Below are positions 1-30,968 of a stretch of DNA of 30,968 bases, one piece after another. The notes below the pieces were generated by a model that saw nothing but the letters and a program-made list of their open reading frames with translations, made no database searches and had not been told where the DNA came from. This DNA comes from a virus, in the IMG/VR virus record IMGVR_UViG_3300034073_000472; one strand, 5' to 3'. The position numbers were made by a program, and so were the translations under genes. Numbering within the stretch: the stretch's first letter is position 1; the number at the start of each line of letters is the position of its first letter.

Positions 1-99
1 GACCAAGAGGTGATAACTGAATCAGCCGACTCCTTTGTCATCTTTGTTGATTGTATTCTCGTAGGCCTGAATCAGTACACGGACTTCATCAAGTTGCAT
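1..99. repeat. Terminal direct repeat, copy 1 (identical to 30870..30968). It marks circular closure or an assembly overlap, or possibly a short physical terminal repeat.
   Basis: Bases 1-99 (gaccaagagg...aagttgcat) recur exactly at 30870-30968, so the window begins and ends with the same 99 nt. Confidence 0.95.
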
Positions 100-156
100 T
101 AAGAGGTTCGCCTCTTGCTGCTTCAATACCTCCAAGCGTTGTGTCAAATGTTCCAT
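22..156 (-). CDS. Small coiled-coil hypothetical protein (44 aa), below the ORF-track cutoff
   Basis: Hand translation from ATG 156-154 to TGA 24-22: MEHLTQRLEVLKQQEANLLMQLDEVRVLIQAYENTINKDDKGVG, with a heptad-like pattern. It fills the gap between the 87-aa gene and the holin-like ORF and overlaps the next start by 20 nt. Confidence 0.3.
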   Translation of the reverse strand: MEHLTQRLEVLKQQEANLLMQLDEVRVLIQAYENTINKDDKGVG

Positions 157-178
157 TAGAGGTAATTACCTGCTAATT

Positions 179-442
179 TTACTCTTGTTCGCCTGACGAG
201 GGTAATACCTCCTCTACAACAGGTGCAGGCACCATCGCCCAAGCATCAGCAGCAAGTTGGCGGTAGTAGCCTTCTGCTCCCAATACCTCATCGGCTGCGG
301 GGTCGTTTACCTGAAGCACCGTGCGCCAATAAGATGAGGCGATAACTGCGCCATCTTTGGTTACATCGGTGGTCTTGCGTACTTCAATCGTTCCGTCAAG
401 TTTGACGTTGAAGGCCGAAATGTAGATTACTTCTTCAATCAT
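179..442 (-). CDS. Hypothetical protein (87 aa), the last gene after the tail fibre
   Basis: ATG-initiated ORF in the track, co-oriented, 18 nt downstream of the fibre gene. I recognised no motif. Confidence 0.55.
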   Translation of the reverse strand: MIEEVIYISAFNVKLDGTIEVRKTTDVTKDGAVIASSYWRTVLQVNDPAADEVLGAEGYYRQLAADAWAMVPAPVVEEVLPSSGEQE

Positions 443-460
443 TTTGTTTAGTTTTATTTT

Positions 461-1414
461 TTATACTGAATATACACCTGCAAAATAGGTAGAAACTGCA
501 CCACCACTATATGTTCCGCTAACATTTATATCGCAAGATGCGGATGATGAATTATGAAAAGCGGGAATATAGGTAATGCCTGAAGGTGGAACGGTGGCAA
601 AAATAGACGCACTCCTATCAGCGTTGGTAAATGGTAATCCGCTAATCACTAAACTTCCTGTGATTGCAGTGGTTGTAGGACTTAAATACCAATAAACCTG
701 CCGTCCTATTTTAGTGTATCGTCCCGTATCCGTAGAAGAAAAAGTGCCCCCCGTAATAGTCGCAGTAAAAGTCCCCTCCTCGTAGTCATCAAGGGCGTTG
801 GCTGCTGCGGTGTCCCCGTTGAAGGTTAGGCCGTTTGCCGTGATTCTTGCTCGCTCGCTACCGCCCGTATTAAATCGGATAAAACCACCGCTTGCCTCGT
901 TGTTGATTTTTAATCCATCATCAACGCCATCAAATGCAACAAAACCATAATCGGTAGTAGGTGCATCAGAATCACGAAGATAAACCGCTGCGCCCGTTGC
1001 TGACTGAATATCTAACGCTCGGCCATATCCAAAGGTATCAGTAGGCGCATCCGTGCCAATGCCTATGTTTCCTGAGCCCTTAACTACAAGTCTTTGTACA
1101 TCGTTAGTTAAAAACTCAATATCGTTGGCAGTTCTATTCCAAAACCTAATATCGTCCCCGTTCTGCGTAAATCTTTTGTTAGAATTACCAATATAAAAAT
1201 TATCGGATGCCAAGACATTACCAACAACGTGAAGGTTTTCTGATGGCCCCGTTGTTCCGACACCAACCCGTGCCGTTGACAAAGCAAGAATTGAATCATT
1301 ACCCAATCCATCGCTCAAGTATTTGGCGGTAGCACCAATCGGCCCGTTATCCGTAACCTTAATAAGGCTATCGTAGGTGTCCTGTGGGGTAGTCCCCGTT
1401 AAAGTTGTTCCCAT
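461..1414 (-). CDS. Tail fibre / receptor-binding-like protein (317 aa)
   Basis: Gly/Thr/Asn-rich beta-type sequence (MGTTLTGTTPQDTYDSLIKVTDNG..., GSGNIGIGT, repeated G-x-T stretches). It sits at the distal end of the virion module, just before the lysis genes on the circular map. Confidence 0.6.
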   Translation of the reverse strand: MGTTLTGTTPQDTYDSLIKVTDNGPIGATAKYLSDGLGNDSILALSTARVGVGTTGPSENLHVVGNVLASDNFYIGNSNKRFTQNGDDIRFWNRTANDIEFLTNDVQRLVVKGSGNIGIGTDAPTDTFGYGRALDIQSATGAAVYLRDSDAPTTDYGFVAFDGVDDGLKINNEASGGFIRFNTGGSERARITANGLTFNGDTAAANALDDYEEGTFTATITGGTFSSTDTGRYTKIGRQVYWYLSPTTTAITGSLVISGLPFTNADRSASIFATVPPSGITYIPAFHNSSSASCDINVSGTYSGGAVSTYFAGVYSV

Positions 1415-1418
1415 TTAT

Positions 1419-1628
1419 TTAACTATTCCAAGTTGTTCCAATCGTTTGCCATACCTCTCCCCAATTGTTCCAAACGTCTTGCTCAAAACTTCCGTAGAGG
1501 TTAGTTGTAGGATGCCCATAGGACAACGGCTGAACGTACCCCCAAGAGATACTATTCGTTGCAGCAGCCTGACCCCAATAGATGTCATTGTTTGCTGCTC
1601 CTTGTCCCCAATCGCCTTGTATTCCCAT
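1419..1628 (-). CDS. Trp-periodic small protein (69 aa, 7 Trp)
   Basis: ATG preceded by taggagaga. It has an 11-residue repeat (WGQGAANNDIY / WGQAAATNSIS / WG...). Its C-terminal VWQTIGTTWNS motif is shared with the 6700..6924 ORF and the 734-aa tail protein. Its stop lies 2 nt from the fibre ATG. Confidence 0.5.
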   Translation of the reverse strand: MGIQGDWGQGAANNDIYWGQAAATNSISWGYVQPLSYGHPTTNLYGSFEQDVWNNWGEVWQTIGTTWNS

Positions 1629-1694
1629 TCTCTCCTAAATAACTTTTTAGCTTGACAATGTTGCTCGGCTTCGGTTTGTACGTATCCTTTTTCT

Positions 1695-2195
1695 TTAAAG
1701 TACCCATGATGCGAAATTTGCATCAGTATCTGGAAATACATCCGAATTGCTATTCTGGTAGTATTCCGGAAACTGCGCTTGGTTGTAACTCATGTAAGTG
1801 ATAAAACGATCCGTGTAGTACTGAGCAAGGTCTCTTGCCTTTCCCACCAGATAGTCGACTTCTACTTTCTCTGCCGTAGTAGAGTTCTCCGAATTGTGCT
1901 TGAACACCCCTCCGTTGCCGATCGTGTAAGCCGCAAACGGCAGATATTCCACCATGGCCCAATGTATGAGCATGGGTTGAAGGTAGGTGTTGACCAGAGT
2001 CAAGTATGTACCGGACAGGGTTCCTGCAATGATCTCATTGCTGATCTTGTCGTACAACTTGGTTCCGGTGTAGTTTTGGATGTGGATCTCCTGAGCAATC
2101 TTAATAAACTGAATAAACTTGTCTGTGTCGACATTACCGCCAATAGCGGTGTTACGCACCAGATCCTCTCGCTTGATCCATAAAGCCGTTGCCAT
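1695..2195 (-). CDS. Hypothetical virion protein, possibly a head-tail connector/adaptor (166 aa)
   Basis: It lies immediately downstream of the portal gene (3-nt gap). The N-terminal pattern (REDLVRNTAIGGNVDTDKFIQFIKIAQEIHIQNYTG) resembles gp6/gp15-type connector proteins. The assignment rests on position and pattern only. Confidence 0.45.
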   Translation of the reverse strand: MATALWIKREDLVRNTAIGGNVDTDKFIQFIKIAQEIHIQNYTGTKLYDKISNEIIAGTLSGTYLTLVNTYLQPMLIHWAMVEYLPFAAYTIGNGGVFKHNSENSTTAEKVEVDYLVGKARDLAQYYTDRFITYMSYNQAQFPEYYQNSNSDVFPDTDANFASWVL

Positions 2196-2198
2196 CTC

Positions 2199-4073
2199 TT
2201 ATCGTGGGTTTAAGTATCCATTATTTGGCATGTCGATCGGTCGCTTCGCCACAAGCGGATCGTTGGTCTCCAGAGGTACGCCTGCCTTCTTGGCTTGGTT
2301 TACGCTGACCTGCTTCTCGTTACTCTCGAATTGAGCATTGCTATCCGGTGCCGTCTTAAACGTGCCATCCGGATTCCGCTTTCTAAAGTAGGTTTTCCTC
2401 ATCCAAAAGTGGTGGCAATTAGCTCCACCCTTGTAAAACCAGATCGAGTAGGTATTTGTGCCATAGGGTCCAAAGCCAGCATTCACCGCTTTGTTACCCA
2501 TTGCCTCGATGTCCTCTTTCCGGTAGACCTTGTTTGCTGCTACCATTTTCTTGCAGAACTCTCTCGAATCCTGACCTGCTCGGTTTGGAGCATACGAGTA
2601 ACGGACTTTGTATAGTCCCATATCCTGCTCACTACGCTCATAGGGCTTAGCAGAAGCGACATAAGCGAGTTTTAGCATCGAGTCGAGGGCATCCTCTTGC
2701 TCATAGTCTACGGCTCGCTCATCAACGAGTTCCCACTCGTCCTCATCAATCGTTTCTCCCAATTCATCCAACTCCAAAAACATGGCTTCCATCTCATGCT
2801 CTGATGCTTCTACCGGAACGCAATTAGGCACTCTCTTTCCGTCCTTCATCTTAAAGCCGATCATCTCGTAGCCATCCCAGCACGGCTCTTCGAGATTGAC
2901 CGCACTCAGCTTCACTCCCGTTTCCTCTTCACGGGTCTCTGCATCCATCGGTGTTTCGATGTCCTGCGTGAACTCCAGAGGTTGCAAGGTCTTGAAGTAG
3001 ATGTTCAGTCGAAGGTCATTGTAAGAGAGGATCTTCTCCAATGCATCAAGTATCACCTCTTGCATCGGTCGGATCACGATATTGTCAAACAGGACAGATG
3101 CCGTCTTCAGCTCATCCGCATTGTTTCCAAGTCCTGACTGGTCCTTAATACCCAAAAGCATCGGTGAGGTGATGCGGTGAGCAACCATCAGCTTCTGCGT
3201 GGACTCCGAAGAGAGGAATTGGTATTGGTTATGGGCATCCGACAACTGCACCGGATCAATCGTAGCAGCCAACTCCTTATTGTCGTTGAATGCGAGGATG
3301 AATTTTCCGGCATTAGATGATCCGCTAAACTTCTGGGCGATCTGCATCTCGATCTGCCTGCGTTCCTCTTCACTCGGTACTCCGTTGTTGAAGTTGATCA
3401 TCATGCTCGGAGCAAGGCCATTCTGCACATTGTTGATGTGGTAGTTGGCAATCTCCTCTTCTAATTCTGCGTAAGGCAGACCTCCTTGGTAATCGACCGG
3501 TGAGTAGTAATAGAATCCTGCTCGGTAAGGTTTTACGTACAGGATCTCGATCCCTTCCTTGCTTGTACCAAATGCTGGTATACGCACCGGCTGCTCTCTA
3601 CGGCTCGCAACGTCCTCCCATGACTTGGCATAGTAGTACCCTTCGACCTCTCCCTCATCATTGCAACGCTCTGCTCGCAACGTCTCGACCGGAAGGTGAT
3701 GTACCTCCGTGATCGTATTGTGATCCATCGAGTAGATGATCTGGAAAGCACATTGCCCCATCATCTTGTAATCGGCAACTGCTCTCCGGACGGTGTCCTT
3801 GGTCAACAGACCACGCATCGCTGCATACTCGCTTGGTTTACGAGCAGAATCCGTAGCATCCAGACCCTTGCCGTAGATAAAGTCGATCACGCCATTGATC
3901 AGGGCGTTGTTGGTAGGTGATCCATTGTACCTGTCAATCAGGTATTGAAAGTAATTGTTGTCCTCTCCGTACTCCACCCAGTCCTTGCCCTGTACCTCCT
4001 TAACTACCGGAGTAGTGTAAGAGGATAGATTGACAACGTGAACCTTGCTTCCGTTAGATGATGATGTAGTCAT
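2199..4073 (-). CDS. Portal protein fused to a C-terminal MuF/SPP1 gp7-like minor head domain (624 aa)
   Basis: The N-terminal ~390 aa are portal-like. An acidic linker with CWDGYEMIGFKMKDGKRVPNCVP follows. The C-terminus has REFCKKM...GPYGTNTYSIWFYKGGANCHHFW, which resembles the MuF/gp7 head-morphogenesis signature (GGxNCRC-type). Confidence 0.8.
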   Translation of the reverse strand: MTTSSSNGSKVHVVNLSSYTTPVVKEVQGKDWVEYGEDNNYFQYLIDRYNGSPTNNALINGVIDFIYGKGLDATDSARKPSEYAAMRGLLTKDTVRRAVADYKMMGQCAFQIIYSMDHNTITEVHHLPVETLRAERCNDEGEVEGYYYAKSWEDVASRREQPVRIPAFGTSKEGIEILYVKPYRAGFYYYSPVDYQGGLPYAELEEEIANYHINNVQNGLAPSMMINFNNGVPSEEERRQIEMQIAQKFSGSSNAGKFILAFNDNKELAATIDPVQLSDAHNQYQFLSSESTQKLMVAHRITSPMLLGIKDQSGLGNNADELKTASVLFDNIVIRPMQEVILDALEKILSYNDLRLNIYFKTLQPLEFTQDIETPMDAETREEETGVKLSAVNLEEPCWDGYEMIGFKMKDGKRVPNCVPVEASEHEMEAMFLELDELGETIDEDEWELVDERAVDYEQEDALDSMLKLAYVASAKPYERSEQDMGLYKVRYSYAPNRAGQDSREFCKKMVAANKVYRKEDIEAMGNKAVNAGFGPYGTNTYSIWFYKGGANCHHFWMRKTYFRKRNPDGTFKTAPDSNAQFESNEKQVSVNQAKKAGVPLETNDPLVAKRPIDMPNNGYLNPR

Positions 4074-4389
4074 TGTCGTATGTTGTTTCCTCGGTGTATA
4101 CTCCAGCGTTTACCGTGAACTTCGGGTAATTCGTTTGTGAAGTTACAAAAACCCTGTCTCTGTAAATTAGATTTCCCGAATTAAAAACCTTCAGCCCATA
4201 GAATCGGTTGTTCACCAGATCAAAAGTCCCTGTAAGGGTCATAAAACCATTCGCAGAGGTGGCTGATACGGCAGGCGTAGCCGTGGTATTCGTTGACTCA
4301 TCCACAAGGGCAATCGTAACGCTCGCAGGAAAACTGCGGGGTATGATCACGATGTCTTGTGGGTCTGTTGATTCCTCGAGTATATGCAT
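4054..4389 (-). CDS. Hypothetical beta-rich protein (111 aa), probably a virion component
   Basis: ATG ORF overlapping the portal start by 20 nt and preceded by a terminator. The sequence is beta-strand-like (VTIALVDESTN..., FYGLKVFNSGNLIYRDRVFV). Confidence 0.5.
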   Translation of the reverse strand: MHILEESTDPQDIVIIPRSFPASVTIALVDESTNTTATPAVSATSANGFMTLTGTFDLVNNRFYGLKVFNSGNLIYRDRVFVTSQTNYPKFTVNAGVYTEETTYDNDYIII

Positions 4390-4425
4390 CTCAAGTAAAT
4401 AACCGCATCAGAACTTTTTGTAATG

Positions 4426-4447
4426 AAAAAGGGGGCTTACGCCCCCC
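4426..4447 (-). terminator. Rho-independent terminator after the 182-aa gene
   Basis: Minus-strand RNA GGGGGC-GUAA-GCCCCC followed by UUUUU (plus strand aaaaagggggcttacgcccccc). Confidence 0.75.
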
Positions 4448-4497
4448 TTCCAAATTGAATAGCTAATCAGTTAAGATTTGCTTCCACTAATATACGA

Positions 4498-5046
4498 TTA
4501 GGAATTCGTACCTACAACGATCGTATCCGTAGCACTTGAACATCCGGCAAACGGATTGTTCAACGTAGCACCAGAGATGAAGTTAGCAGGCAGTTGTTCC
4601 TGTGCTTCCATCGTCAACGTGTACCCGGACAGATCACCCATAGCAGCACCCGTTACAATAGTACCTCCGGTAACCTCAGCCCCGTAGTTCTTGCCCATAA
4701 GGAAAGCATTGCCATTGTAGTCCTCGACCACCACATACGGACGTCCGTAGGCGAGTAACTTCAATTCCTTGTTGTCCTCTTTGGTCAATTTGGTCAAGGT
4801 CAGGTTCAACGTCTGCGTAAAGAAGGTAGTACCATTCTCACGGCTTGAGTTGAACGCTTGCTCGAATGAGCTATTGCCCTTTACCACATATTGGTAAGCA
4901 GAGAAAGTTCCGCTGATGTCCGTTACCTCATCGTTCGTGAGGGTAACGCTTGAAAAGTCCCCGAAGTCAACGAAGTAAACGGCACGGATGCCACCTACTA
5001 CGTCTTTACACGGAACCGCACGTCCTTTTGTTAAATCGCAAGCCAT
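4498..5046 (-). CDS. Abundant virion protein candidate: major tail tube or head decoration protein (182 aa)
   Basis: It is directly downstream of the major capsid gene and bracketed by two strong terminators. The sequence is beta-rich (GGIRAVYFVDFGDF..., LTLTKLTKEDNKELKLLAYGRPYVVVEDYNGNAFLMG). The specific function is inferred from context. Confidence 0.5.
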   Translation of the reverse strand: MACDLTKGRAVPCKDVVGGIRAVYFVDFGDFSSVTLTNDEVTDISGTFSAYQYVVKGNSSFEQAFNSSRENGTTFFTQTLNLTLTKLTKEDNKELKLLAYGRPYVVVEDYNGNAFLMGKNYGAEVTGGTIVTGAAMGDLSGYTLTMEAQEQLPANFISGATLNNPFAGCSSATDTIVVGTNS

Positions 5047-5063
5047 TGTGTTTTGTTTGAATT

Positions 5064-5095
5064 AAAAAAGGGGGCGGGGCAGAACCCACACCCCC
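5064..5095 (-). terminator. Rho-independent terminator after the major capsid gene
   Basis: Minus-strand RNA GGGGGUGUGGG-UUCU-GCCCCGCCCCC followed by UUUUUU. The stem has 7 contiguous pairs (one G-U), one mismatch, then 2 more pairs. Confidence 0.6.
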
Positions 5096-5120
5096 TCGTG
5101 GTTTAACTTATTCGCTCGGA

Positions 5121-6047
5121 TTAAGAGTAGAGAACTACGTCAGAACCGATGCCGTACTGAACACCTGCGAAGAAACGCAAGATCACACGGATGTTGTCCG
5201 ATCCATCGAGGTCAGCCATGTCAAGGACACGAACCTCGTTGCGCTCGTTCAACAGACCGGTGCCGAAGTACAGGTTGCTCGATTGAGCAGCAACCATCTT
5301 GTTCGAAGGCAATCCGTTGACCATAGCAACACGAACACCATCAAAGAACAACGGCTCAGAGCCGTACCACATGGTACCCTTGTTGTCAACACCATTAGCA
5401 CCCAGACCTGAAGCACCGAAACCACCCAAAGCACGAACGTATGCCTTAGCAACGTTTTGCGGAACGTAGATGGTCAGATCCTCCTTGCCGTAAAGGGCAG
5501 CAGGAATAGCGTCCATTACCTTGCCAAGCTCGTCAATAACGTTGGCAGCCGTTACCGTGGTAGCGGTTACGTCAACTACGTCAGAGTCAGCAGTCATCAA
5601 AGACAGGAAGCCGCTGAACTCACCTGCTGAAGCAGCATTGCCATTCCAAATGTTCTGCTCAATCTTTTGGGCAGTCTTGGCAGCAACGTGAGCGATCAAG
5701 AAGTCAGCGAACGAAGCCGGGATGCTGTCGTAGGCAGAGAAGCCCATCTGGCCACCGATCCATGAATCGTAGTAGTCCTTCTTGCAGAGTTGCAGGTTAA
5801 CCTGAAACGGCTCAACCTCCAGAACTCGGTCGGTGAGGGTCAGGGTAGACGTAGCAGTGAAGTCGCACGTTGCATCCTTTACGATGTCATCCGTGTTAAC
5901 CTTCTGCAGGGTAGTCTTGAAGTTTACGTTCGGCAGGATCTCAACGAGTCCTTTGTCGAGCGTGTCGGCAGAAAGCAGAGCAGCACTGATGTACTTGCTT
6001 GCAAACTGACCAGCGTAGTTGGTAGTGATTGAAGTGGTCGTAGCCAT
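5121..6047 (-). CDS. Major capsid protein, HK97-fold type (308 aa)
   Basis: Typical length and sequence character (MATTTSITTNYAGQF..., EVEPFQVNLQLCKKDYYDSW, SNLYFGTGLLNERNEVRVLDM). It follows a scaffold-like gene and is followed by a strong terminator. Confidence 0.85.
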   Translation of the reverse strand: MATTTSITTNYAGQFASKYISAALLSADTLDKGLVEILPNVNFKTTLQKVNTDDIVKDATCDFTATSTLTLTDRVLEVEPFQVNLQLCKKDYYDSWIGGQMGFSAYDSIPASFADFLIAHVAAKTAQKIEQNIWNGNAASAGEFSGFLSLMTADSDVVDVTATTVTAANVIDELGKVMDAIPAALYGKEDLTIYVPQNVAKAYVRALGGFGASGLGANGVDNKGTMWYGSEPLFFDGVRVAMVNGLPSNKMVAAQSSNLYFGTGLLNERNEVRVLDMADLDGSDNIRVILRFFAGVQYGIGSDVVLYS

Positions 6048-6059
6048 TTTCTGAATTGA

Positions 6060-6659
6060 TTAGTTGTTAAGACGTGCAAGGACTCGGTCAATCGCCTTTG
6101 CGGGGCGGTTAAATTCTACCTTGTTGACTTGCTTTGTTTCGGGGTTGTGTTTAATGGGCTTGGCAGCGCTCTGTGAAGAGAATTTCTGCTCTACGGCAGC
6201 CATTTCCTCTTTCTTAGCGTATCCACCCATTTCCTCACGCATTGCTTTCATTTCCTCACGCATCATTGCAACCTCTTCGATCACCTTAGCAATCGCATCA
6301 GCCAAATCAGCAGCAGGCATTTCCTCTTTTACTTCGACCTCTGCGAGTTCGGTAGCAGGCTCTTCGGCAGAGGCCTCAACCTCTACTTCAACCTTTGCTT
6401 CCTCTTCAGCACCGGCCTCTTTAATCTCGGCAATTACTCCCTCTTCGCTAACCACAAGAATGCGGCCGTCTCCGAGCAAGTGTTCACCCACGGGAGCAGG
6501 TACACGATCTTCGCCACTAATGACAAAAACCTCGTTGCCTGACTCAAATGCTTCAGCTTCAAGAACGGCTCCGTTCTCAAGCGTCATTTGCTCAAACTTC
6601 ACTTCACGAACGGAAGCGAGTTCAGCAAGGATTCGGTTTAGGATATTATTTGCTTTCAT
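6060..6659 (-). CDS. Scaffolding protein (199 aa, using the internal ATG at 6659)
   Basis: MKANNILNRILAELASV... followed by a long acidic, Ala/Glu-rich helical region (EEAKVEVEVEASAEEPATELAEVEVKEE, MMREEMKAMREEM). It lies immediately upstream of the capsid gene. The track ORF extends to 6830, but that extension overlaps the 6700..6924 ORF. Confidence 0.65.
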   Translation of the reverse strand: MKANNILNRILAELASVREVKFEQMTLENGAVLEAEAFESGNEVFVISGEDRVPAPVGEHLLGDGRILVVSEEGVIAEIKEAGAEEEAKVEVEVEASAEEPATELAEVEVKEEMPAADLADAIAKVIEEVAMMREEMKAMREEMGGYAKKEEMAAVEQKFSSQSAAKPIKHNPETKQVNKVEFNRPAKAIDRVLARLNN

Positions 6660-6699
6660 ATCTAAGTAAATAAAAAGGGTTAGTTGATTTGTTACATTT

Positions 6700-6924
6700 T
6701 TACAAGTCCTGCCACAACGTGTTCGTGGCCTCCCATCGTGTGTTGATGGTTTGCCATTCCTCGCCTCTGATCCGGACGCTGATCCCTTGACCAACCAGAG
6801 ATCCAACGCCCTGAGCAGGCAGTGATCCATCGCAACATGCTCTGGAATACTTATTGTCCTTGCACAAGCATCCTCGGTTACCCCCTCTTGGTGATGCTAC
6901 CGGAAGTCTTTGTCTTCTGATCAT
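6700..6924 (-). CDS. Small Cys/Trp-rich protein (74 aa, using the internal ATG at 6924)
   Basis: ATGA start/stop overlap with the upstream 209-aa gene. Sequence: MIRRQRLPVASPRGGNRGCLCKDNKYSRACCDGS...EEWQTINTRWEATNTLWQDL. The C-terminal WQTI(N/G)T(R/T)W motif is shared with the 69-aa ORF, with 13/14 nt identity at gtttgccat(a/t)cctc. Confidence 0.45.
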   Translation of the reverse strand: MIRRQRLPVASPRGGNRGCLCKDNKYSRACCDGSLPAQGVGSLVGQGISVRIRGEEWQTINTRWEATNTLWQDL

Positions 6925-7550
6925 CGTGATTGGGTTCTCTGAATGAAAAATATAATATCCCACACAAGGACTGCTCCGCCTACTGCGGTCAACTGCCAAT
7001 AGTTTCCGTTGGTCAAAAAGTCCTCATCAACGTAATATTGGAATACGTTGTGAAACGGATGCTCTACATCGTTGCCTCGTGGGAATGCGATTGTTGCTGC
7101 CAAACGCTCGTAGGGCGTTCCGTTGCCACCTTCAAGGCGCAGCTCTGCGTACGTTTGTTGGGCGTTTGCTGCGCTCGCTTTGAATACGATGGTGGCGATG
7201 TAGGTGTCATTCTCTGCGATTCCATACACACGCCCTGTGGTGGGGTTGTACAGGTCAGCAGGCGTATTGAGGTATGAGGTGATTGTTGCTCCGTTGTTGG
7301 GCAGCAAAGCAGCTACTCCATCAGCGAACGTCAGCTTGTTGCTTGATGTATATTGACCATCATCCCAACGCACCCAACCAAGCCCTTGTGCGTTGCTTGT
7401 ATTTAGGTTTACCCATTCACCAGAACGCACAATCCAATAGCCCGTTTCGGTTTGAACTATTGAGCCCTCTTCAATGGCATAAGTCAAACGCTCCGCATCA
7501 CTGATAACGTCCGTCTGTACCTTGATTGCCGTGTTCTTTCTTGTACTCAT
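6921..7550 (-). CDS. Hypothetical virion protein, beta-sandwich-like (209 aa)
   Basis: ATGA overlap with the protease gene stop. It sits between the protease and the scaffold. I recognised no named motif. Confidence 0.55.
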   Translation of the reverse strand: MSTRKNTAIKVQTDVISDAERLTYAIEEGSIVQTETGYWIVRSGEWVNLNTSNAQGLGWVRWDDGQYTSSNKLTFADGVAALLPNNGATITSYLNTPADLYNPTTGRVYGIAENDTYIATIVFKASAANAQQTYAELRLEGGNGTPYERLAATIAFPRGNDVEHPFHNVFQYYVDEDFLTNGNYWQLTAVGGAVLVWDIIFFIQRTQSR

Positions 7551-8479
7551 AGTTCTCCTAATTCTTTCAATTTGGATGCTGCCCAGCGTTTACCTGCAAG
7601 ACCTCCCCATAGTAAATAACTGATCGTGCCGCATGCTTTCGTGTCTCCTTCATCGTAATACTCTTCGGCTCTTGACAGGTACGAATGCATCCGCTTGATG
7701 GTCTCTACGCTGATGGGCTTGCCTTGAGCCAATTGCTGCGCTCTGACCTTTCCGACAGGGGTAGCACACTTGTTTCCGTTTTTCTCATTCAGCTCAATGC
7801 CTCGCTTTGCGTTATTCCGGACTCCGGATGGGTAGTCAGAGTATGACTCTAACTCTGTGCGGTTTCCTGATTTCTTTCTGCCGTCTCTCTTGATGATCCC
7901 CACGATCTGCGACAGGAGTAAGGCCGCCTCTTGCTCTTCGATGCGTTCCAACTCCTGATTGTTGAAGTTCATCTTGTCTACAAAGTATCCCTCAATGCTG
8001 AAGCCCTTGACCTTTCCTGTTTTTACCCATCCGTCCCAGATCTCCGGGTTGTTTACTTTCATGGAAACCATCCACGTTCCGACCGGAAGGTCAAACCCGT
8101 ACTTGCGACTCTTGTCGTGGGTTTCATCCTCAATTATCCACGACTCTACAACCGTGAGGCCATTGATTCCGACCTCATGCTCCAAGGTGGCATTATTCTG
8201 CTTCGCTTTCTGGAAAAACAATTCGCTTGCTTTCCGGATAGTCCCCTCGCTGAAGTAAACGTAAAATTCGCTCTCCCCATCCACTCGGTAAATGGGCTTG
8301 TTCGGAACAAGAGCAGCACCCATAAGTATTCGCTTCTCTTCGTTCTGCGTAGCGAACTCCACCCGTTGAGAATTTAGAGCGATAAAGTCCTCTTCGATAG
8401 CAGGATGCTCTACAAGTGAAATAGCATCAATGCCCGTGAGGGCCATCGACTCGTCAAGTATTAGTTCGATTAGTTTCAT
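7547..8479 (-). CDS. XkdF-like prohead serine protease with an extra C-terminal domain (310 aa)
   Basis: The N-terminal 170 aa match the XkdF-type pattern as I recall it (ISLVEHPAIEEDF, ILMGAALVPNKPIYR, TLEHE, VVESWII, WMVSMKVNNPEIWDGWVKTGKVKGFSIEG). It lies upstream of the scaffold and capsid genes. Confidence 0.7.
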   Translation of the reverse strand: MKLIELILDESMALTGIDAISLVEHPAIEEDFIALNSQRVEFATQNEEKRILMGAALVPNKPIYRVDGESEFYVYFSEGTIRKASELFFQKAKQNNATLEHEVGINGLTVVESWIIEDETHDKSRKYGFDLPVGTWMVSMKVNNPEIWDGWVKTGKVKGFSIEGYFVDKMNFNNQELERIEEQEAALLLSQIVGIIKRDGRKKSGNRTELESYSDYPSGVRNNAKRGIELNEKNGNKCATPVGKVRAQQLAQGKPISVETIKRMHSYLSRAEEYYDEGDTKACGTISYLLWGGLAGKRWAASKLKELGEL

Positions 8480-10353
8480 CCGAATGTTGCAGTTTTTACT
8501 CGTTGGCGTTCTAATTGTTGTGCGGTGGTTACATCCTGACCGACTACGTAAGCTCTGACAGGTTGGTTGAACTGACTGCCGATGGTCTGTGCAAGTTGGT
8601 TGATTCCAGATTGTCCCACAATGTTGAATTGAGCAGGCTGCGCTGGCTGACTTAAAGTGTTGGTGATGGTGGATCCCCCACCTGTTGCACCGGATGCCTC
8701 CGTAGGTACCTGCGTTGCCGTAATCTGACGTGCATTAGCAATACCCGATGCGATGATACCTGCCGCACCGATGTAACCGAATATACCACCCTGAGCAAGG
8801 GCTTTAGTAGCACCTGTGTAGGTGTCAATCGTTACCTGTGCCAAAGCGATGGCTTTTCCGAGTACCGTGTTTTCCCCAACGAGTTGAGCAACACCTTGCA
8901 ATGCACCTTTGATGGTAGCAAGTTTCGCCTCTTGCAGATTTTTCTCTAACTGCAAACGACCTGCTGCATTCTCTGCCTCCAATACCTTCAGTGCATTTTC
9001 GGCTTCTGCTCTCTGGGCGGTTCCCTCCTTAAATGTTGCAATCTCGGCCTCCAGCAATGCTTTCTTTTTCTGGAACACGTTTTCGGCAATCTCGATCTGC
9101 TTCTCAGCTACGGCTACCTCATTGTCCAGAAGTTCGAGTTGAGCATTCTGTTGGATCTCAAAGATCTCTTGGTCTGTTGCGGCAATACCCTTGTCAATCT
9201 CCAATTGCTCCTTTAGCAAGGAGTTCTGATTGGCAAGCGCTTCTGACTTTTGACCCTGTAAACGCTCATCCAAGTCCGTGAGTTCCAACTGCGCCTGCTT
9301 CAGGGCTACAAGGTTCTCATTGGTCTTGTTGATCTCATACTCCGCAGCGATTGCTGCTACCTTGATCTTTATTTGTTCACGCTCTAACTCTGCCTGTTGC
9401 TGCAAGGATGCTAAAAGGTCAGCATTCGCCTTCTGGCGTTCTGCAATAGAGTTTTGCTCATCATCACGCAACTGCCGCAATTGCTCTTGCGTATTCTGGA
9501 ACTCTAATTGTATTTTTTGCCGTTGCACCTCAGCAAGAGCCGCTGCCTTCTGCAACTCCACAAGACGCTCGGCCTGATTGATGGCCTTTGTTACATCAAG
9601 TTCCTGAACCGTCTTAGCAACCTTTGTAGCGACTGCGACCACCGTGTTGGCTACCTCACTTGCTGCTTCCGCAAGATTGTTTACCACCATCTTACCGGAT
9701 TCGAGCAGATTCTCTCCCGTCTTTTTCAGCTCTTCACGGGTTACTGCAATCTCCTTGTTTAGTTCCTTGATGCGTGTAGCATCCTTGTCTCCAAAAAATG
9801 ATTGTTCCCATGCAAGCTGAACCTCCTGCACCGCAAGTTTGATTCCCTGAATGATCCCAACGAATACGTTAAGCACGCCACTAATAAGCCCGCCTAATAC
9901 CTTTTTCGTTGCGTCAAAGCCACCATTTAGTTTGCTCTGCTCTTCTACTGCTCCGAAGATCGCTTCGGTGATCTGGTTGAAGATTATGCTCAGGGTAGTC
10001 ATGACCTTGTTCACGGCATCGACTACCTTTTGGTTGGCATTAAATGATTCGGATAGTTTGTCTACCGCACCAACAATTAAACCCAGACCAAGACCGCCCT
10101 TTAGTAGCGTTCCCAATCCGGATGCTGCTTTCTTTGCAAGTTCAAAAGGTGCGGTAACTACCTTTTTCAGCCCATTAAATGTTTTGCTGATGGCAGTACC
10201 TGTCTTTTTGGCCTCCTTACCTAAATCAGCAGTAGCATCTTGCGTACTGCCAAGTTTTTTCTCAAGTTCCTCGATCTTTTTGTTTAGCGCATCAATCTGC
10301 TGCTGAAACCCTGAAGTATCTCCCTGAATCTTTATGTTTTCAACTACGGCCAT
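8476..10353 (-). CDS. Tape-measure-like protein, or alternatively an internal/ejection protein (625 aa)
   Basis: Long coiled-coil (Q/E/A/L-rich) centre flanked by Gly-rich hydrophobic segments (LLKGGLGLGLIVGAV; GGIFGYIGAAGIIASGIANA). It is the largest helical protein in the virion module. Confidence 0.6.
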   Translation of the reverse strand: MAVVENIKIQGDTSGFQQQIDALNKKIEELEKKLGSTQDATADLGKEAKKTGTAISKTFNGLKKVVTAPFELAKKAASGLGTLLKGGLGLGLIVGAVDKLSESFNANQKVVDAVNKVMTTLSIIFNQITEAIFGAVEEQSKLNGGFDATKKVLGGLISGVLNVFVGIIQGIKLAVQEVQLAWEQSFFGDKDATRIKELNKEIAVTREELKKTGENLLESGKMVVNNLAEAASEVANTVVAVATKVAKTVQELDVTKAINQAERLVELQKAAALAEVQRQKIQLEFQNTQEQLRQLRDDEQNSIAERQKANADLLASLQQQAELEREQIKIKVAAIAAEYEINKTNENLVALKQAQLELTDLDERLQGQKSEALANQNSLLKEQLEIDKGIAATDQEIFEIQQNAQLELLDNEVAVAEKQIEIAENVFQKKKALLEAEIATFKEGTAQRAEAENALKVLEAENAAGRLQLEKNLQEAKLATIKGALQGVAQLVGENTVLGKAIALAQVTIDTYTGATKALAQGGIFGYIGAAGIIASGIANARQITATQVPTEASGATGGGSTITNTLSQPAQPAQFNIVGQSGINQLAQTIGSQFNQPVRAYVVGQDVTTAQQLERQRVKTATFG

Positions 10354-10490
10354 CGTCTACGTTTTAGAAACTCCTGCCATGTCTTTGGAATAGCATACTT
10401 GCCCTTTGCAATCTCAATTGTCTCCGGTGCATTACGATACTCGCTTGCCTGCAGTAATTCGATTAAATAACCTAAATAGCTTGGCTTCAT
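10344..10490 (-). CDS. Small ORF (48 aa) between the tail protein and the tape-measure-like gene
   Basis: Hand translation from ATG 10490-10488: MKPSYLGYLIELLQASEYRNAPETIEIAKGKYAIPKTWQEFLKRRRWP, ending at TAG. It starts 2 nt after the 734-aa stop and overlaps the 625-aa start by 10 nt. The position is like that of a tail chaperone, but there is no sequence evidence for that. Confidence 0.3.
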   Translation of the reverse strand: MKPSYLGYLIELLQASEYRNAPETIEIAKGKYAIPKTWQEFLKRRRWP

Positions 10491-10492
10491 AC

Positions 10493-12697
10493 TCAAGATA
10501 CTTCAGATGGGAACAACGGCTCTGATGGCGTTGCGTAGATTCCCGTTGTGGTTGATTGGTCTTCGTTTAGCAACTCAAAGCGGCAACGGCCTGTGGTCAT
10601 ATTAACCGCAACCGAGTTCACCGTGAAGCGGCTATTATTCCAAATGACCTTGTTTTGCAGGTTCAGAGTTAGAATCTTGCCAAGTGGCAATACCGCATCC
10701 ACCTGTACGAGCCTGCGGCTCTTGTTGTAAAGCCCTGCAATGTAGTCAGCCCAATAGTTGTAGTACAATCCATTCTTAACCACCTGCAAGAAGTAGGGGT
10801 CAATGTTCGCACCGAAGCACATACTATTAGCCTCAAAGAGCGTTTGGTCGTAGCGGTTTGATACGTTGGCATACCAACAATTGGTAATTGTCCGTGTGGT
10901 CGTTCCATCAGAATCCACCCACATAATTGGCTCATCAAAGAACGTGAAGTCCGTATCAAAGTACCCATAGAACAATACAGGCGCACCCAAGTATGGGTTG
11001 AACGTGCCATCTTCGTTCGTCTCGCTTGTGATGCTCTTGTACACGAGTACACCCGTCAACGTATCGGGGTCGGCTAAATCGCTTAAGCGTTCAAACAGGG
11101 GGCATTCAAACGGAATGTCAATGGTGAAGTTGTCAGCATCAAAAATAAATGTTGCTTTAAGGTCACCGAATCCTACCGAGTTGGTCTGCTGATATTGGAA
11201 ACCAAGTATCTGCTCGGTGGGTTGGTATTTGAACTCAATCTCACGATAGATTGGCGGGCGGTTTACTGAATACTCCGTGATGTCAAAGTACGTTTGGTAG
11301 TTCTGATTTGTGCCATCAGCATACCATTCGCTCAAGGGCTGAAGCAAGAAACTACCATCGCTCTGCGGAACCAATACGAGGTTGTGCATCTTCATAATAC
11401 CAGAGAGAAAGTCCGTTACCCGCATTTCAGGCATAAGGTCAGACACAATCAATTTGAAGCTAATGGTCTGCGAAGTGGTGCGGTCAACCGAGAACTCGTT
11501 TGCCACAGGTAGATTCGTTTCTCGGTCTAATTGGTCGCAACTATAATCAGTTGGCAGGAACGTAATGGAATTGGTTGCCTGTGGGCGGATGGCAAGTTGA
11601 ACATCAGTACCCAAAGGCACATACAGGTCAAAGGTTCTTTGGATGCTTGTGACGTGGGAATTTACAAGAGCCGATGCCTGCAACTGACCATTGAAGAAAA
11701 TACCAAGCTCGTAGTTCTCGGTGCAACTGCCCATTGTTACCACAAATCGGTAGTCGTTATCGGCAGGGCTTGTCCACGTTTCGGTAGCAAGGTTGAAGTC
11801 GGTTCCGCTTCCCGTGTTGCGGGTGAAGTCAATTAACGTCCAAGCAATGTCATTACCGCTTGAAAATAGATAGCCTTCTGCTCGGTGTAACCATAGCGAC
11901 AGGTCAACAAACGGAACGGATGTCAAGAAGTCCCCTGAAAAGGTGATGCCGTATTTCGCTTCCATAGCGTCTAACACAGACGTGACCTTGATTGCAGGCT
12001 TCAATTCGTACCAATGGATGCCGTGAACGCCCGAAGCATTGTCAGCGATGTTGTTATCGTTGGTGTCTGCTCCGCTTGAATTGTAGTACCAATTCTTGAC
12101 AGGACTCATCAACGGATAAAAGAACTCAAAGTCGGTATCTGCAATGAAGCGAATGCGTACCTCGTCATCCGTGTACTCGTGGTCAAACTTGCTGAAGTCA
12201 AGGTCGTACAAGTGGTCATCACCAAACAGGTCGGTCAGGTTTACCAACTCCCCATAGAAGGTCAGCGTGTAGGCATACGGCTCCGTGCCTTTGAGCTGCA
12301 CGTTCTCAATCTCAATCACCCCTGTCCGGAACGGAAGTGAGTTGATCTCGATTCTTGCTGGTTGGCGTAAACGGCCATCAAACGTATTGGTTATGCTTGT
12401 GCTTGATGCACCCGCATTCCAAGCCGTAGTCCACGTGTTCCAATTGATTCCGATGCTATTCCAGACCGGACTGCCTGCGGTTTCAGTCGTAACTTTTGAA
12501 CCCGTGATATTCCAATTGTAGTAGTGCTGAAGTATCTCGTTGTTTCTGGGGCTTGCAGGCACGGTGAATCCCTGCGTGAAGTCTGTGAAGACCTTGCTGA
12601 TGTCCTGCACATTCTGCACCGACAGGTTGATGCTGATCTCTTCATCATCGAACAGATCCAACCGGAAACCATTGACGTATATGTCTACCTTGTTCAT
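10493..12697 (-). CDS. Large tail/baseplate structural protein (734 aa)
   Basis: N-terminus NGFRLDLFDDEEISINLSVQNVQDISKVFTDFTQGFTVPASPRNNEIL is typical of phage distal tail proteins as I recall them. It overlaps the upstream 404-aa gene by 4 nt and contains the VWNSIGINWNTW motif. Confidence 0.65.
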   Translation of the reverse strand: MNKVDIYVNGFRLDLFDDEEISINLSVQNVQDISKVFTDFTQGFTVPASPRNNEILQHYYNWNITGSKVTTETAGSPVWNSIGINWNTWTTAWNAGASSTSITNTFDGRLRQPARIEINSLPFRTGVIEIENVQLKGTEPYAYTLTFYGELVNLTDLFGDDHLYDLDFSKFDHEYTDDEVRIRFIADTDFEFFYPLMSPVKNWYYNSSGADTNDNNIADNASGVHGIHWYELKPAIKVTSVLDAMEAKYGITFSGDFLTSVPFVDLSLWLHRAEGYLFSSGNDIAWTLIDFTRNTGSGTDFNLATETWTSPADNDYRFVVTMGSCTENYELGIFFNGQLQASALVNSHVTSIQRTFDLYVPLGTDVQLAIRPQATNSITFLPTDYSCDQLDRETNLPVANEFSVDRTTSQTISFKLIVSDLMPEMRVTDFLSGIMKMHNLVLVPQSDGSFLLQPLSEWYADGTNQNYQTYFDITEYSVNRPPIYREIEFKYQPTEQILGFQYQQTNSVGFGDLKATFIFDADNFTIDIPFECPLFERLSDLADPDTLTGVLVYKSITSETNEDGTFNPYLGAPVLFYGYFDTDFTFFDEPIMWVDSDGTTTRTITNCWYANVSNRYDQTLFEANSMCFGANIDPYFLQVVKNGLYYNYWADYIAGLYNKSRRLVQVDAVLPLGKILTLNLQNKVIWNNSRFTVNSVAVNMTTGRCRFELLNEDQSTTTGIYATPSEPLFPSEVS

Positions 12698-13908
12698 CGT
12701 ACTAAACTGCGCTCATCAAATCCGTAGGTGAAGGTAAGCGTGTAATTGATCAGCTTCTGGTTTACGTGCTTTTGGTATTCGATAGTTCCTCGATCCGGAA
12801 CGACAGAAACCCAATTGCTACCATCCAGAACTGCTACGTACTCACTCATGAGGATGTCTTTGATGGTTTCATCGTAGTCCTGATCCACGAAGCCCGTGTT
12901 CAGCGTTAGCGAGTTTCTGGAGTTTACGTTGAAGGAATTGTACTTACCCACCTCAAGAGATGGCGTAGTGAAGCCATCGTTGTAGATGCTCTTTTGGTAG
13001 GTGTCCTGCGTGAACGTGCCTCGTTCATCGCTTCGCTTGAAGAAGGTGATGAAGTCGGCAACTCCGTAGCGGTTGATGAATGCGATTTGGTATGGCGTGT
13101 ACTTTGGCTCACATACGAGGTAGTAGCGTACTGATGCAATCGTGTCGCCTCCGGTATCTTTTAGAATCACATCGTAATAATCCCCGATGTCGTGGTTTGA
13201 TGGTTTGATGAGGTTGTCAACCCAAGCGTTGTTCTGAAGGTTGGCAGGACCAACGCCTGCGTAGATTATTAGGTCTTGCGTGTTGGTGCTTGTAGGGTCA
13301 GGTGGGGTGGTGCTTGATACGCTTGTGTAGAATGTATCAGCATCGCCATTGTTCCAAGCAATCTCAATCTCACCCAAATCATTTGCAACGCTATTGTTGA
13401 TCGCAAGCACCTCATAGTTACTCGGTAGGCATTGGCGATCTCTGGATGTTGCGAGAACGGCTTGGCTTACCGAAGTGGGTGTGATGTTTGTCATCGCTGC
13501 CCATCCATCCGTAGTGATGTATGCGTAGGTGGTTCCCGAACCCCAAACCGAAGTAGTGGCTGCCGCCCCGTTGTTTGAGTATGTCCAATCCCCCTGTGGT
13601 CGTACCCATAGGCATTCGCCCTGTGGACTCTGAGTGTAGCCGATGTCGTTCCAAATGCTGAAGTCATGGTAAAACTCCGAGCGTACCAAGTCGCTCACCT
13701 CAAAGTTGATTACCTCGTTGATTGAGTAGCCCTTTGCGAGGTTGTAGTTGTTGGTTGCGGATGCTGCTTTGGCTCCCGTGTAGATAGCAAGATTCAAAGT
13801 CATCTCATCTAAGCGGTCGTTGGCAAGGACATTGTTCTTTCCGGTGATGAATTGCGGGCTACGAGCCATCGCAAGACTGCTCGGTGTAGATAAAACAGGT
13901 ACGCTCAT
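12694..13908 (-). CDS. Tail/virion structural protein (404 aa)
   Basis: Ser/Thr/Asn-rich beta-type protein, translationally coupled (4-nt overlaps) to both the upstream 175-aa gene and the downstream 734-aa gene. Confidence 0.6.
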   Translation of the reverse strand: MSVPVLSTPSSLAMARSPQFITGKNNVLANDRLDEMTLNLAIYTGAKAASATNNYNLAKGYSINEVINFEVSDLVRSEFYHDFSIWNDIGYTQSPQGECLWVRPQGDWTYSNNGAAATTSVWGSGTTYAYITTDGWAAMTNITPTSVSQAVLATSRDRQCLPSNYEVLAINNSVANDLGEIEIAWNNGDADTFYTSVSSTTPPDPTSTNTQDLIIYAGVGPANLQNNAWVDNLIKPSNHDIGDYYDVILKDTGGDTIASVRYYLVCEPKYTPYQIAFINRYGVADFITFFKRSDERGTFTQDTYQKSIYNDGFTTPSLEVGKYNSFNVNSRNSLTLNTGFVDQDYDETIKDILMSEYVAVLDGSNWVSVVPDRGTIEYQKHVNQKLINYTLTFTYGFDERSLVR

Positions 13909-14432
13909 TTCGTTGATATTTTAATGTCCTCAGCAGTAATCTGCAATGCTTTTAGAATGTCCGGTGGTAACTTATTGAAACCCAATGCAAAAGGGGTGCT
14001 AAAAAACTTTGTAGGGGCAATACCCTGTCGGTATACTGCCTCTCTCACTGCATAGGGGTTTAACCCTTTGGATGTTGCCCATTGCTTGAATGCAGATACA
14101 GGGGGCTTTTTATCCCTGAACTTAAAAGGGCTATTCGGTGCTTTCTGTTTCCAGATCTTGCCCTTGTTATTCCGTCTGTTGAACTGACTCGTTGTTTTTC
14201 TGGTTCCACCGGCACCCTTTACTCCCTCATCCTGATAAAGCCCGTACTCATCCATCCGGAACACCAGAGAGAATTTGTCCTTGTCTACATAGATTGAATA
14301 GTCAAGGGAATTGTACAACTCCTTGCTAAAGTTGTGTTTCCCCTTTGTGAGGTTGGTGCGGGCTTGCTGAATAACATATTTAGCAAACCGGACTAAAACA
14401 CCCTGTACCAAGTCCTCACGTGCCATTAGCAA
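13905..14432 (-). CDS. Putative head-tail joining / tail-completion protein (HK97 gp10-like pattern, 175 aa)
   Basis: Pattern FAKYVIQQARTNL...YGLYQDEGVKGAGG together with its position in the neck/tail gene run. The motif match is weak. Confidence 0.45.
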   Translation of the reverse strand: MLMAREDLVQGVLVRFAKYVIQQARTNLTKGKHNFSKELYNSLDYSIYVDKDKFSLVFRMDEYGLYQDEGVKGAGGTRKTTSQFNRRNNKGKIWKQKAPNSPFKFRDKKPPVSAFKQWATSKGLNPYAVREAVYRQGIAPTKFFSTPFALGFNKLPPDILKALQITAEDIKISTK

Positions 14433-14893
14433 ATAGATATTTCGGTATTGGCAAGTCTTACGTCAAACGTAGCCGTCCATCCAGCAAGAAGGTTCTCAAA
14501 ACGCTCTGTGAACGGAACTGCCGTAGCCTGACCTTCTAATTGGTAGAGGTCGGAGTATAGCGTTCCTCTCCGCAATTCCGTAACCACATCGTTAATCACC
14601 GCAAGTTGGGTATTTAGAATATCCTGCTCGTTGCTGATCCCATAAAACGGCTCTGCCTGATCTCTCAGATCCTCTTTGGTTTCATCCACCAGATCCATGC
14701 AAACGAGCGATACGTTCATCAGGACTGTTTGCCCATCGAATGTTGCTTGGTTCACAATGATGTGGCTCAAAGGGAAAATGCTCTGCTTGTTTAAGTCCAC
14801 ATCAAAGATGTCCCCGGTCGTAACCACATTAACTTGGCTATGCGCTGCAAGGGCATCCTTGAGCTTTTTGGTGATGTCGTAAAACTGCCTCAT
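14426..14893 (-). CDS. Putative neck/tail-completion protein (155 aa)
   Basis: Size and position in the run after terL. It overlaps the next gene by 7 nt. No named motif. Confidence 0.45.
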   Translation of the reverse strand: MRQFYDITKKLKDALAAHSQVNVVTTGDIFDVDLNKQSIFPLSHIIVNQATFDGQTVLMNVSLVCMDLVDETKEDLRDQAEPFYGISNEQDILNTQLAVINDVVTELRRGTLYSDLYQLEGQATAVPFTERFENLLAGWTATFDVRLANTEISIC

Positions 14894-14906
14894 TTCTTTA
14901 GTTTTT

Positions 14907-15620
14907 CTAATTGCTTTCGCTCAATGTCGTATCGTTCTTTTTCAAAAACGAGAAATGTGAAGGCCTCATGAACTCCAAGTTTTCCAACTCTTTCAAATCT
15001 CGTAACATCCCCTTGAGCGAGTTGATGGAATGAAGAGTACCATCCCCACTTTGCTCCAAATTGCGCTTCTGGTGTGTATTCGTTTTGGGGTTCTCCAAAT
15101 AGTTCAGAGTAGCGGTCAGTAAGTCGTTTCCTAAACGATAAAAAAAAAGCGTAGCCCCCATCACAACGTCCATAGGTGCCTGCTTCATTACGTCCGAGTA
15201 TTTGTGTGCTGATTCGTATGGCTCTATGTCATACCTCTTATGGGCACGTTCAATTATAGGCCGGTACAAGACCGCCATAGTCATGTGCATATTCTGTACA
15301 TCACTCATGTAATTGTCCAGATCCACGTACTCGCCAAAGGTCATCTCTTCGAGGTTGGGTATGAACCCAAACGTCTGTTCTCCAATGGTGAACTCTTGCT
15401 TCAACGCAGGACGCTCTGATAGCATGGCGTTGATGTGCCTCATCACATTCGCAACACTTGCAAACCGGACTTTGGGCAACTGATCCAATGGCACACCGCA
15501 AAAGATCTCCAGCATCTTATGGGTTAGAAATTCCTCATCCCCCTCAAGGCGAGCAAACCTTTGGTACTGCTCGAGGGTGATCTCTGATAGGGTGGTGGGT
15601 ACAATTACCTTGAGTTCCAT
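14907..15620 (-). CDS. Hypothetical protein (237 aa), first gene after terL
   Basis: ATG ORF ending in TAG, with a TAA two codons later. The stretch FGFIPNLEEMTFGEYVDLDNYM...MAVLYRPI recurs in phage morphogenesis-region proteins as I recall. The function is not assignable. Confidence 0.5.
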   Translation of the reverse strand: MELKVIVPTTLSEITLEQYQRFARLEGDEEFLTHKMLEIFCGVPLDQLPKVRFASVANVMRHINAMLSERPALKQEFTIGEQTFGFIPNLEEMTFGEYVDLDNYMSDVQNMHMTMAVLYRPIIERAHKRYDIEPYESAHKYSDVMKQAPMDVVMGATLFFYRLGNDLLTATLNYLENPKTNTHQKRNLEQSGDGTLHSINSLKGMLRDLKELENLEFMRPSHFSFLKKNDTTLSESN

Positions 15621-15642
15621 CTAATAAAATAACCTTGTGAAT

Positions 15643-16809
15643 TTAACGTATGGCATACCTGCCGTAATTAGGTCTGCTCAACTTATTGTAGGCCGCATAG
15701 CGGACGGCATCAATCGCATGGTTGAACGCATCTATGGGCTTGTTAAGCAGGTTTCCGTTCTTGTCTTCGACCCACTTGTAGTTCTGCAATTCTTTTTCCA
15801 GATTCTTGCTTCGTGGGGTGATGAATAGTCTATGTCTCTTCAGCATATCAATGCCCACGTTGATCGAATCGTTGCCCTTCTGGGTCGGCTTTACATTCCA
15901 CCCCATCCTGTGCAATTCCTCGATGCTCTTCGGTTCTGCGCTATCGGCAAAGATCTCGGACCTCCGGTCAAGCCCCAGATCCTTCAGCCGGTTGGCAATA
16001 TCTGGGTTGGTCATTCCTGTTTGGTAAAATAGCTCATCCAGATAAAGGTTGTCTCCGGACTTGTATACTGCTACCAATGTGCTGGGGTCATTCGTAAAAC
16101 CGAAGTCAAGTCCGTACGATAGCAGACTCGCCTCTTGCGGAATGTCATGGAGTCCAAACTGAAAAATCGTAGCACGACTCATGCCACGTTCTCCCAGACC
16201 ATAGACCCGCCAATAGTCATCATCCGTTCCCTTCAGTCGTTCGATCTCCTGTATAATTGTTTCATCCAGAAACGGATTGTCCTTGTAGGTGGTCTGATAG
16301 AACTCGCAGTCCTCACGGGTCAGCACCTTGTCGTAGATCCAGTGAAACGCATCTGACGGGTTATAGTCAAGGATCACCTTGCCATCGGTACGGAATATCA
16401 ACTGCTGCCAATCCTCGTAAAAGAGTTCATTGGCCTCGTTGATGTACAACAGGTTCCGTTTTCGCCCTCTGATCTTCTGGGGCTGGTCAAGTGAGATGAA
16501 CTCAATCAAGTTCCCATTCAGATAGTACTCTGAGTTGGACTTGTTATGATGTTCCTCTCGGTAGAGGTTATACTGACGTAGGATGTCGAAGAAGTCCCGC
16601 ATCACAGATGCCCGGAGTGATGGAAATGATTTGCGGCAAATGGTGATTGTCTTGCTCTTCTCCTTTACCGAATAGCTGAAGATGATCCATAACAGGATGT
16701 TGTAGGTCTTCCCGGAACGGGTACCCCCCTGCTCAACCGTGATTCGTTTCTCTGATCTCTCGAGGTGAGCAAATACCTTATTCGTTTGAATCTCCGAGTA
16801 TGCGGACAT
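15643..16809 (-). CDS. terL: Terminase large subunit (388 aa, PBSX/Terminase_3-like)
   Basis: Walker A is QGGTRSGKTY and Walker B is NLLYINEANE. The C-terminal nuclease region has GLDFGFTNDPS, ADSAEPKSI and NHAIDAVRYA. Confidence 0.9.
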   Translation of the reverse strand: MSAYSEIQTNKVFAHLERSEKRITVEQGGTRSGKTYNILLWIIFSYSVKEKSKTITICRKSFPSLRASVMRDFFDILRQYNLYREEHHNKSNSEYYLNGNLIEFISLDQPQKIRGRKRNLLYINEANELFYEDWQQLIFRTDGKVILDYNPSDAFHWIYDKVLTREDCEFYQTTYKDNPFLDETIIQEIERLKGTDDDYWRVYGLGERGMSRATIFQFGLHDIPQEASLLSYGLDFGFTNDPSTLVAVYKSGDNLYLDELFYQTGMTNPDIANRLKDLGLDRRSEIFADSAEPKSIEELHRMGWNVKPTQKGNDSINVGIDMLKRHRLFITPRSKNLEKELQNYKWVEDKNGNLLNKPIDAFNHAIDAVRYAAYNKLSRPNYGRYAIR

Positions 16810-17122
16810 TGAATAAGTTTTCTGTTGTCTGCTGGACTTCTTGTCTTTCGATGTATCCCCGATTCTTGCCCTTTGTCTTCAGGAAAAATATCGTAGCCGT
16901 AGAATTGCCCTCCCTGATCTGTTTGTGCAATTGGCTCTCCGCAAAGTCAAGAGCCATATCTCCGATGCTATCGACTTTCTCTTTGTACTCCGGATCCTCT
17001 TTCAGCCATCGGTAGTGGGTCTCTCTGGATATTCCCACGGACTTGGTAGCCGTAGTTACAATCCCGAGCGATTTCTCAAGGGCTTCAATCATCTGCCCTT
17101 TTTTAATGTCAGTCGTTGTCAT
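16778..17122 (-). CDS. terS: Terminase small subunit, HTH type (114 aa)
   Basis: The HTH is GIVTTATKSVGISRETHYRWLKEDPEYKEKV, followed by NSTATIFFLKTKGKNRGY. It overlaps terL by 32 nt. Confidence 0.75.
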   Translation of the reverse strand: MTTTDIKKGQMIEALEKSLGIVTTATKSVGISRETHYRWLKEDPEYKEKVDSIGDMALDFAESQLHKQIREGNSTATIFFLKTKGKNRGYIERQEVQQTTENLFNVRILGDSNE

Positions 17123-17859
17123 ACTCCTTTGATGGGTACCTTGATTATCGGGTTGAAGTCAAAGGATCTTTTGCTCCCCTTGTCCCGTGTTATTACATCC
17201 TTTCCCCATTTCTTCTGTAACAGGAAAAACTGCTCTTTCTCTCTCTTCAGATTTCGGTATGTTGCACAGCCTCCTGCTTGCTCTGCCTGCTTTACCTCAT
17301 AGTGGGCATAGTTGATGCGTAGGCATCCTCCGTAGGTTCTTATGTGTTCCAGAGAGATGTCGTAGTCCTCTTTGAGAGGTAGGTTTTCATCATACCGGAT
17401 GCTGCTCGTTTTGAGGTGAGCCTGAAAAGGTCCCCCGATGTATTGCAGAGTTCCAAAGGGCGTGTACTCTCGGTATGCTCCCTTGTCGGTAACGCAGTTC
17501 ACTCCCCAGAAGTGGAATCCAAAGTCCGAGCATAACTCGGCACATGATTCTGCAAACTCTTCGAGTTCCTGTGGGTTGAACTTGATCTTCTCCTGTTCCT
17601 CCCATCTCCCGATGTATGAGCAATCATCGTCAAGGATCACAATGCAGTCCGCATCATCAAATAGGTTGTCGAGGATCCAATTTCTCACACGGCACAGGTT
17701 TCCCTGCGCTGATTCTGGACAGACCACAATGTCGTTGCCATTCTTTCGGTATTCCTCTGCTTCTGACTCCCGGACTACCAGCGTAACGTTTGGGTAGTTC
17801 AGTTGGGTGATCGCCTTCTGCGGTCTCTTATACGATGGGGCGTAAAACTTAACCTTCAC
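17119..17859 (-). CDS. Predicted GT-A-fold glycosyltransferase-like protein (246 aa)
   Basis: First-strand motif FYAPSYKRP (compare IPTYNR of GT-A enzymes) and a DXD-type motif CIVILDDDCSY. ATGA overlap with terS. No TM segments. Confidence 0.5.
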   Translation of the reverse strand: MKVKFYAPSYKRPQKAITQLNYPNVTLVVRESEAEEYRKNGNDIVVCPESAQGNLCRVRNWILDNLFDDADCIVILDDDCSYIGRWEEQEKIKFNPQELEEFAESCAELCSDFGFHFWGVNCVTDKGAYREYTPFGTLQYIGGPFQAHLKTSSIRYDENLPLKEDYDISLEHIRTYGGCLRINYAHYEVKQAEQAGGCATYRNLKREKEQFFLLQKKWGKDVITRDKGSKRSFDFNPIIKVPIKGV

Positions 17860-18460
17860 CTTGTATGCGCTTTATTGCTTCCACACCATCCAACACACGA
17901 CCGATGCCCACAGACCACGGTTTTCCGTTAGCCCTCTTCGAAGCAACGCTCTCCAGACCGAACAATGTCTTTGCCTGAATCCAATCGATGTCCGTTGAGA
18001 ATTTAAGCACGAGGTAGTTCGACTCCGTGTCCAGCTCTACCGCAAACGGCTTCTCGCTATCATCGTTCACCGGATTGGTCATCTCCTGAATGTCATCTTC
18101 TGTGTAGGGTACGTCCATACCCCATTCGGCAAGAAGTTCTACATCCCATTGGTTCGCTAATGCTTCCCAATCCCATTCGCCAAACCCTACGTTGTCTTTG
18201 ATAATAAATTCTGCCTTCTGTTGCTCTGTCAGTTGGTCAGCGATCAGGATTGGCACCTCCGCCAGACCAGCAGCGATGCAAGCCTTCAATCGCATGTTGC
18301 CTCCCAGAACGATGTAGTTCTCATCTACCACGATAGGTCGCAGATCCAGCATCTGTGGAAAGTCCTTGATGCTCTGCACTAACTTTTTGAACTTCCCGTC
18401 CCGGATGATCCTCGGGTTGGTAGGATTTGGTTTAATGTCCTTGATGTTAACCTTTTGCAT
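17849..18460 (-). CDS. ParB N-terminal (ParB/Srx-fold) nuclease-like domain protein (203 aa)
   Basis: IKDIKPNPTNPRII...LVQSIKDFPQMLDLRPIVVDENYIVLGGNMRLKACIAAG is the classic ParB-N signature. No methylase domain is attached. Confidence 0.8.
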   Translation of the reverse strand: MQKVNIKDIKPNPTNPRIIRDGKFKKLVQSIKDFPQMLDLRPIVVDENYIVLGGNMRLKACIAAGLAEVPILIADQLTEQQKAEFIIKDNVGFGEWDWEALANQWDVELLAEWGMDVPYTEDDIQEMTNPVNDDSEKPFAVELDTESNYLVLKFSTDIDWIQAKTLFGLESVASKRANGKPWSVGIGRVLDGVEAIKRIQGEG

Positions 18461-18716
18461 TTTGCTTCTTGTTTAAGCGAAGATAGTGAGTTTCCTTGAG
18501 CCATTCCTTATGTTGAACCTTGTCTCCGTATTCCTCATGGCAGGATCGGCAAAGAGCCATGAGGTTTTCGATCACATCCTTGGTCTTACTTCCTCCCATC
18601 CCTCGAGCATCAATGTGGTGAATGTCCACCGCCTTGCTCTGACAGATCTCGCAGGGTATGAAGTCCGTAACATCATAGCCCATTGCCCGAAGGTAGACCT
18701 TTGTGTGTTTTCTCAT
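18447..18716 (-). CDS. HNH endonuclease (89 aa)
   Basis: CEICQSKAVDIHHIDARGMGGSK...NLMALCRSCHEEYG (Cys pairs plus HH...N...H). Confidence 0.85.
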   Translation of the reverse strand: MRKHTKVYLRAMGYDVTDFIPCEICQSKAVDIHHIDARGMGGSKTKDVIENLMALCRSCHEEYGDKVQHKEWLKETHYLRLNKKQNAKG

Positions 18717-19261
18717 TTCTGGAAAAGCCAGCAGTCATCAATGAAGGTAGCATGCGGTAATAGCTCATCTACCGCCCGGATCACTCCCTTCCAATTCTTA
18801 TGGTAGTCATCTCCTGCTATGTACCCTCCCTTTTTGACTTTCGGCAACCAGAGTTTGATGTCCTCCTTTACGGCTTCGTATGAATGGTCAAGGTCAATAA
18901 ACACAACGTCCAAAGAGCCGTCAGCGAACTTCTTTGCTGCCGTTTTGGATGTTGCTTTGATGGCCTTGAACTTTCTCTCGCCCATGTTCTCCAGAAACAA
19001 TTTGTATATGTCTTTGGTCTTGGCAAGTTTGTAGTACGAGTCAATGTACTCTGCCGTACCCTTGAACGAATCCACAATTGTGACATTTATTTCGTGGGAA
19101 TTATCACATAAATAGGCAGATGATTTGCCCAGCCATGCTCCGAGTTCTACAAAAGAGCCACCTTCCGGAACTTGCTTAATCAAGAAGTCGTATGCTGCTT
19201 GGTGGTTAAACCATCCCTCAATGTCTTGGTATCTTTTCATCGTAAAGCGTTGTAATAGCAA
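18713..19261 (-). CDS. Class I SAM-dependent methyltransferase (182 aa, Methyltransf_24/TylF-like pattern)
   Basis: Motif I is FVELGAWLGKSSAYL. Also VVFIDLDHSYEAVKEDIKLWLPKVKKGGYIAGDDY. Confidence 0.75.
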   Translation of the reverse strand: MLLQRFTMKRYQDIEGWFNHQAAYDFLIKQVPEGGSFVELGAWLGKSSAYLCDNSHEINVTIVDSFKGTAEYIDSYYKLAKTKDIYKLFLENMGERKFKAIKATSKTAAKKFADGSLDVVFIDLDHSYEAVKEDIKLWLPKVKKGGYIAGDDYHKNWKGVIRAVDELLPHATFIDDCWLFQK

Positions 19262-19764
19262 AGGTAGGCGTCCACACAGATAAGAGTCCCCCGAAGAGCA
19301 GCCGCTTGAGCAAATAACCCGTCTGCCTCGTAACTGCTTTGAAACCTCAAGGTTGGTAGGTGATAGGGTCTAAACATAAAGCATGCCGTGTCGATGTTTC
19401 CGACCTTCGGGTCAGTCGTTGGACGTAACCTCCCCTCCTGTCCCCATGTAACGATGCTTGAGTCAAGCGAGTTCAGGGAATCCCATTGCTCGTAGAACTT
19501 TGGATGCAGGATGTTGTCATCATCCAGATAGTAAACCCAATCGTTCTCCGTGAACTGATCTTGGTACAGGTCAAGGAACTCATTGCGGAGTGGGTGTCCC
19601 CAGAATCCGGAGTTCTGGGAGTAGTGAGTTACCGATGCGCCTGTTGCTTCCTTGAAGTCGCAATTTGCGTCCATCATCACCACCCACGTTGCCCACGGTG
19701 GAATGTACTGCCGGATTCTCTTCAGGTTCTCCGGTCGGGAGCAAGGGGTTACAATGTAAAGCAT
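19237..19764 (-). CDS. Predicted GT-A-fold glycosyltransferase (175 aa)
   Basis: MLYIVTPCSRPENL (first strand) and the DXD region WVYYLDDDNILHP. Later SYEADGLF. It overlaps both neighbours. Confidence 0.55.
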   Translation of the reverse strand: MLYIVTPCSRPENLKRIRQYIPPWATWVVMMDANCDFKEATGASVTHYSQNSGFWGHPLRNEFLDLYQDQFTENDWVYYLDDDNILHPKFYEQWDSLNSLDSSIVTWGQEGRLRPTTDPKVGNIDTACFMFRPYHLPTLRFQSSYEADGLFAQAAALRGTLICVDAYLCYYNALR

Positions 19765-20690
19765 CTCAGTTGGTTGATTTTGTCCATCGTGAAGTCTTGT
19801 ACGAACTCATATAGCGATTCTGCTATGTCATGGACTTGGTTAGGGTTATCGTTTAATCTCTTGATCGCTACTGCCCATTCTGACGGATGGTTGATGGCGA
19901 TGCAATTCTCTTTGGTGATGTACGGAGTATAAGGGTGAGTGTTACTCACGATCAGGGCACATTTGCTAAAGCCCGCCTCAAGCATCTTTAGATGCGATTT
20001 GCACTTGGCAAACTCTGATCCGACCAACGGAACCAAACTAACGTCAAAGAAGTCATACAGGCGATGGTATGAGTTCGGTGGGAACGTTTTGAGCGTGTAT
20101 GCTGCTTTCATCATCTGGGGGTAGCCATCCACATCAGCAACATAGGCCTCGTAGCCCGTTAGATCGATTCCTGATGCCTTTACATCCGCTTGGTGATGGT
20201 TCCCCCCAATATACCCGAACCGCACTTTGTCAGACGGCTCTCTGTTGATTTGCCAAGTGGGTACGCTAATAGCATTAGGCACAATCCGAATATTGCTATT
20301 GTATTTCCTGACCTTTGATGCAAGGTGCTTGTTGGTTACCCAGACCTCATCAGCCGCCTTCATGGAGCGAATGATCCTTGTCTTCATCTGATCCGCAAAG
20401 AATCCTTTGAGTGGATGGTTTGGGGGCAATACCCACCAGTCGTCTTGGTCCACTATTAGTTTGATTCCCTCCTTCCGGCACAACTTTACAAAGTCCTCAA
20501 ATGGCTCTACCGGAAAAGCACGGCTTGCAAATATGTGGGTAACCTTTTCCCAGATGGATGGCTCTACATCTGTAATCTTCTCGATGAAGTAAACGTCCGC
20601 CTCTTGATGGCAGATCAGGGGAGCAAATACCCGATGGTATGTAACACCGGAGTTCTGCTTGTGAAACGCCAGAACGAGTGGCCTACTCAT
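19749..20690 (-). CDS. Predicted GT-B-fold (GT1-like) glycosyltransferase (313 aa)
   Basis: The C-terminal region DVSLVPLVGSEFAKCKSHLKMLEAGFSKCALIVSNTHPY resembles the GT1 nucleotide-sugar binding motif (E..K.lEa.a.G.pvi.s). Confidence 0.6.
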   Translation of the reverse strand: MSRPLVLAFHKQNSGVTYHRVFAPLICHQEADVYFIEKITDVEPSIWEKVTHIFASRAFPVEPFEDFVKLCRKEGIKLIVDQDDWWVLPPNHPLKGFFADQMKTRIIRSMKAADEVWVTNKHLASKVRKYNSNIRIVPNAISVPTWQINREPSDKVRFGYIGGNHHQADVKASGIDLTGYEAYVADVDGYPQMMKAAYTLKTFPPNSYHRLYDFFDVSLVPLVGSEFAKCKSHLKMLEAGFSKCALIVSNTHPYTPYITKENCIAINHPSEWAVAIKRLNDNPNQVHDIAESLYEFVQDFTMDKINQLRCFTL

Positions 20691-20964
20691 AGTGTTCCCC
20701 TGTATTGCCGTTCTGACCGATGATGTCCATCCTCTTGTTTAGTTCCTCTTCCCGCATTTCCCATTCAAGGTCTCGCTGATGGTTTGAACAGGGGGTATGG
20801 TATCCTGCATGGGCGATCTCTTGCTCTGTCCGCATCCATTCATTCATGGCATGCCTCTCCAGATACTGCACCCACATCTTTGCAGCTACTGCCCTACGTT
20901 GGGGCTTGAACAGATAGGTGCTACGCAAACGTGCCATAGCGATCCGCATAAATTGTTCTCGCAT
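20683..20964 (-). CDS. Hypothetical protein (93 aa)
   Basis: ATG ORF. Its TAG stop overlaps the GT-B start. The C-terminal MDIIGQNGNTGEHYE is a motif I have seen recurrently in small phage proteins, but I cannot name the family. Confidence 0.5.
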   Translation of the reverse strand: MREQFMRIAMARLRSTYLFKPQRRAVAAKMWVQYLERHAMNEWMRTEQEIAHAGYHTPCSNHQRDLEWEMREEELNKRMDIIGQNGNTGEHYE

Positions 20965-20976
20965 CTTTGCTTGGTT

Positions 20977-21207
20977 TTAAGAATTTATGTCGACCCCGTT
21001 CTCAAGCATAAGATCACGAAGTTTGTCTCTGCATTTCTCGTAGGTCTCATATTTGTCTTTAGAGTATTCGTTGTCTGGCATATACTTGTATTGTACTCTT
21101 AGCCATTGGTCCATCTCCCAGAGTACTAATTGCATCTTTGCTCCGTTTACCGCCAGCTCAAACTCGGGTCGTTCTTCGGGTAGGTTGTATTCAAGTCTTG
21201 CTTTCAT
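20977..21207 (-). CDS. Hypothetical protein (76 aa)
   Basis: ATG ORF in the track. Its leader accaacgagaaATGAA is nearly identical to that of the 21468..21677 gene. Confidence 0.5.
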   Translation of the reverse strand: MKARLEYNLPEERPEFELAVNGAKMQLVLWEMDQWLRVQYKYMPDNEYSKDKYETYEKCRDKLRDLMLENGVDINS

Positions 21208-21219
21208 TTCTCGTTGGTG

Positions 21220-21471
21220 TTAAAGTTTAGTTTTTACGTATTTAATTTTTTCTTGCTCTGTTAAGTCAGAAAAGAACTGTACAGCTATTGCTTTTCCAAA
21301 CAATACTTTCTTTGCCATTGCAAATCTTTCCTTAAGTGTAGTGTATTCCTTATCGTAATTGAGAGGTTTAGCAATCATCCATCCCTCCAATTTATTACCG
21401 TCAACCACTACACATACTGATTCTTGAACTGAATCATCTTTTAATAGTTCGTCTATTAAGATTGCTTTCAT
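21220..21471 (-). CDS. Hypothetical protein (83 aa)
   Basis: ATG ORF with an ATGA overlap with the upstream gene. Confidence 0.5.
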   Translation of the reverse strand: MKAILIDELLKDDSVQESVCVVVDGNKLEGWMIAKPLNYDKEYTTLKERFAMAKKVLFGKAIAVQFFSDLTEQEKIKYVKTKL

Positions 21472-21677
21472 TCCTCTTTGGTGTTAGAGTTTTTGTTGAG
21501 GTGTTGCTCATACATATTTACTGTATCTGCCTGCCCAGTAGCATACCAATCAATCATCTGCTCCTTCTCTTTCTCAAGTAGTGACTCTGCCCATCTTTTG
21601 ATTGTTTCAATAGAACAGAACTCTGTTGGCTTTACATTGTTGAGTTTATCAATCAACTCTTGCATTGGTGTTTTCAT
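21468..21677 (-). CDS. Hypothetical protein (69 aa), paralog of 26124..26363
   Basis: It shares MKT.MQE... and SLL.KEKEQMI with the 79-aa protein, and 30/31 nt are identical between 21550-21580 and 26230-26260. Confidence 0.55.
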   Translation of the reverse strand: MKTPMQELIDKLNNVKPTEFCSIETIKRWAESLLEKEKEQMIDWYATGQADTVNMYEQHLNKNSNTKEE

Positions 21678-21807
21678 TTCTCGTTGGTTTTTATGATTCC
21701 AAAAAGTGCCACTATTCTAATTTATTGGCATTTTTTTGAATGTTTATATTTTGCCAAAACTCTATTTCATTTCCGCTTTTGGCGGGTTTTCACTTCCGTT
21801 GTTGGCG

Positions 21808-22578
21808 TTACAACTCCCCGAAGATCGTGTACGAGTCCAAGTCCTCACCCAAGATGAAGAACTGCTTGTAGGTTTCAATTGCCTCCATTGTCTTGCGCTC
21901 TCCCTCCTGAATGAACTCCGGACTGACCGAATAGATCCCCACATCTAAACTCGCCTTGTCAATGGCGATAAAGTAAAAACGATCAATCGGCACACCGAAT
22001 AATCGGGTGTAGATGAACGCCTGCACATCGTATCCATATTTCTTTGCCGAATATGGGAATGCCCGAAGATCCGTAGTGGTTTTCAGATCCGCCAAAAAGC
22101 CATCAGCAATGATGTCTGCCTTTGCCCGGAATGGCAACCCTCCGATCATACCGATAGCAGGTTGCTCAAAGTCGCATCCCTGAATAAGATCCAGAACATG
22201 CTCGTTCCTCAAAAGGGCATCAGCCACTCTCTGTGCTTCATCATACTCCTTCCGGGTGCAGATATTCCTCTTGCCTTTTGCTTCCTGCCATGCTTTGGCA
22301 TTTTTGCTCTGGACTTCAATCACCTCGTACTCTTCTACCCGATGAGGTTCCAACGCCATGAGGTGAGTCAACCGACCTACCGCAAAAGCATCTGAATCCT
22401 GACTGCCATACTTGGTAACGTAATGGTAGGTCTTCGGTGAGGTAAGTAATAATTTACAAGCAGTAGAGCTTAAAGCATTCTTTGACAAGTTCCCATAGTA
22501 AAACTCATCATCATGCATCTTGGTCTTCAGGGTGTCCAGATCCCAAGTCGTTCCGTCAAGTAGTTCAATTATTTTCAT
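21808..22578 (-). CDS. PD-(D/E)XK exonuclease (RecE C-terminal / exonuclease VIII-like, 256 aa)
   Basis: The catalytic-core pattern is FRAKADIIADGFLADLKTTTD (D...D-x-K), followed by YGYDVQAFIY (the Q..Y motif typical of this family). Confidence 0.7.
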   Translation of the reverse strand: MKIIELLDGTTWDLDTLKTKMHDDEFYYGNLSKNALSSTACKLLLTSPKTYHYVTKYGSQDSDAFAVGRLTHLMALEPHRVEEYEVIEVQSKNAKAWQEAKGKRNICTRKEYDEAQRVADALLRNEHVLDLIQGCDFEQPAIGMIGGLPFRAKADIIADGFLADLKTTTDLRAFPYSAKKYGYDVQAFIYTRLFGVPIDRFYFIAIDKASLDVGIYSVSPEFIQEGERKTMEAIETYKQFFILGEDLDSYTIFGEL

Positions 22579-22750
22579 AAAATCCTTCGAAGTATTGTTG
22601 TTCTGACTTACCGGAGTCGCTCTGAAGTTTCCCTAAATAGAAAGCAGTCTCAATAGCATTACGCTCGATGCGTAGAAATGCCTCTTTGGTGGCATCTGGA
22701 AATTCCGGATGCAGCTCAAAGAATACGGTAAAAGGGGTTTTTGGTTTCAT
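22565..22750 (-). CDS. Hypothetical protein (61 aa, using the internal ATG at 22750)
   Basis: The track ORF starts at 22807, inside a terminator hairpin. The internal start MKPKTPFTVFFELHPEF... avoids it. It overlaps the nuclease gene by 14 nt. Confidence 0.45.
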   Translation of the reverse strand: MKPKTPFTVFFELHPEFPDATKEAFLRIERNAIETAFYLGKLQSDSGKSEQQYFEGFYENN

Positions 22751-22777
22751 TTTCTGATTGGTTTCATTAAAGATAAT

Positions 22778-22805
22778 AAAAAAGGCCGACCCTTGCAAGT
22801 CAGCC
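22778..22805 (-). terminator. Rho-independent terminator after the 75-aa gene
   Basis: Minus-strand RNA GGCUGAC-UUGCAAGG-GUCGGCC (7 bp, one G-U) followed by UUUUUU. Confidence 0.55.
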
Positions 22806-22812
22806 ATTTAGC

Positions 22813-23040
22813 TCATTTCTTTTTAAATTTCTCGAGCATGTGTTCTTCATAATTATCGCAGTATTCCCTAAATATCTCGTAAAAGTCCTGATGGTACGGC
22901 ACATCCAAGAACAGGTCAGTAGTCCCTTCATTATTGCTCAACCATGACCGGAATACCATCATGAATGAGTGATTGTCCTTGTCTGGAGCCCAGCTTAATG
23001 TGTCAATAAGTTCTCCAGATACGTTTGTTGTGTTTTCCAT
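22813..23040 (-). CDS. Small acidic hypothetical protein (75 aa)
   Basis: ATG ORF. By my count it has 15 acidic and 7 basic residues. Confidence 0.5.
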   Translation of the reverse strand: MENTTNVSGELIDTLSWAPDKDNHSFMMVFRSWLSNNEGTTDLFLDVPYHQDFYEIFREYCDNYEEHMLEKFKKK

Positions 23041-23041
23041 G

Positions 23042-23335
23042 TTACATCCAGTTAGCGTGATCTACGCAGTAGTTAATAAAGTTATTGTAAATGTCATTTG
23101 CCAATTTAGGCGGGGTGTTCTGGACAGAGGTAGTAGCATAACGCTCCCAAGTTCCTCGGTCAGTACGCAACTCAACGTCTAATTCAAAACGCTCGTAGTC
23201 ATCAATGCTTTCGTAGCCAAGCCAATTGGCAAGGTAGGCATGAGCTTCTGTATCGGTTTCAAGTTTGAAGTACTCCTTTGGCAACGAGTTGGTTTCCTCA
23301 AGGTAGTACATCAAGTCATCGTTGGTGAAGATCAT
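23042..23335 (-). CDS. Small acidic hypothetical protein (97 aa)
   Basis: ATG ORF, 19 acidic and 7 basic residues. Its stop is 1 nt before the next start. Confidence 0.5.
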   Translation of the reverse strand: MIFTNDDLMYYLEETNSLPKEYFKLETDTEAHAYLANWLGYESIDDYERFELDVELRTDRGTWERYATTSVQNTPPKLANDIYNNFINYCVDHANWM

Positions 23336-23451
23336 AACAGGGAGTCGATTAGTTTGCCGAGAAAAGTGGCGATAAAAGAAACGAGAAAAAAGAAAGCAAG
23401 GACTGCTATTGAAGCAGCAGTCTTTGCAAGGAGTACCTTAAAACTTTGCAT
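23332..23451 (-). CDS. Small single-pass membrane protein (39 aa), below the track cutoff when taken from its internal ATG
   Basis: MQSFKVLLAKTAASIAVLAFFFLVSFIATFLGKLIDSLL. It has an ATGA overlap with the downstream 97-aa start and fills the gap left after the 110-aa gene. Confidence 0.35.
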   Translation of the reverse strand: MQSFKVLLAKTAASIAVLAFFFLVSFIATFLGKLIDSLL

Positions 23452-23770
23452 CTTCGATCTCTTTGTAGGTTTCTTCAAGAAGTTTGTCCAGATTGATGTT
23501 TTCGTAAGCGAACTCATACAGGGTAGCAAAAGCAAGTTCACGAATGCTGGTGATCGGTCCGAGTTCCATCTTATCCCATTCGGAGTTTGGAGCAATCCCT
23601 TTGCAGATCTCCCAGCAATCATTGTAGTAGATCACATCATTCTCGATGTCATTATTCAGTTGCTCGGCAAGATCTCCGGCATCTACTGAATTGTCGTTCT
23701 TGATTGATTCGAGGATGTACTCACGGAGCATTTGCTCTTGTTCCTCGATCCATTTGTACTTGTTGAACAT
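23438..23770 (-). CDS. Small highly acidic hypothetical protein (110 aa)
   Basis: ATG ORF. By my count it has 26 acidic and 10 basic residues. Confidence 0.55.
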   Translation of the reverse strand: MFNKYKWIEEQEQMLREYILESIKNDNSVDAGDLAEQLNNDIENDVIYYNDCWEICKGIAPNSEWDKMELGPITSIRELAFATLYEFAYENINLDKLLEETYKEIEDAKF

Positions 23771-23789
23771 GGTGATTGGTTTTTAAAAA

Positions 23790-24062
23790 TTATTTGATTC
23801 GTGCGATGATTCCTTTTGACGGCTCGTCTCGGTTGGGCTTGAAGTACATGCTCTCTCCGGCACTTAACTTCATAACATCTTCTGCAATGTCAGCCAGAGC
23901 GTAGACAAATTCGAAGTCGTAACCCTCTTCGATGTTATTCAAAAATAGACGTTCGAAGGTCATGGTCTCCGTGCTGATATTAGCATTCTGTTCTACCACA
24001 ATTTGGTAGGTGATCTGGGTGATTGAGTATGCTTTCATTTTGATTGGTTTCTTTTTAAACAT
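23790..24062 (-). CDS. Hypothetical protein (about 82-90 aa, start uncertain)
   Basis: The track start at 24068 is a TTG. ATGs occur at 24062 (MFKKKP...) and 24038 (MKAYSITQ...). A TAnnTTTG box at 24066-24073 favours the 24038 start. Confidence 0.5.
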   Translation of the reverse strand: MFKKKPIKMKAYSITQITYQIVVEQNANISTETMTFERLFLNNIEEGYDFEFVYALADIAEDVMKLSAGESMYFKPNRDEPSKGIIARIK

Positions 24063-24065
24063 ACC

Positions 24066-24073
24066 CAAAACTA
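24066..24073 (-). promoter_or_regulatory. Candidate Bacteroidota-type -7 promoter box (TAGTTTTG on the minus strand)
   Basis: It matches TAnnTTTG and lies in the 79-bp gap upstream of the 23790 gene. I found no clear -33 TTTG. Confidence 0.3.
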
Positions 24074-24147
24074 AAAAGCCCGACCGGACGCCACAAGCTA
24101 AATGCCTGTACGTCAGTCAGGTTTCCTAAAAATTGAGATACTTTGAC

Positions 24148-24330
24148 CTATTCCTTATCTCGCCACGCCTGATAGCAGATCGCTATCGCTTGATCTCTGG
24201 GGTATTCATCCCCTATCTCTGCAGCACACCGGAACACAAAGTCCGATTGCTTCTCTTCACTTCTTGGTTTTGGTATCGGCATAAAAACTGCATTTTTCTT
24301 TTGGTACTCGGTAGAACTCATCCAGCCCAT
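24148..24330 (-). CDS. Small hypothetical protein (60 aa, or 44 aa from MPIPKP at 24282)
   Basis: MPIPKPRSEEKQSDFVFRCAAEIGDEYPRDQAIAICYQAWRDKE resembles a recurrent phage mini-domain (PKP...F..RC....AICY..W) that I cannot name. It overlaps the 3' end of the 153-aa gene. Confidence 0.4.
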   Translation of the reverse strand: MGWMSSTEYQKKNAVFMPIPKPRSEEKQSDFVFRCAAEIGDEYPRDQAIAICYQAWRDKE

Positions 24331-24718
24331 TACGTTCGGATGTTGCTATCGTTTTGATCTGCCTGTACTTCTCCTGATAGATCTCATCGCTATGGCAGAG
24401 GCAAATGGCTTCCGTTTCCGCACAAACCACCACGTACCAGAACTTCCCGAACTTGCGCTTGCGTCCTAAAAAACTAACCGAGCCAAAGGGAAACGTATCG
24501 GCACTTGTAAACGGGTATCCGTGTTTTACCTCTACCTCGAAGCTGATGATGTTCTTCCCATGGGTAACCTGTATGTCAACCCCGTAATCCTCTCCTTCCT
24601 TCTGGATTACCTTGAATTTATCCTTGTATGTTGATAGCCAACGAAGCACGATGCTCTTGCCCCATTCATCATTGCGATCATAGGACTCCTGCACGAACTT
24701 CCTTGCACTATACTTCAT
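24257..24718 (-). CDS. Putative PD-(D/E)XK-fold nuclease (153 aa)
   Basis: EGEDYGVDIQVTHGKNIISFEVEVKHGY fits the D-x(n)-E-x-K restriction-endonuclease-like core. Confidence 0.5.
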   Translation of the reverse strand: MKYSARKFVQESYDRNDEWGKSIVLRWLSTYKDKFKVIQKEGEDYGVDIQVTHGKNIISFEVEVKHGYPFTSADTFPFGSVSFLGRKRKFGKFWYVVVCAETEAICLCHSDEIYQEKYRQIKTIATSERNGLDEFYRVPKEKCSFYADTKTKK

Positions 24719-25121
24719 AAGCGTTGTAAAGGGTTTCCAATTCCTGAAGACGGCCTCTCAAACAAGACCCGCAGTTCGTTCCCTGAACATTGTCCCGGAA
24801 TACCCGATTGTAGATCTTATTCAGTTCCACCTGTTCAAAAGCAGTAACTACATTCCGTCCCTTCATCTTTCCGATAAACTCGTACTCCGGTTGTGTTAAG
24901 CACTCCGGCTTCCGGTATCTCCAGATCTGGTTTAGCTTCTCCTTTCGGGCATCGCATCCGCAATCCACGCCTGTTGCTTCGCTGAACCAGTCAACCGCAG
25001 CTTTGATTCCTGTGGCGGTAGTAATTTTCTCGATCGTGTCTCCCAGCCCCTCACTCTTCTTTGGCTTCCTTCCACGCTTCGTAGGCATCTCTGCACTCAT
25101 CTTTGATTCGTTCTCTTGCAT
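24708..25121 (-). CDS. Cys-rich hypothetical protein (137 aa, start uncertain)
   Basis: The basic N-terminus (KRGRKPKK) is followed by GLGDTIEKITTATGIKAAVDWF...CGCDARKEKLN and later CGSC. The GLGDT...TGIK...CGC pattern recurs in phage proteins of unknown function. The track start overlaps the sigma gene by 71 nt; alternative ATGs are at 25100 and 25088. Confidence 0.5.
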   Translation of the reverse strand: MQENESKMSAEMPTKRGRKPKKSEGLGDTIEKITTATGIKAAVDWFSEATGVDCGCDARKEKLNQIWRYRKPECLTQPEYEFIGKMKGRNVVTAFEQVELNKIYNRVFRDNVQGTNCGSCLRGRLQELETLYNAYEV

Positions 25122-25587
25122 TTTTTAAAGTGTTGAAAATTGAACGTGCTGATATTTTAGTTTCTCCGGCCAACGTCCGGATGCTCATGTCCGTATTGTG
25201 ATACAGGGCAAAGATCTTTTTGTCATACCAATGCCAGTCATCCGTGGTCTCCCAGATCTCTTCGTATAACTGCATCATGTTCACCTCGGCCTCTTCGTTG
25301 ACCTCTTCGAAGATCAATTGGTCCTCCAGAGTAGATACGTCCACAAACTCAAAGCGGCTCTTAGCCTTCATTAGTGAGTTGTACATATTCCTCAAACTGA
25401 CGTAGACAAAGAACGTGTTTACCTCTGTCTCCGAGTACATGATCTTCTGTGGGTCATCCACATATTTGTGCAACCTCACGTACATCTCCTGCACTAAATC
25501 CTCCGCAAGTTCTTGGCTTGCGCCAAAACTTTTTGCCATCCGGATCCAGTCCGTATGCCTATTTGCGAGGATTGTTAAGATTCCCAA
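25051..25587 (-). CDS. Phage-encoded sigma-70-family (ECF-like) sigma factor (178 aa from a TTG; possible ATG start at 25539)
   Basis: Region 2 is AEDLVQEMYVRLHKY ... FFVYVSLRNMYNSLMK. The region 4 HTH is FALYHNTDMSIRTLAGETKISARSIFNTLKNARERIK. The codon at 25587 is TTG, and there is no in-frame ATG upstream. Confidence 0.7.
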   Translation of the reverse strand: MGILTILANRHTDWIRMAKSFGASQELAEDLVQEMYVRLHKYVDDPQKIMYSETEVNTFFVYVSLRNMYNSLMKAKSRFEFVDVSTLEDQLIFEEVNEEAEVNMMQLYEEIWETTDDWHWYDKKIFALYHNTDMSIRTLAGETKISARSIFNTLKNARERIKDECRDAYEAWKEAKEE

Positions 25588-25713
25588 CTGATCTCCAGAA
25601 TAATAATAAAGAGAGCGATTTGCAGCTCATGCTCCGTGCAGTCCTCTTCGAGAATAGTGGTGGTGGCATAGTTAACTCCGAGCAGCAGACCATAGATAGG
25701 CCATAAAGTTACG

Positions 25714-26127
25714 TTAAAACTCATCGAATGTTGTTTTCAGTTTCAAGTATATTTCCTTGTACTGAATTAACTCGGTAATAATCTCGTTGAGTCTTTTTAT
25801 CTCATCCTGCAATCCGTGGATGTCATAAACCTCCATAGGGTCAAGGTCGGTCTTGTCCCTGACCATGCAGGCGATATTGTACATGTGCCGATAGTCATCA
25901 TGGTTCAGCCGATAGTTATGCTCTTTCAGGGCATAGGTCATCGTGCTATGGTCTCGGCACAGGATCTTACCCATCTCCTCCAGAGTGGCATAAGGCCTGA
26001 AGGCATTGAGGAAAGCAGAACGAGCAAGAGCTTGGTTTCTGCTCCTATCATCTTTCTCCTTCATGCCCAGAGTTGCGTAGTACAGATTCTTGGCTTGTTT
26101 GATTCTTTGAACTTCAAATGCTCTCAT
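25714..26127 (-). CDS. DnaA domain IV-like HTH DNA-binding protein (137 aa)
   Basis: ATLEEMGKILCRDHSTMTYALKEH resembles the DnaA C-terminal motif (IG..fg.RDHtTV.ha). Confidence 0.5.
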   Translation of the reverse strand: MRAFEVQRIKQAKNLYYATLGMKEKDDRSRNQALARSAFLNAFRPYATLEEMGKILCRDHSTMTYALKEHNYRLNHDDYRHMYNIACMVRDKTDLDPMEVYDIHGLQDEIKRLNEIITELIQYKEIYLKLKTTFDEF

Positions 26128-26363
26128 TGCTTGTTGTAGGTTTCGTTGTAGTATTCTTCAATATCTTTTTCAGTCGTAACATAACCTTCAACGCTACAAA
26201 CGGCATCTATAATTATATTCCTTGCAAATTCAATCATCTGCTCCTTCTCTTTCTGAAGTAAAGATTCAATTTTCTTCTCAATGAGCATTGGTGTTTCTAA
26301 ATCCATTGGCAGGGTTGTTCTAACCCATTCCAACATTTCTTGCATTGCTGTTTTCATTTGCAT
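26124..26363 (-). CDS. Hypothetical protein (79 aa), paralog of 21468..21677
   Basis: It shares MKTAMQEM... and SLLQKEKEQMI. It has ATGA-type overlaps on both sides. Confidence 0.55.
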   Translation of the reverse strand: MQMKTAMQEMLEWVRTTLPMDLETPMLIEKKIESLLQKEKEQMIEFARNIIIDAVCSVEGYVTTEKDIEEYYNETYNKQ

Positions 26364-26584
26364 TTGCAGAGTTTTGCTCTGCCCTCATTTTTGGTTTCTA
26401 AAATTTTGGTAATTGGTAGTAGGTAGTGCTTGTGATCTGATAGTCTCTTGAACTTAAACCACGAACACCACTCCACAAGTTTGTCTTCCGAGTCTTGGAT
26501 GATCTGATAGTCCAAGCAGATGTAGTCAACTCCATCCACTTGAAAGCACTCGTACTTCTGGAATGGCGAGAATATCTGTTTCAC
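26354..26584 (-). CDS. Hypothetical protein (76 aa)
   Basis: ATG ORF, translationally coupled to both neighbours. Confidence 0.5.
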   Translation of the reverse strand: MKQIFSPFQKYECFQVDGVDYICLDYQIIQDSEDKLVEWCSWFKFKRLSDHKHYLLPITKILETKNEGRAKLCKCK

Positions 26585-26892
26585 AGGTTGTCCTCGATTA
26601 TTCCTTGCAGGCGTTTGACCTCCTGAATCATCTCTTCGTTCTCCACCCGGAGCTTGGCATTCTTTAACCGGACTTTGTTCACCACCATGTTCGTATACTC
26701 TCGATAGTCGATATACTGCTGCAAGAGCAGATCGGCATAGTGGCAGTTGTACATGTGGGCGAGCAGGTCATCCTGAATCTCTCGATTCTTGCTCTGTTCC
26801 GATGCCATCTTGGCGATCCAGATAGCCGTACCAGCAAGGAGCAATTGCTTCTCCCTGATATACATGTCATGCGACTCATCAAAATGGCTCAT
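26581..26892 (-). CDS. Hypothetical helical protein (103 aa, using the internal ATG at 26892)
   Basis: MSHFDESHDMYIREKQ... The longer track ORF (to 27039) would overlap the helicase gene by 160 nt in another frame. Confidence 0.5.
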   Translation of the reverse strand: MSHFDESHDMYIREKQLLLAGTAIWIAKMASEQSKNREIQDDLLAHMYNCHYADLLLQQYIDYREYTNMVVNKVRLKNAKLRVENEEMIQEVKRLQGIIEDNL

Positions 26893-27808
26893 TGGTATAG
26901 GTAATTGGTTCTGATTGCTGTAGCAAATTACGATTGTTGATCGAGAAACCAACATTCCCCACAATCGACCGCATGGTGATGGGCTGCTCCAGAGGAGTAA
27001 CACGGCCCCCTGTTTCCATCTCTTTGACCTTACGCACATGAATATGTGTGTAAACCCAATCCTCCGGATGTTGGGCGTACCGGTGTATAATTACTACGGC
27101 ATCAGCCCTGTTTCCCCACTTTCCGCCTCCTTCAATATCCGAGGTCATCGGGGGCATGGGCATCCCTGCGTACGGATGGTTCCCATGATGCACCTTCCGC
27201 ATCGCCTCAGTAACAGGGTGGGTGTTGACTATTGTGGTAACCTGATTCTTGTGGGCAAAGACCCGGATGGCACTTGCCACCTCGTAGTGGTATTCGTGCA
27301 TCCCTGTCTTTCCGAGTTTCTTCTGATCCGTGGTGAGTGAGTTATACGGATCAATCAATGCTCCCGTGTAGTCCCATTCCTGTTTGATGCTATCCATGGT
27401 CTCCAGAAGAGCGAAGGCATTAAATAGCCTGTTGCCGTCAATGAACTGAAAATGCTCATCGATCCAATCTAATTTGGTATGCATCTGGAGTTCCGTGATC
27501 GCTTGGATTGGCTTGCAGATCATAAACTCAATCAGCTTTCGCTTCAGGGATGCGACCTCGTTCTCTGATGAGTAGATCAGCCATTTCTTTCCGAAGTTTA
27601 TACTTTGTAGCAACATCAAGTAAACCAGCGTGTGGGTCTTCCCCACATTGGCATGCCCTGTTACGACTACAAACTCTCCGTCCTTGAACCGAAGGTATTG
27701 GTCGATCTCTTCGATCCCAAGTTTCCCGGTGTCAAAGTATTTTCCCTTTAATGCTCTTTGCAGGTAGGGTAGAGATTCCTCTCTTGGTAATAAGTCTGGG
27801 TGTTTCAT
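26879..27808 (-). CDS. DnaB-C/RecA-family replicative helicase-like ATPase (309 aa)
   Basis: Walker A is VVVTGHANVGKTHTL and Walker B-like is GALIDPYNSL. The size and layout match DnaB C-terminal-domain-only phage helicases. Confidence 0.7.
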   Translation of the reverse strand: MKHPDLLPREESLPYLQRALKGKYFDTGKLGIEEIDQYLRFKDGEFVVVTGHANVGKTHTLVYLMLLQSINFGKKWLIYSSENEVASLKRKLIEFMICKPIQAITELQMHTKLDWIDEHFQFIDGNRLFNAFALLETMDSIKQEWDYTGALIDPYNSLTTDQKKLGKTGMHEYHYEVASAIRVFAHKNQVTTIVNTHPVTEAMRKVHHGNHPYAGMPMPPMTSDIEGGGKWGNRADAVVIIHRYAQHPEDWVYTHIHVRKVKEMETGGRVTPLEQPITMRSIVGNVGFSINNRNLLQQSEPITYTNEPF

Positions 27809-27852
27809 TTATTTCTGATTGGTAGCACGAATATATACAGGCCTTCGGGAAT

Positions 27853-27876
27853 AAAAAAGCCCCACCGAAGTGGGGC
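27853..27876 (-). terminator. Rho-independent terminator after the SSB-like gene
   Basis: Minus-strand RNA GCCCCAC-UUCG-GUGGGGC (perfect 7 bp with a UUCG tetraloop) followed by UUUUUU. Confidence 0.8.
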
Positions 27877-27902
27877 CTTTACGCAACGTCCGAAGAAACC
27901 AA

Positions 27903-28334
27903 TCAGAACGGACTATCGTTGCGGTTTGCGAAATGGTCTACATGCGAAACCGGAGCCTCTGATTGGCCGAGCATCCACCGGTTAAACGCCTCTGCATTCT
28001 CCAGAATGGTAGGCACATCGTGTTTAGCAGCGCATGCATATTCGACTGCTGCTTTCAGAGCAACCTGACGGATGATGGAGGCGGAGCGGTCATCGCCTGC
28101 CGATTTCGAAGCGGTGGCAAAGCTGCCTCCAGAACCTCCACCAAATCCGTTAGGTCGTTGGATCTTGATTGTGCCCTTCTCATTCTTTGAGTACTCTACC
28201 TCATCTCCTACTCCGTAAGACGGGGTAGGTGATTTAGCAAATGCAGTACCAAAGTCTCCATTGTCAAAACGGATCTCTAACTTGTAGAACTCCTGCCATT
28301 GACCCTTCGGGGTGATTGAAATAATTTTAGCCAT
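27903..28334 (-). CDS. Putative single-stranded DNA-binding protein (atypical, 143 aa)
   Basis: Beta-rich N-terminal half, Gly-rich linker (NGFGGGSGGS), helical C-terminal half, and a C-terminal tip NRNDSPF that recalls the SSB D-(I/x)-PF tail. A very strong terminator follows, implying high expression. Confidence 0.4.
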   Translation of the reverse strand: MAKIISITPKGQWQEFYKLEIRFDNGDFGTAFAKSPTPSYGVGDEVEYSKNEKGTIKIQRPNGFGGGSGGSFATASKSAGDDRSASIIRQVALKAAVEYACAAKHDVPTILENAEAFNRWMLGQSEAPVSHVDHFANRNDSPF

Positions 28335-28353
28335 TGTTGATTGGTTTTAGAAA

Positions 28354-28500
28354 TTAAATAAAGAGAGAAGTATCTACGCTACGTTGCAGCACTTCGAGTT
28401 TAGCCTCCAGCTCCTGAACTCGCTCCTGAAGAGCTTTGATCTGGGCACCTTGAGCAATGATTGTTTGGGAATAAGTATCCTGTGATAGCGATAGTGTCAT
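28354..28500 (-). CDS. Small coiled-coil ORF (48 aa), below the track cutoff
   Basis: Hand translation from ATG 28500-28498: MTLSLSQDTYSQTIIAQGAQIKALQERVQELEAKLEVLQRSVDTSLFI, ending at TAA. It is preceded by a TAnnTTTG box and lies 19 nt upstream of the SSB-like start. Confidence 0.35.
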   Translation of the reverse strand: MTLSLSQDTYSQTIIAQGAQIKALQERVQELEAKLEVLQRSVDTSLFI

Positions 28501-28522
28501 GATGATTGGTTTTTTAACTCTT

Positions 28523-28530
28523 CAAAAATA
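28523..28530 (-). promoter_or_regulatory. Candidate Bacteroidota-type -7 promoter box (TATTTTTG on the minus strand)
   Basis: It matches TAnnTTTG, 23-30 nt upstream of the ATG at 28500, in the gap after rusA. Confidence 0.3.
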
Positions 28531-28541
28531 CTAAACCAGAT

Positions 28542-28913
28542 CTAAACCACCAAGCCCGTGAAGTAAATCTCTGCCGTATTCGGGTGAATCTCTGGATCAT
28601 GCTCCATCGTCAACTTGCGGACATACGCCCTCGAGTCATCCTTTACCCCTCCCCACTTCCGGAACGCATCAAGGGCAAACTTTACTGCCATGATCGAATT
28701 GTCAATGTCGTACTTGTAATTCACCTTGCACCGGATGTAGACGTGCTGAATGGGTACACAATCCAACTCTTGCAACTGCTGCAACACCTCATTGCAGTGC
28801 TTATTCTTTGCCGTACTCCGATACGTCCAATGCTTCGAAGCATAGAATTGGTTTAGACTCGGCACCTTACCCACCACCACATGGTAGGTCTTGGAGTTAG
28901 GGTGTGGGTACAT
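28542..28913 (-). CDS. rusA: RusA-family Holliday junction resolvase (123 aa)
   Basis: VPSLNQFYASKHW near the N-terminus and DIDNSIMAVKFALDAFRKWGGVKDDSRAYVRKL (the D.DN...K...D......DD signature). Confidence 0.8.
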   Translation of the reverse strand: MYPHPNSKTYHVVVGKVPSLNQFYASKHWTYRSTAKNKHCNEVLQQLQELDCVPIQHVYIRCKVNYKYDIDNSIMAVKFALDAFRKWGGVKDDSRAYVRKLTMEHDPEIHPNTAEIYFTGLVV

Positions 28914-29148
28914 ACACTACCTCCGGTTTGTTTGCCTCTTTCCGGACTTGATGCTCGTACTCTGCCTGAAGATGCACGATTGCCTTCATGATGTCCTGAC
29001 TCATCGGGTTGTTTGGCTTCTTGCCAGCTCGCATGATGTAGGTTAGTGCCGTTCCCAGATTGTAGTTTGATTCCTGAAAGTCAAGCACCACGTCCAGAGC
29101 CTCGATCTGTTTGTACTTCCCGAGGTAATACTTTGGGGTCTTTCTCAT
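28897..29148 (-). CDS. DUF3310-family protein (83 aa), first gene after the intergenic hub
   Basis: PKYYLGKYKQIEALDVV...NLGTALTYIMRAGKKPNNPMSQDIMKAIVHL fits the DUF3310 pattern (..KY..R.g.K....dl.KA..yl). Confidence 0.7.
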   Translation of the reverse strand: MRKTPKYYLGKYKQIEALDVVLDFQESNYNLGTALTYIMRAGKKPNNPMSQDIMKAIVHLQAEYEHQVRKEANKPEVVYVPTP

Positions 29149-29164
29149 TTTCTGATGGTTTGCT

Positions 29165-29172
29165 CAAAGGTA
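29165..29172 (-). promoter_or_regulatory. Candidate Bacteroidota-type -7 promoter box (TACCTTTG on the minus strand)
   Basis: It matches TAnnTTTG, 17-24 nt upstream of the ATG at 29148, at the edge of the 308-bp intergenic hub. Confidence 0.35.
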
Positions 29173-29218
29173 AATCATCCCAGTAAATGAAAAAGTAGTC
29201 GCTCATAGAAAGTTTTTT

Positions 29219-29399
29219 GTAAAATCTTTACACAGGTATTTGACTATGTAAAGTTTTTTTACTTTTTTATAAGTTAGTTAACTTAAGTAGTTAAGTAAGT
29301 CAACTTATAAGTTTAATTATTAAGTTAAGTAGTAAAGCTATAAGTTGACCAATTAGCAAAATCTTCGATTTGCGGGGCTTTTATATGCTCAACCATATA
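29219..29399. promoter_or_regulatory. AT-rich repeat/palindrome cluster: candidate origin and/or early-promoter operator region
   Basis: There are two GTAAA-N-TTTAC units (29219-29231, 29248-29262) and TATAAGTT three times (29268, 29306, 29339). TAAGTT/AACTTA occurs six times within about 80 bp, and TTAAGTAG twice. There is a palindrome AGTTAACT and an inverted repeat GTCAACTTATAAG (29299-29311) / CTATAAGTTGAC (29338-29349). TATATG-ctcaac-CATATA lies at 29382-29399. Confidence 0.4.
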
Positions 29400-29456
29400 C
29401 TCACCCCACTTTAGGCAGAAAGTATATGTAATCGAATATAAATGCCATCTACGGCC

Positions 29457-29882
29457 TTATTCCGTCAACTTGTCTACCCAGCGTTTGATCAGGTAGGCAA
29501 ATGTCAGGATGAAAGCCAACATGCCGATGTAGCTCTCAAGAGTCCACTTGTTGGTCTTTGGCTCCTGTTTTGTCAGGATCTTCGTTTGGGTTATCCGGAT
29601 GGTATCCGGCTCACAGACCGCCTCGACCACGACCTTGCGGTCTACGTACTGAAGTTGGACTCGTACCTTGTCCTGATAGATGGTCGTGTCCTTCATTACC
29701 TCCAGCGTGTCGATCAGGTACTTTGTTTCCGTTACAACGAGCGTGTCCCTGACAATCACAGAGTCGAGGATGGGTTTCGCAGTACTGCACGAATTAACTA
29801 CCGCAAGAGTCGCAAGTAGGATCATCCACATTGCAGACCTCTGGAGTCTCTTGTTTTTCCAATTCATTAAGCCAGTCATCAA
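29457..29882 (-). CDS. Putative unimolecular spanin (141 aa)
   Basis: N-terminal lipoprotein-type signal (MWMILLATLAVVNSC) plus a C-terminal TM helix (YIGMLAFILTFAYLIKRWV). It is immediately downstream of the endolysin, overlapping it by 4 nt. The architecture matches the T1 gp11-type u-spanin. Confidence 0.6.
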   Translation of the reverse strand: MMTGLMNWKNKRLQRSAMWMILLATLAVVNSCSTAKPILDSVIVRDTLVVTETKYLIDTLEVMKDTTIYQDKVRVQLQYVDRKVVVEAVCEPDTIRITQTKILTKQEPKTNKWTLESYIGMLAFILTFAYLIKRWVDKLTE

Positions 29883-30322
29883 AATTCAAGGTACTTGGTT
29901 CTGCCATTTCGTTTTACTGCTTTCAGTTTCTGCATTCGGTTCTTGCCCGCTACGTAACTAACATGAACCCATGCCGGGTGTTCCTCATCTCCAAATTCCC
30001 AGATGATCTGATCGTATTCCACATTCTCCACGATCCACCGGAACAATACCCCATTGCCTCCGTGAAACTTCAAATCTGCCGCTTGCGCTTGGACGTGCTG
30101 CGAGGTCTTGCTTCCGCCTACGGCTTTGTTTACCGCAGGTGAACGATACGCACTCGTGACTTTTATTGACCCTAAACTGTCACGAGCAGGTTGTAAGACG
30201 TTTTCTGCCAACGCACGAAGGTTGCCCTCCAGATGCTTCGGTAAAGCATTAGGAAGGCCTGTATTCGTTTTGGTCAGTTCAGCGAGCGTAAAGTTCTTGG
30301 TCATTGAATGAGTTTTTGTCAA
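29879..30322 (-). CDS. Endolysin, peptidase M15 (VanY / D-Ala-D-Ala carboxypeptidase-like, 147 aa)
   Basis: NFTLAELTKT...VTSAYRSPAVNKAVGGSKTSQHVQAQAADL...PAWVHVSY gives H..D...H zinc ligands in the usual M15 context. Alternative start at M7. Confidence 0.85.
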   Translation of the reverse strand: MTKTHSMTKNFTLAELTKTNTGLPNALPKHLEGNLRALAENVLQPARDSLGSIKVTSAYRSPAVNKAVGGSKTSQHVQAQAADLKFHGGNGVLFRWIVENVEYDQIIWEFGDEEHPAWVHVSYVAGKNRMQKLKAVKRNGRTKYLEF

Positions 30323-30558
30323 ATTTCATGCAAATATTGCGGATTGCGATCTGCGATATTACGGATCAAGTATTATGCGTAACGTGCATTATACTGCACA
30401 AAAGTGATACGATTTGTTCCTTTATTCGGACACAATCCGAATTAGCCTACAAAATTTAACGGCCCTGACCTGCGTAGGGCTTTTTGTAATTCTTGCTCCG
30501 CTTGTTGCTCGATGCGCTCTTGCTATGCTTTCTGCGCTTCTTGCTTTTGCTCACATGA

Positions 30559-30747
30559 CTACTTGCTACCGGACTCTTTGCCATCTTTAGGATCTTTAAG
30601 GAACAACAGGGCGAAGGCACCCATCAGGAATGCCGATACCTCCGTCAGGGTAGCTTTCTCAAAAAACACCAAGACAAAGCAAAGGCCCACTATAAGCAGG
30701 CCTAATACTGTTGTCTTTGGGTCTTTCCAAATACGCTCAATCAACAT
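30559..30747 (-). CDS. Holin candidate (62 aa, two TM helices, charged C-terminus)
   Basis: TTVLGLLIVGLCFVLVFF and VSAFLMGAFALLFL, followed by KDPKDGKESGSK. It ends in TAG, and the frame stays open beyond it (see findings). Confidence 0.6.
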   Translation of the reverse strand: MLIERIWKDPKTTVLGLLIVGLCFVLVFFEKATLTEVSAFLMGAFALLFLKDPKDGKESGSK

Positions 30748-30910
30748 TGTTTTTTTCCTTTAGCCAATCTCTGCGCCACTTCCACAAGGTGTAGGCAAGC
30801 GATGCCAAAAGCACCGCCAAGCCCAATACCTGATGAACGTACCCGACAAGGAGTCCTGCTCCCGTTAAAGACCAAGAGGTGATAACTGAATCAGCCGACT
30901 CCTTTGTCAT
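30737..30910 (-). CDS. Second holin-like membrane protein (57 aa), below the track cutoff; its 5' end lies in the terminal repeat
   Basis: Hand translation from ATG 30910-30908 (equivalent to 41-39): MTKESADSVITSWSLTGAGLLVGYVHQVLGLAVLLASLAYTLWKWRRDWLKEKNNVD, ending at TGA. It overlaps the 62-aa start by 11 nt. Confidence 0.45.
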   Translation of the reverse strand: MTKESADSVITSWSLTGAGLLVGYVHQVLGLAVLLASLAYTLWKWRRDWLKEKNNVD

Positions 30911-30968
30911 CTTTGTTGATTGTATTCTCGTAGGCCTGAATCAGTACACGGACTTCATCAAGTTGCAT
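30870..30968. repeat. Terminal direct repeat, copy 2 (identical to 1..99)
   Basis: Exact 99-nt identity with the start of the window. Confidence 0.95.

Follow-up and report, generated by a model that had tools for sequence, protein, structure and literature searches.

What does a virus modify with three glycosyltransferases, a methyltransferase, an HNH endonuclease and a ParB-like protein whose genes run directly into those of its terminase? The locus lies in a viral genome of 30,968 nucleotides (IMG/VR record IMGVR_UViG_3300034073_000472, hereafter the window, meaning the whole stretch of DNA analysed), which is complete, as judged from the 99-bp terminal direct repeat at its ends. The six-gene block (17119–20690) is 3572 bp long and takes up 11.6% of the genome's 30,869 unique bp. 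An earlier note on this DNA had described six overlapping minus-strand genes leading into terS and terL, with junction overlaps of 4–25 nt and a length of about 3.6 kb in a genome of about 30.9 kb, and all of these ORFs and dimensions were recovered (Table 1). From GTB313 through GTA175, the methyltransferase, HNH, ParB203 and TAGT246 to terS, the overlaps measure 16, 25 (or 4), 4, 14, 11 and 4 nt. The alternative value reflects the start of the methyltransferase, which is most likely the ATG at 19240, giving 175 residues and a 4-nt overlap with GTA175, because a 69%-identical orthologue in the relative L117 begins at the corresponding residue, Met8 of the longer ORF. Since no intergenic gap between 21677 and 10493 exceeds 25 nt, one long transcription unit spanning the block and the packaging genes is plausible.

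Table 1. Genes of the block and its borders in the window.
Feature	Coordinates	Strand	Description
p93	20683..20964	minus	small protein preceding the trio in trio relatives; function not assigned
GTB313	19749..20690	minus	313 aa; GT-B-type glycosyltransferase; trio gene 1
GTA175	19237..19764	minus	175 aa; minimal GT-A, GT43-like fold; trio gene 2
MT182/175	18713..19240	minus	class I SAM methyltransferase; trio gene 3; long ORF version 18713–19261, 182 aa
HNH endonuclease	18447..18716	minus	89 aa; Pfam HNH
ParB203	17849..18460	minus	203 aa; Pfam ParB_N
TAGT246	17119..17859	minus	246 aa; GTG start; Pfam TAGT
terS	16778..17122	minus	small terminase subunit; downstream border of the slot; PHROG families
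terL	15643..16809	minus	large terminase subunit; Terminase_3/Terminase_3C

The protein classes named in the earlier note were upheld by Pfam, PHROG, AF2 and Foldseek comparisons, but its treatment of the block as a single pathway was not. Across about 190 related loci, the ParB+TAGT pair and the GT-B/GT-A/MT trio each occur without the other, and the six genes thus do not behave as one unit. We consider it somewhat better than an even bet that the block combines independent modules heading the late (packaging) transcription unit, in which the ParB+TAGT pair (Module A, 17119–18460) modifies DNA and the trio (Module B, 18713–20690) is separate. For Module A, DNA glycosylation is the reading we prefer, with DNA as the probable substrate.

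TAGT246 is a member of TAGT (PF20691; 1.6e-11; 45 bits, cut-off 27.5). This family includes the T2/T6 DNA glucosyltransferase, and those of its members that have been characterised glycosylate DNA. Residues 6–197 of TAGT246 align to positions 4–205 of the 205-position profile, a full-length match, and the protein also matches phrog_842, 'beta-glucosyl-HMC-alpha-glucosyltransferase' (8e-18). R59, D77-D78-D79 and E164-D165-Y166 are invariant across 28 sequences, including homologues from Streptococcus and Clostridium phages. The R...DDD...EDY motif typical of DNA-directed GT-A enzymes is retained in TAGT246; according to Pyle et al., phage DNA GT-A enzymes share it with trypanosome JGT. The AF2 model adopts a GT-A fold with moderate confidence (pLDDT 73, below 70 in the C-terminal half), and its best PDB fold matches are TarS (4.8e-6) and TarP (1e-4), likewise the top fold matches for the DNA GT-A enzymes of Pyle et al. 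Over 80 viral loci TAGT246 is better conserved (67–89% identity) than terL (27–74%), which favours a substrate common to all phages, such as DNA, over virion proteins that differ between lineages. We therefore predict that TAGT246 is a DNA glycosyltransferase and the cargo enzyme of a ParB-terminase slot.

The partner protein points in the same direction. ParB203 consists of a ParB-type nucleotide-binding N-domain (residues 1–120; Pfam ParB_N, 2.5e-8; PDB matches to Spo0J/ParB N-domains, down to 5e-6) and a C-terminal adaptor domain (residues 121–203). The N-domain is 73–78% identical to those of ParBs partnered with methylase, 5mYOX, UGM or ABC-type cargo, whereas conservation of the C-domain is limited to ParBs with a TAGT partner, at 85%, 64% and, in Streptococcus phage Javan291, 51% identity, the last despite an N-domain only 33% identical. 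The C-domain is also 34–57% identical in 25 of the 26 loci from genomes that carry TAGT. We predict that ParB203 is an activator or DNA-loading partner of TAGT246; a cognate 5mYOX is activated on dsDNA by ParB (PMC13229309).

What else occupies this position is informative. In 72 trio-bearing sibling loci, the interval from HNH to terL is empty in 51 and otherwise holds a fusion of ParB with an N6/N4 DNA methylase of the DPPY type (8), ParB with a TET/JBP dioxygenase whose 120 best homologues all carry PF12851 (4), ParB with a 314-aa protein and a UDP-galactopyranose mutase (3; PDB match 4e-100), ParB with an ABC-ATPase-like protein (3), ParB with a divergent TAGT 35% identical to TAGT246 (2) or ParB with an unknown protein (1); a TAGT246-type enzyme occurs in none of the 72. 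The pair itself is widespread. ParB lies directly 5' of TAGT, with terS/terL 3', in 78 of 80 IMG/VR viral loci and in 25 of the 26 genome loci, which come from Bacteroidota, Lentisphaerota, Planctomycetota, Spirochaetota, Nitrospinota, Bacillota, Alphaproteobacteria and CPR; the arrangement recurs in Javan291 and in Clostridium phage CS266P2. Altogether, phages of at least 10 bacterial phyla contribute about 100 loci with the pair just 5' of terS, and the pair remains 40–58% identical in phages of many phyla whose structural proteins are unrelated and whose terminases differ. The earlier note had judged DNA glycosylation a poor fit. Given the TAGT family, the ParB-N neighbour and slot-mates that are DNA methylases or TET/JBP enzymes, that possibility was set aside too early.

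We propose that the slot directly 5' of terS holds interchangeable DNA-modifying enzymes, each of which would rely on a ParB-type nucleotide-binding domain for delivery or activation. Here the cargo would be TAGT246, a GT-A enzyme of the TAGT/JGT DNA-glycosyltransferase family, with ParB203 contributing the shared N-domain and the adaptor confined to TAGT partners. Together they may use a host nucleotide-sugar to glycosylate replicated phage DNA late in infection, at or just before packaging, and the added sugar could protect that DNA against nucleases of the host.

The acceptor poses a difficulty for DNA as the substrate. To our knowledge, all characterised TAGT/JGT-type enzymes need a hydroxyl acceptor, namely 5hmC, 5hmU or a sugar already on DNA. 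As the earlier note had found, the genome encodes no hydroxymethylase, TET/JBP, dNMP kinase or integrase, nor a DNA polymerase, according to Pfam scans of nearly all ORFs of at least about 90 aa (five ORFs of 92–97 aa, one of them overlapped by the scans, and smaller ORFs were left out), and a 5mYOX HMM built for this analysis found no match in any of the six frames. This complete genome thus cannot make any of the three acceptors, which counts against DNA, as does the separation of the enzymes elsewhere: over flanks of 6–10 kb outside the window, 5mYOX was found in 0 of 112 TAGT loci, where the known acceptor is therefore missing, and TAGT in 0 of 5 5mYOX loci. The acidity of TAGT246 (pI 5.9) and ParB203 (pI 4.6), atypical of DNA-binding proteins, and the failure to detect a DNA-binding domain also weigh against it. 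Because no 5hmC- or 5hmU-producing enzyme is encoded, either a canonical DNA position would be glycosylated directly or the acceptor would be supplied from elsewhere.

The trio is inherited separately. GTB313 matches phrog_7162, 'glycosyltransferase' (7.9e-49), and is 28–30% identical to phi92 gp164 and its relatives, annotated as GT-B fold; its own Pfam match is weak (E 0.06), and members of its family match Glyco_trans_1_4 (6/10) and Glyco_trans_1_2 (5/10; best 4e-6). GTA175 has no match in Pfam or PHROG, and one of its 165 homologues carries PF00535; within its motif TPCSRP...DDDN, the DDDN is invariant among homologues. Its AF2 model (pLDDT 95.4) resembles the GT43 enzyme GlcAT-P (1v82; Foldseek 5e-8, TM 0.73), with further matches to AvpGT and WrtF and, among viral structures, to giant-virus and phage GT2 domains. 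The third protein matches Methyltransf_24 (1.1e-19) and, just below threshold, TylF (1.1e-4, 22 bits; cut-off 23), and is likely, from these matches, a sugar O-methyltransferase. The trio is intact in 54 of 54 sibling loci and is present without ParB or TAGT in L117, whose GT-B orthologue is 78% identical to GTB313, and in L118; this constancy and the 51 empty slots indicate that it works without Module A. Module B may accordingly be viewed as a lineage-conserved cassette that would assemble a short, probably O-methylated glycan, and that here could add to a sugar placed on DNA by TAGT or decorate another target, such as a virion protein or host glycan.

The neighbours of the trio are similarly constant. 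HNH (Pfam HNH, 8e-9) follows the methyltransferase in 61 of 61 trio-bearing loci with downstream sequence and is variable in TAGT-anchored loci (17/80); at the trio/slot boundary it is probably a packaging accessory. Nearly every MT-anchored locus with upstream sequence has a p93 homologue (59–84% identity) just 5' of its GT-B gene. p93 itself has no match in Pfam or PHROG, and its interpretation as a C5-methylase remnant was rejected. The major capsid protein is 91–99% identical across trio-bearing contigs, the set to which the comparison applies. The window has the backbone of the trio lineage, into which the ParB-TAGT cargo appears to have been imported recently. Its terminase genes are recognisable (terS matches PHROG small-subunit families at 4.5e-8 and 2.7e-7; terL matches Terminase_3 at 6.8e-26 and Terminase_3C at 4.7e-21), and the closest isolates by terL are Flavobacterium phages (41% identity).

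It is also conceivable, if doubtful for the block as a whole, that the target is the virion: the glycosyltransferases and methyltransferase would then decorate proteins of the capsid, tail or fibres with a methylated glycan, similar to what is seen in some mycobacteriophages and in chlorovirus PBCV-1. The earlier note had called virion glycosylation the closest precedent. It is still live for the trio, and only there: the trio is soluble, lies beside late genes and is kept regardless of slot content, and since most trio loci have no nearby ParB-linked DNA enzyme, it needs an ever-present acceptor, such as the virion proteins of a lineage with so uniform a capsid. The giant-virus multi-GT proteins among the structural neighbours of GTA175 fit as well, as does the same GT-A-then-MT order in distant phages beside a GDP-mannose-dehydratase/epimerase gene, typical of deoxy-sugar glycan synthesis. 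PBCV-1 A064R likewise combines two rhamnosyltransferase domains with a methyltransferase domain. Virion glycosylation is a poor fit for TAGT246 and ParB203, whose conservation crosses phyla with unrelated structural proteins and whose slot-mates are DNA enzymes.

Alternatively, the whole block could be one DNA-hypermodification pathway, in which TAGT adds the first sugar to phage DNA, GTB313 and GTA175 lengthen the chain and the methyltransferase caps it, yielding a DNA-bound methylated oligosaccharide. Phage clusters with 2–3 successive GTs make di- or trisaccharides on 5hmC, with epimerases and other sugar enzymes alongside (bioRxiv 10.1101/2023.12.21.572611), and O-methyltransferase genes are reported to neighbour 5mYOX (PMC13229309). 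The trio adjoins ParB+5mYOX in four sibling loci, a formally complete pathway; two other subclades again have GT-B homologues close to ParB-TAGT, and tandem TAGT paralogues in two genome loci suggest stepwise glycosylation. Independent inheritance nevertheless makes a single pathway unlikely: TAGT246-type enzymes are missing from the slots of trio relatives, 56 of 80 TAGT loci carry no trio gene, the trio methyltransferase is absent from all 80, and the pair looks recently imported into a trio backbone.

A host target is very improbable. In this reading the trio would remodel LPS, capsule or lipid-linked glycans, and TAGT would modify a nucleotide, protein or nucleic acid of the host, either to exclude superinfecting phages or to take over the cell. 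In its favour, the best PDB neighbours of TAGT246, TarS and TarP, are wall-teichoic-acid GlcNAc transferases (TarP prophage-encoded), and the weak PDB profile matches of the GTB313 family, whose phi92-type relatives have no assigned function, belong to GT-B group 1. Against it, the ParB-TAGT pair spans Gram-positive, Gram-negative and CPR hosts with very different envelopes, the obligate ParB and the DNA enzymes that share its slot indicate DNA, neither a flippase nor a GtrA/B-like or membrane component was found, and Pfam scans of the genome revealed no lysogeny genes. The earlier note had argued here from the lack of TM segments; none is present in the block proteins (top Kyte-Doolittle 19-residue mean 1.51, in ParB203), but this does not exclude lipid-linked host glycans, on which peripheral GT-B enzymes such as WaaG and MurG act without one.

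Our preferred reading, a DNA-modifying Module A beside a separate trio, has parallels in known systems, and the earlier claim that the arrangement is undescribed was overstated. GTs, ParB, terminases, endonucleases and O-methyltransferases co-occur in phage DNA-hypermodification clusters (PMC13229309), and GT gene neighbourhoods of DNA hypermodification have also been published (bioRxiv 10.1101/2023.12.21.572611). The 'ParB-terminase locus' of DNA-modification genes is a named concept, and the window's ParB+TAGT slot 5' of terS matches it (PMC4738411).

The six minus-strand genes that run into terS and terL are a composite rather than the single unit envisaged in the earlier note, since related loci carry two parts of them separately: a trio consisting of the glycosyltransferases GTB313 and GTA175 and the methyltransferase MT182, and a pair consisting of the ParB-like protein ParB203 and the 246-aa glycosyltransferase TAGT246. 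The ORFs themselves lie where that note had placed them, and its fold and class calls for the six proteins are borne out by Pfam, PHROG and structure-model matches, with GT-B as the probable fold of GTB313. For the ParB-TAGT pair, the best-supported reading is a ParB-coupled DNA glycosyltransferase that would act late, near packaging; the trio probably makes an O-methylated glycan independently of the pair.

Genes of the block and the adjoining terminase genes
Feature	Coordinates	Strand	Basis
GTB313, 313 aa	19749-20690	minus	ORF call
GTA175, 175 aa	19237-19764	minus	ORF call
MT182, 182 aa	18713-19261	minus	ORF call
HNH, 89 aa	18447-18716	minus	ORF call; Pfam HNH endonuclease 8e-9
ParB203, 203 aa	17849-18460	minus	ORF call; Pfam ParB_N 2.5e-8
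TAGT246, 246 aa	17119-17859	minus	ORF call; Pfam TAGT
terS	16778-17122	minus	next after TAGT246, with terL
terL	15643-16809	minus	next after TAGT246, with terS

An exact 99-bp terminal direct repeat (1-99 and 30870-30968), whose junction is crossed by no large ORF, establishes that the window is a complete genome that assembled as a circle; its unique length is 30,869 bp and every gene is on the minus strand. From GTB313 through terS, successive genes overlap by 16, 25 (or 4), 4, 14, 11 and 4 nt. The ATG at 19240 is the probable start of the methyltransferase, as a 69%-identical orthologue begins with the same methionine. All intergenic gaps from 21677 down to 10493 are 25 nt or less, which makes one long late transcription unit over this interval plausible. 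A scan for sigma-70-type promoters and terminators, whose coverage does not extend to Bacteroidota promoters, found nothing above chance. The terL product is nearest to those of Flavobacterium phages (41% identity), and a nucleotide search of 15000-22600 against 50,697 phage records returned zero matches.

Pfam scans took in nearly all window ORFs of at least about 90 aa, apart from five of 92-97 aa (one of them overlapped) and smaller ones. Outside the block they identified an exonuclease, a sigma-like protein, a DnaB-like helicase, a portal protein, a prohead protease and an M15 endolysin, to which PHROG searches add a RusA-like resolvase and tape-measure-like matches. Among these ORFs they found no TET/JBP enzyme, ThyA-like hydroxymethylase, dNMP kinase, C5-methylase, DNA polymerase or integrase. 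The earlier note was thus right that the phage encodes neither an integrase nor a base-hydroxymethylating enzyme, and also that the block holds no membrane protein, a TM-like segment being absent from all six products. Elsewhere in the genome, an early 178-aa protein (25051-25587) weakly resembles sigma-70 region 2 and a phage sigma factor PHROG, and a similar sigma-like gene precedes a GT-A plus methyltransferase cassette in a distant phage (L085). The 646-bp 'gap' at 30323-30968, by the M15 endolysin gene (29879-30322), holds short, holin-like ORFs with hydrophobic stretches.

TAGT246 matches PF20691, the Pfam 'TET-associated glycosyltransferase' (TAGT) family, over almost the whole profile (residues 6-197 on positions 4-205 of 205; 45.0 bits, cut-off 27.5), and it matches phrog_842, 'beta-glucosyl-HMC-alpha-glucosyltransferase', at 8e-18. 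Precomputed annotation places PF20691 on nearly all of 120 TAGT246 homologues among the matches listed. Its residues R59, D77-D78-D79 and E164-D165-Y166 are invariant in an alignment of 28 sequences, and an R...DDD...EDY motif has been reported for DNA-directed phage GT-A enzymes and the trypanosome enzyme JGT (bioRxiv 10.1101/2023.12.21.572611). A moderately confident structure model (pLDDT 73) gave TarS and TarP as best Foldseek matches, followed by DPMS and GalNAc-T; a PDB sequence search with the TAGT profile was uninformative. On this model TAGT246 is predicted to have a GT-A fold with an R...DDD...EDY/F active-site motif.

The pairing of TAGT with ParB is strict. An IMG/VR scan with TAGT246 found 168 relatives, of which 80 loci were fetched; in all of these TAGT-anchored loci that have upstream sequence, ParB and TAGT lie directly upstream of terS/terL, and the order holds even where the terminase is of a different type (27-40% identity). 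Across them TAGT is better conserved (67-89% identity) than ParB (42-81%) or terL (27-74%). ParB also directly precedes TAGT in 25 of 26 loci of bacterial genomes and MAGs, with terS/terL-like genes next in most of them; the 26 come from Chitinophagaceae, Lentisphaerae, Phycisphaerae, Treponema, Nitrospinales, Phascolarctobacterium, Alphaproteobacteria, Eubacteriales, Staphylococcaceae, Victivallis, Bacteroides and Roizmanbacteria, and the ParB-TAGT-terminase order recurs in Streptococcus phage Javan291 and Clostridium phage CS266P2. Two of these MAG loci, from Phycisphaerae (L094:2497-3204) and Roizmanbacteria (L115:5228-5992), carry two tandem TAGT paralogues between ParB and terS, with Pfam TAGT matches of 8e-15 and 1.5e-11; this arrangement hints at two successive sugar additions.

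ParB203 appears to be built from two parts. Pfam detects only ParB_N (residues 2-90), and PDB matches are limited to the same domain; a PDB sequence search with the C-domain found nothing. Over residues 1-120, identity to the ParBs of sibling, trio-bearing loci is 73-78% whatever their associated enzyme, including 73-75% for the N-domain of ParBs partnered with the TET/JBP-type dioxygenase 5mYOX (L151, L194). Residues 121-203, by comparison, are conserved only among TAGT-partnered ParBs (85% and 64% in the viral set) and fall to 29% against the ParB of a divergent TAGT. In Javan291 the C-domain is 51% identical and the N-domain only 33%, and a ParB203-type C-domain is present in 25 of the 26 bacterial loci at 34-57% identity, usually above that of the N-domain. 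We interpret these alignments as indicating a shared N-domain chassis joined to a TAGT-specific C-terminal adaptor that is co-inherited with TAGT. That TAGT and this adaptor are kept across phages with unrelated virions argues for a universal substrate, for which DNA would be the obvious candidate. A longer TAGT-associated ParB of 385 aa, with ParB_N at 193-267 and an additional N-terminal region, occurs in a Subdoligranulum contig (L106:4848-6005).

The position occupied by the pair is a slot for exchangeable cargo. We classified the interval from HNH to terL wherever a trio-bearing locus spans it, which is so in 72. The slot is empty in 51 and otherwise holds a ParB N-domain fused to a DPPY-type N6/N4 DNA methylase (8 loci), ParB with a dioxygenase (4, three of them also with an FkbM-type methyltransferase), ParB with a 314-aa protein and UDP-galactopyranose mutase (3), ParB with an ABC-ATPase-like protein (3), ParB with a divergent TAGT (2) or ParB with an unknown 242-aa protein (1). 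Slot ParB never occurs in these loci without cargo, fused or neighbouring. The dioxygenase is of the TET/JBP type, as PF12851 (Tet_JBP) falls on all of its 120 best homologues.

Several other occupants of the slot and its surroundings deserve mention. The galactofuranose-type slot (L144, L158-L160, e.g. L160:6791-9354; three trio-bearing loci) encodes ParB, a 314-aa DDN-motif protein and a bona fide UDP-galactopyranose mutase (4e-100 to PDB 3hdq), a combination that suggests a ParB-coupled galactofuranose modification; hhalign rejected the 314-aa protein as a TAGT. In L187, L190 and L192 (e.g. L190:7285-8346) the cargo is a protein of 353 aa that matches ABC-type ATPase domains in its N-terminal region and looks GNAT-like by eye in its C-terminal half (the RLVVLPDYQGIGIG segment); it might act on DNA as an acyl- or acetyl-transferase. 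In several relatives (L118:1722-2585, L016:6507-7361, L010:1151-2020, L067, L084) HNH or ParB is closely preceded by a gene for a 287-aa protein with an N-terminal, PP-loop-like SGGKTS and C-terminal Cys clusters, resembling the PAPS-reductase/DndC-like enzymes of phage DNA-modification loci; Pfam and PDB searches with it gave no match. Downstream of terL, the distance of the 237-aa protein gene (window 14907-15620, phrog_32199) from terL varies among relatives (offsets of 2.2-5.5 kb from TAGT), which points to a second insertion hot-spot, occupied by a GT-B homologue in L005-L009.

Against the predicted ParB-coupled DNA glycosyltransferase stand the absence of an acceptor-making enzyme from the genome and the acidic pI of both ParB203 and TAGT246. 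No source of a known acceptor (5mYOX with or without a C5-methyltransferase, a ThyA-like hydroxymethylase, or an alpha/beta-glucosyltransferase) was found by Pfam among nearly all ORFs of at least about 90 aa in the complete genome. An HMM built from the sibling 5mYOX enzymes had no match in six frames of the window and none in 112 TAGT loci. The five loci that do bear 5mYOX (L120, L147, L151, L194 and, by a match to this HMM, probably L198) are all without TAGT. In two relatives, 20 kb of precomputed Pfam annotation showed no dioxygenase, only ParB_N-TAGT-terS-terL, and a Pfam screen of 101 neighbour-cluster representatives of relatives, with the top 25 of 36 families listed, gave DNA methylases, a hexapeptide transferase and an FkbM methyltransferase among these and no Tet_JBP. 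Because TAGT and 5mYOX are never found together in these loci, they seem to behave as alternative cargos in this phage group, not as successive steps. C-5 cytosine DNA methylases (3e-66) are encoded in the early region of some relatives (L033:2205-3290, L117:3657-4658), with no TET/JBP gene nearby.

All characterised TAGT/JGT-type GT-A enzymes use 5hmC, 5hmU or a DNA-attached sugar (bioRxiv 10.1101/2023.12.21.572611), and a 'solitary TAGT' class, found in 288 of 753 phage genomes, has been treated as functionally undefined (NAR 2026). This genome, with a TAGT and no acceptor pathway, matches that class. It is conceivable, though we consider it unlikely, that the ParB-partnered TAGT glycosylates DNA without any hydroxymethyl-pyrimidine, with ParB as a clamp that loads or activates the enzyme when the DNA is packaged. 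The target would then be a canonical base (e.g. an exocyclic amine) or another native position of DNA. If true, a compact module of two genes, spread over phages of at least 10 bacterial phyla, would perform a new kind of DNA modification, and glycosylation of canonical DNA would also explain the many 'solitary TAGT' genes.

The trio has its own distribution. GTB313 matches phrog_7162 'glycosyltransferase' at 8e-49; its own Pfam GT-B match is below threshold (E 0.06), its PDB profile matches are weak, and members of its family match Glyco_trans_1_4 and Glyco_trans_1_2 (best 4e-6). GTA175 has no Pfam or PHROG match; its AlphaFold2 model, based on 42 homologues (pLDDT 95.4), matches the GT43 enzyme GlcAT-P 1v82 (E 5e-8, TM 0.73) and other small GT-A enzymes, and we assign it a GT43-like GT-A fold as modelled. 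Both its N-terminal (V/I)TP.xSRP motif (TPCSRP) and its DDDN motif are unchanged across 42 sequences. MT182 matches Methyltransf_24 (1e-19) and, near threshold, TylF (1e-4); PDB sequence searches with MT182 and with GTB313 were uninformative. A reciprocal scan anchored on the methyltransferase yielded 80 loci at 70-92% identity, in which the order GT-B, GT-A, methyltransferase is unbroken in 54 of 54 loci with upstream flank and HNH follows the methyltransferase in 61 of 61. None of the 80 TAGT-anchored loci contains the methyltransferase, only six contain GTA175, and their GT-B homologues are distant and variable in position. In the 29.7-kb sibling genome L117/L118 the trio is present, with identities of 78, 72 and 69%, and ParB and TAGT are both absent. 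In distant phages GT-A followed by the methyltransferase adjoins a GDP-mannose-dehydratase/epimerase gene, or GT-A stands alone, with no TAGT; the 261- and 263-aa genes beside the distant cassette, tested as hidden TAGTs, are not TAGTs. We likewise rejected p93, the small protein gene before the trio, as a C5-cytosine methylase remnant, the seeming link having come from ORF merging in clustering.

The capsid protein indicates which part of the composite is native. Its 80 best relatives are 91-99% identical, with at least seven on trio-bearing contigs and none on TAGT-anchored contigs; those that could be cross-matched are the trio-bearing ones. This kinship places the window's backbone, as judged from capsid identity, in the trio lineage, and makes the ParB-TAGT pair look imported from a sister group.

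The trio could act on DNA, on virion protein or on a glycan of the host. In mycobacteriophage operons and in PBCV-1 (A064R), soluble viral glycosyltransferase and methyltransferase genes adjoin late genes and methylated glycans are found on virion proteins. These systems are a possible analogue of the trio, the likeness being one of gene content alone. The virion-glycosylation precedent cited in the earlier note may, as a less likely reading, apply to the trio; it cannot be applied to ParB and TAGT, which are kept across phages with unrelated virions. T-even-type glucosylation and Gtr-type seroconversion do not fit: the scanned window proteins gave no Pfam match to a dCMP hydroxymethylase, dNMP kinase, GT-B PF11440 / PF09198 or phage DNA polymerase, and the temperate-phage set of membrane GtrA/GtrB/GtrC finds no counterpart in six proteins with no TM-like segment and a genome with no integrase in Pfam scans.

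Hypermodification of phage DNA yields new DNA chemistry, resistance to restriction and CRISPR, and enzymes for epigenomics, and the published framework requires a hydroxymethyl handle (5hmC or 5hmU) before sugar is added. The window and about 110 related loci present a strongly conserved ParB-TAGT pair with no means of making that handle. The slot also offers a panel of cargos (methylase, dioxygenase, TAGT, galactofuranose module) on a near-identical ParB chassis, which could help to dissect how ParB domains activate DNA-modifying enzymes. The trio, in turn, is a separate and abundant marine-phage cassette.

Among known systems, the phi92-like phages (Stephanstirmvirinae) offer one comparison. 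Their gp164, annotated as a GT-B fold, is 28-30% identical to GTB313 over 98% of its length and also sits in a multi-glycosyltransferase cluster (gp163-gp166), which adjoins replication genes and not, as in the window, packaging genes. We rejected this cluster as the same three glycosyltransferase families, because the only resemblance of gp165 and gp166 to TAGT246 and GTA175 is a generic DXD segment. TAGT246 resembles the DNA GT-A enzymes, here the T2/T6 beta-glucosyl-HMC-alpha-glucosyltransferase, the 5mYOX-dependent phage GT-A (Pyle et al., bioRxiv 2023) and the trypanosome base-J glucosyltransferase JGT, with which it has in common PF20691, the GT-A fold, R...DDD...EDY and TarP/TarS as nearest solved structures. 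Those enzymes use 5hmC, 5hmU or a DNA-borne sugar, whereas the window encodes no route to these.

For ParB203 a close parallel is 5mYOX176/ParB176, in which a short ParB-like protein, with a nucleotide-binding and a C-terminal domain and no recognisable DNA-binding domain, lies beside its cognate enzyme near the terminase. That pairing is cognate-specific, and the window's siblings carry such ParB-5mYOX pairs; here, however, the partner is a glycosyltransferase and the dioxygenase is absent from the genome. We know of no case of glycosyltransferase activation by a ParB. On double-stranded DNA, the thymine dioxygenase of the published pair is activated by its cognate ParB-like partner (O'Toole et al., PNAS 2026, PMC13229309), and the commonest neighbours in that study were glycosyltransferases, ParBs, terminases, endonucleases and O-methyltransferases (PMC13229309).

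The window also has the features of the ParB-terminase (ParB-Tls) locus, in which a ParB gene directly precedes the terminase genes and the DNA-modifying enzyme encoded in between varies: ParB203, TAGT246, terS and terL follow one another, the first three with overlaps of 11 and 4 nt, and the cargo differs among siblings, with fused N6/N4 methylases, TET/JBP dioxygenases and TAGTs as examples. It differs in having a TAGT cargo without a TET/JBP partner and a ParB C-domain specific to TAGT partners. The view of the earlier note that the arrangement is undescribed is overstated: DNA-hypermodification clusters of glycosyltransferase, ParB, endonuclease and O-methyltransferase genes beside the terminase are already published, as is the ParB-terminase locus. 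TAGT itself was reportedly defined by Iyer et al. in NAR in 2013. Relative to published accounts other than that 2013 paper, which stands outside this comparison, three features appear to be new: the strict and widespread pairing of ParB with TAGT without a hydroxylase, the TAGT-specific ParB C-terminal domain, and the range of cargos that occurs naturally with a single ParB chassis.
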